NCBI GenBank assembly: GCA_951406725.2 | Contig: OX597814.1 | Coordinates: 55,056,001 to 55,120,000, forward strand | DNA from: Octopus vulgaris | Taxonomy: Eukaryota | DNA length: 64,000 nt | Reading direction: 5' to 3' | In this document: one piece after another, positions 1-64,000 of the stretch | Position numbering within the stretch: position 1 is the first letter of the stretch | How the letters are laid out: each line of letters starts with the position of its first letter | Program-made: the position numbers and the translations under genes | Notes under the pieces: generated by a model | Databases searched by the model: none | Told to the model about the DNA's origin: nothing | The model's input: the letters and a program-made list of their open reading frames with translations, nothing else

Positions 1-283
1 TTGTTATTCAGCCGAGCGACTTTTCACAACAACAATGATTGTTTATTCACTGTTTTCCTACATCGGTATCGACAAATTTCGCCCAGGGAAGCAGAAATGC
101 ATCTAGCTTTCTAGCAGCTGGACGATTTTTTCTGCCTCCAATATATAGTGTGTTTTTAAGCAGAATACATTCAGAAGAGATATTATCTGAGGATGAATAC
201 TACTGTAAAATTGCCTTTCATGATTTATTTACATTAAGTATGAAACGCAGATGGCTATTTTAATCTAATACTGCATCTGCTGA

Positions 284-285
<2 letters not shown>

Positions 286-368
<83 letters not shown>
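286..368. repeat. (TA)n microsatellite
   Basis: Direct reading of a long TA run. Confidence 0.95.
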
Positions 369-370
<2 letters not shown>

Positions 371-928
371 AAAACAAAAGAATATAGATGTATTCATGAT
401 TTAATCAGCTTATGTACGTTTCAAAATGCCTCAAAATGCTAGAATGCATCAGTTGTACATATTTAATCAAACCCATATTTGATTGATCAGAGTCCTATAG
501 GGAGAGAGGAAATCAATACCATCCTATTCTTATCAAAGTTATATCATCCTTCCCCCACTTATATTGTTGAACATGTTAAGTGAGTTAGAAGTAAATTTGG
601 GTCAGTTAATCCGTACACTTATATTTGAACATTTCCCCGGAGTAAGGAGTAGGGAAGTATTCATTATAAACCTACACAGGATTCTTATTTATCAAAACAC
701 GATAGAATTGTAATTTAAAACGTGCTGTATCCAACCACAGCAGGCAGCTAAATGAATACAAATAGCAGCACATAGTGCCGCTCAGACTCATATTTTAACT
801 GACCGGTTCATATACAAAGAGATGGTAGTGTATGTTGAAAGAAATCTATTTAGTAGATATACTATTCTGGTCACGGTAGAATTATAATCTGGTTAATAAT
901 ATCTCTCAATATATATATACATAAATTG

Positions 929-1120
929 AGGCGGCGCACTAGTAGAATAGTTCAAATTCTGAACTATTCAAATTCTGAGTTCAAATTCTACCGAAGCTGA
1001 CTTTGCCTTTAATCTTTCCTTGAGCGATAAAAATAAGTACCAGTTGAGCATTGGGGTAGATTTAATTGACTTGGCTCCTTTCCTCAAACTGCTGGCCTAG
1101 TGTCAAAATTTGAAACCAAT
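929..1120 (+). mobile_element. tRNA-derived SINE, family B (degenerate)
   Basis: AGGCGGCG head, GAGTTCAAATTC B-box-like motif, GACTTTGCCTTT..CGATAAAATAAGTACCAGTT body shared with copies at 14327, 35707 and 60865. Confidence 0.75.
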
Positions 1121-1199
1121 ATATGCACATAAACTGAAGACAAGCTAAATTAATGAGAATTCTACAGAATAAAAATGTGGAAATATGGTATTCACAAAT

Positions 1200-2916
1200 T
1201 AGATATTTTTAAAAATATTTACTTCCGGTTTTCTTGCGTCATTGACGTCTATATCTCCCTATTTATATCTCTCTAGCCATCTCTCTCTATCTCTCTATAT
1301 CTCTCTATCCATCTCTATCTGTATATCTGTCTATCTCTCTGTATCTATCTGTTTATAGCTTATCAATCTATATATATTTTAGTTGTCTAACTAACTAGCT
1401 CTCTCTCCCTCTCTCTGTATCTCACTCTCTCTCTCTCTGTATCTCACTCTCTCTCTATTGTTTTCACTTTTATTTTTCAGACGCTATTGTTTTCACTTTC
1501 AGTTCAATCGCAATTGCTTTCACTGTAAGTTTTCAATCGCAATTTACAAACAACAACGATAAATCGCTGACAGAAAGAAGTTCACAATTACTGATGAAAG
1601 TAATTTCATACATAATTTACGGACAGAAGTAACGTCATAAATTTCACTTCAATCTGTACACTTCGTTACATTTGACTACAATTTTCTTATTTACTTTTGC
1701 AACGTTTTATGTCTTTTTGTTGCTGACGGAATTGCTGAAAAAAAGTAAGTCCTTAATTTACTGATAGAAATAACTTCAAAAATTTCACTTATATCCATAC
1801 ACTTAGTTAATTTCCCTAAAAATTTCTTATTTACTTTTACAACGGTTTTGTGTTTTTTTTGTTGTTAACGGCTTGGTTCACTAAGTGACAAATTTCGCTT
1901 CAACCCACACAATTCATTTTCCGTAAAAATTTCTTATTTACTTTCTGCCCGCCCTATTAAGAAATATAATTTCCGTTGCCCAGTTATTGTCATTGCTTAC
2001 TATCATCTGCACCCGTGTGTTTCTGTAAACGTATATAACCATGCCTAGAAGGAAAGTGTCAAATTTGTCTACAATGTCATGGTCAACCAAGAGAAAGAGA
2101 GACAGCTGCGTACAAAAAAAACGAACAGACTGTGCACTACGAAAGCCAGAGCATCTCAGAGTAATGAACAGAGGTATGCACTGTTGACAAGGAATAGGAT
2201 CTCCACTGCAGAACGAGGGGCAGTTGCAATAGCTCAGAGAAGCAACTTCTATGAAGCAGCTTTCAATTATGATCCAGCAGTTCATTATGTAGATGACACT
2301 AGAGATTGCATTGGTGCAATGACAACTGAGTGCATACATTGTAAAGCAAGGATGTGGCCTAGAGGGACACCACTTGCACTATGCTGCAGTGGTGAAAAGG
2401 TTAAATTTCCTGCAATCTCCCAACCTCCAGAGCCATTGAAGAAACTGTTGTCATCAGCTGACCAAGATTCCAAGCACTTCCAAAACAAAATTAAACAATA
2501 CAACGCTGCACTACAGATGACATCATTTAGAGCCACAAAAGATTTAACTGAGCCAGGATTCATGCAAACTTTCAAGATCCAAGATCAGATTTATCATCGG
2601 ATTGGCTCTCTACTACCTCTATCAAATGAATCACCAAAATCGGCCTTTCATTATATATAATCTGTATATATTTTTTGGTTACGAAATAAACTACGCAAAA
2701 CTTGCTTTTGAATTACGTGTATTTACTTTATATGCATACATGAGTTGAAAACTTTCTTTTAACATTTCACTTAACGTCTAGGCGGCATGGGTTGGATAGT
2801 TATTAATGCAGAAAGTTGGTAGCACAGCTACTAACAGTTGAGACCTGAGTAATCCAGACGACGATTGTAAATTTCATTATTCTCTTTAACCCGGGCAACG
2901 CCGGATATTTCTGCTA

Positions 2917-2917
<1 letters not shown>
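1200..2917 (+). mobile_element. Internally deleted Helitron (5' boundary approximate)
   Basis: 3' hairpin CCGGGCAACGCCGG followed by terminal CTAG (2914-2917) then T; contains a RepHel N-terminal fragment; subterminal direct repeats at 1570-1940. Confidence 0.75.
2041..2660 (+). pseudogene. Helitron Rep/Helicase N-terminal fragment (frameshifted, truncated)
   Basis: Motifs IGAMxxxCxHCKARMW, CCSGEKV, IKQYNAALQMTSF and TFKIQDQIYHRIGSLLP are typical of the Helitron RepHel N-terminus; MPRRK start at 2041 is in another frame. Confidence 0.85.
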
Positions 2918-2979
<62 letters not shown>

Positions 2980-2982
<3 letters not shown>

Positions 2983-3112
2983 GACGGGCTTCTTTCAGTT
3001 TCCGTCTACGAAATCTACTCACAAGGTTTTGGTCGGCCCGAGGCTATAGTAGAAGACACTTACCCAAGATGCCACGCAGTGGGATTGAACCCGGAATCAT
3101 GTGGTTTGGAAG
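2980..3112 (-). mobile_element. tRNA-derived SINE, family A
   Basis: Reverse complement of CCACATG.TTCCGGGTTCA.TCCCACTGCGTGGCA.CTTGGG.AAGTGTCTTCTACTATAGCC, a repeat seen more than 10 times in the window. Confidence 0.85.
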
Positions 3113-3717
3113 TAAAAGTATGTAGATACAAGATGATCATTGCTAATCTGGTATCACTGGGACCTGATGAAACCGGATAAATGATTTTGCCGAGTTACAG
3201 TGTTTAAATTAGAATACGTTTCATCCAACAGCTAACCACTACATCCTGTCTTTAAAATGCTCCCCCATAAATCAGTAAAAATTAGTTTATATTGGGACAA
3301 TAATCCCTGAATCAAAATTAATGAATTGTTGATGATTTGCATTAAAGAGTTCATGACTGATGACGAGCTGGAATTTTCAACTTTATATATCTTGAAATGA
3401 AGTTTTTACCGGATTGTTTTTTTTTTTTCTTTTCCTGAGATGAAGAACTGTAATGATTCTTATACTTTTTATTTAGAACGTGCCTAAGGTATCAGAAACT
3501 GGTGACATTGGCAGCATACTTAAATGAGCAGATGTAGAAGACATTTAATTTTCAAGTTATAGTGATAACTACTCTATTCCATACTTTTTATCTATTTTTT
3601 TAACATCTTGCAAATTGACGTGTTACATATGTTTTAGTCTTTCTGTGATTAGTGTATCCTTTAGCATATAAACGTCCATTATTTCTTTTTCACTTATAGA
3701 ATTTCGTTGCTCTAGAC

Positions 3718-4058
3718 CAGTTGTCCTCAACCGGGATCCATATGACCCCTGGTGGTCCATATAGGTTGTTTTTGGAGGGGGCATGCTAGTAAAATAGTAA
3801 ACTGGGGCTCCGTGATAGCATTTTGAAAATCCATGAAACTTTTGTTCTAACTGTATTTATTGCAAGAAACAGCCAGTTTTCCTTCTCTAAAGTTTTACGT
3901 AGTTCAAACTTCACAAGAGAATGTATGAAAAACAAAAAAGGAATGTTGAAAGAAGTATGTATAAAACTAATTTTTAAACATCGAAAGACTATGGGGGTCC
4001 ACCAGAATAAAATAGTAATCAAAGGGGTTCATAGACAAAATATAGCTGAGAAATACTG
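3718..4058. mobile_element. hAT (Charlie-like) MITE
   Basis: Imperfect TIRs CAGTTGTCCTCAACC / GCTGAGAAATACTG and an 8-bp TSD CTCTAGAC (3710-3717) / CTCTAGGC (4059-4066). Confidence 0.8.
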
Positions 4059-7000
4059 CTCTAGGCCTTTTAACAGTTCAGCTATCAACCGAAGTAGTCT
4101 ATCATTAGAGGCTCTTTCTGCTACATTTTTCTTTGTCACTGTAGGCTTACAATTATCTGAAAATTTTCAAGTCAGTACAATGATGAACAATAGCTGCATC
4201 TTCATCTGTATTTATCAATTAGCCAACGGTGTCTTCATTCATACTCAATGCAAGATCCTTTGCAACAGTATTAGTTAAATAATGAGCATAAAAAAGCAGA
4301 TCATGCTATATACTGAATTTCCTTCGAGGCCCTATATCCTGTAAAATCATCTCCATTGTTTAATGAAGTACAAACTCAAATAGCAATCCTAGCCGCAAAC
4401 TATGCTATTCATTTTTTGGTGTGGATACTTCTAAGCACTAACAACACAGTAAACTATATCTTTTACTTTAAATTCCTGAGAAACTTCCATACTGGTCTGC
4501 TAGAGTTAATTACGTTCAGTAGACACCTCATAAAATGTCTGCGATATTTAGACTTAAAAGAATGTAGTATGCCATTGTCGTGGAATGGGATTAATGATGT
4601 GCAATTAAGTGAGCAGTAAATATCAAGAACATTGTTTTTACTTGGTGTTCTGCTATAGATATGTAGAACTGTTGTCTAAAATAAGCATTATCCCACAGCA
4701 GTGGTCCAGGCCAGATGAGTCACTGAGAACTGTTGTTTGGGGAACAAAATAGTTTTCAAATCAACCAATAAAATTACAGTTGTTATCCAATGTTTTCTCT
4801 TGGCATGATAAATCACAGGCCAGTTTATCATACCTCTAAAAACTCTAGCGCATAAATGTTTTACCAGTAACCAGTAACTTGTACCTGTGGGTAGCTATGG
4901 TATTAGGCCAGGCCAGTACAGTGGCACGACCTTTTGGTGCTGTTTATCTTGTTCTATCCTCAAATATCAGTGTTTCTGTTGCGCACAATTCCAAAACAAT
5001 GCTGTCTCATTTGCATTGTAGACCTGCTCAGGACTTTTAATCTGAACTCACATGGCGATCATGTCAACAAATTTGGCAACTATTTCCTTGTCCGCTGAGC
5101 ATTATTCACCATAAACTGCAGGCACGAAATATTAAACCATATCGATCTTTGAAATGCTGCAGTCAACCATAACTTTAGTCATACTCATAATCTAAAGTAA
5201 AACTTTTATGAATGATTTGGCTTGTTCCTTCACTAGATCTCCAGACAACTCAACATCTTCACTTAAATATACACAAAATCATTTCATCAGAACTTGATCT
5301 TATTCTGAACGTTTTCATTCTTTTTCTTTTACACTACTGTTTGTAAAGAAAAGGAAAAAGAAAAACAACTGAGAGGTTGGATACAATGGTGCTTGGGTGA
5401 GAGGTTGGTACTTAACAATTTAAAGTATAATAATCCCATGAGAATAGTGTGGCTCTGGTCACCGTGTTAGTTTGAATCTCAGCAGTGGACTAGCAGATTT
5501 CATTGTAGTTCGGGTGGTTTCCGATCCCGTAATTTTGGAATGTTCTATTTTTCTGGTATGTGAAGCAATCCCATAAATCATTGTGTTTATTAAGAAGGTA
5601 TCTGTTGTTGGCTAATATAATCTCCAATCTCTCTATAGTACATAACCCAAAGAACATCTACCCGCTTCGGTACGGATCCCACCATCAACAATTCAATCTA
5701 TAGTTAATCATAATATCAATCAAATCATTGAAATATTCTGCTTGTGAATTTGAGAACTTAAGTCTGGGGCTGGACAAAGAGGGCCTATGCATAGGTATCT
5801 TTCATCTTTTACGCTTTACTTGTTTTAGTCATTTGATAGCTGCCATACTTTAGCTATCAAATGGAATAATTGCCCGCGCGCGACGCGCATGTGTGTGTGT
5901 ACATTGGCTCTTTTCTATGGTAGAAGACACTTGCCCAAAGCTTTGTGCTGAGGAATGAACCCAAATCCACGTAGCTGCAAAGTGAAAACATCTTAACCAC
6001 AGCCAGATTGTCACACATTTTCAAACACATCTTTAGGAAATTGCCTCTCAGAATTTTTTTTCATTTAATAGCTGGTCTTATCACATCAGTAACATTTTGC
6101 TTTGAAAACTTTTATATATAAAGCTCATATTAAAGATCATGAGGCTAACTGGAAGGTCTAACCCAATGGCTGAATTCTTGGTTTTGAACATTCTAAGATA
6201 TAGCCGTTTTGTATCATTAAACGTAAATGCTGTCTATATTGAAATTAAAACTGCCATATCAAGTACATGAAGCTTCAATAATTTGAAATATGACTGGCAT
6301 GCGTTACAGAACCCTTTTTAGAGTTCCTTAGACTTTTTCGGCTTGTGTATGGAGAAATATAAAGTAAACAGTATAACTGCCCCTTTTCCATTAAGAATTC
6401 GAAAAATATTCTTCTGCGAAAATTTCTTTTAACAATTCGCCCGTAAGCAGTTTGCTTTTATTACTTTAAAATGTTATTCCACAATAGAGAATAGTAACCC
6501 AGCTCAGCTAGACTGGTTATAAACAGATGGCAAGCTTCAGCGCCATAAGTAAGATTGCTTGATTCTCAACAGCTGATAAACAATGACTCTGATGGGAGAT
6601 AAATAATAGTAAACTAAACTTACTGTTAAAAGTCTTCAAATAGCTGACGACCTAAATATAAATATTATAATGTAGAAGGCGAGTAGTGAGACAAAGTATG
6701 TAGCAGCGAGCTGAGATATATTTCATCTTGAAATAAGCATGTGTAATTCGTAAGTGCCTTCTGTCAGTTGGTGTGTTTTGCTGAGTCGCCAACAACAATT
6801 AGCGATTAGAACTGATGGCATTAACAGATTCTAATGAGAGAGAAAAAATAGTGACTTCGTTTTATAGGTATGTATTATCAGTATGCCTTTCTGTGTCTGT
6901 GTAGGTATATGTAAAGTATAAATAATGTATAAATGCACAAATGGATTTATAAAGGATTAATGCATTTATATGTTGCGTCGTGATGAGAATATGTTTGAAC

Positions 7001-7518
7001 ATTGAGACGAGACACTTATGTGATTTTCTCATCCCTCTTCATTCATACATATAGAGCACTAGAAAAGAGTAGAGGCAGATCTCTTAGTAAAACAAACTGA
7101 ATAAAAAATACTTCTTAGATTATTAAGGACCGTAATGGAGAATAGACAAATTTTTGTTTGATTATTAGTCTTCCCTAAGCCTTAGCATGTTCTATAAATA
7201 AATGCGGTGGAGCACAAGACAGACTGTTAATTATATCAATAGTATTTCCTAACTTCTGAAATATGAGCATCATACCATGTAAAATTTTCTTTATTCTCAC
7301 CGGGAAATGTAATTAGCAAGACACTATTTTTCAAAGTTTATCTTGATCAAGGCCACATTTTTAAAGAGGAAAGCAACTCCGTTCTATCAAAACTTTGAAT
7401 AGTTTTTTCTCCTTTTATAATTGTTATAAAAAGGGACATCACAACTCATAGGACATTTCCAGACCTCACACAAAATTCTAAATTCAGGATAAACATTATA
7501 TATGTGTGTACGTATGAT

Positions 7519-7521
<3 letters not shown>

Positions 7522-7582
<61 letters not shown>

Positions 7583-7615
7583 TGTGTGTGTGTGTCTGTG
7601 TCTGTGTCTGTGTGT
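7522..7615. repeat. (TG)n microsatellite
   Basis: Direct reading. Confidence 0.95.
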
Positions 7616-7794
7616 CAGTGGCGACTCCGGCACTGGGGCTATTCGAGCTTAGCCCGAGTATAAATTGAACGTGTATTTGCAAGCTGATTTAATTTCTGCG
7701 AACACTGGCTTCAAGTATGAAAGTGCAGTCAATAACTCGGGCTCCTTTTATTGAGCTTGGTCGAAGTTCATTTATTTTCATCCAGCGTCTAAAA

Positions 7795-8160
7795 CAGGTG
7801 GCGCTGTGGTAAGAAGTTTGCTTCCCGACTACATGGTTCCAGGTTCTGTCCCACTGTGTGGCACCTTGGGTAAGTGTTTTCTACTATAGCCTCAGGCTGA
7901 CCAAAGCGTTATCAGAAGATTTGGTAGACAGAAATTGGAAGAAGCTCATCGTATATATGTGTGTGTATATGTATTCGTCTTTATTTTTATGTTTGAGGCC
8001 ACCACCGTTTGACAACCTGTGTTGCATTGTTTACGTTCTCAGAACTTTGCAGTAACGTTTAAAAAAAGTGCTGGAATACTGAGGTCACTTTTTTTCGACT
8101 AAACCTTTCAATGCTATGCTTCAGCATGGCCGCAGTCCAATGACTAAAACAAGTTGAAGA
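7795..8160 (+). mobile_element. SINE family A, full length, with an empty (uninterrupted) target site
   Basis: GTGGCGCTGTGGTAAGAAGTTTGCTTCCCGACTACATGG head, central body and CAGCATGGCCGCAGTC..TGACT.AAACAAGT tail. Confidence 0.85.
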
Positions 8161-8667
8161 AAAGATAAGTTAAGCCATTGTAACTTCATAGATTATAATT
8201 GCTCGAAAAGATGAAAAGCGACCCAAATACTGTATTCTTTATCCAAATATGTATCAATTCATTTTTGAATATCTTAATACCTTTCAGTGAGTCAGTGTGG
8301 GAACCTTCACATGCTTATTTAAATCAAAAGAATTGTTTGCCTAACACCCTACAAAACACAACAAATTATCTCATCCTCTAACTGAAATATTTAAGTAAGT
8401 CCTTTGTTCGTCCAATGCCACAGTCAAAGCTACATGAAAGTTACCCCTGAAGTATCGAATCAGTTCCCATATGTATTCGGGTCCTGATAAGAAGCTGCAG
8501 CAGTTTTCTCAGGGCAACACATATCCTTGATTTAATGATTATATGAAAATATTTACTGATATTGTCTGTAGATATTTCGAAATATGAGAATAAGCGATTA
8601 GATTGTTCAAAACTAAAATAAAAGGTTTAAACTTCATTCATGCTGTTAATGAGTCTTACGAGTCATG

Positions 8668-8737
8668 CACACATATATACATTCACACATACATACATAC
8701 ATACATACATACATACATACATACATACATACATACA

Positions 8738-8773
<36 letters not shown>

Positions 8774-8811
8774 TATATATATGTATTTATATACATATGT
8801 GTGTGTGTGTG

Positions 8812-8861
<50 letters not shown>

Positions 8862-8954
8862 AATATATATATATCCGTGTGTGTATGTGTGTTCATATAT
8901 ATACAGATACATATATGCATACATACATACATACATACATATATACATGCATAC

Positions 8955-9021
<67 letters not shown>
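8668..9021. repeat. Compound (CATA)n/(TA)n/(TG)n microsatellite
   Basis: Direct reading; source of the spurious HTYI/YIYI ORFs. Confidence 0.95.
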
Positions 9022-9022
<1 letters not shown>

Positions 9023-9282
9023 GGAACAACCACTCTTTGATGCGGCGATTGACTTTACTTGTTAGTATAGTTACTACACTGATCTCTTCTTGAAATTTTG
9101 CAACTAATTATTTTGCTTATATATATATACACATGAGTGAGTGAACAGACGATAGAAAGAACACATTTAGTAAGAGTTATATTATTATTTAAAACAGTAT
9201 GATTCGGGCCACATGCAACTTAGTTTCGTAGGCTCTTCTCGGGAACCAAGCTCGTTGTATGAAGCTGAATCAAAATGGTTAA

Positions 9283-9300
9283 ATAATAATAATAATAATG

Positions 9301-9398
<98 letters not shown>
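9283..9398. repeat. (AAT)n microsatellite
   Basis: Direct reading. Confidence 0.95.
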
Positions 9399-9955
9399 TC
9401 TGTGTGAACATTTACATTTAGTCGTCTCTCATGACTATAAGAATGTGTAAAATTGCCTTTTAAATTACCTTTTATTGTAACAACACAATTAAATGCACGA
9501 TAAAAAGTTATGGAATTAAGCACCTACTACTATATACATACAACTGAATTCAGAAATTTAAAAATATATACATAACATTGAACTCAGAAAGTTATTTAAA
9601 AAAAAGAAAAAAAAATCTTCGACGAAAACATCAGATAATATGTGTGAGTGAATATACATATATATACATATACATATGCATGTGGTGAAGAAGAAAAGAG
9701 AAAGGAAAAAAATAAATAAATAAACGTAAACAGGTTTGACCTTTTACTGACCATTAACGTCCTTTGTCTCCATCTACCGTGGCTATTTATAGACCCAAAG
9801 AACATGAATTCTTTAACCACCCATTCTCCAACACAATGGAGTGTTGATGGTGGCTGTGGCTACACATAAAACAATGTCATTGAAGATGATGATGGTGATG
9901 GTGATGTTGCTGATGATGGTGATGGTGGTGAAGATGATAGTAATAACAATAATAA

Positions 9956-12900
9956 CTGACAGATCCCGTCTTTTTCCCTTTCTTTTCGTTTCCTTCTCCG
10001 TATTTTATTCTCATTATTTCGAACTAATACAGACACAGTAAGCCTTGAAGAAAGGAAGAGGAGGAAAGGAAAAAAAAAAAAAAAAAAAAAATGTCCGGAG
10101 ATAAAACTATCAACAAAAAAAATACAGACGAATATAGATCTGCTAGTCTTAAGAAGCGGCGCTATGAGCAATGCTTACACGTAGTGAACCCTAAACTGAC
10201 AGATCCATCTCCTAATATAAGAATGGATGCTCGTCATGCTTCAAGGTCAACAAATCAAACAATAAACCGCATTGGTCATTGCGCGGATTACAAAAGACCA
10301 CGTACCCGAAAATTGAACCAAATCCTGATTGAAAAATCAGTTACTGGATCAAATCTTCCCAACACACAGGAGCTGGACGAACCCCACAACCGGAATATTC
10401 CAACAGATGGCCATCCATGCTCATCACCAAATAATCAAAAGAAAAAGAAGGAAAAATGGTCTAGGGAAGATAATAAAGAAGTTCTTGAGGCCTTCTACCA
10501 TGCCATATATTTCCCCACAGATAAGTCTAGCACTGTACAAGCATACTTAAACTGGAGACAGAAACACCCTGAAGTAAGACCCTACATAGACAGTAACAAG
10601 CTTGCCAATGTTAGAAGAAACATTATAAAAAAGAAATTACTGACTGAAGTAGAGATTGATCAGGTTAGACAAGCAATATCGGATAAAATGAACGAAGCTG
10701 CAGCTAGAGAAGATAATACAGAGGAAATGATTATAGACCAGCCCAGGGCGGATAAAAACGAAGAGAGGATTGAAAGAGTTAGTATAAGTGATAGGCAAAG
10801 TGAAATACGCCCTGAACCAATCATAAACACTAAGACAGATGAGCATCAAATAGATAAAGAAAGTCACACAAATATTGACCCAACAGAACTACATGAGCTA
10901 AAAAATCAAATCATGATTGAATGGCTGAAAATTAAAGAAACCAGTATGGATGAGCGTGATACACTTCCTAAAATCCGCAACTCTAACCAAAACATGAAAA
11001 TAATTGGTAAAATCCGGCTTGCACTTAAGGATATAATTTCAGTTAATGATGTTGATATCACAAACCTCAACCACCTATACTATGCATCCGCGAAAATCTC
11101 AACGATCCTATGTGGTGTAAAGATTAGAAAACGGCAACAGTCCCACAAAAAGCCTTCTTGGCAAGAGCGTCTGCAACAACAAATTAAAATATTTAGATCT
11201 GACATTGAATATTTGAAAAACCTTAAGGCTCACAAGATTACCAAACCTACAAAAACCCAAAAATTACTGAAAAAATACAATATGAAAACTATACTTGATA
11301 TTGATGCCACCATAGAAACCATCAAACAAAAGGTATCTGCCAAAGCTGCCCGCATAGCGAGGTATGAAAAGCGTGTTAGATTTTTCAAGGACAACAACAT
11401 GTTCAAAAATAACACCAAGAATTTTTACAGGAAGATAGGAAAAACAGCGTTTACTGCAGGGTCTGTACCATCAAAAGAAGAAGTGCAGAGATTTTGGAAT
11501 AAAATCTGGGCAGAAGAAAAAACACACAACGAAAAGGCCCCCTGGATTGACAGAATATCTACAGAACTGGACCCCTTAGAAGAGCAAAAGTGGGAGGGTG
11601 TCAAGGTAGAAGATATAAGATCTGCTCTCAGGAGGTCAAGCAAATGGAAGTCTCCAGGAAAGGATAAAATTCCTAACTTCTGGCTGAATGCCTTCCCAGA
11701 GAGCCATGAACTGCTAACAGAACTGTACAATGATGTTTTGCAACACCCTAGTAGGATGCCTCCTTGGCTAGTTAATGGGTTAACATTCCTGCTTCCAAAA
11801 AGTGAAGAAACAAATGAACCAAAAAACTATAGACCCATAACTTGCTTAACAACTATGTACAAAACACTAACATCTGTCCTGACGGAATATACCTATAGTT
11901 TTTTAACAGACAGCAGCATATTCCCTAATGAACAGAAAGGATGTAAACGTGGATCCTACGGCTGTAAAGACCAACTACTCATCAATAAGATGATCTTAGA
12001 AGATTGTCACAAACGACACAAAAACTTATCAATAGCCTGGATAGACTATAAAAAGGCTTTTGATAGCCTACCACATAGCTGGATTAGGAAATGCCTTGAA
12101 ATGTATAAGATAGCACCAACTCTGCGAAACTTCTTGACTGTAAGTATGAGATCATGGAGAACTACACTAACTCTGAACAGTGACAGTGAATCCCTAAATG
12201 CTGGTGATGTAAAAATTTCGTGTGGCATTTTCCAGGGTGACTCACTGTCACCACTCCTCTTTTGTTTATCCTTAATACCTCTCTCAAAGCTGCTCAATGA
12301 CGCGCAGTACGGGTATAAAATGTTTGATAAAAATATAAATCATCTCGTTTACATGGATGATTTAAAGCTTTTTGCAAAAAATGATCAACAACTCAAGGGC
12401 TTACTAGCGATAGTCAAACAATTCAGTGACGACATCAGAATGCAATTCGGCCTCGAGAAATGTGCAAAGGCTACCTTTATCAAAGGAAAAATGACAGAAA
12501 CATCTAACGTTAACCTTGACCAACAGAATGTCATAAAAGAACTAGACCCAGCGGAGAGCTACAAGTACCTAGGGATAATTGAAGGGAACGGAATAAGGCA
12601 TTCAGAGATGAAGGAAAGGATCAGGAGAGAATGCTATCGAAGAGTGAGAGCAATACTCAAGACAGAGCTGAATGCAAGAAACAGGATCGAAGCAATCAAT
12701 GCATTAGCTATACCAGTCGTGACTTACAGTTTCAATATTGTTAACTGGTCAATTACTGAAATATGTCAGCTCGACAGAAAAATAAGGAAACTGTTGACAA
12801 TGCATAGAATGCACCACCCTAAGGCAGATACAGAACGACTCTATCTGCCAAGAAAAGAGGGAGGCCGTGGTCTTTTGCAACTGGCAATAACAATGAAGAT

Positions 12901-14123
12901 TGCTACAATTGGCCTAGACACCTACCTGAAAAACTCTGAGGACTGGATGCTAAAACTTGTCTCAAAACATGAAAACAAGAAAGCATCATACTCAGTCACA
13001 AAACAGGCAAAGGAATATCTAAGTGAATTCCGAATACAACCAATTTCGGAGATAGATATACAAGAAACAAGCACAGAAAAAGCTAGGCGCATGAAAACCC
13101 GTGCCAAAACTGCGGCCTTAGATATTCTGAATAATAAATGGCAAGAAAAACCTCTCTATGGCAAATACCCAAAGAGAGCGAATAATGCAGATATCGACAA
13201 AGCCCTGACCCATCAATGGCTAATGGCCTCTGGCTTAAAATCAGAAACAGAGGGGTTTATCATAGCAGCTCAAGATCAATGCCTACCAACAAGAAACTAC
13301 CAGGCCAACATATTAAAGATCAGAAGCAGTCCAACGTGTCGTGTATGCAAGCAACAAAATGAAACCATTGACCATGTGGTCTCCAAGTGCAGTCTTCTAG
13401 CGCCTACAGAGTATCTCAACAGGCACGATAGAGCTGCACAATATATTCACTGGGTAATCTGTAAAAACCTGGATTTGCCCCATGAAAAAAGCTGGTGGGA
13501 ACACAAACCACCCCCAGTGCTTGAAAATGACCACATCTCACTCCTCTGGAACTTCACCATTCAAACTGACAGGAAGATAGATGCAAATAGGCCAGACATC
13601 ATATTGAAAAACTTCAAACAAAGAACATGCCTCCTCATTGATATGACTGTCCCAATCGATATAAACGTATCTGTCAAGACCTACCAAAAACTGAGCAAAT
13701 ATAAAGATCTTGAAATAGAAATCAGCAAAATGTGGAAGCTGAAGACTAAAACAATACCTGTTGTCATAGGTGCCCTGGGAATGATAGCAAAAGGGGCTGA
13801 TAGCTACCTAACTCAGATACCAGGAAACCCAAAAATGGCAGAAGTTCAAAAGATAGTGCTCATGGGAACTGCTCATATCCTACGCAAAATACTCTCTATG
13901 TAATCTCAAGGTTTAAAACAAACATAATTTTCGGTTTAAAAAAAAAAAAAAAAAAAAAACTTTTTTTTTCTTTTTAGACATTCATTAGTACAACATCCCC
14001 ACCCCCAAATATATGGCACACTAGGCATAACAACAACATGAACTTCCAACCCTGTTGTCTCTTGAGGTCTCTGGGTGAGACTTGGAGCCAACTTGTACAA
14101 ATATAAAGCAAAAGTCAAACATA

Positions 14124-14124
<1 letters not shown>
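9956..14124 (+). mobile_element. Dong/R4-clade non-LTR retrotransposon, apparently full length, in (TAA)n
   Basis: Single long RT+RLE ORF, preceded by TAATAACAATAATAA and followed directly by (AAT)n from 14125. Dong elements are known TAA-repeat targeters. The 5' boundary is less certain. Confidence 0.88.
10091..13903 (+). CDS. Reverse transcriptase with C-terminal CCHC zinc knuckle and restriction-like (PD..D) endonuclease, R4/Dong clade, 1270 aa
   Basis: RT motifs WKSPGKD, NYRPITCL, WIDYKKAFDS, GIFQGDSLSPLLF, YMDD, YKYLG; CRVC..ETIDHVVSKC, RHD, RPDII..D..KYKDL endonuclease; no stops. Confidence 0.95.
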   Translation: MSGDKTINKKNTDEYRSASLKKRRYEQCLHVVNPKLTDPSPNIRMDARHASRSTNQTINRIGHCADYKRPRTRKLNQILIEKSVTGSNLPNTQELDEPHNRNIPTDGHPCSSPNNQKKKKEKWSREDNKEVLEAFYHAIYFPTDKSSTVQAYLNWRQKHPEVRPYIDSNKLANVRRNIIKKKLLTEVEIDQVRQAISDKMNEAAAREDNTEEMIIDQPRADKNEERIERVSISDRQSEIRPEPIINTKTDEHQIDKESHTNIDPTELHELKNQIMIEWLKIKETSMDERDTLPKIRNSNQNMKIIGKIRLALKDIISVNDVDITNLNHLYYASAKISTILCGVKIRKRQQSHKKPSWQERLQQQIKIFRSDIEYLKNLKAHKITKPTKTQKLLKKYNMKTILDIDATIETIKQKVSAKAARIARYEKRVRFFKDNNMFKNNTKNFYRKIGKTAFTAGSVPSKEEVQRFWNKIWAEEKTHNEKAPWIDRISTELDPLEEQKWEGVKVEDIRSALRRSSKWKSPGKDKIPNFWLNAFPESHELLTELYNDVLQHPSRMPPWLVNGLTFLLPKSEETNEPKNYRPITCLTTMYKTLTSVLTEYTYSFLTDSSIFPNEQKGCKRGSYGCKDQLLINKMILEDCHKRHKNLSIAWIDYKKAFDSLPHSWIRKCLEMYKIAPTLRNFLTVSMRSWRTTLTLNSDSESLNAGDVKISCGIFQGDSLSPLLFCLSLIPLSKLLNDAQYGYKMFDKNINHLVYMDDLKLFAKNDQQLKGLLAIVKQFSDDIRMQFGLEKCAKATFIKGKMTETSNVNLDQQNVIKELDPAESYKYLGIIEGNGIRHSEMKERIRRECYRRVRAILKTELNARNRIEAINALAIPVVTYSFNIVNWSITEICQLDRKIRKLLTMHRMHHPKADTERLYLPRKEGGRGLLQLAITMKIATIGLDTYLKNSEDWMLKLVSKHENKKASYSVTKQAKEYLSEFRIQPISEIDIQETSTEKARRMKTRAKTAALDILNNKWQEKPLYGKYPKRANNADIDKALTHQWLMASGLKSETEGFIIAAQDQCLPTRNYQANILKIRSSPTCRVCKQQNETIDHVVSKCSLLAPTEYLNRHDRAAQYIHWVICKNLDLPHEKSWWEHKPPPVLENDHISLLWNFTIQTDRKIDANRPDIILKNFKQRTCLLIDMTVPIDINVSVKTYQKLSKYKDLEIEISKMWKLKTKTIPVVIGALGMIAKGADSYLTQIPGNPKMAEVQKIVLMGTAHILRKILSM

Positions 14125-14193
<69 letters not shown>

Positions 14194-14215
14194 GATGATG
14201 ATGATGATATTAATA

Positions 14216-14253
<38 letters not shown>

Positions 14254-14274
14254 TACTATTATTATTATTATTAT

Positions 14275-14326
<52 letters not shown>
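14125..14326. repeat. Compound (AAT)/(GAT)/(TAT)/(TAG) microsatellite
   Basis: Direct reading. Confidence 0.95.
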
Positions 14327-14327
<1 letters not shown>

Positions 14328-14720
14328 AGGCGGCGAGCTGCAGAAACGTTAGCACGCCGGTCGAAATGCTTAGCGGTATTTTGCCTGCCGTTACGTTCTG
14401 AGTTCAAATTCCGCCGAAGTCGACTTTGCCTTTCATCCTTTTGGGGTCGATTAAATAAGTACCAGTTACGCACTGGGGTCGATATAATCGACTTAATCCG
14501 TTTGTCTGTCCTTGTTTGTCCTCTCTGTGTTAAGCCCCTTGTGGGTAGTAAAGAAATAGGTATTTGGGCTGTCGCTACGTTCTGAGTTCAAATTCCACCG
14601 ACTTTGCCTTTCATGCTTTAGGAGTCGATAAAGTACCAGTTAAATACTGGGGTCGATGTGATCGATTGTTTTCCTACCCACAAAAGTCCAGGCCTTGTGC
14701 CTATAATAGAAAGGATTATT
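14327..14720 (+). mobile_element. SINE family B, with a second partial copy
   Basis: GGCGGCGAGCTGCAGAAACGTTAGCACGCCGG head, GAGTTCAAATTCC, GCCTTTCATCCTTTTGGGGTCGAT central domain (resembles a Meta-type SINE domain); body repeated from about 14575. Confidence 0.85.
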
Positions 14721-14814
14721 ATTATTATATAGATATATGTAAATACATAACTAGATACACACACACACACAAATACATATATACATATATACATATACAC
14801 ATGCACGCAAGCAC

Positions 14815-14846
<32 letters not shown>

Positions 14847-15049
14847 TCATACATGTATGTAATTATATATGTATATATGAAAGTATGCAATGCGTAAAAA
14901 CCCTGTGTATTCTTTATTCAGCTTTCAATATGAACTCCTGACTGTCTATATTTTAAGAGTTGTGCTCAAATTGAAAACAAGTCCACTTTAGCGGCAAGGT
15001 GTGGTACTAGCCTGAAGAGTTACTACTGTGATATATTTAAACATGTGTA

Positions 15050-16253
15050 AATTTATGCAGATGTTTCGCATATAATTATTTATCTGTTATATGGTTTTGA
15101 AACCGTAACGAGCATTAAACTTGTGCTATATTGACTCCGCAGCTCCTTCCTTGGCATGGGAAATTTAATCGAAATATTCAATGTTGTCATGCTTTTATGA
15201 AAACTTCAAACTATTGAAACTAGCACACAAATAATCTAGAGATAAGTTTGAACCCGATGAACTGTTCGGAATGTTCACGAGAAGCGTTTCGGAGGACCAC
15301 GAACATCGACAACCCCAACAAACCAAGAAGGAGTGCTGGAAACTTATCACCAGTGTCCAAGAAAATCTATGCGGCAAGCGAGTCGTGAGATAGTATGTCA
15401 AAATCGTCTGTCCGACGTATTTTGAAACGTTGTCAACGGGAAAGTTACGTTCCAAGATTAGTCCATGCTATTAATGATGATGATCCAGACCGAAGAGTGC
15501 AGTATTGCGAGTGGTACTTAGCATGATGTGTACAAGATGCACACTTTCCAACAAAAATTGTGTGGAGTGATGAGGCCACATTCAAATGAAATGGTTCAAT
15601 TAACCGCCAAAATTGCACCTGCTGGGGACCTGAGAATCTGCATGTTATGGTGGAACACCATGTTAATTTACCAGGAGCTTCAGTGTGGTGTGGGTTATCA
15701 TCAAGAGGATTAATTGGACCATTCTTTTTTTGACGCTAGTGTGACTGGTCCCATTTAGTTAAACTTGCTGCAGCAGTTTATCATGCTAAGCATTAGGGAA
15801 GACTTTGAAGATGAGGAGTTTTGTTTTCAGCAGGATGGGGTACCTCCACACTACATCACGATGTTAGATCCTTCCTTGATGAGATCTTGCTCATCAGATG
15901 GATTGGACGAAGGGGTTTCGTTGGGTACCCTCCACGTTCACCAGACTTCACACCGCTAGACTTTTTTATGGCGATACCTAAAAGACAAAATCTACGCGAT
16001 GAAACCTGCAACAGTCGCTGATTTGAAAGTAACGATTGAACGGGAATGCACACAAATACCAAACGAATTGTTTCATGATGTTTGCGATTCCATTGCCTCG
16101 CGTTGTCAGCAGCGCCTGGACCAGAAAGGACGTCAGTTTGAAAACAGTTGTTGACAAGTCAATAAAATAATGCCTGTAGAAATTTTGAAAACGAAATAAT
16201 AAACACCTACTTTACAATTATTCAAAGTGTGTATACATTTATTGGGGACACCT

Positions 16254-16257
<4 letters not shown>
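15050..16257 (+). mobile_element. Decayed Tc1/mariner-superfamily transposon, DD41D-like
   Basis: WSDEATF, FQQDG.PPH and WIGRRG..YPPRSPDFTPLDFF across frameshifts, about 41 residues between the last two Asp; right end GGACACCTTG-TA. Confidence 0.85.
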
Positions 16258-16289
<32 letters not shown>

Positions 16290-16449
16290 AGTATGCATAC
16301 ATACGTACATACATACATACATATGTACATACACACATATATATATACATACATACATACATGTATACATACATACATACATACATACATACATACATAC
16401 ATACATACATACATACATACATACATACATACATACATACATACATACA
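16258..16449. repeat. (TA)n/(CATA)n microsatellite
   Basis: Direct reading. Confidence 0.95.
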
Positions 16450-16779
16450 TTCACATTCAACACCAGGAACTCTCTTAACTCAAAATGTATTGTTGCTTTG
16501 TCAGCAAGCGGCTTGAACTCTCTTCAGAGAAAAAGAACTTGAAAAAAAAAATCATGTTCATACATGGGGAAGTAGTAAGAATGTGTAAGAACAACCAATT
16601 GTTTACAATTATCTGGTGTATTTACTTCGGTTCAACTTACAAGTACAGTGACATATTGCGTAGAGACATAAAATCATACAGACAAAGAGAGAAAAGTAGT
16701 TTTAAAATCCTAACCAACAGCCCTTAAAATTTAGTTTACGCTGAAATATACTATTGCATCGAAATATATACTGCTTAAT

Positions 16780-17262
16780 GTTTGGTTAAGAAGCTCGTTT
16801 TGTAACTATGTGGTTCCAGATTCAGACCTAATGTGTGGTCCCTTGGACAGAGTGACTTCTGCTCTAGACCCAGGCCTACCAAAACTTGTCAATAGATTTG
16901 GTTGACAGAAACTGAAAGGAAATCGTCATACACGTGTGCGCGCGTGTATGTACATGCGTGTGTGTGCATGTGAATGTATACATGATGCATGTATGTATGT
17001 ATGTATGTATGTATGTATGTATGTATGTATGTATGTATGTATGTATGTATGTATGTATGTATGTATGCTTGTGTTTCTGTTTGTCCCATCCACCGCTTGA
17101 CAACGGGTGTTGGTTTATATACGTCATTGTAATCTAGCGGCTCGGCAAGATAGATCAATTGAATATGCCCCAGGTTTTGAAATAAGTAGTGGAGTCGATT
17201 CCTTCGACTGACACCCTTTAAGGGAGTGATCTAGCATGGCCGCAGCCCGATAACTTAAGCAA
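16780..17262 (+). mobile_element. SINE family A (degenerate, internal microsatellite)
   Basis: Head, body and tail similar to the 7795 and 38133 copies. Confidence 0.7.
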
Positions 17263-17288
17263 AAGCTAAAAAAGCTAGGTTTTATATT

Positions 17289-17319
<31 letters not shown>

Positions 17320-17360
17320 ATACATGTGTGTGTATGTGTGTATGTGTGTGTGTGTCCTCG

Positions 17361-18157
17361 AATGTTTTATTGTCCTGTATTGCGTTTTTGTTCCATTTTT
17401 ATATTTATATATACATATAGCGGCGTATGTACACACTTGTGCTCACCTTATAGTAGGTATGTATCTAAATTTTGTACGACTCTTACTCTAGCTTTTAGTC
17501 CCCCTCTTACTTTCTTCCATTTTTCTTTTTCTCTCCTTCTCTCTCACATTTCTTGGCCCTTTCTTTCTTTAACACCCACTATTTCCCACTCGTTTATCTC
17601 CCCTGTACCATTCTCTTCGTCTCTGATCTTTTTCTAATCTTTCAATCCCGCTGCCACTACCCATCTCTCCTCCTTCCACATGACCGGTGTCCGGCCAGCC
17701 ATGATCTTTCTTTCTTGGCCTGACTACCAACCGCCAACACCTCTTATGTCCATCTCCTATGTTCCTGCCTTTAGGATTTCACTTCATACACGCCAGCTCA
17801 ATTGGATTTGTTCTCAGTCGAAATACATCTGTTGTTATTGTTGTTTGTATTCGTAATTGTGTACCATATTCTCCGTTCTTTTTGTCTTTGTTGAGGTACA
17901 CATTCGCTATCCTTCTTACAAAGGGGTATAATGTTCTTAGTTTAGGCTTTGCGGGGGGGTGGGGGGGCAACCAGATAGAACCGTCTCAAGTGTAACTACT
18001 CGAAAGGATCGTGACTTCTCGTACTTGACTGAGGAAAGAAAGCTACGAATGACCCGTCTTCTTTTTGCCTGTCCTTTTAATTGTTGTTTCTCTTGTCCAC
18101 CATTATATCGTCTATCTGTCGGAATGTTTTATTGTCCTCTATTGCATTTTTGTTCCA
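17361..18157. mobile_element. Unclassified repeat bounded by ~36-bp direct repeats, possibly Penelope-derived
   Basis: AATGTTTTATTGTCCTGTATTGCGTTTTTGTTCCAT at 17361 and a near-identical copy at 18123; internal resemblance to 26500-27320. Confidence 0.45.
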
Positions 18158-18180
18158 TGTATATATATATATATATATAT

Positions 18181-18225
<45 letters not shown>

Positions 18226-18410
18226 CTGACAGACAGACGGACAGACAGACAGACGGACAGACAGACAAACAGAGAGCTACATATATATATACACACACCA
18301 CACACACCCACGCACACACGTATATATATGTGGGATAGATCAAAAGTCCGGACTAAAACATTTGACATTTTACTTATTTTTATGTTATTATTATCATTAT
18401 TATCATCATT

Positions 18411-18460
<50 letters not shown>

Positions 18461-18479
18461 TATTATTATTATTATTATT

Positions 18480-19162
18480 CACTAGTCTTATTTTTATCAC
18501 TTGCTTTTACTGCACTACCGAACGCAGCTGTGTGTGCCTTGGGTATGTGCTGTGGTTTGTTGTGATATTCTTATTTTTACTGTATTGAAATTGTTTTACG
18601 TAGGATGTGCGCAGTGCCTAGTAGTGCTATTTTTTATATGTTATATATACTTGTTAGTCCTGGTGTTTTTGTTATGTGTTTGTCTGAATATTTTTTATCA
18701 TACCTAATACGCCTACTTATGATAGGCGTATTAGGTATTTTTAGACTCCACATTCTATTTTTAGACTTCACATTCGAGTTACCTCTATTTCCAGATCTTT
18801 TTATTTTGAAAGTTTCTCCGTTTCTTTTAGAGAAACATTGTCATCTGTTGGTACATCGATTAGAAAGCATTTCTCTCTCTGTCATCATTATCTGGCCTAT
18901 TGGCCTTAATTTCTCTATATGTGTGTATTGGTATATCCCAGAGCATGGTTGCTTTCTCATTTTCTGTGACCTTTCCTGGCATGTGCATATACCATCTTTT
19001 GTATACAGGTCCCAACACCATTGTATCTGAATATATTCCTTCTTAGCTAGGACCGGACAGCCAGATACAATATGATTAATTGTTTCTTCTCCATCTCCAC
19101 ATATTCTGCAGTTACTTGTATTTCTTTTCATTACATGTTTTTGGTAATTTCTGGTGGTCCAA
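18480..19162 (-). mobile_element. 5'-truncated, decayed Dong/R4-like element
   Basis: CRICGDGEETINHIVSGC zinc knuckle and RLE remnants; the 3' end abuts a TAA repeat. Confidence 0.85.
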
Positions 19163-20771
19163 TATGTAAATGGAAAACGAGAAAGACTCATTAAGTCTTC
19201 TATTTCGCTTTTATTCAGTACATATACTAAGGTTTACGCTAGCGTATAAGTTTGAAAGCATTTTGATTGAGCAATTTTATTTTCTTTACTTGTACAACAA
19301 ATATTTTCGTTCAGGTGATGGCATTTAAGTATTTGATTTTCTCACAATGTTTTCGTTTCAAAGTGATAACCGACTAGGTACTTAAATATCAGTGTTGCTT
19401 GAATGTGGAACACTATTCCGATATCTCCTTCACTCACACACACACACAACCACAAAGCTGTATATTCAATTTCAAAGTGCCGCGTATTAAAGGAAATCGA
19501 AAGCTACATATTTCAACAAAGGCATGTCAATGTGTGTGTGTGTGTGCACGTGCGCGTGTGTATTAACATTGCCTATATTACATACTTAACATTCGTGTGT
19601 TGTTGAATGCCAGCAATTACGATTTTTTTTTGTCCGAGAAAATTCCTTTAAAAACGTATAGCGTTACAAAAAAAAACAGTATACGTTCAGAGCTTGGCGA
19701 AACGAAATTACGTCAGAAATTTATCACAAGAATGGAGGATACTCATTTTACTGTATTTGCAGCTTATCAATATCGCGCACTTGAACTACTTCCGAAACGA
19801 AATCGAAATTCCTAACCTGAAGTATATACAGATAGATTAAAATCTATTTACTGATTTGCAGTAGCGCTGCACAAGTAGATCACATTCTTATTATGCAATT
19901 GACGCAGCTCTATATTGTAGACATTTTCAATACGATATACTTGATGTACGTGTGCTAACACTATATGTCTTTAAAGTAATTTTTCCTGAACGATAACTTG
20001 CAACTTCTGGTGTTTAAACAACACACGTACAACGAATCTAAAACCTGTTTTAGTTTTGGTGCAAAATTTAACATAATAGAAATTTTATTTAATTTGTGGT
20101 AAGAATATAATGAAATAGTTTAGATGTGAGAAACGAAAAAGACATTTAGTACAAAAGTCAACAGATAAGTAAAAGATAACGCGAGGGATGGAAGTGGGGT
20201 GCAATAGAAAAGAATGCCAAGTGAATATAGATCCGTATTCGATTAAGTATATAAAAATAATTAGGGTTATGTCCTTGCCATAACGCTTAACGGATATAGT
20301 TTTCATTTGTGTTTAAAGCGATCAAACATGCCAGTGTGTCACCACTAATAATAGAGACTTCTTTGCTCCCATTTAATGAAATAACAAAGGTCCAAGAGCC
20401 TTGTCAGAAAATAGTAACCGTGTGTTACTAATTATCAATTTACGATCACTAACACAACACTAAAATGAGAGGCAAAGTTCCCCCTAACTCGGTTTCATAT
20501 ATGACATCAGACGTGTCATTTGCAATTGAAACATCAATAAGACAAAGAAAGATAATGATGGTCAATCTATCACCACCAAGATAATTGGTAATCACAGAAA
20601 TATTTTCCATAGACAAGATAGCAAATTAAGAATTATCCATTATCAACAGATCACAGCCTGTCTTAACCGAACTCAATCTTATACGTCGCCAACACACTGA
20701 ACACACTGCACATATGCCTCAGAACCATGGTTCTCTTTCTCTGCTTTCTCTTTCTCTCTCTCTCCTCCCCC

Positions 20772-20830
<59 letters not shown>

Positions 20831-21197
20831 ATCTATATTTATCTATGAGTCTCTCCCTCTGTCGCTGCTGCTCTCTCGCATATAATGGTGTTCTCTAGGA
20901 AAGAACCCGACATTCTAAACAACTAAAGTTCTGTTTCAAAGATATACCGAAAATATTTCTCGAAGATTTTGGTATCGAACCCTTCATAAGGTCTCGAACA
21001 ACTAAAAACCCAGCTCTCGGTGCCTCTTACTCTATCTAGGAATGGTGGTTTAACAGCACAAAGAACATTGAATCTCTGAGGATACCACCTCATATAGGAT
21101 ACAGTATATACATGGTACCGCTGTTAATAAGTGATGAAGCTCCTGACACATTGATGGAGCGTGCCACCAACACACACGCACACACACACGCACACAC

Positions 21198-21238
<41 letters not shown>

Positions 21239-22420
21239 CCTCTACAAAACGGGTCGCTACCAACTTTGGGTAATCTTCCGAACACTTCTCAAATAAAATG
21301 GTTTTGTAATATATATATATACATGCATAAACGCTCACTATGTATGTAGGTATGTATTCATACATGTATATATGCATGTTGTATGTATGAGTGAGACAGA
21401 TTTTCACCTACATGTTTATAGATATACGCGTAGTGTGTATCCGCAACTGTACTATGTGAGTATGCAGATATATACGTAGACATACACGCACTCATACATA
21501 CACGCATGTTGCGTTTAAAGGCAAATGTTTGTGTGTGAATGTATTTTTACGAACGATGTGTAAATGTTGGCAACACGTACCTGTATAGTTGTCTATCATA
21601 CTGAAATGAATCAGTCTGCAAAAGTTTACAAAATAGAAAAGGTCTTATATAAATTATTCATGTTCTTATATTTACGTATGCCAGTGATAGTTTATACATG
21701 TTTAACGTGTCATGTATTTCTATGCACACGTCATTCACGTTGTATTTCTACTTCATTATGCAGATTTTAAATCTGAAGAAAGAAAAAAAGTGAGACAGCT
21801 GTACGCATTCCTTTGATAGCTTTTACCCCGGATCCACAGCAAGGCTGCGGCAGCTGCTGTTTTGTATATCGTTGATGAGCAGGGAGTGGCAATCAGAAAG
21901 AAGAATGAAAAAAGAAAAAGAGGTGTCTATGAAGGCAGGAGAAAACAAATTGGATAACTCCAAGAATGGGCGCAAACTGAACTCTGCTTCTGAGATTATG
22001 TTTCAAAAATTTATCTGGCTCCAGGTGAGGCAGAAACTGTGTTAGAATTAAGGTGTTAACGATAGTAACAGGTAAGGATCGTAGCAGTTCATTCTATATT
22101 CTGCAGCGAAGCTTTTAAGTCAAGTGACATATCTAATCGTGACTAAATGGACTGGTAGCAAAATTTGTTGCTTGAACAGAAAACAAAAACTGCATAAGAT
22201 GCAAACTTTACAACCTGAAATACTATTTCGAATTATATCATCAGTAGAATATTTTAAAAAGATATAAGATGACTTAATATTTTTTTTTTAATTTGTTATT
22301 TGCTAGAGATGCATCTTTGATTGTCGTAAGCATTTTTAAATGTGTTTAAAATTTTTTCTTCTGTCATTCGTTAGGAATTTTTATAACTAATGAATATTAC
22401 ATGGGATTCATTGTAAAATC

Positions 22421-22590
22421 TCTTATATAAAATCCATTCTGTCTGTCTGTCTGTCTTCTCGGATCTTGGGCATCCTCCATCCGTTTGCGCTCAAATTTGA
22501 TATGTAGATACCGACGGTATCAGGGCGTGTATAAGTCTTGAAAAAATTACAAAAATCGATTCCAGGTGAGAATGCGATCGATAAAGCCGT
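22421..22590 (+). mobile_element. Non-autonomous Helitron-like 5' fragment
   Basis: TCTTATATAAAA start, (TGTC)n, then CATCCGTTTGCGCTCAAATTTG, typical of the 5' part of non-autonomous rolling-circle elements. Confidence 0.45.
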
Positions 22591-23659
22591 TTTTGTCCTG
22601 CTTTTCTTCAGTCAACCTAAACATAACTGCACCTTCCATTTTTTATTATTTTTGTACTGCTTAAAGGCACGTTTCTTTCCTGCCAAGCTTACTGTTTAAA
22701 CCATGTTTGTGTTCTCCCAGTCAACAGCCTTATCATTACTGGTACTTTAAACTCTTCGGTTGCATATTTGTGTGAATAACATCGTTTTTCTTTGGAATAG
22801 AAAAAAGTCTATCTTTATTTCTTCTTTTGCTTGTGTCTCAAATTTAGGTTAAATCAGTGTTTCTCAAAGGGGAGGCCTATGGGACGGCCGGACAAGACGG
22901 GGGGGGGGCCTTTTGCTCGTCAATGATAAAGGCAGTATTTCCAAGTAATAATTACTGGGGCCGATAGGATCAACAAAAAAGCTTTAAATGCGATCCTGAC
23001 GTATGGGCACTAACCACTAACTGAAACAAATAAAAGACCAAAAGAGTATGCGCTTTTTGTTGTATTTTTCTGAAGATAATCTGAATTATATTGAATTGAC
23101 TTTTCGACATTATAACTTTTAAAATAATTGGTTCAGTAAATTTTATGAGACATCAATTATTTTTATGATTTTTAACAACCTATTTCTATTCTCGAACCTG
23201 TTTTAAAAAAAGAGTCGTTTTGAATCAGTAATCACATTTATCACTTTATGTTGTATATTAACAAGAATATTTAAGTAATCTGCAAACACTTATCTTGCAA
23301 ATAACAGGTTTATGTCATAAAAATTATTCTGCAATGGTTGATGCAAAAAATACATTGCTTTACCTGGTTTTGGGTTTTGCTTCCTTTTACGATTAATTAT
23401 TTCATATCAATTTTCACTGCGAGACGAAGTGTGTTTCTCATACGTAACATACACATAAATTGTACCTTATTCTTCGTCCTCTCTCTCTCTCTCTCTCTTT
23501 CTCTCTATCTCTCTCTCTCTCTCACTCCCTTCGCTCTCCTACTCTCTCCCCTCTTTCTCGATATTTGCCCCTTCTTGCGTCCATATTGTATTTTTATTGC
23601 TGTATATTACACTTTAATTTTGCAAAGACAAAATTCCTGTATTAAGTTCATTAATATAT

Positions 23660-24740
23660 ACTGAGGTGAGGAACGACATCGGTGAAGTAATTTTTATTGC
23701 AGTTATGCAGAAATAGGACAAGAAGTTGTTTCTTGAATTTATTGATTTAGCTTACATATAGAAAGCTTCCCACTGACTCAATGAGTCCTGACTCTTTCAG
23801 GATGAGTTAGCTTTGGGTTTTGTAATTTAGTAACGTAAATTTAAGGTTCTGGCATGTTTCTATCATACTACGCACAAGAACGAACGTTATCGCTCCTTCA
23901 ACATTTCTCTACTTGCGCAAAACAACAGGGGATTCTAGTTATCAGGTTGACAACTCCTGTGAAATAACTTGTCTTAAAGTAACACTGAAAGAGTCAGGAG
24001 TGGCAGAATGGCTGGTTAGCACAGTGGTATCAATATATTAGAGAGTGTGCATTATCGTAAAGATGGAGAACGTGAACAATGATGAGTTTCAAGTGAAGGT
24101 GGAGTGTATCAATAGTCAGTATTGAGCCTACTATTATTTTCTGATGTGATAGTGATGCTGACCCTGATCATAAAAAGGAAGGCTTAACATAAAGACCCCC
24201 TTCAGTCATGAATGACTATGGGATTGCACCTAGAAAATTTCCCTCCAAGGCACAAGTTCGAGCAAGGTTGCTTATGGAAAACCAGGAGTTACCCATACAT
24301 GTCAGCCTCCCCTTTCCACGCCACTGATGTTGTCCAAGGAAATGGCAATGGTTGATACAGATTGGTACCAGTGACGTCGCAACTTATTACAACAGCCGAG
24401 TGAACTGGGACAACGTGAAATAAAGTGTTTTGGTCAAGAACACAACAAGCAGCCCGGTCCAGGAATCTGATTGTGAGCCCGATGCTCTAACCACTGAGCC
24501 ATGTGTCTCCATCGGAGGAGTTGCAAACTAGTGTTAATGCAGATAGTATGAATGGAGTGAAGAAGATAGATCGGTAGAAGAATGTATTGATGAAAAAGTG
24601 AATACTAGAACGAGTAAAATAGCAGTAAATGGTAAATCATGTGTTGGAACGGAAAGAACATGGAAGTCATGGAGAGTGTGCAGGAAGAGTGTTGCAATTA
24701 GCTCCATTAAATGTACAATTTGGCCACTTCATCGAAAATG
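23660..24740 (+). pseudogene. Highly decayed RTE-like reverse transcriptase relic, interrupted twice
   Basis: Remnants KKLFLEFIDL..., LKESGVAEWLVSTVVSIY and DEFQVKV..SVLSLLLF. Confidence 0.6.
24192..24510 (-). mobile_element. tRNA-derived SINE (third family)
   Basis: Reverse strand reads GGAGACACATGGCTCAGTGGTTAGAGCATCGGGCTCACAATC (A box) followed by a CORE-like body. Confidence 0.7.
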
Positions 24741-25822
24741 TGATGGCTAGAGAAGGTTAACCTAATGTGACAGTTAAATTTCTTTTTTTCGAAACAAAAG
24801 CATTTTATTGAGATCTTCTCTGCGATATTTTTTAGTTTCGTTTAATTGATTGAAATTTTTACTATTCGAGTTCCATATGATTTGTTATAGTGGCAACATG
24901 AGAGCACATTTATTTATAGTTTGTTTGTATATCATACATCATGTTTTAATGCTGTGTTATATCTTATTTTCCTTAAGACATTTTAATTTATTTTCCAGAC
25001 TTTTTGTTTTGACTTTTTATCAAATTTAGCTTATTATCACCATCATCTGTTGTGTGATATATTTTCATTGCGTGCAAGCCAAGTCTTGCCCGGAATAAAT
25101 TTAGAATGAATATTCTTTATTCTCAAGCAACAATTCATTTGGGTATATTTCCTTTTTCTATTAAATTACTTTATGGTAAATTTTTAGACCGTTGTTCTAT
25201 TACTAGTTCAATTACATGCTTCTAAAAATTGGCTTATAGTTTCACTGTCATTCTCAACCGTTCATGAAACTAGTACGAGATTTACTCGTATTTGGTGGTG
25301 GAGAAACCAAGTTTAAGATTAAATTGAATATTTGTTTCATTGATTTTACTACCTGACTGATACTCTTCAAGGTAAGAGAATGGGGATGAGAGAGAGAGAG
25401 AGAGAGATAGGAGAGAGAGAGATGGGAGAGAGAGAGAGAGAGAGCAATAATTCCTTATCCATATCACTTCTAATTCACTAGGTTTTGTGCTCCAGGTCTC
25501 CTTCCATATGAGACTTACGTTTTACACCTGACAACATCTAATGAGCATGTCTTCAAGGTTTTCCACTCATGTGTACCGATAACTAAGCGATGTTACTTTA
25601 AGACAAGTTATTTCACAGGAGTTATCAAGCTGATAATTAGAATCCCCTGTTGTTTTGCGCAAGGAAAGAAATGTTCGGGGAGTGATAAAGTTCCTTCTTG
25701 TGCATAGTGTGATAGAAACATGTCAAAGCCTTAAATTTGCTACAAAACCCAAAGCTAACTCATCCTTAAACACTGAAGGTAGTTACGTACACGCGCGCGC
25801 GCACAAATACAATCAGGCGCAT

Positions 25823-25858
<36 letters not shown>

Positions 25859-26101
25859 TACACATGCGTATGAGGCACCAAGGAAGCTATATGGTCATGC
25901 ACAAACACTTAGCTGTTAGTGCATTGCGTCTTATGGTTGAAACAGCTGAAAGCTAATGAATGTTATTACGTAAGTCCTGTTCCCTTGTCGTATATTTAAT
26001 TTTGTATTAAACTCTGTACTCGCCTAACACCTTATTCTGAAGCTTACCCTTATTGAGTTCTAAAACCATTTTATTATCGCTCTGTCTAAGAGAAATCTTA
26101 A

Positions 26102-26141
<40 letters not shown>

Positions 26142-26499
26142 CTCTCACCTTCTACTCATTTCAGTCATTAGACTGCTGCCATGCTGGGGCACCGCCTTGA
26201 ATTTTAAGTCGAAAGAATTGACACCAACACTTTGTTTTTAAGCCTGGTACTTATTCTATCGGTTTTTTTTTGCCGGACAGTTTCGTTCCGGGGACACAGG
26301 CACACCAACACCGGTTGTCAATCGGTGTCAGGGTGGAACAAACACAAGCACAAAGACACACACACGCATATATATAAACCAGCTTAGAGAAGAAGAAACG
26401 AAACGAAACGAATCGAATCGACGCGAGGGCGCTCAGTCATACAATAGTGTAATAAATAAAATATATGCATACATACAAACATATATGTACGTACCTACA

Positions 26500-27320
26500 T
26501 CTACATGTATATATACATGAATATATAAATATATATACGTGTGTACAGGATACCACAAATAGACGTAGAACTCAACGAGAAACGAAAAAGTAAAAACAGC
26601 ATGGAACGGACCATTTTTTTAACAACGAAAAAACAGAGTACAAGACAACTACACAAGGAAAAATCCCCTTCATCAGCTGTCCCTAGTTCAACTCCAGCGT
26701 GTTTCGAAGGTGAGGACAGAACACGTCTCATCGAACTAATCCTTCCTGCGAAAGAATTAAATAAAATTCCTTTGCAGAGGGGTAAAAACAAGGAAAAAAA
26801 TGTGACAAAAACAGAACGTAAAAACAATACAATTAAAAACAAATACAAAATAAAAATACAATTACAAAAAATACAGTACAAGAAGGAATAGAAACAGGAC
26901 AGGAAAACAAATAATGAGGGCCTATAAGCCTAGACGAGGAAATATATATATATACATATATATACACACACACACACACACATACACACACACAGACCTG
27001 TGCGCACGCACATACCCACACATACACACATACACGCACATACCTCCTTCTCTTGCACTCTCCTGTCTTTGAAAGAACTTTTTCTTCACCCATTCCCTTC
27101 TGGTCATTTCAATATGTGACCGCCGGTGTATCGTTGGCGATCTTTCTCCATCTTCCCTTCCTTGGACCTTTCCTTTTTCTATGTTTCTAACGAAGAGTTC
27201 CGCTCGAAATGTTAAATCCTCCGTCTTTCTTTCCTTTCCTGAGCGTCCAATAACACTATACTTGTTCCACGTTCTTGCGTTGTTGTGCTTTCTCTTTGTT
27301 CATGTTTGGATTAACTATAT
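26500..27320. mobile_element. Penelope-like non-autonomous repeat(s) with degenerate hammerhead motifs
   Basis: 26560-26760 (-) matches 62650-62870 (+); CTGATGA core at 26670-26676 (-); minimal hammerhead-like string at 27183-27218. Confidence 0.5.
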
Positions 27321-30034
27321 ATATATAAAGACAAAGAGAGGGAGAAAGAGCAGTTAAAGCCAACCACATGATGTTGAATGGCCGTTGTTTTTAAAATGAA
27401 AATAAAAGAAAAGCAATTTGGCTTTTCTCCTTGGTACGAAAATGATGTAAGATGGGTGAGATAAATGAAGTCTATTTTATTAGTTACTGGGGTCAATACA
27501 AAATTAGTTTTCCGTTTAATGTACAAACTAAAATCAATTTTAAAAAGTTAATTTAATTTAGAAGCACATTTTACGATCTTCAGTTGTATATACCATACTT
27601 CAAGAAAAATATAAATAACTATAAAATCTATTTACCTTCATTTATCCACATCAATTCGTAACCCAAGGTATTTAATATATTGAAAAAGGGAAATGCGCAA
27701 GGACATTTCTTGATGTACCAGATTCCAGTAGGCGGAGCGGCTGATAATCGGAGCCGTGAAGTATTTTGATCTGACCTAATAGTTGCTCTATTGTATTTGA
27801 ATTCATTTATCTGTCTAGTCTTTGCATTTATTTTGGCCAATCATTTTAATATGTCTCTCTATATAAATAGTATATTGTCATTGTTTCACTTCTTGGTCAT
27901 ACATATGGGAATATATATGCAACTATATTTGTACACCGCACGTTTAATAAACTCCTTTGTAACAAGTTTTGTACGCATGAGTAGTCCCTGATCGCACATA
28001 AATGAAGCAATTATTATTACGAGATACAGTAAACAGACAAGCACCATAGGGAGTAGTTAAGAATATTAATAGAAATGGTTCAGCTTCATGAGATGATTTT
28101 CAAAAAGTATTCGGTGAACGGCTGTAAAGAATGGTTATCTCTTCTCTCTTCTAACGAATCTAACATATTTTCATTGAATCAGAACCAGTTTCACTCTGTT
28201 CTCTCTCAGCCTACTCTGCAGTAACTGTTGTCCAATATCTTTGTAAATAAACTCAGCTAATATTCATTAACTATATAAAACATTAGTATTGAACTTCCTT
28301 TCTGATAATCTTTCAGAATTCTAAATAACAGCATTTCTCAATTATTGGCCAATAGTTAAGCTGACCGCTTAAGAAGCACTTATCGAAGTTTCGATCTTAT
28401 TTCGATTATCGATTGAACCCAGTTCACTTCTCGTACTATGCTAATGCTTTTGCAGGGAAAGCTTTCAACGTTATAATTCCATTTCGCTTAAAAATTGTAA
28501 CCGTTGCCCAGCCCAAATCAAAGTGGGTGGGGTAAATATCCTTACATACCTCTACAGAAAATCGAACCTTGTACCTCTCAAATTTCAGGTTAGCGATCTG
28601 CACCATTAAATTTAGAGGTCTTTGACTATAAGTATCATCTTTTTTTATAATGCTAAATGATATTTGGAATGTGAGAACATTTTGTAAACAAACGTGAGTC
28701 GGTAATCTACAGAAAATAAAGTATTTCTCGAACGCAGATGGGTGTGAAGACAGCTTAGAAAACTGGTCAAATACCCTCTAGAAGACGGGAGTATATATAT
28801 ATCATTCCTCCTTATTAAACCTACTTTAATGGAAAATGGTAAAGCAACGAGGCTTCCGGTACTTTTCTATAAAAGAAAATATCTGAAATGCAATTGCGAC
28901 AAAATTAAAGAAGGGAATCTTTTTGAGATTTTTAAATACTGTATGTTCTAAATTATATTCAAGTTGATACTAGAAAAACACTGGAATTAAAAGCTTGAAG
29001 GATTTTTAATGCTTATACGAAAATATAACGGGGAATAATCAAGACATTAGCGCAATACGAGGAATTTGTATTGAAAGGATTCTGACTATTGTTGGATGGT
29101 CTAATATCATGACTGAAACCAAATTTATAAGAGAAAATCTTATTCACAGCGATTTTAGGTGCTTATATATATACACACACACTTCGTTTTTGTATCTGGT
29201 TTACAAGATTCTTTATGTGAATTCGTGTGTTGAAAAAAGTTTGTTGTGTGTGGGGAGTGTCATACTGCCTTGATATCTAACACACTCACTGGTTCAATTT
29301 CTACTCATTTATTTATTTATTTATTATATTTGTCTTCCCAAATTTTTCGTTGCTTTTGCAACCTTGTCAATGGAAAATTTTTGAAAGACGCAAAAAAAAA
29401 TAAATAAATGACTAGAATTGAACCGGTGTGTTTAGATATTAAGGCAGTATGACTCTCCCCAGACACAACACAATACAGGTGTGTGTGAGTGTGTGTGTGT
29501 TCATATACATACACGTGCGCACACAGAGTGAGGGAGAGAAAGAGAGAGAGGAGAGAGAGAAAGAGAGCATCTGTGTATCATGCTTAATGCAGATATGCAA
29601 ATACATCACGAAAGGAAAATTAACTGTGGTCCGGAGATAAAATCACAAAACTATCGGTAGCAAACGATAGCTGACTCAATAGTGCTCCGATAAAATGCTT
29701 TGTGTTATTTAGATTCATACCTTAATGTTCTGAGGTTATATATCTTCAATGGCTTCTGGCGAGGGTCGATAAAATCTCATTCAGTCAAATATTGGGATCA
29801 GTATAGTCTTGTATTGGAGTAGGACAATATCCCTATGTTAAAAGCCTTAGCTGCCATAAGGATCGTAACTGGCAGAATTAATAAAGCTCCTAATAAAATG
29901 CTTTGAGGTATTTAATACTACCGGTTGGACTTTGCTTTCATCCTTCGGAATCTATAAAATAATTTACTCATTAATATGCAAGAGTCAATTTAATCGACTA
30001 TGACCTTCCTGGTCATATATATAATATACATATA

Positions 30035-30202
30035 TACGACGGTCTTCTTTCAGTTTCCGTTTACCAAATCCACTCACAAGGCTTTGGTCGGCCCGAGGCT
30101 ATAGTAGAAGACACTTTCCCAAGGCGGCACGCAATGGGACTGAGCCCGGAACCATGTGGTTCGCAAGCAAGCTACCTACCACACAGCCACTCCTACGCCT
30201 AT
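30035..30202 (-). mobile_element. SINE family A (empty target site)
   Basis: Reverse strand GGCGTAGGAGTGGCTGTGTGGTAGGTAGCTTGCTTGCGAACCACATGG. Confidence 0.9.
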
Positions 30203-31132
30203 ATGATGAGAAAAATAATATTAGTCAATGATTGATATTATTTTACGTTTTCTGGTAACTATGGAAAACAAAATTGAACGTGCTTTAGTATGATTCCGAT
30301 ATCCTCAGCCAAGTGTAAGACCTTGTCGATGCGTAGGTTATTTGCCGGAGTAGTACTAAGGGAATTACTATAAAATTATACAGTAATTCACATAGAAAAA
30401 GAAAAGCAGGAATGGCTGTGTGGTAAGTAGCTTGCTAACCAGACATGCGCAGTTAGTCGGTTGCTTCTTGTTGAGCTAGAGCGGACGTGAGTAACAAGCT
30501 CTGTCCAACTAAAGAAAAAAGACCAAAAACGGAAAGTTGTCGAGGTAAGTGATTTTGTTTATTGTGAGTTGGGCATAATTTATTGCGTGCCAATTATTAT
30601 TTCAGTAGGTTGTGTCCAACTCTGAGACAATTTCGCCTGCGCTAGGCGGCTGCCGTTTTTGTGTTCATTAAAAAAAAAAAAAAGAAAAAACAGTGGAGGG
30701 GCGTATACTCAGGATTCAATACAGTTACTGTTAAAATTACCGTTGGCAGTAACCAGTGCTGTGTTTGAGTTTGCTGAATTTATTCCCTTGTCAGAGTACT
30801 TCGCAAGAAAAGTATAAAAATAAGCCACTATTGGATTACCTTTCGGACCCATTTTTGTGGAGGTTGTGTTGCAGTTGCGGCGTTCCAGGTTCAACCCAGG
30901 CCGGGAGTACCGCAGAATATTTTTGCTGTGTTTTTTCTGTTTATTAACTTTCTTTTGAACTTCATTTACCCCCCCCCCTTTGTTTTTTCTTTATTGCGAC
31001 TTTCCGTTAATTTCTTCCCTTCTGTTGTGCTTTCTCCTTTTTGTTTTTTCAAAAATCTATCAAATTTATTTAGACTTTTGAACTTTTTTCTTCCTGCTTT
31101 TGAGTCTAATTTGAATATATTTTTTAAAAAAC

Positions 31133-32377
31133 ATGGCAATGAAAAATAACAAAGTTTTGGAGTGGGAAATCATACCACCCAAAAAGTGGTTGAAGGACCG
31201 TGAAGATAGGACGGTGGTGTTGAGAACCTACTCCAAGGCACTTGACACCATCGCCCTATTCGAAAAGACGGCAATTGAGGAGGAGTTGGAGGAGTATTTG
31301 CCAACAATTAAATTCATTTCCAGGGGTGTCAAATATGGAACGGTGTGGTTGCTGTTTGACACCCCTGAAGAGGCTTGCAAATTTGCTAGCGAACCCTTGG
31401 AGGGTAAGGAAATCTTATTCCTGCCCACTTACAAAAAAAAGAAATTAATGAAAGCTTGGATCTGCGGACTGCCACCCGACATAGAACCCGAGTGGATAGA
31501 GGAGACTATCCGCCGGGGTCTGGGTGACAGCGAAACTAAGCTCCTCAATGTAAAAGTTCTTCCTGCGGCTGCTTGGGTTGGCTCGAAAGCAGTTTTGACC
31601 CTGTGGACCCAATCAGCCAATCTGGTTTTTCCAGATTTTTTGAAAATGGCCGGGTGCAGGTACCCGGTGATGCTTGAGGGTCGCCCCCCTAAGTGTCATC
31701 GGTGCTTGGAGTCCGGCCACATAAAGAAGAACTGTCCTCGGGAACAAAATAGGATCCCGGAACAGTTAAGTAAAACCCCTCTAGAAGAGGGAACGATAAC
31801 GGCCGAGAAAGCAGAGGACTCCTCAAGCAGAGGCCGAAAGAGGAAGGTGAGCAACAATGGGTGCCCACCAAAGGATAATAGGGATGAGGAGAGGAGGGCG
31901 AATCTTCCAGCCACGGAGGAGACGCACCCTCCCTCAGTTGAAAAGGGAAAAAAAAAGAAAAAGAGGAAGAAAAACGGGACGTTGCCGGCTGTCAGTGTGG
32001 CACCGGAATGTCGCGGAACTACGTCGGTTGGGGTTGTGCCACCGACAAGAGAAGGAATACCGTTGGCGGAAACTGTGCCGCCAACGAAAGAACTGAATGT
32101 ATTGGTCCTCTTCTATAGAGGAGGAGAAATTGAAAAAGTGATGGAAGAGCACTACAAAGGAGCACCTTTAGCCTTCACACAGGACCCCGAATGGCCTCCG
32201 CAGGTAGCTGTGGAGGCCGTGGCGTTCGACGTGACGCTAGGGCTAAAGGAGCTCAATGAAGACTATAACTTGGTCCCGGGCGACGCGAACTCGGAACTTG
32301 ACTACGTTCTGAGGGAGGCGTGGTTGATGGTGGAGGGCGCGGGCACAAGCTATTTCGAGGACGATATGTATTATTAG
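31133..32377 (+). CDS. L1/Tx1-type ORF1 (Gag-like) nucleic-acid-binding protein with one CCHC zinc knuckle, 414 aa
   Basis: CHRCLESGHIKKNC (CX2CX4HX4C), basic tracts and RRM-like N-terminal half. Motifs YGT, LPTY, PPDI..W and EGRPP are shared with the ORF upstream of Tx1-like ORF2 at 47.5-48.1 kb and with the copies at 46 and 57 kb. Confidence 0.85.
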   Translation: MAMKNNKVLEWEIIPPKKWLKDREDRTVVLRTYSKALDTIALFEKTAIEEELEEYLPTIKFISRGVKYGTVWLLFDTPEEACKFASEPLEGKEILFLPTYKKKKLMKAWICGLPPDIEPEWIEETIRRGLGDSETKLLNVKVLPAAAWVGSKAVLTLWTQSANLVFPDFLKMAGCRYPVMLEGRPPKCHRCLESGHIKKNCPREQNRIPEQLSKTPLEEGTITAEKAEDSSSRGRKRKVSNNGCPPKDNRDEERRANLPATEETHPPSVEKGKKKKKRKKNGTLPAVSVAPECRGTTSVGVVPPTREGIPLAETVPPTKELNVLVLFYRGGEIEKVMEEHYKGAPLAFTQDPEWPPQVAVEAVAFDVTLGLKELNEDYNLVPGDANSELDYVLREAWLMVEGAGTSYFEDDMYY

Positions 32378-32503
32378 TAATGGACTTAAGTCCAAAAATT
32401 GAAAAATTGTAAGAGGATTAATACCTCGTTTTGTATTAATAATGGACTGCTAAGCCCAAAATTGGAAAAATTGTAAGAGGTTTAATACCTCGTTTTGTGT
32501 TAA
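32378..32503 (+). repeat. Two-copy ~62-bp tandem duplication in the element's 3' UTR
   Basis: TAATGGACT...AAAATTG.AAAATTGTAAGAGG.TTAATACCTCGTTTTGT.TTAA occurs twice. Confidence 0.9.
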
Positions 32504-33316
32504 TCTTTTTTAAAAAGAACAATGTTTTAGAGAAGCAAAAGTCGGCGGGCGCTTTCTGTCTTCTCCCATCCTTATAACCTTTCTTTCATTATCATTCACC
32601 TCATTAATGTCCTCGTCCAGCCCGCAAAGCTAACTTAATCTGTGTACTGCCTTTATGGCAAATGTTTTGAAATAAAGTAGCTTGCTTATCAACCACATGG
32701 TTCCGGGTTCAGTCCCACTATGTGGCACCTTGAGCAAGTGTCTTCTACTAAACTCTCGGGTCGACCAAAGCCTTGTGAGTGGATTTAGTAGACGGAAGCT
32801 GAAAGAATCCCGTAGCATATATATATATATATAAATATATGTATGTATGTATGTATGTATGTATCTATGTATAAATGTATATATGTATATGTTTGTGCAT
32901 CTGTGTTTGTCACCACATCATCGATTGACAACCGATGTTGGTGTACTTACGTCTCCATAACTTAGCGGTTCGGCAAAAGAGACGGATAGAATAAGTACTA
33001 GGCTTACAAAGAATAAATCCTAGGGTCGATTTGTTCGACTAAAGGCGATGTTTCTGCATGGCCGCAGTCAAATGACTGGAAAAGTAAAAGAAGAGTATAT
33101 ATATATTTATACAAACATTTTTGTGAATAGCGTTGTTGGTTGAAGGATTCCATCGACCAATTATTCATTGCTCCAATTTATTTCTGATGCCAAGAGTGAC
33201 AAAGGATTGTTTGGGAGACTGAATGGAATAAATCTCACAATCCATTCTTGTTCAGCAAACATCTGCATGTGTGTGTGTGTGCGCGCATATATATATATGT
33301 GTGTGTGTGTGTGCGC

Positions 33317-33352
<36 letters not shown>

Positions 33353-33353
33353 A

Positions 33354-33386
<33 letters not shown>

Positions 33387-33472
33387 ATAGCAATATTTAA
33401 TCCCTGACCAAGAAGTGAACAGTAGCATCGTTCTCTATGGGACTGTCACATATAATTAGTAAATATAGTGCA

Positions 33473-34877
<1,405 letters not shown>

Positions 34878-35340
34878 CATGTGTGTGTGTGCATTGTTGT
34901 TATGATATTATTCTCATCAAAACATTTTGAAGTGAACGGAGTAATTATATCTCACGCGTCGGCTTTTAAATGTCTTGAAATTTCAGATGCAAATTTGTTG
35001 CCATACCACATTCTTTTCTTTGACTATGATTCACTTCCTCAGTTATTTTGTGCAATTTATTAACTTCTTTTCAAAGTTTTCTGTTAGTACTTTGAAAAAG
35101 AGTTGATAAGGTAAGATATCCTCTAATTTATTATGTGTATTCTAGATATTTTCCCACGCAGCAGTAGACAGATGCGGGCGGGACTGTAACATAGTAAAAC
35201 TTAACTCGGAAGGTGGTATTTCTTTGTTTGGTTTGTATATGCCTGTGTATGAATAATAGAGGTGTATTACCTTGATTTACAATATAAAAGTTAGTTGATA
35301 GTCTGAGGTTGACTAAGTTTTATTGAAATACAAAACAGAA

Positions 35341-36334
35341 TTAATGATATATTGATTGAACACCCCATAAATAAATAGCTGTATTAATTTAGTGCTATTT
35401 AAAGGGAGTGTTGGTATTTATGAAGCAGCTATTCTGGAAGCACTTATATTGTGCTTGGAAAAAAACTGCGAGTCAATTTTTTCTTGCTGGCCTCCTAACA
35501 CATTTCCGTTCGTAGCTATGGCGGTCGTCATCATTTTTATCATTTAGAGATCTACTTGATAGCATTTTTCAATGTAAAAAGTCAAGCAACCCTCAAAAAA
35601 GTGAAGACCACGTGTTTATGCCCAAATTTTAGTATCAGAATACTACCACGATTAATATGTTATATTGTGCGACACAATTCGATCGGTGATATTAAATCCA
35701 GACCAAAGGCGGTCAACTAGCAGAATCATTTGCACGCCGGTCAAAATACTTAGAGACATCTCGTCCATTTTCACGTACTGAGTTCACATTCCACCAAAGT
35801 CGACTTTGCTTTTCATCCTTTAGGGGATCGATAAAATACGTACCAGTTAAACACTGGAGTCAGTGTAATCGACTTATCCTCTCCCCCGACCATATGCCAA
35901 AATTTAAAACCAGCATTAAATCCAAACCAAGATGCTGAATATAAATTTTACCAGCTCACCGCCTTTAATATCATCGTTCGAATCGTATCACACCTTAAAA
36001 TATAGCATATTAATCGTGGTGGTATTCTGATATTAAAATTTGAGCGTAAACACGTGATCTCCGTTTTTGAGGGTTGTTTGACTTTTTACATTGAAAATAT
36101 GCTACCAAGTAGAAGATCTCCAAATGACTCGTCTTGAAAATAATGAAGACCATCATAGCTACGAATAGAAATGAGTTAGGAGTTCAGAAAGCAAAATTTG
36201 ATTTGCATTTTCTTTCCAAGCACAATATAATGTTTCAAGAACAGCTGCTTCATAAATATCAAAAACTTCTTTTGAATAAAATTAAATTAATACGGCTATT
36301 TATTTATGAGGTGTTCAGTCAGTATATCATTGAT
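35341..36334. repeat. Long imperfect inverted repeat (arms ~35341-35697 and ~35964-36334)
   Basis: For example CATAAATAAATAGC / GCTATTTATTTATG, CAATGTAAAAAGTCAA / TTGACTTTTTACATTG and ACCACGATTAATATG / CATATTAATCGTGGT. Confidence 0.9.
35707..35914 (+). mobile_element. SINE family B with 16-bp TSD
   Basis: TSD ATTAAATCCAGACCAA (35691) / ATTAAATCCAAACCAA (35915). Confidence 0.85.
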
Positions 36335-38102
36335 ATTTGGAGAACTAAACCTTTTAGATTGACTATACGCTACCTTCTTGCTATTTGTCAATATAGATAG
36401 AGGTCACATATATTACCAATAAAATATGGTCGCAACATAATCAAATATCATGCCATGCTGCGTGAGTGATCGTTCACAGAGTTTCCAACGTCTTTCATCG
36501 GTATACTCGGTTCACCTATTCCTACCTACACCCTCCAGTGGTCTAACATCTTTTCCCCCCTCGAGCTTCAGTTTAACGCTAACTTTATGCTTCTAATTAC
36601 TCTGTATGATGAGGTCTTCAAATTGATGCCATTCAATCATCGTTGTTGCTTAACTCCAGAATAACTCTGATCAAGTAGACGTATCATCAAAGACGTTTCA
36701 ACTGTGACCATCCAGCCATTTTCCCCATATTGTATTTATACCTATATTATCCACCAGTGTGTTGGTCCGGAAATTTAGCTGCAATTTCTAGCAAGTTGGA
36801 TATCGTTGTAGAAGCTCCTTCCTTGGCATTCTGTTATATATGAGGATAATCAGTAAAGTATAATTACATGATAACAGACATAGTTGTCTAAATATATCTA
36901 CGTTCGTTCCACATTAAGAAGCGGTAGTAATCTTACGAATAACTTTACATGCAAGAACAACTACCCAAACAACTACCCAAAACATATAAAGTTTGCCTCA
37001 AACATCACCCATTGCAACACTCGCAAGATGTTCATCAAAAAAGAAAAATTTACCTTTGTGTATTACATGACCAGCAAGTTTCTCGAATCGTAATATAGTC
37101 TCTAGTCTCTTGATAGTAGAATTTCTAAATTTTGGAATCCTCTTACCCGTCACCCCTGAGGTGGACGTTTATGAAGTACCCGTGATGATAAAGTCATCAC
37201 AATTGCTTCCAGATTTGCTTTCAACTACACACAGCATACAACAATAAATTAGTTACCACGTGTACAGCTATTTTAGATGTCTTGAAGCATTTGCAATGAC
37301 ACATTAACTGCAGCAGTATAACACCTGTTTGCAACTGACATCTAAGATCGTTATCAGGAATTTAGGTGTAAACGCCCTACGCATTCAATAATAGTTTGTT
37401 GACTGAGGGATTTTTGTGAACCCTGCAGACTATGAATGAAATCATTTCCGAATATAATCAGTCTGACCCATTCTGGTTAAACTCTGGATCTGTAGACATC
37501 TTTCTATGAGAAGTAAATTAAATTCGTCAATCCCCCATATTTTTCCTCAAAATTAAATATTTACATAGAGATTGTAATTTTATATCATGAAAAACTGTTA
37601 TCTATTTTTTGGACTTCGTTGTCATTATTATATTTTTTAAATAAATATATTTGTGTACCATAAACACCCGGTAATGATTCTTCTTGATCAAATATAAAAT
37701 AAGTAATTTTTGTAAAATTTGCTACTTAATACTTCATATATTAGAATATGTTATTTACAATTTCTAACATTAACACAAAGCTATTTTAGACGAGTATACA
37801 GTCTGCTAAATCAGCCTGCTATTTCTTTGAGCATGCAATGACCTAAATTAAAATCAACTCGGGTGGTACTTGAATTCAGTATGCAAAGCACTTTAATTAA
37901 AAACCGTAAGACAATATGTCCGACGCTTTATTAAATGTAGCTTTCACTACCACTGTTTGGTATCTGACATTCCTACAAAGACATAAATTTACAATGAAGG
38001 GGTATAAACTATTTAATCGACCTCGATACTTGACTGGTGTTTATTTTATTGCTATCATATTATATCACATCACATCACATTGTGTGTGTGTGTACACGTA
38101 CG

Positions 38103-38132
<30 letters not shown>

Positions 38133-38134
<2 letters not shown>

Positions 38135-38520
38135 GGCGCAGGCGTGGCTGTATGGTAAGAAGCTTGCTTCCCAACTACATGGCTCCGGTTTCAGTCCCAC
38201 TGCATGGCACCTTGAGCAAATGCCTGCTACTATAGCCCCGGGCTAACCAAAGTCTTGTGAGTGGCTTTGGCAGATAGAAACTGAAAAAAAGCCCGTCGTA
38301 TATGTGTATATAAGTACATCTATGTCTGTGTTTATTCCCCATCACCGCTTGGCAACAAGTGTTTGTGTGTTTACGTCCCTGTAACTTAGCGGTTCGGCAA
38401 AAGAGACCGACAGAATAAGTACTAGGCTTAAAAAATAAGTTCTGGGGTCGATTTGTCCGACTAAAACCCTTCAAGCTGGTGCTCCAGCATGGCCGCAGTC
38501 AAACGACTGAAACAAATAAA
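38133..38520 (+). mobile_element. SINE family A, full length, empty target site
   Basis: GGCGCAGGCGTGGCTGTATGGTAAGAAGCTTGCTTCCCAACTACATGG; A-box and B-box-like motifs; complete tail. Confidence 0.92.
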
Positions 38521-38827
38521 AATAAAAGAAAGAAAAACATATAGTATATAGATAGATAGATAGATAGATAGATATACGGGATTATCGTAGAATTATTATT
38601 TAGTAAACACAGACAGACAGACAGATATTAAATTGATAAATAGATATACATAGATATTGCATTATCGTAGTGTTGCTATTCAGTAAACTCTCTTTAACTA
38701 GCTTCGTTTTCTTTTGGTAGCAATATTTTCAAACTACATATACGTACTATTCGCTGATTCCCTATTCTCTCATATCCTTGACATACCGTAGATAAACAAC
38801 GAAAGACCGTGTTCCATTATGATTATT

Positions 38828-39540
38828 GGCCGCGAGCTGGGAGAATTGTTAAGGAGGCCGGACAAATGTTTCGCAGCATTCGTCCATCTTTACGTTATTT
38901 TTTCAAATTCGGCCAGGGTCAACTTTACTCTTTATCCTTGAGGGCCGATTAAATGAGCACCAGTTGAGCACTGGAGTCAATGTAATCGACTTACCCCTTA
39001 CCGCGAAACTGCTGGCCTTGAGTCTTTACGTATTGGGTTCAAACCTCACCCAGGTTGTCTTCGTCTTTCATAATTTTGGGCTCAATAAAATAATGGTGGT
39101 CCGAAAGTCTTGTCACCCCTACCGAAAAGTAATAAGAACATTAGAGGAACAATATGATAATATGAAACACATATACTGGTTTTAGTATATTCATTTTTAT
39201 TGACACTCACAGTCACACATCGAAAAGATCTGCATGACACCAACAGCTTCGTAAAGTATAATACAGGACATGGCGCCTCATGATTTTGCGGCATGAAAAT
39301 GATGGTGTTCATACAGACCTTCTCGATATGTGATAGTGTCAGTGTCAATGAAAGTGAATATACTAAAACCTGTACATATGTTTGATATTACTATATTGTC
39401 CCTCTATTGTTCTTAGTACTTTCGGTAGTGGGTAACAAGACTTTTGGACCACCCTATACAAGATATGTACTGGGGTCGGTGTAATAGACTTATCCTCTCC
39501 CTCTAAATTTCAGGCCTTGTGCCTATTGTAGATAGGATTA
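38828..39540 (+). mobile_element. SINE family B copies, the second split by a MITE
   Basis: Family-B body at 38828-39020 and at 39020-39091 plus 39458-39540. Confidence 0.7.
39092..39457. mobile_element. Tc1/mariner-type fold-back MITE
   Basis: ~160-bp arms starting GGTGGTCCGAAAGTCTTGT and ending ACAAGACTTTTGGACCACCC; TA flanks. Confidence 0.85.
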
Positions 39541-39570
39541 TTATTATCATTATTAATTATTATTATTATT

Positions 39571-40400
39571 AACTTTTAATCTGTATGTTTATTACAATTA
39601 CTTGCCGAGACACACCTAGCGCCCTAGGGCCAGTGAAGGATAAAATATGTTACAGTGTGACCAAGAGCTTGAGGAGCGGAAGTGGCAGGGGTATTAGCGA
39701 AATATCTTCATGTAATACAACACAGATATTTAAAGTGATATGGTTTTTCTAAAGATGTTGGCAGTACTTGTCAGCACAGTCTTTTGGATTTCTGTAAGAC
39801 ATGGTTCTCCTGGGATGTTGTTTAGATGTTTCTGATATCCTTTTATCATACCTAGGGCACCTACAATAACAGGAACAGTTCTTGCTTTAAGATGCCACAT
39901 CTTTTGTATTTCAATTTCTAGGTCCTTATATCTACTTAATTTGTCAAATTCTTTACAGATATATTTTTATTAGTAGGAACACTTACATTTATTAGTCTAC
40001 AAGTATTTTCTTCCTTGTCTTTAATAATTACGTCTGGTTGATTATCCCAGACCGTTCTGTCGGTGTTGATTGGAAAATTCCAGAGGATAGCGACATCTTT
40101 ACCTTTAACGACTGGCTTAGGATGTATTCATACTAGTAAGCAGGAGTGCTGATTTTGTTGTGTTTACTTATTTTCCGATGTAAATACTGTCCTACCCTAT
40201 CGTGGCGATTTTTGTATTCGTTTAGTATCAGCACAGGTCATTCCGAGACGAGATGGTTTATTGTTTCGTCAAACGTGCCGCAGAATCTGCATTTAGGTCA
40301 GAACCGTTTTGAAGAACGTTAGCCTGGTAGTTCTGATAAGCAGGCTTTGATCTTTTGCCGCCAATATTAAACCTTCAGTCTCTGCTTTCAGTCCTTAACT
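39571..40400 (-). mobile_element. 5'-truncated Dong/R4-like element inside (TAA)n
   Basis: Reverse strand gives GLKAETEGLILAA, CRFC, RHD, WNFPINTDR..PDV and IQKMWHLK..VPVIVGALG remnants; TAA repeats on both sides. Confidence 0.85.
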
Positions 40401-40411
40401 TATTATTATTA

Positions 40412-40487
<76 letters not shown>

Positions 40488-41467
40488 TCATCATAATTAT
40501 GGTTTTAATTTCAGTATCATATAATTAGATTAGTGGAGTAAAATCATTGTTGTCATTGAAACTTTTTGGAAAAGTTACAATTCCTTATCGTTATAATATC
40601 TAAAATGAAAAATGAACGACTATTTATTTATATTTATCTCTTTTCAGGTTTATACTCTCATACAAAATTTACCATTTACAAACTACAGTAGAAGTTTTCC
40701 TGAATTTCATTGCCTCAATTGTTGGTATTTTATTCTTCCTCCATATAGAAGAAGAAACTCTAATGCGTACAGAGTAAGGAAATAAATATATATACACACA
40801 TGAAGCAAAGATCTGGTGTCCAGATATACGAAGATGAAACACTTTTTCTGAACTCTCGTCCATCTCACTATCAGTGGGATTAGATAACTGTGGTTATTTT
40901 ATATTCTGTTTATCTATTTGTAATAAAACATTGTTGTAGTGTTTTTGCTCAGTATTGAATTTCAGTCAGGGATTTATAAGCACGTATGTCATGCAAGGAT
41001 ATATCTATTATTTTGAATGTCAAGTATCTCGCTTGAAGGATTCTTTTTATTTTATCATTGTTTTATGGTTTAATGGAAGGGACAGGACTTAGTTGGATCC
41101 CCATCACAAAAGAACGTAGCTAAGTAGAGCTTGACATTTAAATTTTCGGTGAAGTATATATGAAAGATATTAGAATCTATTCGAGAAAGCAAACTTTTGA
41201 TTTATTGTCATGTCGTCACTTTCATGTGAATAGAAAATTACATGCTCTGATAAGCACACCTTTGTTATAACTTATGAGTGTTCGAGAAAACCATCTTGTT
41301 TTCAGTACGATTTCTCAGTTTCTCAGCAAGACTTGAGACAAACAAATAGCATATACATACACACATAAACACACACTCGCACAAATTCATATATACGTAT
41401 ATATACATAATTACATATATGTACTTATATATACACTGTTTACATGCATATATATATTCATATATAA

Positions 41468-41523
<56 letters not shown>

Positions 41524-41819
41524 GTATTCATTTATATATATGTAAATATATATATTCTACTCTTAAATGGAGTGGTTTTCTTACATTTTAATTAACACTA
41601 TCTTACTCCCTCTTTCTCCGTCAATATCTAAAGTATGCGTTATACATTTTTTCTATTTTCCTCCCTTTACGTATTTATATATTTCTCTCTTTCTCATCCT
41701 TTCTATTCCTATCGCTTTTTGCCTACCCCGTCAGTCTGTTCCTCTAACATTTTTACTCTCTTTTCCATTCTTTCGTCAAATAGACTTTTCACGTCTTGTT
41801 GATTCATTCTTCTCTTTCT

Positions 41820-41855
<36 letters not shown>

Positions 41856-42611
41856 TTCTCTCCCCTGCTCACTAATTCTCACTCTGAAATATATATATAC
41901 ATATTTGTGTACATAGAACAGGACAAAAGGGACCAAATTGATTAATTACATATATGTGTAGAGTTACACACATATACACATGAGATATGTTTGTGTATTG
42001 GTAGGTGTAAATAAATCTGGCTTCCCCTTTTCGATTCTTGCAACATTACAGAAACATACGTCTCACATTCGTAGGGGAATAGAGAGGTAAATGTTAAAGT
42101 TTAAAATATGGGGTCCCAAGGCATACTGAGGTCTTGAATCGCTAATTTTACTTTGCAGTTGTTTCTTAAAAAATAAAAAGTTGCTAGCAGTACTAAGACC
42201 AACGCCACTGACAGTTATAACAGAATGAGGATGTATATTCCCTTCCAAATGACTATCATTTTATATGAATAAGTTTATTTTGTTTTATGAGGGGGTTAAA
42301 TCATGGATTTGAAGCTAGTTTGAAAGAGACATCTACGCAGTCGCTGGACATGATAGAAGCTGTGGTCAAGTTTCTCTAAAGTTACTTGTTACCGTTCTAA
42401 AAAGAACGAGAGAGTCAAGACTGAAGTGTGTTTAATCAGTCTGCTCTTTCAGAACTTACCTGAAGTTAATTCAAACCTATGTTTAAACATAAGTTTTCTA
42501 TACCTGCCTTTCTATTTACATTTCTTTCTCTGTGTGGCTGATATGCCCTCCAGCCTTCATCAGGTATCTTGGGGAAATTTCGAACCTGGGTTCTCATTCT
42601 TAAGGTATTTT

Positions 42612-42846
<235 letters not shown>

Positions 42847-42860
42847 AAAATTTCCCCGAG

Positions 42861-42900
42861 AGACCTGATGAAGGCTGGAGAGTATATCAGCCGAAACTGT
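42861..42900 (+). ncRNA. Putative hammerhead ribozyme core (probably incomplete)
   Basis: CTGATGA-A-GGCTG-(10 nt)-CAGCC-GAAAC; stems I and III are not convincingly formed. Confidence 0.45.
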
Positions 42901-44646
42901 GTTAACAAAATCATGACAAATATCCGTCAAATGTAAATAATGTGCATAATTCCTCATGTCTTAAATATAGAACTGTATTAAATTTTTTATTGTTTGGTTT
43001 GAATGTGATAGCAGTATAATCAACATTTTATCTAGAAAAACTTAGCGCATGTACAGCATTCAAGGACAGAACTGAACTAGTTCAAATCCAATTTATACGA
43101 TGGAAAGTTAATTTTAACGGCATGGATGTCCTGGAAAGCTGCCAAGATGTGTAGTAGTTTTAGAACTTTAATCCGACAAAAATTTAACACGGTAGGTTCA
43201 TAAAAATAAAATTCTATATCATTTTATTTATGACAATTTATAGAAAGTAAAACCATCATACAAAAACAGTTATTCTGGCTTTAAAATTGTATATAAGAAA
43301 GATCTTTCTGCAGCAGTCGTTGATACTAACAGAGAAAGTATCGAGACACCAGTTTCGCACGCAAAATCTGTAAGTCAACATGTATGATTTCCAAACATCC
43401 AAATCCATTTTTTTTTTTTTTATAAGATGGGGACCTTTCGAAATTTGCAGAGCTAACTGTTAGTGCCGGTTCTAAATTGACATTCCTGTCTGACAGTGAC
43501 GACTGATGCATTAATGCCTAGACATGTTAACCCATTACTTGCTCTATGAATCACATATGGTACACGGGACATATTTCTCTGGCGTTCATATATCATATTT
43601 GTTCGCATTCTCAATTTTTTTTCAACCTCCAGAGTTACTTGGGACTTCTGAAACAAAAGTTTACTAAAAGTTTGAAAACATGTATGGACGTTTTGGATAA
43701 ACTTATGGAAATGCTCTTCCTGTTAAAATTACCTTGAAATCACTTACGCTTTTCGTGAGCGCTGATGAAAGGACTGGTAAATATAGGGCTGCGACATAAA
43801 CGGACATGTAAAGTAAATTGGGTAACAGTTGTTAAGATTACCGTTTATAGAATTATTTTGAGGAAAATCATTCCGTGTACTGTCGCATTCTCGATTTGCT
43901 GAATTGATTCATCTCATTTATGTCTTCATATTCTGCAAAACTGTCACTGATATTATAAAATGTGTTCAATGGAAATTTACCTGTTTTATGTCTATTATAA
44001 CTGAAGTAAATGGGTTAGTAATAAGTCGTATAAATAACCGTTATCTATTAAAATATGGCAATTATTATAAATCATTTCCACGGTTTACTTTAAGCTATAA
44101 ATTGCTTCCTGTTTTGTTGAAGACAACTGGAAAATTAATTCACTGAATATTATTCATCTGTGGAAATCATGCGTAAAATTACTTTCCAGAGTATAAATAA
44201 ACCTATTATACAATTAAACAATGTCTCAGGTCGTTCAGTTATGTGTGTCGAGCATGGGAATTATTGCTAGCAAATGTGTTTTGGTATAGACAGGTTATTC
44301 AAGTCGTCTGGGAACATACCTTTTAAATAGTGAATGGCTGTTACTCATTGTTATTAAGTAGACACTTGAATAAAAGTGATTCATTTATTTTGCATAGTTA
44401 TTCAGTTTCAGAGATTTTTCAAGCTTTTTATTATTATGAAGATAGGTCAGAAAATGGGATTGTCTAAAATTAATAGTACTAAACAACTATTTCTACGTTA
44501 TTTTTATTTCTGTCCTGTAAATTGATCTAATTGTCTTCTATTCGAACGCATTATTTAATTTGCACTCGAACTTCTCTCTCTAAATATATTTTGATAATTC
44601 CATTCCATTCGTATTCAAGGGTGTTAGGTACGGAGAATTGTTACAT

Positions 44647-45412
44647 CGGTTTCAAATCTTGACACAAAGCCAGCAATTCTGGAGAGACTAAGTGGATTAA
44701 CTCGATCCCAATGTTCAGCTGGTACTTATTTTATCGATCCCGAAAAGATCAAAGGGCAAAGTCGACCCAAGCGAAATTTGAACCCAGAACTTAATGACGG
44801 GAGAAATGCTGCTAAGCATTTTGTCCAGTGTATTAACGATTCTACCAGTGCACCACCTCTGGAGAATTGTTATATTGATCTTAATACTTCGCTAGAACAT
44901 AATTTTATCGACCTTGAAACGATGGAGGACAAAATTGAATTCAAGAAGATTTAATCTAAGAACGTAAACCGCCGAAACTAAACACCACCGCCATTTTGCT
45001 TGACGTTCATACAATTCTGTCAATTATCTGCCCAAATGAAATAATATAACTTCAGCCAGAGATTGAAACTCGTGTCGTTTAAAATTCACTTCATTTGTTA
45101 TGGCATTCTCCACGTCTTTAAAAAATGGAAGAAATACAGTTAGAAATTTTTCCCCAACGATCTGAGGATTCTGTCAACTCTCCACCTTAAAGAAATCAAT
45201 AATATCCTTTCTACTATAAGTGCAAGGTCTGTTATTTTGGGCCAGTCGATTATATCGACCCCTGTGCTCAACTAGTACTTATTTTATCGAATTCAAAAAG
45301 ATGAAAAGCAAAGTTGATCTCAGCGGAATTTGAACTCAGAATGTAAGGATGGACGAAATAGCCTGAAGCATTTTGTTCGGCGTGCTAACGATTCTGCCAG
45401 CTCGCCGCCTTA
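44647..45412 (-). mobile_element. Cluster of three or more SINE family B copies
   Basis: Reverse-complement family-B bodies at about 44647-44860 (TSD GGAGAATTGTTA at 44632 and 44861), 44900-45030 and 45205-45412. Confidence 0.8.
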
Positions 45413-45867
45413 AATAAATCAATAACAGCAAGAGCACTCAGAGAGCCCAAACCTCTGCCAAGACAACACCAACGTCCTGATTGTTTTATTACCCACAAGG
45501 AGCCAAACATATATGAGACATTCACAAACAATACCGGACACATAATCGGGGAAATAAGAATACAGAAAGAAATCGAGTGAAGAAGGAAAAAAAGAACGAA
45601 TAAAAATATGAAAATGATAAAATGAGGCGCAACGCCCACTCGATCCCCGAAGTCAAATGGGTACATTTCGATGTTATTTTTGGAACCGTTTTTTGTTTCC
45701 TTTTAAAAGCTCACATCTTCGTTTTTAAATGTTCATATTTTACAATATTAAAAAATTTTTCCAAGTCTTTATGTTGGTAGGGTATCAAACCCCACCGGCC
45801 TGCCAATTGAAATTATATACTTTGCATATGTTTTTATAAACCTGTTGTATCTGTCTTCGTTCAATAA

Positions 45868-47160
45868 TACACACCTTTGTCCATCCGTGAAATCCTCCCT
45901 CGGTAATTTCAACCATATTAAACACATCCACTTGGAAATCTTCGAAAAAGTAGAGAAGGTGCTGAGGCCAATCTGGCAAGAAATAACAGAGGGCCGATAT
46001 TCGGAGTTGAGGTCAGATTCATAAATAAAAACATGGCGAAAAACACTCGACAACACCACTAAGGGACGAAGAGCTAGTACTTCTACCCACGTACCTGGGA
46101 CAGAGAGCGTCTCGGGTAAGGGTAGAAGGAATTCCACCAGAGATAGATGTGGCCTGGATAGCAGCTGCTGTTTTGGTTGATACCGAGGACAAGATAGCGG
46201 TGCTCCAGGCCACAAAAACGAAAAGTGTGAATAGGAAAGGCCAAATCTTGAATATTATTATTCAAGGTTCAAAAGAAGCAATAGAAAAAATGATTGAAAC
46301 GTTGACCGTGAACGAAACTATAATGAATGTAAGGATGGAGGGCAGAATCCCTCACTGTTTTAAATGTGGCCAGAAGGGCCACATAAGAGTGGAATGCCTC
46401 CACCAGATAAAAAAGCTGAGGAAAGGTAAAACGAAGATCCCCAGGAGAAACCACAAGAGAAACCCAGGATGGACAAGAGAAAGAAAAAATGGTTCCTGTA
46501 GAAACAGAAAAAGAAGAGGAAGAATGAGAAAATACCGGAAAAAGAAAGAGAAGGAAGAGGAAAAGGATAAGTCCAATACATATAGAACTTCACCCTACAA
46601 CTACCCAAGGCACACCCATACCCTCTTTGTTCCACCCTCGCCCTGCAGACTCTAAACCTCCTCTCTCCCCTCTAGCACAAAAACAAAAGAAAAGAACATT
46701 TTCACACAATGACTCACAAACCTCTCCTCCCATGGGCAGTTTTGCGTGTGTAATATATGATGAACTGTTTGAAAGGGCAATTGAATGGGAGAACACAGTT
46801 CATGTTGATGTAGAGAATGAAGATGGAGTGGAAGGTACGGTTCTGTTAATAACGGAACGGCAAAGGATGAAAATAAAGAGACACAAAGGGGAATATGAAC
46901 TGTGGAAGGTGGACTTTAACAAAGAAAAACTACCACAGTTTATAGAATATGAAGAACTTAAAAAAAGGTATGGGGTAGACATAATGGAGAACAGAGAAAA
47001 GGAAGCAAGCGATGTTACTTGATGGAGCAGGTAACATCATTTTCATTTCACGTTTTTCCATCTTTCATTATATCATGCGTTTTATTTTTTTTTTCAATTG
47101 TTGTATGTCCCCAATGTGATGTATGTCCCTCTTTGATGGCCCGTCATGGGTAATAAAAAA
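45868..47160 (+). mobile_element. Third ORF1-only (HAL1-like) element, 5'-truncated and frameshifted
   Basis: VLLPTYLG.R..GIPPEIDVAWIAA and MEGRIPHCFKCGQKGHIRVEC; the ORF ends at 47022 and a short 3' UTR ends AATAAAAAA. Confidence 0.8.
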
Positions 47161-49370
47161 TCGTAATCAGTTCGTGCCAGTCACGAGGCGAAATAACTCT
47201 GAAAGTTTAGCTGTGCTGGAGTGGTTTTTGTGCTTGGTTGGATTGTGTTGTTGTGTCGAGGAGTTGTTAAAGTTTGTTTTTGTTGAACTATTTTTTGAAT
47301 TGATTGTAAAACAATTATTGTTTTCACCTGCGCGGTGAAGCATTCATTATGGCTTGTGTTTAGAATCTAAGAGAAGAAGAGAAGAGGTGTGTGAGCGAGG
47401 AAGAGGTAGAGAACTTGGTCGAAAAACAACTTAGTGATTTCGACGATGAATACCCGAGATTGAGAGAGAGAGAATAATGCCAGCTACAACGAGAAAAGAA
47501 CTTAAACACCTAGTACACTAACGAAAGAAAAAGCAGAAAAAAAGAAAGAAAAGAAGAAGAAGCTTGACTCCGCCGCTAAATCTCAATAATGTGGAACAAC
47601 ATAAACAAATAATGTCAAGGGAGGGGCACGAAATTAAAGGGGCCCCTCCAAAAAGTATTATCAAGGATTTAGAAAAGAAGACGCTGATATACAAGACATA
47701 CAAGGTGACGGAAAAAAGAATCGACTATGTGACAGAAGCAGAAATCGAAAAATGCCTAAAACCAATATAGGATAAGGTGAAATACATAGCGAGAGGAAAG
47801 ATACGGTACAGTGGAGGTCAGAATGGAGTCAGAAGAAGAACCTCGGCTTCATTCTGTCGACCCTTTAAAAGCGGGCGAAGTAGTTCTTCTACCCATATAC
47901 AGGGGTGGAAGAACGTCCAGAATTACAATAATCAACATTCCCCCTGAGGTGGATCCTGGGTGGCTCATCGCGGCTGTAACTATGGGTCTGGAAGAAAAAG
48001 AGGAGGAGTGGTCTCTTGTTCAGAACAAGAGGAAAATAAAGCCACCCTCCCCCGAAAAAGAAAAAGATAAAGCGCATGTTTATTTAAAAAAGCTAAAAAT
48101 CTGGAGAAGAAAAAAATGAGGACAGTTGCTACATGGCGGTTCGCGTCTCGAAGAGAGACCTGGTGAACCGCCTGACAACTCTCCATGTAGAAAAAATAGA
48201 GACTGAGAACAAGGTAATTTGATAAACAAACCCGAAGAGATGTGTCGGACCTTTCAGGAGCATTTGGCCCAGCCTTTTGAGGGTAGTGATGGACAGGATA
48301 GTAGGATAGACCTTAACGACTTCCTCGCCGAGCTGCCACGCCTCTCGGGGCAGGACGCAGAGAGCTGTGAAGGGTCGATCACGTCTGAGGAAGTGATTGA
48401 GGCCACAACAGACTGCGGCGGTGGTAACGCGCCGGGACTCGATGGTCTACCGTACGAGCTATATAAAAGTATGCCAGAATTGTGCGCTGGAGAGTAGTGA
48501 CGCTGGTCAGGAAGAACCTGGACAAGGGGGATAATATAGATAATTTTAGGCCCATCACTCAGCTGAACGCAGAGATGAAGATTTTGGTCAAGGTGTTAGC
48601 AAAAAGATTGACGCGTGTCGCGAATGGCCTGGTTGGGGAGGCACAAACGTGTGCAGTCCCTGGCAGAACTATCCAGGATAATCTACATCTTATACGCTAC
48701 ACTGTAGAAGGGTATGGTAATACATCTGGCAAAGGTGGGGCACTAGTCCATTTAGACCAAGTTAAAGCATTTGATAGGGTAGACCATCGGTACCTGTTTT
48801 ACGTACTCGCGCAGTTCGGACTGGGTCTTGGTTTCCTCAAGTGGATCATACAATTGTACAACAATATCAGCTCGATCGTTTGGGTGAACGGATTTTCTCG
48901 AAGCCGTTCTGCATCAAAGGGTCGGTTCGCCAAGGGTGTCCACTCTCTCCACTTTTATACGTGGTGGCCCTCGAGCCATTACTGCGAAAGCTGAGCGGCA
49001 TCCTGACGAATCCTGGAGGTGGAGGATCGGTTACAGCGTACGCAGATGACAAAACTATCATCATGACTAAGATGGAACACCTACAGAAAGTAGGCGAAAC
49101 CATTAAGGTTTACGAGACGGTGGCAGGAGCAAAAATAAACCGAGAAAAGTCGGTCGGCTTGCAACTCTGCACCTGGGGAAGCAAGTCGAGCCTTTGAATA
49201 GCGTCATGGGACGCTGGACGGGGAGCCCGGTTAAGTTGCTAGGAATCTGGTTTGGCCCAGATCTACAAATAGAAAAGAACTGGTTCAAGGTATCGGGCAA
49301 GGTGACTCACATGGTCAACACCTGGTCTTGTCGGTGGCTATCCTTGTGCGCCCGTATGGTCAATAATAAA
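47161..49370 (+). mobile_element. L1/Tx1-clade element with decayed ORF1 and internally deleted ORF2
   Basis: TCAGTT initiator-like start; ORF1 remnants at 47477-48119; RT remnants at 48200-49345; AATAATAAAA end. Confidence 0.85.
48200..49345 (+). pseudogene. L1/Tx1 ORF2 reverse transcriptase (endonuclease and C-terminus missing)
   Basis: APGLDGLPYELYK, NFRPITQLNAEMKIL, LDQVKAFDRVDH, SVRQGCPLSPLLY, AYADD, KINREKS and LLGIWF over several frames. Confidence 0.92.
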
Positions 49371-50231
49371 ATCAAACATCCTTGAAAGTTTCATCCGAAT
49401 CCATCAAGCGGTTCTTGAGATATCTTGTCCAAGGACAAACAAACAAACATGACTGCAAACAATACCTCCGCCTTTGCGAAGCGGAGATAATGAACTTAAT
49501 TTCTGATACTCATGATTAGCCATTAGAAGTTCATCCGCTTTCCACCATTTGAGTTCGTACCAAAGTGTTCTATTCAAAATACAAATCACAACAATTTGAA
49601 TTTTATTTATGATTTTGTTTTGTTTTGTTTTTTCCTAAATACTTCTATTTTCATCCTCGCAGAAATCTAAGCTAACCCTCAACATCATTCCTATAGTAGG
49701 GTTTACCAAATATATTTAGTGTTTAATCTCGTAGGATAGAAAGCAGGGGGGAAACTCAGTTATATTATCCTATTTTAAACAGCTGCAGGACATAATCTGC
49801 AAAGATAGAAGAACAGATGTGAACAGCTTGTCTCAGGTGAAAAGCTGATAGGCACTAATAAGATGAGAAAGATATCCTTTTCATTACTTTACTTTTATTC
49901 TTTTTTTCAGTTATTTATTCTAAATAGGTTATGATAGGGGTAAACTTAGATTTTTCTACTTTTTGTTTAGATCTTCCTTCAACAGGAACGTGACATTTTA
50001 GCAATTTTCCTATGTAAGCGTAAAATGCCGTATATTATGTGTGTGTGATATGCGTGTGTGTAAATATATATGTTCATGTATATGTGTGTGCGTATGTATA
50101 TTTGTATGCATGGATGCCTATATATTAACTTCAGACTTGCGAGCATTGAGCTGTATTTATTGACAGATACATGTGTGTATGCAAAATTTATAAGCATATA
50201 TATATATATATTTATACATGTATACATATAT

Positions 50232-50285
<54 letters not shown>

Positions 50286-50395
50286 CTGACGACAGATAGC
50301 TCCGAATGATCTGTACTTGTTTTTTCTTGTCTTTCTTTGTATCGTTTAACTCTCCGGTTGCTTTGTTGTCGCCTGTTACGTTCTGGTTCCGTTTG

Positions 50396-50441
<46 letters not shown>

Positions 50442-50473
50442 ATAAATACATATTTGTGCGTCTGAATGTATGC

Positions 50474-50614
<141 letters not shown>

Positions 50615-50700
50615 GTTAAACGCAGGTGTTATTTAAATCTTTTTAGTACCGACATATGTTTCGAAGAAAACATTGGTATTATTCCAGAAGGAATAAAATG

Positions 50701-50744
<44 letters not shown>

Positions 50745-50974
50745 AGTTTGTATACACAGAAGTGACTGTCAAGAACTCTTCTGATTTCATACAAAACTGA
50801 GGCAAATTTACTTTATGTGTTCCATGAAATATTCCACGATTCCAGAGCTGTGCTCATTGTCACGATATAGAAATGAAACGGAACGGGAAAGCAGATGCTA
50901 TTCTACACTGATCAGTTGCTACTCTGTCTTATCAGTCGATATTCAATATATCCAGTGGCAGGCCTGCATACATT

Positions 50975-51178
50975 GGCGCAGGCCTGGCTGTGTGGAGAGA
51001 AGCTTGCTTCCTTTCTCACCACATAGTTTCGCATTCGCTCCCACTGTGTAGCACCTTGGTTCCGGGTTCAGTCCCACTGCGTGGCATCTTGGGCAAGGTC
51101 TTTTACAATAGCCCCGTGACAACTAAAGCTTTGTGAGTGGATTTGGTAGGTGGAAACTGACAAAAGCCGGTCGTATAT
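50975..51178 (+). mobile_element. SINE family A with a duplicated head segment
   Basis: Two consecutive CCCACTG.GT.GCA.CTTGG blocks. Confidence 0.75.
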
Positions 51179-51304
51179 GTGTATGTAAAGAAAGATAGAG
51201 AGAAAGAGAGAGAGAAGGAAAATGAGTTAAGAGAGATTAAAAATGGTAGCTGTGAAAGACATATAAGAATAGAAACACACTCCTGCTGCGTGAAGAAAAG
51301 AGAA

Positions 51305-51823
51305 AGGGGGCCTACTGCGATATTTTTTTTCCCACGAGAGTTCATGACCCCAGTAATGAACTCATTTGCATACAACCAATCAGAGCTCACCTTGACCTTC
51401 TCAAGTTAACAAACAAACTCTACCAAGTAAACTCAAGACGAAGAACGGTGTTGTAAGTCGACCGATCGCCAAGTTGTGGCCCCATTTCGTAAAGATATGG
51501 TTTGTTAGGGTCCCATATGGTAAAGATCTGGATGGGAAAATGTAGGTATAGGGTGATGTGCTAGCAACCCTCTCCCTTTATTGTTTTAGAAAGTAAAAAA
51601 ACAACACAAGTAACTACTCAGATGAAACAAGAACTAGAACACAAGCATTATCAAGAGAGAAAAGACGTATGGTAATTCCTTACTCAAGTGACTTTAGCTT
51701 ATCGCCCAACACTTGTTATGAGATCATAAATTAGTTTGATAGTTGAGCTCTGATTAGCTGTATGCAAATGAGTTCATAACTGGGGTCCGGAACTCTCATG
51801 GGAAAACAATTTGGTGGGCCTCC
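51305..51823. repeat. Element bounded by ~85-bp inverted repeats (MITE-like)
   Basis: GACCCCAGTAATGAACTCATTTGCATACAACCAATCAGAGCTCA versus TGAGCTCTGATTAGCTGTATGCAAATGAGTTCATAACTGGGGTC. Confidence 0.75.
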
Positions 51824-51990
51824 TGTCATTGATTGCTCCTCAAATGAGTCTTACTTGGTTTCATCCCCCATTCAAGTAAACCGGTACGTCTAGAGAATTT
51901 GTTTTCTTCTTTTGCACGTCGAAAGCTGAAAGTTTAGGCTTTCTAATATTATAATTCATTTCCGTCTCTCTGATTTACGATATGCTGTGC

Positions 51991-52084
<94 letters not shown>

Positions 52085-52226
52085 TGTATGTATGTATGTA
52101 TGCATATGCATGTGTGCGTGCATGTATACTTGCATGAGTGCGTGCATGTATGCATACGTGCATACATGCGTACATAGGTACGTATATAAGTACGTACATA
52201 CATACATACATACATACATACATACA

Positions 52227-53995
52227 TTATGTTATGGCTTCCCCCTCGTTATCGAGTATGGCCATTGCACGAAGCTTAACTGTTACTGGTGCTGTGATCG
52301 AATGTGACTTTTTAGCCCAGCTAAAGATCTATAATGTCTTGTACAAAATTGGGAACTAAAACCTTTACTGGTAATAGCCAGCTGTAGTTGTAACTGGGCT
52401 TCATGTACCTTTGCATGTCGTTTAAGTCCTCCTGCCGAATTACACTCTCTTCCACATGCCCGACAGATATGATTAGTATGGTGTGTTACACCACCATTAG
52501 TGGCCAGGTTGTCACTCATCTGCCTCGTTTTATGACTACGAAGATGACTCATGAGTCCAGCTTTACTGAGGCAGGGTCTTGCACAGACATTGCATGTCAG
52601 AATCAAAGGAAGACCCTTCCCTTCTGGAAGTGTAACAGCGATGCCCTTCCTGACATCCCTCCTTACTTTCTCATGTGCAACTCGAGATTTCTCAAAAGTG
52701 GCTGTCCCCTCATGCACAATCCTTCTCTACCTGCTACGATCAATAACTATGCCTTCCCATGTGTCAGGAGAGATGCAAGCATCTCTTAAGGAAGCCTTCA
52801 GCAAGTCCTTATACCTCTTGTTTGGTTTATGTGGAGGTCGTTCTCCTTTAGCTAACTCTCCATAAAAGAGTTGTTTTGGCATCCTTGAATCCTTCATGCT
52901 GACCAGATGACCACTCCATCTGAGCCTTTACTTTAACACAAGAGCTTCTATACTTTCACACAGAGAGCCTTAGGGTATTTCAAGATCACTGATGCGGTCC
53001 TTCCACTTAATGCTATAGATCCGTCTGAGGCACATCTGATGGAAACGTTCCAGTTGTTTAAGGTGGTATCGATATGTGACCCACGTCTCGCAGGCATAGA
53101 GAAGAGAAGGGAGCACACATGCCTTGTACACCTTTATCTTTGTCTTTCTGCATATGTCTCGCCGACTCCAGAGGCGCTTTTCTAGCCTTCCGAAAGCAAC
53201 ACTTGCTTTCCTAATTCTATATGGAATTTCATCATCCACATTACCATATCTATTAATAGTGCTTCCCAGGTAGACAAACTGATCGACTACATCAAGTCGT
53301 TTACCATTCACATAGATATTTGGTACACTATACTGCTTACCAGGGGCAGGTTGATGCATGACAACAGTTTTCTTGAGATTGACTGTCAATCCTAAGGCAG
53401 TGCAAGCATCAGAGAATGCATTCAAAACGTGTTGCATATCAATCTCTGTGTGTGCTACTAGCTCTCAATCATCTGCATACAAAAGGTCTCTTATAATAGC
53501 GGTAAATATCTTTGTTTTTGCAGTAAGGCGCCTGATATCAAATATGCTGCCAGGGGTTCGATAATGGACGTAAACACCGTATCTGCAGTTTCTGAATGCA
53601 ATACAGAACACCATCGCGAAATATATGGAAAATAGGATCGGTGCCAGAATATCCCCGTTTCATTCCATTTTGTATTGAAATGGGCTCCGACATCTTCCCT
53701 CTAACATTCACCCTACCATTCATGTCTTCATGAAAAAACCTAACCAAAGCAAGGAACTTTTCAGGACACCCAAGTTTCTGGAGGTCTTTCCACAATGCTT
53801 TACTATTGACGGTATCAAAGGCTTTTGTCAGATCGACAATCATCTGATATAAATCCAAACCCTGTTCCACACACTTTTCCTGGAGCTGTCTAGCTGAAAA
53901 GATCATATCAGCAGTGCCACGTCCCACACGAAAGCCAGATTGACTTTCTGGAAGAACACAATCTGCGATGTATTTCAGCAGACGATCTAGGAACT
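52227..53995 (-). mobile_element. 5'-truncated RTE/BovB-like LINE with C-terminal C2H2 zinc fingers
   Basis: ESQSGFR.GRGTADMIFSARQLQEK, DLTKAFD, LYADD, FVYLGS and LLYACETW; flanked by ACGTACATAC... on both sides. Confidence 0.92.
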
Positions 53996-54076
53996 TACGT
54001 ACATACATACATACATACATACATACATACATACATACATACATACATACATACATACATACATACATACATACAT

Positions 54077-55035
54077 GAGGCTGATAACATCATAAGACTT
54101 GGAAGGCAGATCTTTGACCAACATTCTTTGATAACCTAGAATATATGCCCAACGACGTCGCACGACTCTACCACAACGTGTCATCAGATGAAAGGATGAG
54201 CAGAAGACTATGCATGGATATGTTGGTAGAAAGCTCCGAGATGACAGTAACATCGATCATCAAAGCAGTTGATCATGGACCAATAACCGGATTACTTCCT
54301 ACCACTTTGAAGGGTATGCGTTTGCAATCCAGGAACAGGAAATATCAACCAAATTACCTGATGCACATAATGGGACAGAGATGCAGGATAAGCAGTAAAA
54401 TGTGACAACCGATACAGACTTTGTGGAGTTAACACCGAAGATATCACCTACGTCATGAGCAGTTGTCCGAAAATGTCATCACGGTATTATCTATCGATGA
54501 GACATAATGTTGTAGCTAGGACACTCTATAATGAAATCCATTGGAAGGATAACCACAAGGACAAAGAAATAAGAACCCACAGTATGATAGAAGCCATAGC
54601 CACTCATAATGAAAAGGAGTGCTGGTGGAATGTTCCACTGAATACCTCATTTAAATGTAAGCACAACAGACCTGATATAATGGTTTGGGATAGAGCGGAT
54701 GTTAACATAAGGCTGAAGATCGATGAAAAAGAGAATACCTACGTTGAACTATTGAGAAATCTGCAGTTACTCGATCCAGATTATAAGTTCAGGTTTATAC
54801 CTGTAATTATTGGGGCCCTGAGATATGTAACACACTGCCGAAATACCAATCTTGAGAAATTAGGCTTCTCAAAAACAGAAAAGAGAAACCTAATTCGAAA
54901 ACTACAGATCTAATTCATCACTAGAAAAATCTGTAAAACTTTCCAGAACTTTATCATTTAAATACATATGAGCATGTCTAGATATGCAACTATATGCATG
55001 AGATGCAGACATAAAGCAAAACATACTAATCTCCT

Positions 55036-55071
<36 letters not shown>

Positions 55072-55090
55072 TACATGCATACATACATAC

Positions 55091-55121
<31 letters not shown>

Positions 55122-55301
55122 CATACATACATACATACATACATACATACATACATACATACATACATACATACATACATTCATACATACATACAAAAAT
55201 ACCCTGTTGATGTTGAAATTCCAAAGAAGGAACCTTGAATCTAGGTTAGAAATCGGCTCTTTCTCTATTGGTAAGAAATCTTGAAATAAAACAGAACAAT
55301 G
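54077..55301 (+). mobile_element. 5'-truncated R4-like (RLE) non-LTR element embedded in (CATA)n
   Basis: C..RHNVVAR, WWNVP..KHNRPDIMVWD, KENTY..L and PVIIGAL; (CATA)n immediately on both sides. Confidence 0.8.
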
Positions 55302-55539
55302 ACATACATACATACATACATACATACATACATACATAAGATCCAGAGATTTTCCGTATAGGAGACACTTAGTAATGCTCAAAACATTCAAACATAAATT
55401 CCGATGCATTTACAGGAGATAAATCCACAAGGTGAAGAAAGGCTATAAGAAGGATCGGGTTGAGCAGGTATATTTGATGTGTCTAATTTGTTTATCCGCA
55501 TTGTCCATCAATCCATGCATACATACATACATTCATGCA

Positions 55540-55830
55540 TGGTGGTAGTCTCTTGTAGTCAGAGAAAGACCGTTCTGTGATTTCATGCTCAACAACCTGC
55601 ACAAATGATTTGCTTATAGTGATTAAATATATGTGCTGTACATTAGCACACTCCATCCATCAAATCAATATTGCCTGTACAGGTGCAAGGTGTACCATGC
55701 GTCAGATGTCGAAGTGATCGTAGAGCAACAGGAAATGAAGTGCTTTGCTCAAGCTCACAACGCACCATCTGGTCCAAGAATTGAAATCACGATCTCGCGA
55801 TCATGGCCTAACACAATAGACCATGTATCC
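55540..55830 (-). mobile_element. Degenerate SINE (related to 24192-24510 head/body)
   Basis: GAAATGAAGTGCTTTGCTCAAG..CACAAC..GGTCCA.GAAT shared with 24415-24470. Confidence 0.55.
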
Positions 55831-55844
55831 TGATATACATGCAT

Positions 55845-55906
<62 letters not shown>

Positions 55907-55909
55907 CAT

Positions 55910-56089
55910 ACTTTTATTTGTTTCAGTCATTTGACTGCGACCATGCTGGAGCACCGCTTTTAATGGAGCAAATTGACCCCAGGACTTATTCTTTGTAAGC
56001 CTAGTACTTATTCTATCGGTCTCTATTGCCGAACCGCTAAGTTACGTAAACACACTAGCATCGGTTGTCAAGCGATGTTGGAGGGACAA

Positions 56090-56134
<45 letters not shown>

Positions 56135-57741
56135 CGACAGGCTTCTTTCAGTTTCCATCTACCAAATCCACTCACAAGGCTTTGGTTGGCCCGAGGCTAT
56201 AGCAGAAGACACTTGCCCAAGGTGCCACGCAGTGGGACTGAATCCGGAACCATGTGGTTGAGAAGCAAGCTGCATTATTTCAATATTTTTTCCACAAAGG
56301 CATTACATAGAGGGGACACTACAACACATGTGGGGACATATAACAATTAAAAATATATAAAAGTAAAATATTTTATGAATGACACATGAAAATGAACATG
56401 AAAAACAAATTATAATTATTATAACATGCGTGATAGTTGAAAATGAAAATATGAAGGGTGTGCTACTCACCCCACACTGAGCAACACCACTCGCCGCCTC
56501 TGAGTCCTAATTTCCTTTTAGTCTCTGTTCCAGTTCTACCATCGCTCCATGACCGCTCTCTCTTATAAACTTTTTCACCGGGGGAGGGGTCTTCTCAATT
56601 CTGAGGTGTCTGCAGTTTTTCTTTTTTTACCGTGGGAAATGGGGTGGGTGGGTTGGTGTCTGTATGCTGAGGGTGGGTCTGAGTGGTCTTGGGTGGGATA
56701 GAGTTGGACTGGGGTACCACATCACACTCAGTGTTCTTTCTTTTCTTTCTCTTCTTCCTTCTACTTTCTGTTACTCTCCATTCTTCTTCCTTTTCCTCCT
56801 TTCCTCCGTCTGTCTTTTCTTCCTCTCTTTTCACTTCCGACTCCACAACTGTTTCCCCTGCTACTGTTCTCTGTAGAGGGCAGTATGCTCTAATGTAGCC
56901 CTTTTGGCCACATTTAAAACAATGTGGTACTCTGCCCTCTATCCACACTCTCAGCACAATTTCTCTCAACGTCACCGTCTCTGCCAAACTCTCCAGTTGT
57001 TCCTCCTCCGTCTGTATATTTAATTCTAGTGTCTTCCTTTCCCACCCTCATTCTTCTGTTTCTGTGGCTTGAAGGACAGCCAATTTCTCCTCACGTCCAA
57101 CAAGGACAGACGCCGACACCCAAGCAACTTCTATATTAGGTGGGATTGCTTCTACCCTTACTTTGGAAGTCTTTTTTCCAAGGTATGTGGGTAGCAGCAC
57201 TACTTCCTCTGTTTTCACCGCCACACTCGTCAGCCTCCACGCCTCCTCTACTATCCTAGGTTGGACGACCATTGTCCCATATCTCCTTCTTTTAGTTATA
57301 TATGTTATTTCCTTTGACCGCTCTCTTAGCGCCTTTTCCTTTTCAACTTCCACCTACTCGGCTTCTTTCCTTTTAACGAGAACACCTTATAGGTGATCGT
57401 TTTTCTCTCCATCCATTCCATAATTTCTTTGGAGGGCGACAACCTCACGTCGTCTCCTACCTGTACCATCTTCTCATACACTTTAAGACCAGCCAAGTCC
57501 AACTCCCTTCACTTCATCTCCGTGGCCTCAGCAAAACTTGTCCTCTCCAACACTCCGTCCATCTTCATGACCGTCTTTACCAGCTCCTCCTCTGCTAAAG
57601 ACAACTTAGACCCGCTAAGGTCTGAATACATTTTCTAAGCAGCACGAAAAAACAGTCCGACTCACAACAAATTCACAAAGCAACTACTGGACAACGCATG
57701 CGCGGAAGCAAGCTACTTACCACACAGCCACTCCTGCGCCT
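55910..57741 (-). mobile_element. SINE family A split by a 1.4-kb insertion in its tRNA-like head
   Basis: Head 57704-57741; remainder 55910-56273. Confidence 0.92.
56274..57703 (-). mobile_element. Second SINE-inserted ORF1-only (HAL1-like) element, frameshifted
   Basis: RRRYGT, VVLLPTYLGKK..IPPNIEVAW and EGRVPHCFKCGQKGYIRAYC; TSD GTAGCTTGCTTCC / GCAGCTTGCTTCT (element sense). Confidence 0.82.
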
Positions 57742-58125
57742 ATATATAATAAATATATATATATATATAATACATATAATATGATATATATATAATACAT
57801 ATATAATATGATATATATATATAATATATAATATATATATGATACTATATATATATACATATATATATACTATATATATACATATATAATTTATATATAA
57901 TATATATGTGTATATATAATATATATATAATATAATATGTATAATATAATATATATATACAGAATATAATATATATATATATATAATTTAATATATATAT
58001 AATATATATAATATGATATGATATATATATATATAAATATATGTATATATGTATGTATAATATAATACATATATAATATGATATATATATATATATAATA
58101 TATATAATGTGATATGATTTATATA

Positions 58126-58187
<62 letters not shown>

Positions 58188-58192
58188 ATATA
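57742..58192. repeat. AT-rich low-complexity tract
   Basis: Direct reading. Confidence 0.9.
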
Positions 58193-59235
58193 TGGAGTAC
58201 CGCCTTAAAGGGTTTTTTTTTTTGTCTAAGAAATCGACGCCAGGACTTATTCTTAGTACGCTTAGTACTTATTCTATCGGTCTTTTTGCCAAACCGCCAC
58301 ACACGCATCTGTGTATGTGTGTGTGTGTGTGTGTGTGTGACGGGCTTATTTCAGTTTCCGTCTACCAAATCCACTTACACGGCCTTGGTCGGCCCGAGGC
58401 TCTAACAGAAGACACTTGCCCAAGGTGCTACGCAGTGGGACTGAACCTGGGATCACGTAGTTGGGTAGCAAGCCTCTTACTATACAGCCACGCATACAAC
58501 AAATAATGATTCTGTCTGGCTAGTTTGTATTAAACTAGTTACGGTCTATCACCGTCATTGCCCGTAACATTCCTGATGATTTCAGATAAGAATTTCTTTT
58601 GTTTTAACTTAATTTATTCACGTCATGTAACTTAATTACATAATTATAGAATTACCGATGTTTGTTGCTGATGAAACAGCTGCTGAAAGTAATTAAATTA
58701 AGATCTATGTGTGAAATTTATGCTTTTCTGCTTTTTCTTCTAAATATACGTGCGCTTAGTATACGGGCGTTTTAGCCGTTTATGTATAGACAAGCAAAAG
58801 ATTTTTCCAATTTTCTCATACAGACATATATATATATTCTTTACTCCTTTATTCTTTTACTTGTTTCAGTTATTTGACTGCGGCGATGCTGGAGCTCCAC
58901 CTTTATTCGAAGAAATCGACTCCAGGATTTATTTTTGTAAGCTTAGCACTTATTCTATCAGTCCCATTTGCCCAATCGCTAAGTTTTGGGGACGTAAACA
59001 CACAAACACTGGTTGTCAAGCGATGGCGGGAACAAACACATACACACACACAAATATATATATATATATTAACGACGAGCTTCTTTCAGTTTACGTCTAC
59101 CAAATCCCCTCACAAGGCTTTGGTCGCCCGAGGCTATAGTATAAGAAACCTGGCCAAAGTGCCACGCAGTGGGACTGAACCCAGAACCATGTGGTTGGGA
59201 AGCAAGCTTCTTACCACATAGCCACTCCTGCGCCA
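58193..59235 (-). mobile_element. Two SINE family A copies (about 58193-58495 and 58855-59235)
   Basis: Reverse-complement family-A head, body and tail; empty target sites. Confidence 0.85.
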
Positions 59236-59763
<528 letters not shown>

Positions 59764-59879
59764 TGTAACATAATTTTTAATCTTCGAATTTTTTTAAATA
59801 TGCAAGTCCACTGGTTTTAATTGATTAATATCAATTTCTACCCTTATTATTTAATTATATATATATATATATTCACTGT

Positions 59880-60310
59880 CTCCTTCACATATAAACGAGA
59901 TAACCTTTAGCTACTTCTTCCTGCCATCGGAACCAATCACATTAAACTTCGATTCATCGCTAAAATGAAACTGCGACCTCTGTTCTTCGGTCCGAAGAAC
60001 ATGGTTGTGAGCGAAACGAAGACAGGTCCTTTGATTCTTCTTGGAGATCAGAGGTTTCTTTGCCGGTGCCCGAACAAGGAACCCAGGACCTCGCAACTTC
60101 CGAGAAACTGTTTTGCGTGATACGTTGACATCGGAAGTGGCGCTAAACTCGCAGGATATCTCAGTAACACTGTTAAACTATCCTTCAGTGACATTCTAAC
60201 CATAATACGATCCTGTGTTGATGAGGTTTTACGAGGTCTACCAGTTTTGGATTTAGCGTCTCTCGATCCTGATGACTTAAAATGAACTACAATTCGTTGC
60301 ACAAGACTTC
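59880..60310 (-). pseudogene. Tc1 transposase N-terminal fragment
   Basis: GRPRKTS...KKPLISKKNQR..L.FA...FSDESKFN. Confidence 0.88.
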
Positions 60311-60349
60311 TTAAGCTTCCTGCGGTAGTTGCTTCCACAGGATTTTACT

Positions 60350-60413
<64 letters not shown>

Positions 60414-60864
60414 CATATTTGCTTGCGTGTGTGTGTATTTGTGTGTATATATATGTGTACGTATATGAGTATCTTCTATCTTTTACTTGTTTCAGTCATT
60501 AGACTGCGGCCATGCTGGGGCACAACTTGAAGAATTCTAGTCGAAGGAATTGACCCCCCGCACTTACCATTTCTTTATCTTTTTCTTTATTTAAGCTTGG
60601 TACTTATTCTATCGGTCTTTTGTCTCTCTTGCTGAACTGCTAAGTTACGGAAACGTAAACACTCCATCTAAGATGGAAACGAGTACAAATGTCACAATGA
60701 AATGGAAAATATTTATCCACCAATGTAGTGTTGGTATTTTAGAAAAATAAAAAAGAAATAAGTGGAAATTTTACCGGTGAGTGTGTGTTTTTTTTTTCTG
60801 TTTTCTTTAAATTCCATTGTTTGTTATTCTGTCGTCTTCACCATCAATGATAGTACTTATACAA

Positions 60865-61082
60865 AGGTGGCGAGCTGGCAGAATCGTTAGCACGTTGAGT
60901 GAAATGCTTAGCAGCATTTTTTCTGTCTTTACGTTCTAAGTTCAAATTCTGCCGAGGTCGACTTCGCCTTTCATCTCTTCGGGGGTCGATAATTCAAGTA
61001 CTAGTGAAACACTGGGGTCGATGTGATCGACTACTCCCCTACCCCAGGATTTCAATTCTTGTGCCTTTAGTAGAATGGATTA
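60865..61082 (+). mobile_element. SINE family B
   Basis: GGTGGCGAGCTGGCAGAATCGTTAGCACG head and central domain. Confidence 0.88.
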
Positions 61083-61943
61083 TTTATACTAATACCCTCT
61101 ACTAAAAGGTATACAAGGAATAGCAATGTCTTCTAGGACATCAATGATGTGTGTGTGCATGTGTACATGCCTCTGTGTTTATATGTATTTAAGTATGTAT
61201 ATACAGAGAGAAATTACTAGATAGATAGAGATAAGTACTATTCTTTAAGAAATTCAGACGATTTAAAAGAACAAATTGTTTTCTTGATCAGACCTTTTTT
61301 TTCTGTTTTTCAGGTGTAACTTACAATACTGGGATTGGATCTTACTGCTACTGACACAGTCAGTTTCTAGTTACCTACTGGAAACTGACAAGCGTTACTC
61401 TACTACCAAGTCACTTTTTTGAGATGATATTTTCTTACCTTAGCAGAGGGTGTAGCACAGCGCTGTAAACAAGTTGCGAACCGTAACGCTACAGCCGATA
61501 AAAGATACCTTATCCATTCGATCGCTGTTCACTCCTCCTTTACGTTCTTCAGATCATTTTTTGCTAACAATCAAGTAACATCGTTTAAATGAATCTCTTA
61601 TAACTAGCGAAAGAATCAGTTATCAAGGGCTTGGTGCTTTAATAACACGCATGGATAGTTTTCAACAATTATATTCAACCTTATTTGATAAGAGGTCGGT
61701 AAGGTTAAATTCTCTGTTTCAGCCAAAGTTTACTTCTCAGCTGGTGACTATTAATGCCTGTCAAGTACGAAATTTTGAATACAAAAGATTTTCTTATTGA
61801 AAAAACAAATCTTTAGAATTATGTTTTTATTTACCTAGTCATAAGTCACAGTTCTGATAAAAGGATCTCGTTGTAATCTGCTGGTTCACACATATTGATT
61901 TTTTTTCCTTGACGTTTAATGTACTCAGACCTACATACACACA

Positions 61944-61980
<37 letters not shown>

Positions 61981-62430
61981 ATCCCACGAAGTATTGGTTA
62001 AACTATGGTTATGGTGGAGGGAGAAGACACTTGCCCAAGATATGTCGTGCAATCGAATTTGGGAACATACTGTTGCAGTGTGAATTTCTTATCCTTGTAG
62101 CTCTATACATAAACATATCAAAGGCAATATTCAATAATATTCTTTTAAACAACCGAGTTATATTACTGTCATTCCTTTAGCACAGCTGCTAGTTATAAAG
62201 TTAAAATGTCACCTAAATTATTACAAAATATCTTTTCATGGCACTTTAACAAATTTTGATAGCTGGAGGTAGATATCTTTAGTTGATTTTATTCTTCCAC
62301 GCTGTAAGTTAGCAGAAACATTGAAGAGTTAGACAAAATGCCTCGTGACCTGACGAAAGTCATCGATACTATCTCATACCCGCTCGTCATTGTAAGCAGG
62401 AGAAGGCTTGGCTTTCATGATTAATCAATG

Positions 62431-62600
62431 TTGTAAAGGATCACTATAATAGGTATGCAATAAAAATTCCTGGTACGAAGGGAAACAAGTAAACCCATTA
62501 AAATCAAACGTGGTGTCCGAGTTGCGCTCTCACCTCTAATCTTTAATGTAGTTTCAAATCCCATTATGGCTGCCTTACATGTTTTTCTACATGTATATGT
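62431..62600 (+). repeat. ~170-bp segment (non-LTR RT remnant) duplicated at 63608-63776
   Basis: Near-identical direct copy; translates in part as PIKIKRGVR-VALSPLIFNVV (RT QG..LSP.LFN motif with a deletion). Confidence 0.8.
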
Positions 62601-63058
62601 GTGTAACACCTATAAGTAATGAAACACGTAATGTGGAATAAATAATATTAAAATTTGCGGAAAGGACTGTTTTAACGAAGTCACACGTCTTGTCCCTACC
62701 TTCGAAAAGCGGAGTAGATAAAACAGGGGACAACTGATGAATAGAATGTTCTTCATGTTACCTGTCTCGTTTTTCTATTTGTTTCTTTCGTTCTTCGAAA
62801 AAAATTCGTTTTCCATGCTTTTGTTTTTTTTGTCCTCGTTTCTCATTTTGTTCATGTTTTTTATGTCCTATAATGCATGTATATATACATATATATGTAG
62901 GCACGTACATGTATGTGCGTATATATGTATAGATATATATTATATAAAAGGGCTTAGTAAAATAAATTACCCTCAATTGTTGAAATGTATAGATATATAT
63001 ATATTATTTATGTTATTATATATATGCATATATGTATATATATATATGTGTGTGTATG

Positions 63059-63089
<31 letters not shown>

Positions 63090-63147
63090 ATACCTATGTA
63101 TATATATGTATGTATATATATATATATGTACATACATATATACATAC

Positions 63148-63184
<37 letters not shown>

Positions 63185-63774
63185 GCAGCCATAATATAAG
63201 GGTCAGTAAGAATAAGTGTAATTGAAATAGTTATTATAGAAGATTAACAACCGTTGAGACTAGTTATTTTACGCATATTTAGATATATCTAATATCTATC
63301 ATTCGTGAAAGTTTCAAGTGAAGGGAATAAATATTTCGTAAGTTATGAGGAAATAAACAAACAACCTTCTAAATTGCAATGGCTAAATGTTTAGGATCAC
63401 TCACAATAAATGAACTACTAACCGAGGTACTTGTTGTTTAGAAGACTGTTAATTGGCTAACAGTTACTTCTTATGATCTTACATTATTAGAACATTCAGC
63501 TGTCAACATGACGGCTTCTGAGAGACGACTGGGGTCGCGTGAAGAAAAAAAAAAGGATTTTATGCCTTCACCAAGAGGGCAAGGCAAATTCTGTGATAGT
63601 AACTACTGTAAAGGATCACTATAATAGGTATGCAATAAAAATTCCTGTTACGAAGGGAAACAAGTAAATACATTAAAATCAAACGTGGTGTCCGAGTTGC
63701 GCTCTCACCTCTAATCTTTAATGTAGTTTCAAATCCCATTATGGCTGCCTTACATGTTTTTCTACATGTATATG

Positions 63775-64000
63775 TCATCAGGATCGAGAGACGCTAAATC
63801 CAAAACTGGTAGACCTCGTAAAACCTCATCAACACAGGATCGTATTATGGTTAGAATGTCACTGAAGGATAGGTTTAACAGTGTTACTGAGATATCCTGC
63901 GAGTTTAGCTCCACTTCCGATGTCAACGTATCACGCAAAACAGTTTCTCGGAGGTTATGAGATTCTGAATTGCTTGCTCGGGCACTGGCAAAGAAACATC
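63775..64000 (+). pseudogene. Tc1 transposase fragment, inverted copy of 60050-60276
   Basis: SGSRDAKSKTGRPRKTSSTQDRIMVRMSLKD is identical in both copies. Confidence 0.88.

Follow-up and report, generated by a model that had tools for sequence, protein, structure and literature searches.

ORF1-only retroelements at one fixed site in the head of an Octopus vulgaris SINE, probably mobilised in trans by an autonomous L1/Tx1-type partner

A 64,000-nt stretch of Octopus vulgaris DNA (contig OX597814.1, positions 55,056,001 to 55,120,000; hereafter the window) holds a SINE whose head is broken by an insert coding for a single ORF1 protein, which raises the question of how such an element came to lie there and whether the place of insertion is a true target. 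The first-pass annotation had described a SINE interrupted by about 2.2 kb and resuming at 32675, with a ~690-nt leader, one 414-aa CCHC ORF1 and neither reverse transcriptase nor endonuclease, and all of these parts were recovered (Table 1): AAGTAGCTTG is present twice around the insert (30425-30434 and 32675-32684), the ORF has no Pfam match to either enzyme, and the insert holds no other ORF of at least 120 aa. It is an ORF1-only non-LTR element. The CCHC knuckle is seen as a motif and as a weak zf-CCHC match (E 0.0076, below the Pfam cut-off). The leader, whose first ~355 nt have been exchanged between subfamilies A1 and A2, presumably carries an internal promoter, and an Rfam search of the leaders gave no ribozyme and no relevant match. 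In a search of four public runs for an empty allele at this locus, contigs built from the unique left flank end at 30433; DNA runs of two organisms do contain reads of the element family, at a depth that gives no copy number. By eye, a further part of the repeat lies beyond a microsatellite and reaches ~33095.

Table 1. Features of the two interrupted SINEs and of the ORF1 protein (window positions unless given as residues)
Feature	Position	Strand	Remark
SINE head, left part of target	30406..30424	+	A-box-like TGGCTGTGTGG at 30413-30423
Target-derived core of 5' duplication copy, AAGTAGCTT	30425..30433	+	at L010 both sides share a private base
Element's own 5' end, GCTAACCA	30434..30441	+	element-type at 27/30 informative loci
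5' leader, ~690 nt	30442..31132	+	
ORF1, 414 aa	31133..32377	+	
Predicted RRM	aa ~14-103 of ORF1		structure model
Predicted RRM	aa ~104-184 of ORF1		structure model
CCHC knuckle	aa 188-201 of ORF1		
Basic linker and C-terminal part of ORF1			low model confidence
3' UTR	32378..32648	+	~62-nt tandem duplication 32372-32440 / 32434-32504, 89%
GCC-N5-GGC hairpin	32649..32659	+	
Fixed tail	32660..32674	+	GAAATA end at 32669-32674; no poly(A) tract
3' target copy, AAGTAGCTTGCTTATC	32675..32690	+	16 nt; truncated copies elsewhere show this span fully duplicated
Body of interrupted SINE	32675..32813	+	B-box-like GGTTCAGTCCC at 32706-32716, by eye
SINE body after family-D element	56133..56275	-	
Family-D element	56276..57709	-	older, ORF1-only, decayed ORF1, 5' end GCTTCC
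SINE head before family-D element	57710..57740	-	

The ORF1 protein is predicted to consist of two RRMs and the CCHC knuckle. Its structure model has a mean pLDDT of 50.5 overall and of 60-87 in 10-residue blocks over residues 21-200; Foldseek returned tandem-RRM matches (E about 1e-5), and each predicted RRM half reached a VIA Z of 7-9. RRMs, one or more, and a CCHC knuckle are typical of ORF1 in the Tx1 clade. With dN/dS values of 0.09-0.27 (residues 1-205, 13 pairs), ORF1 is kept under purifying selection. A protein search found two homologues in all, both named from Octopus sinensis; for this and for its CCHC-bearing ORF1 the insert was rejected as a HAL1, that is, a mammalian L1 derivative, although it works like one, being non-autonomous, multicopy and confined to ORF1. 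Partial-looking ORF1 matches (1-283, 85-414 and others), considered as ORF2-bearing or truncated copies, proved to be mostly frameshifted full-length copies.

The other copies in the genome establish the site as a target. AAAGTAG directly follows 208 of the 213 exact tail matches, themselves a lower bound on the ORF1-only copies, and the SINE body was found at the 3' end in 30/30, 20/20 and 30/30 inspected loci, a coincidence of tail and SINE far beyond chance. The counted flanks are thus neither random, since those 208 enter the SINE at the same position, nor shared in their outer parts as in one duplicated composite, for the outer flanks are unrelated; these were the two outcomes that the first-pass annotation had set against its own proposal. 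Two copies (L220 and L238) are off target, and the ORF1-only copies are for the most part complete, their ends constant. Junctions number ~1,300 in all, ~310 of them assigned to two tails, against at least 72,574 SINE copies with intact sites; the SINE population is therefore barely dented by the elements, and its proposed role as a "safe harbour" is plausible.

The SINE head had been called tRNA-like, with the site between A and B boxes. This description depends on box-like motifs read by eye, TGGCTGTGTGG being taken as the A box for its likeness to the consensus; no tRNA was detected by ARAGORN anywhere in the window, nor by Rfam in an intact SINE copy. Lying between the two boxes, a T-rich insert of 2.2 kb would presumably inactivate the Pol III promoter of the SINE. 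Occupied SINEs (168) are less diverged than empty ones (33) along their whole length, so that the data do not distinguish recognition of sequence from preferential use of SINEs that are young or transcribed.

What had been taken for a 17-bp target-site duplication with two mismatches turned out to be composite, with ~9-10 bp derived from the target and the remainder of the 5' copy being the 5' end of the element. This end resembles the SINE sequence downstream of the core, is family-specific and is independent of the target variant; at the 30 informative loci the 5' copy is element-family sequence in 27, the target's in 1 and a short truncation in 2. The duplication extends up to 16 bp, its last ~6 bases normally replaced by the target-like 5' end; the full 16 bp are visible only at two truncated copies, and among truncated copies its length varies (about 1, 1, 6, 16 and 16 bp). 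Element 5' end and preferred target appear to track the succession of SINE subfamilies: TAA-type targets are occupied by 37/51 TAAC-ended versus 6/18 TTAC-ended copies (P 0.005, post hoc). In the youngest copies the association is weaker (P 0.055; 23/9 versus 6/9), and it could instead reflect donor subfamily or age.

The site is not the property of one family. The second, divergent ORF1-only element reported for the same SINE site is present on the minus strand (family D), its decayed ORF1 sharing 27% identity over 152 aa with that of the insert (E 1.5e-13). In keeping with the succession of SINE subfamilies, the old family D, with its GCTTCC end, uses AGA-type targets in 14/18 cases and AGT-type in 4, all in the same register, and in the young families non-T targets amount to just 1/167. 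The site is common to an autonomous family and at least four ORF1-only ones, and these also occur together in mixed arrays; ORF1s only 29-50% identical use this one site, and tandem insertions occur at junctions with the SINE head or body kilobases away. Decayed ORF1/RT relatives also lie at window positions 45900-49330, where no SINE junction was seen, and stand outside these counts.

The predicted counterpart, an element with an ORF2, the same tail and the same SINE site, exists: it is a young autonomous L1/Tx1-type element of 5.4 kb, coding for ORF1 and an APE-RT-CCHC protein. All 30 ORF2 loci inspected lie at the site, as do 101 of its 105 tail matches. The element has two ORFs, a target-site duplication, 5' truncations and no LTR, and its ORF2 shows the features of the L1/Tx1 group (N-terminal APE endonuclease, RT, C-terminal CCHC), with the Pfam domains Exo_endo_phos, RVT_1 and zf-RVT. 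The best PDB match of ORF2 is human L1 ORF2p (E 4e-67, residues 6-870), with R2 at E 1e-19; R2 elements have a single ORF with a restriction-like endonuclease and target rDNA. A match named "Transposon TX1 uncharacterized 149 kDa protein" scored 310 bits and human L1 230, in different databases and under a similarity-based name, and clade-named matches were absent among the 120 listed for the RT region. ORF2 is open in 14/20 fetched copies, selected for long frames; pairwise divergence is ~1%, giving an age equal to that of family A, and a second autonomous subfamily is represented by L094 and L099. A target preference has been taken to exist when a single sequence type makes up more than 20% of flanks (passages of PMC4494074), a level that both 208/213 and 101/105 exceed.

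Insert and partner share ~29% ORF1 identity over ~196 aa, and the only notable DNA match between them covers the last ~37 nt (78%); this suggests common ancestry and not a recent deletion derivative. The GCC-N5-GGC hairpin is common to the partner and all ORF1-only families examined, being unvaried in 6/6 aligned tails; L094 carries a variant of it with a C-G pair. This hairpin is likely to be the recognition signal of ORF2.

We consider that the ORF1-only insert was probably placed in trans by target-primed reverse transcription (TPRT), through the ORF2 protein of the 5.4-kb element, which has the same site and the same hairpin. The model is based on the shared site, the independent targets, the 3' hairpin-tail, the selected ORF1 and a duplication of at most 16 bp. 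The partner's APE endonuclease would recognise AAG(T/A)AGCTT and nick the bottom strand immediately before it, and ORF2 would bind the hairpin of an RNA coated in cis by the element's own ORF1. Read-through may leave 10-30 nt of target sequence at the 3' end of this RNA, which would pair with the nicked primer, as suggested by an AATAAA that straddles the 3' junction and is completed by the two first target bases; such pairing would explain both the invariant junction and the missing poly(A). The top strand would be cut up to 16 nt downstream, and the cDNA end, copying the target-like 5' end, could anneal to the overhang with mismatches overwritten, a step that would give an advantage to insertions of full length and to SINE subfamilies that match. 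Every insertion would regenerate the site, and tandem arrays would follow.

That one ancestral SINE-plus-insert composite was copied thereafter as a unit is hardly credible. It would suit the mostly full-length copies with constant ends, the four 5'-broken copies (L093, L112, L126 and L206) with no SINE head in the 2.4-7.4 kb upstream, and the Spearman correlations of element distance with SINE-body distance, which are positive though weak. Five copies (L181, L186, L197, L204 and L245), however, carry large independent 5' truncations directly behind the SINE head, and in 172 element pairs less than 0.5% apart the SINE bodies are 6.5% apart (leaving out L010, whose body is broken), which argues for the SINE as a pre-existing target and not a co-moved part of a composite. 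The bodies come from different SINE subfamilies, with distances ~20 times those of the elements, and Mantel tests of the two distances were not significant (P 0.12-0.34, including L010, which raises the mean body distance there). Given the truncated copies, the diverged bodies and the several families in mixed arrays at the site, this reading was rejected. It is better founded, if still doubtful, that the 5.4-kb element is a mere same-target relative: its ORF1 being only ~29% identical, another autonomous family with a closer ORF1 could be the driver. The second autonomous subfamily and the excess of junctions over those assigned to two tails speak for such a family, but no inspected family-A locus carries an ORF2 after its own ORF1 (L045 being a chimera), and the 5.4-kb family is just as young as family A.

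The source of the specificity can also be argued. It might lie mainly in RNA-DNA pairing, through the 3' read-through and the target-like 5' end, with a loosely specific endonuclease and the element guided by its own flanks; the junction free of poly(A) and the AATAAA across it agree with this, as do a target spectrum that tracks a family's 5' end and age and the gain in R2Ol efficiency from flanking target homology (described in part of PMC6530143). Yet family D takes AGA-type and AGT-type targets in the same register, truncated copies lacking the 5' mimic are still at the site, and the endonuclease is held mainly responsible for Tx1-type target choice (in passages of PMC4494074), so we regard the pairing as unlikely to be the main determinant. 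A still less probable account has ORF1 binding TFIIIC/TFIIIB on active SINEs, a parallel to the ORF1 of TRE5-A upstream of tRNA genes. Such tethering would also explain why ORF1 is retained, and is in keeping with a site between A-like and B-like boxes, an ORF1 conserved in non-autonomous copies, the youth of occupied SINEs and the ORF1-only precedent of TRE5-A.2 (passages of PMC3159450). Against it, insertion is base-exact, whereas TRE5-A lands at a distance from its target (PMC3706591, in part); tandem insertions lie kilobases from head or body; ORF1s of 29-50% identity share one site; and mismatches show no B-box-specific depletion beyond the general trend, in a comparison with only 33 empty copies that is underpowered and age-confounded.

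Beyond placement in trans by the partner's ORF2, we suggest tentatively, and with less than even confidence, a long-lived guild of LINEs specialised on the SINE, whose 5' ends and target choice would shift with the head (AGAAG..CTTCC to AGTAG..CTTAC/CTAAC) via donor-derived target sequence at both RNA ends pairing with the cut DNA. If true, APE-type integration would here be guided in part by RNA and would update itself, with insertions that are exact to the base and for the most part full length, and several ORF1-only lineages under selection would be exploiting it. The dated subfamilies of the SINE make target-element co-evolution readable from the genome, which invariant rRNA and snRNA targets do not, and the young intact copies of several selected lineages make HAL1-like retention of ORF1 testable. 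How the second strand is made in TPRT is hinted at directly in the genome by the 16-nt stagger, part of which a target-like 5' end has overwritten. With more than 70,000 redundant sites and a cis signal of ~37 nt, a precise APE-RT acting in trans offers a possible knock-in route in this animal group. If the trans model is right, one genome parasite is likely to serve as the dedicated landing pad of another.

As far as our searches reach, the SINE head is an addition to the known targets of sequence-specific LINEs: a literature search, with Repbase and Dfam outside its reach, found no SINE-head target. The crocodilian pair Tx1-Mar/SINEU-3 (passages of PMC4494074) is alike in joining a Tx1-type LINE and a non-autonomous partner on a common target inside another transposon, in duplications sandwiched by tandem insertions and in truncated copies that show independence; it differs in that the target is the DNA transposon Mariner-N4_AMi and the passenger a non-coding SINE, whereas here a SINE head receives ORF1-coding passengers, and its preference is at most 90% over two regions, compared with ~97% of tail matches at one base position. 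HAL1 (half-L1) is likewise non-autonomous, with ORF1p only and several lineages, but the passages of PMC5753468 describe no target specificity, and the octopus element has a predicted RRM-RRM plus CCHC, no poly(A) and an ORF1 ~29% identical to its partner's. The Dictyostelium TRE5-A.1/TRE5-A.2/TRE5-B system, in the part of PMC3159450 that describes it, also has a trans-mobilised ORF1-only derivative, a required structured 3' module and an association with Pol III; TRE5-A, however, is position-specific, ~50 bp upstream of tRNA genes via contact with TFIIIB, while the octopus site is base-exact and inside a Pol III unit that is itself a retroposon, and membership among such tethered elements was rejected for this internal, base-exact site in place of a variable distance upstream. 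For Keno, Dewa, Mutsu, Tx1L and Dada, too, insertion is base-exact, the site being a transposon or a multicopy gene for a small RNA, and some Dada DNA transposon families cut within the tRNA A box, but in the passages of PMC4494074 and PMC3706591 their targets are host genes, spacers and DNA transposons; the word SINE has no occurrence in the main text of the Dada paper (PMC3706591). R2 and R1 resemble the octopus elements in that target homology on the flanks of the RNA aids priming and insertion at full length, which is what we infer here, and R2Ol provides, in passages of PMC6530143, a precedent for both 3' read-through pairing and upstream target homology.

The target site in the head of the SINE is the meeting point of a real, young and genome-wide system, in which one base receives both an apparently sequence-specific LINE of L1/Tx1 type and a number of HAL1-like passengers. 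The layout described by the first-pass annotation was confirmed in the window: after the SINE head come, in order, AAGTAGCTTG, a 2.24-kb insert carrying a 414-aa ORF and a tail ending in GAAATA, and the SINE body, at the start of which AAGTAGCTTG is found again. The second, decayed ORF1-only element was also confirmed at the same SINE position, and its ORF1 is homologous to that of the insert (27% identity over 152 aa). A named homologue of the window ORF1 occurs in Octopus sinensis (65% identity). One protein model of that species, P0106, matches this ORF1 over 17% of the query (63%) and also has an integrase domain, and is probably an annotation running across nested elements.

Positions of the SINE-site elements and of other repeats in the window
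Feature	Position	Strand	Remarks
SINE head	30406-30424		left of insert
ORF, 414 aa	31133-32377		no other ORF of 120 aa or more in insert
Insert tail	ends 32674		last bases GAAATA
Second ORF1-only element	56276-57709	-	decayed
Helitron Rep-like fragment	1938-2880		ORF 2079-2660; presumed from motif resemblance
LINE, which we take to be probably of R4/Dong type	10091-13903	+	open 1270-aa ORF, RVT_1 and weak zf-RVT match, between (AAT)n-type repeats; assigned because the C-terminus resembles a restriction-like endonuclease
Decayed ORF1-only relative with hairpin-like tail, then decayed ORF1+RT element of same group	45900-49330	+	lacks a visible SINE junction; the family may use a different target
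SINE with head/B-box part duplicated	50975-51175	+	SINE in SINE or internal duplication
Decayed RT-like fragment	52970-54068	-	RTE-like by eye
Decayed RT-like fragment	54455-54913	+	R4-like by eye

In the 2.8-Gb genome the window ORF had at least 103 matches, and all 30 top loci of its family (A) showed the SINE body at the 3' end, with the SINE head (25) or the tail of another element (5) on the 5' side. Their upstream flanks matched each other only via repeats or tandem partners (9 pairs >150 nt), bearing out the expected copies with unrelated outer flanks at one SINE position. The site also lay at the 3' end of 15 more loci with apparently partial ORFs (two of them via tandem neighbours) and of an additional 20. 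Searching with the 30-nt family-A tail, a query of element sequence only, chosen to avoid selecting on the flank, yielded 213 exact matches against none for the reversed control; AAAGTAG came directly next in 208, so that the anticipated enrichment at the 3' junction was found. The first 30 matches by position all enter the SINE body, and both of the two fetched among the five lacking AAAGTAG are SINE sites with one base changed. The SINE is common, a 33-nt pattern spanning the intact site being matched exactly 72,574 times, and the generic junction 15-mer occurs 1,451 times versus 109 for its control, which gives approximately 1,300 insertions for all families together, about 2% of the intact-site count. 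A mini-element made of 46 nt of the 5' end and 46 nt of the 3' end was also seen inside a SINE site (L123, 1443-1534).

The predicted ORF2-bearing element at this site exists. It was first noticed at locus L045, as an APE-RT element ending at the SINE site whose RT half has 76 matches in the genome, and the site was present at the 3' end in 30/30 inspected ORF2-bearing loci; its tail has 105 exact matches, with AAAGTAG next in 101. Among 20 copies fetched whole, picked mostly for long frames, the 5' start adjoins the SINE head in 18, a tandem array in one and is broken in one, while ORF2 is open over at least 1,133 codons in 14, and in three of these ORF1 (466-467 aa) is intact as well. Residues 6-870 of ORF2 align to human L1 ORF2p (E 4e-67), a TX1-named coral protein scored higher but in another database, and a named homologue is found in Argonauta hians (64% identity); the partner is here called Tx1-like as a tentative label. 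Public assemblies further contain many unnamed relatives of ORF2 (P0004-P0083, ~37-52% identity). Family A and the partner are each ~1% diverged among copies, their ORF1 proteins share only ~29% identity, and their DNA similarity is confined to the last ~37 nt, which contain a GCC-N5-GGC hairpin invariant in 6/6 aligned tails; at locus L094 the closing pair of the hairpin is a C-G variant. L045 itself (G000:C4:127351300-127359300, minus strand) runs as family A through the 3' UTR and then continues as the last part of the autonomous ORF1 plus a broken ORF2, a chimera due to a template switch or a deletion within an array.

The SINE and its insert might instead have been copied as one unit, the refuting case foreseen by the first-pass annotation. 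As used for SINEU-3 (PMC4494074, section 14), truncated copies behind the target serve as a test of independence: autonomous copies broken at 5105, 4699, ~4706 and 3810 lie directly behind the SINE head, as do one truncated family-D copy and two copies short of ~15 nt. Four other 5'-broken copies have no SINE head within 2.4-7.4 kb upstream, for which later deletion would be the simplest reading, and two copies are off target. Element and body distances were weakly positively correlated by uncorrected Spearman coefficients and not significantly so in Mantel tests (P 0.34, 0.12, 0.17), and for the 172 element pairs <0.5% apart the SINE bodies differ by 6.5% on average (69 ORF1-only loci, L010 being excluded for its broken body). 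Moreover, mixed tandem arrays at one site bring together the autonomous element and at least four ORF1-only families, namely A, B and C (B and C with 47-52% identity to the window family) and the old D, whose 3' ends (n=20) adjoin the SINE body in 17 by eye (13 by regex), another element in two and an off-target sequence in one. Truncations, divergent bodies and mixed arrays together reject hitchhiking of a duplicated composite in favor of repeated insertion at the target. The longest array seen has up to five units (L033); match lists also gave one with three autonomous tails ~5.4 kb apart (G000:C9:2664556-2675460) and one with four junctions ~2 kb apart (C1:29272990-29279240).

The 17-bp TSD initially proposed was not borne out, the duplication being composite, part target and part the element's own 5' end. 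Both junctions were compared at 85 loci, at 12 of which the 5' junction is one base longer; at the 30 informative ones (target other than CTAAC), the 5' side shows the element-subfamily sequence in 27, the target's sequence in one and a short truncation in two. Among truncated copies, the full 16-bp span is duplicated at two: L204/L179 has the TTTAC variant in both duplicates, and at L245/L225 a private base is common to the two 16-bp duplicates; the remaining ones have ~1-6 bp. Insertion may involve target cuts staggered by as much as 16 nt, with the distal ~6 nt then overwritten through annealing of the cDNA end, which copies the target-like 5' end of the element. TAA-type SINEs host 37/51 TAAC-ended copies versus 6/18 TTAC-ended ones (P 0.005, post hoc; P 0.055 for the youngest copies only) and make up 30 of the first 100 empty sites listed, by hand count. 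In the old family D the 5' end is GCTTCC and the target is AGA-type in 14/18, whereas T stands at that position in 166/167 young junctions. Part of this association is confounded by age and subfamily abundance, since divergence is lower in occupied SINEs than in 33 empty SINEs over their whole length. No poly(A) tract was seen at any inspected junction and AATAAA straddles the 3' junction, completed by the first target bases, which points to an RNA likely cleaved inside the target sequence that could pair with the primer. R2Ol offers a precedent for such read-through pairing: there, downstream target homology made insertion more efficient, and homology to the upstream side was included to favor full-length insertion (PMC6530143).

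The ORF1 model, with an overall mean pLDDT of 50.5, is reliable only for residues ~21-200 and resembles tandem-RRM proteins (Foldseek E about 1e-5), each half matching single RRMs (Z 7-9), with one CCHC knuckle C-terminal to the predicted RRM pair. Nei-Gojobori dN/dS on 13 pairs of actual copies was 0.09-0.27 for residues 1-205 and 0.11-0.57 for the remaining part, with dS between families >1, near saturation; such low values indicate that ORF1 is maintained in elements without ORF2, for which an action in cis on its own RNA would be the simplest reason. Its N- and C-terminal halves and the 5' leaders have been shuffled between families.

Tx1-clade elements are often target-specific, with other transposons among their targets, and Tx1-Mar and the non-autonomous SINEU-3 use one Mariner target (PMC4494074). 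HAL1 is an L1 derivative with ORF1 only (PMC5753468), the ORF1-only, trans-mobilised TRE5-A.2 is associated with tRNA genes and depends on TFIIIB contact (PMC3159450), and tRNA genes are insertion sites of Dada DNA transposons (PMC3706591). Repeat annotation of Octopus vulgaris has listed 13 L1-Tx1 families as recently active and assigned 421 insertions to them, in an article whose main text does not contain the words "target" and "nested" (PMC13282606), and the available text of PMC8967140, PMC4758252 and PMC3649969 holds nothing on targets. The literature searched, mostly open-access main text, gave no report of a SINE head as the target of a LINE or of an ORF1-only element. Every ingredient of the system has a precedent; what is new relative to that literature is the SINE as target, the long-lived guild of ORF1-only families, and target-like ends that follow the SINE subfamilies.
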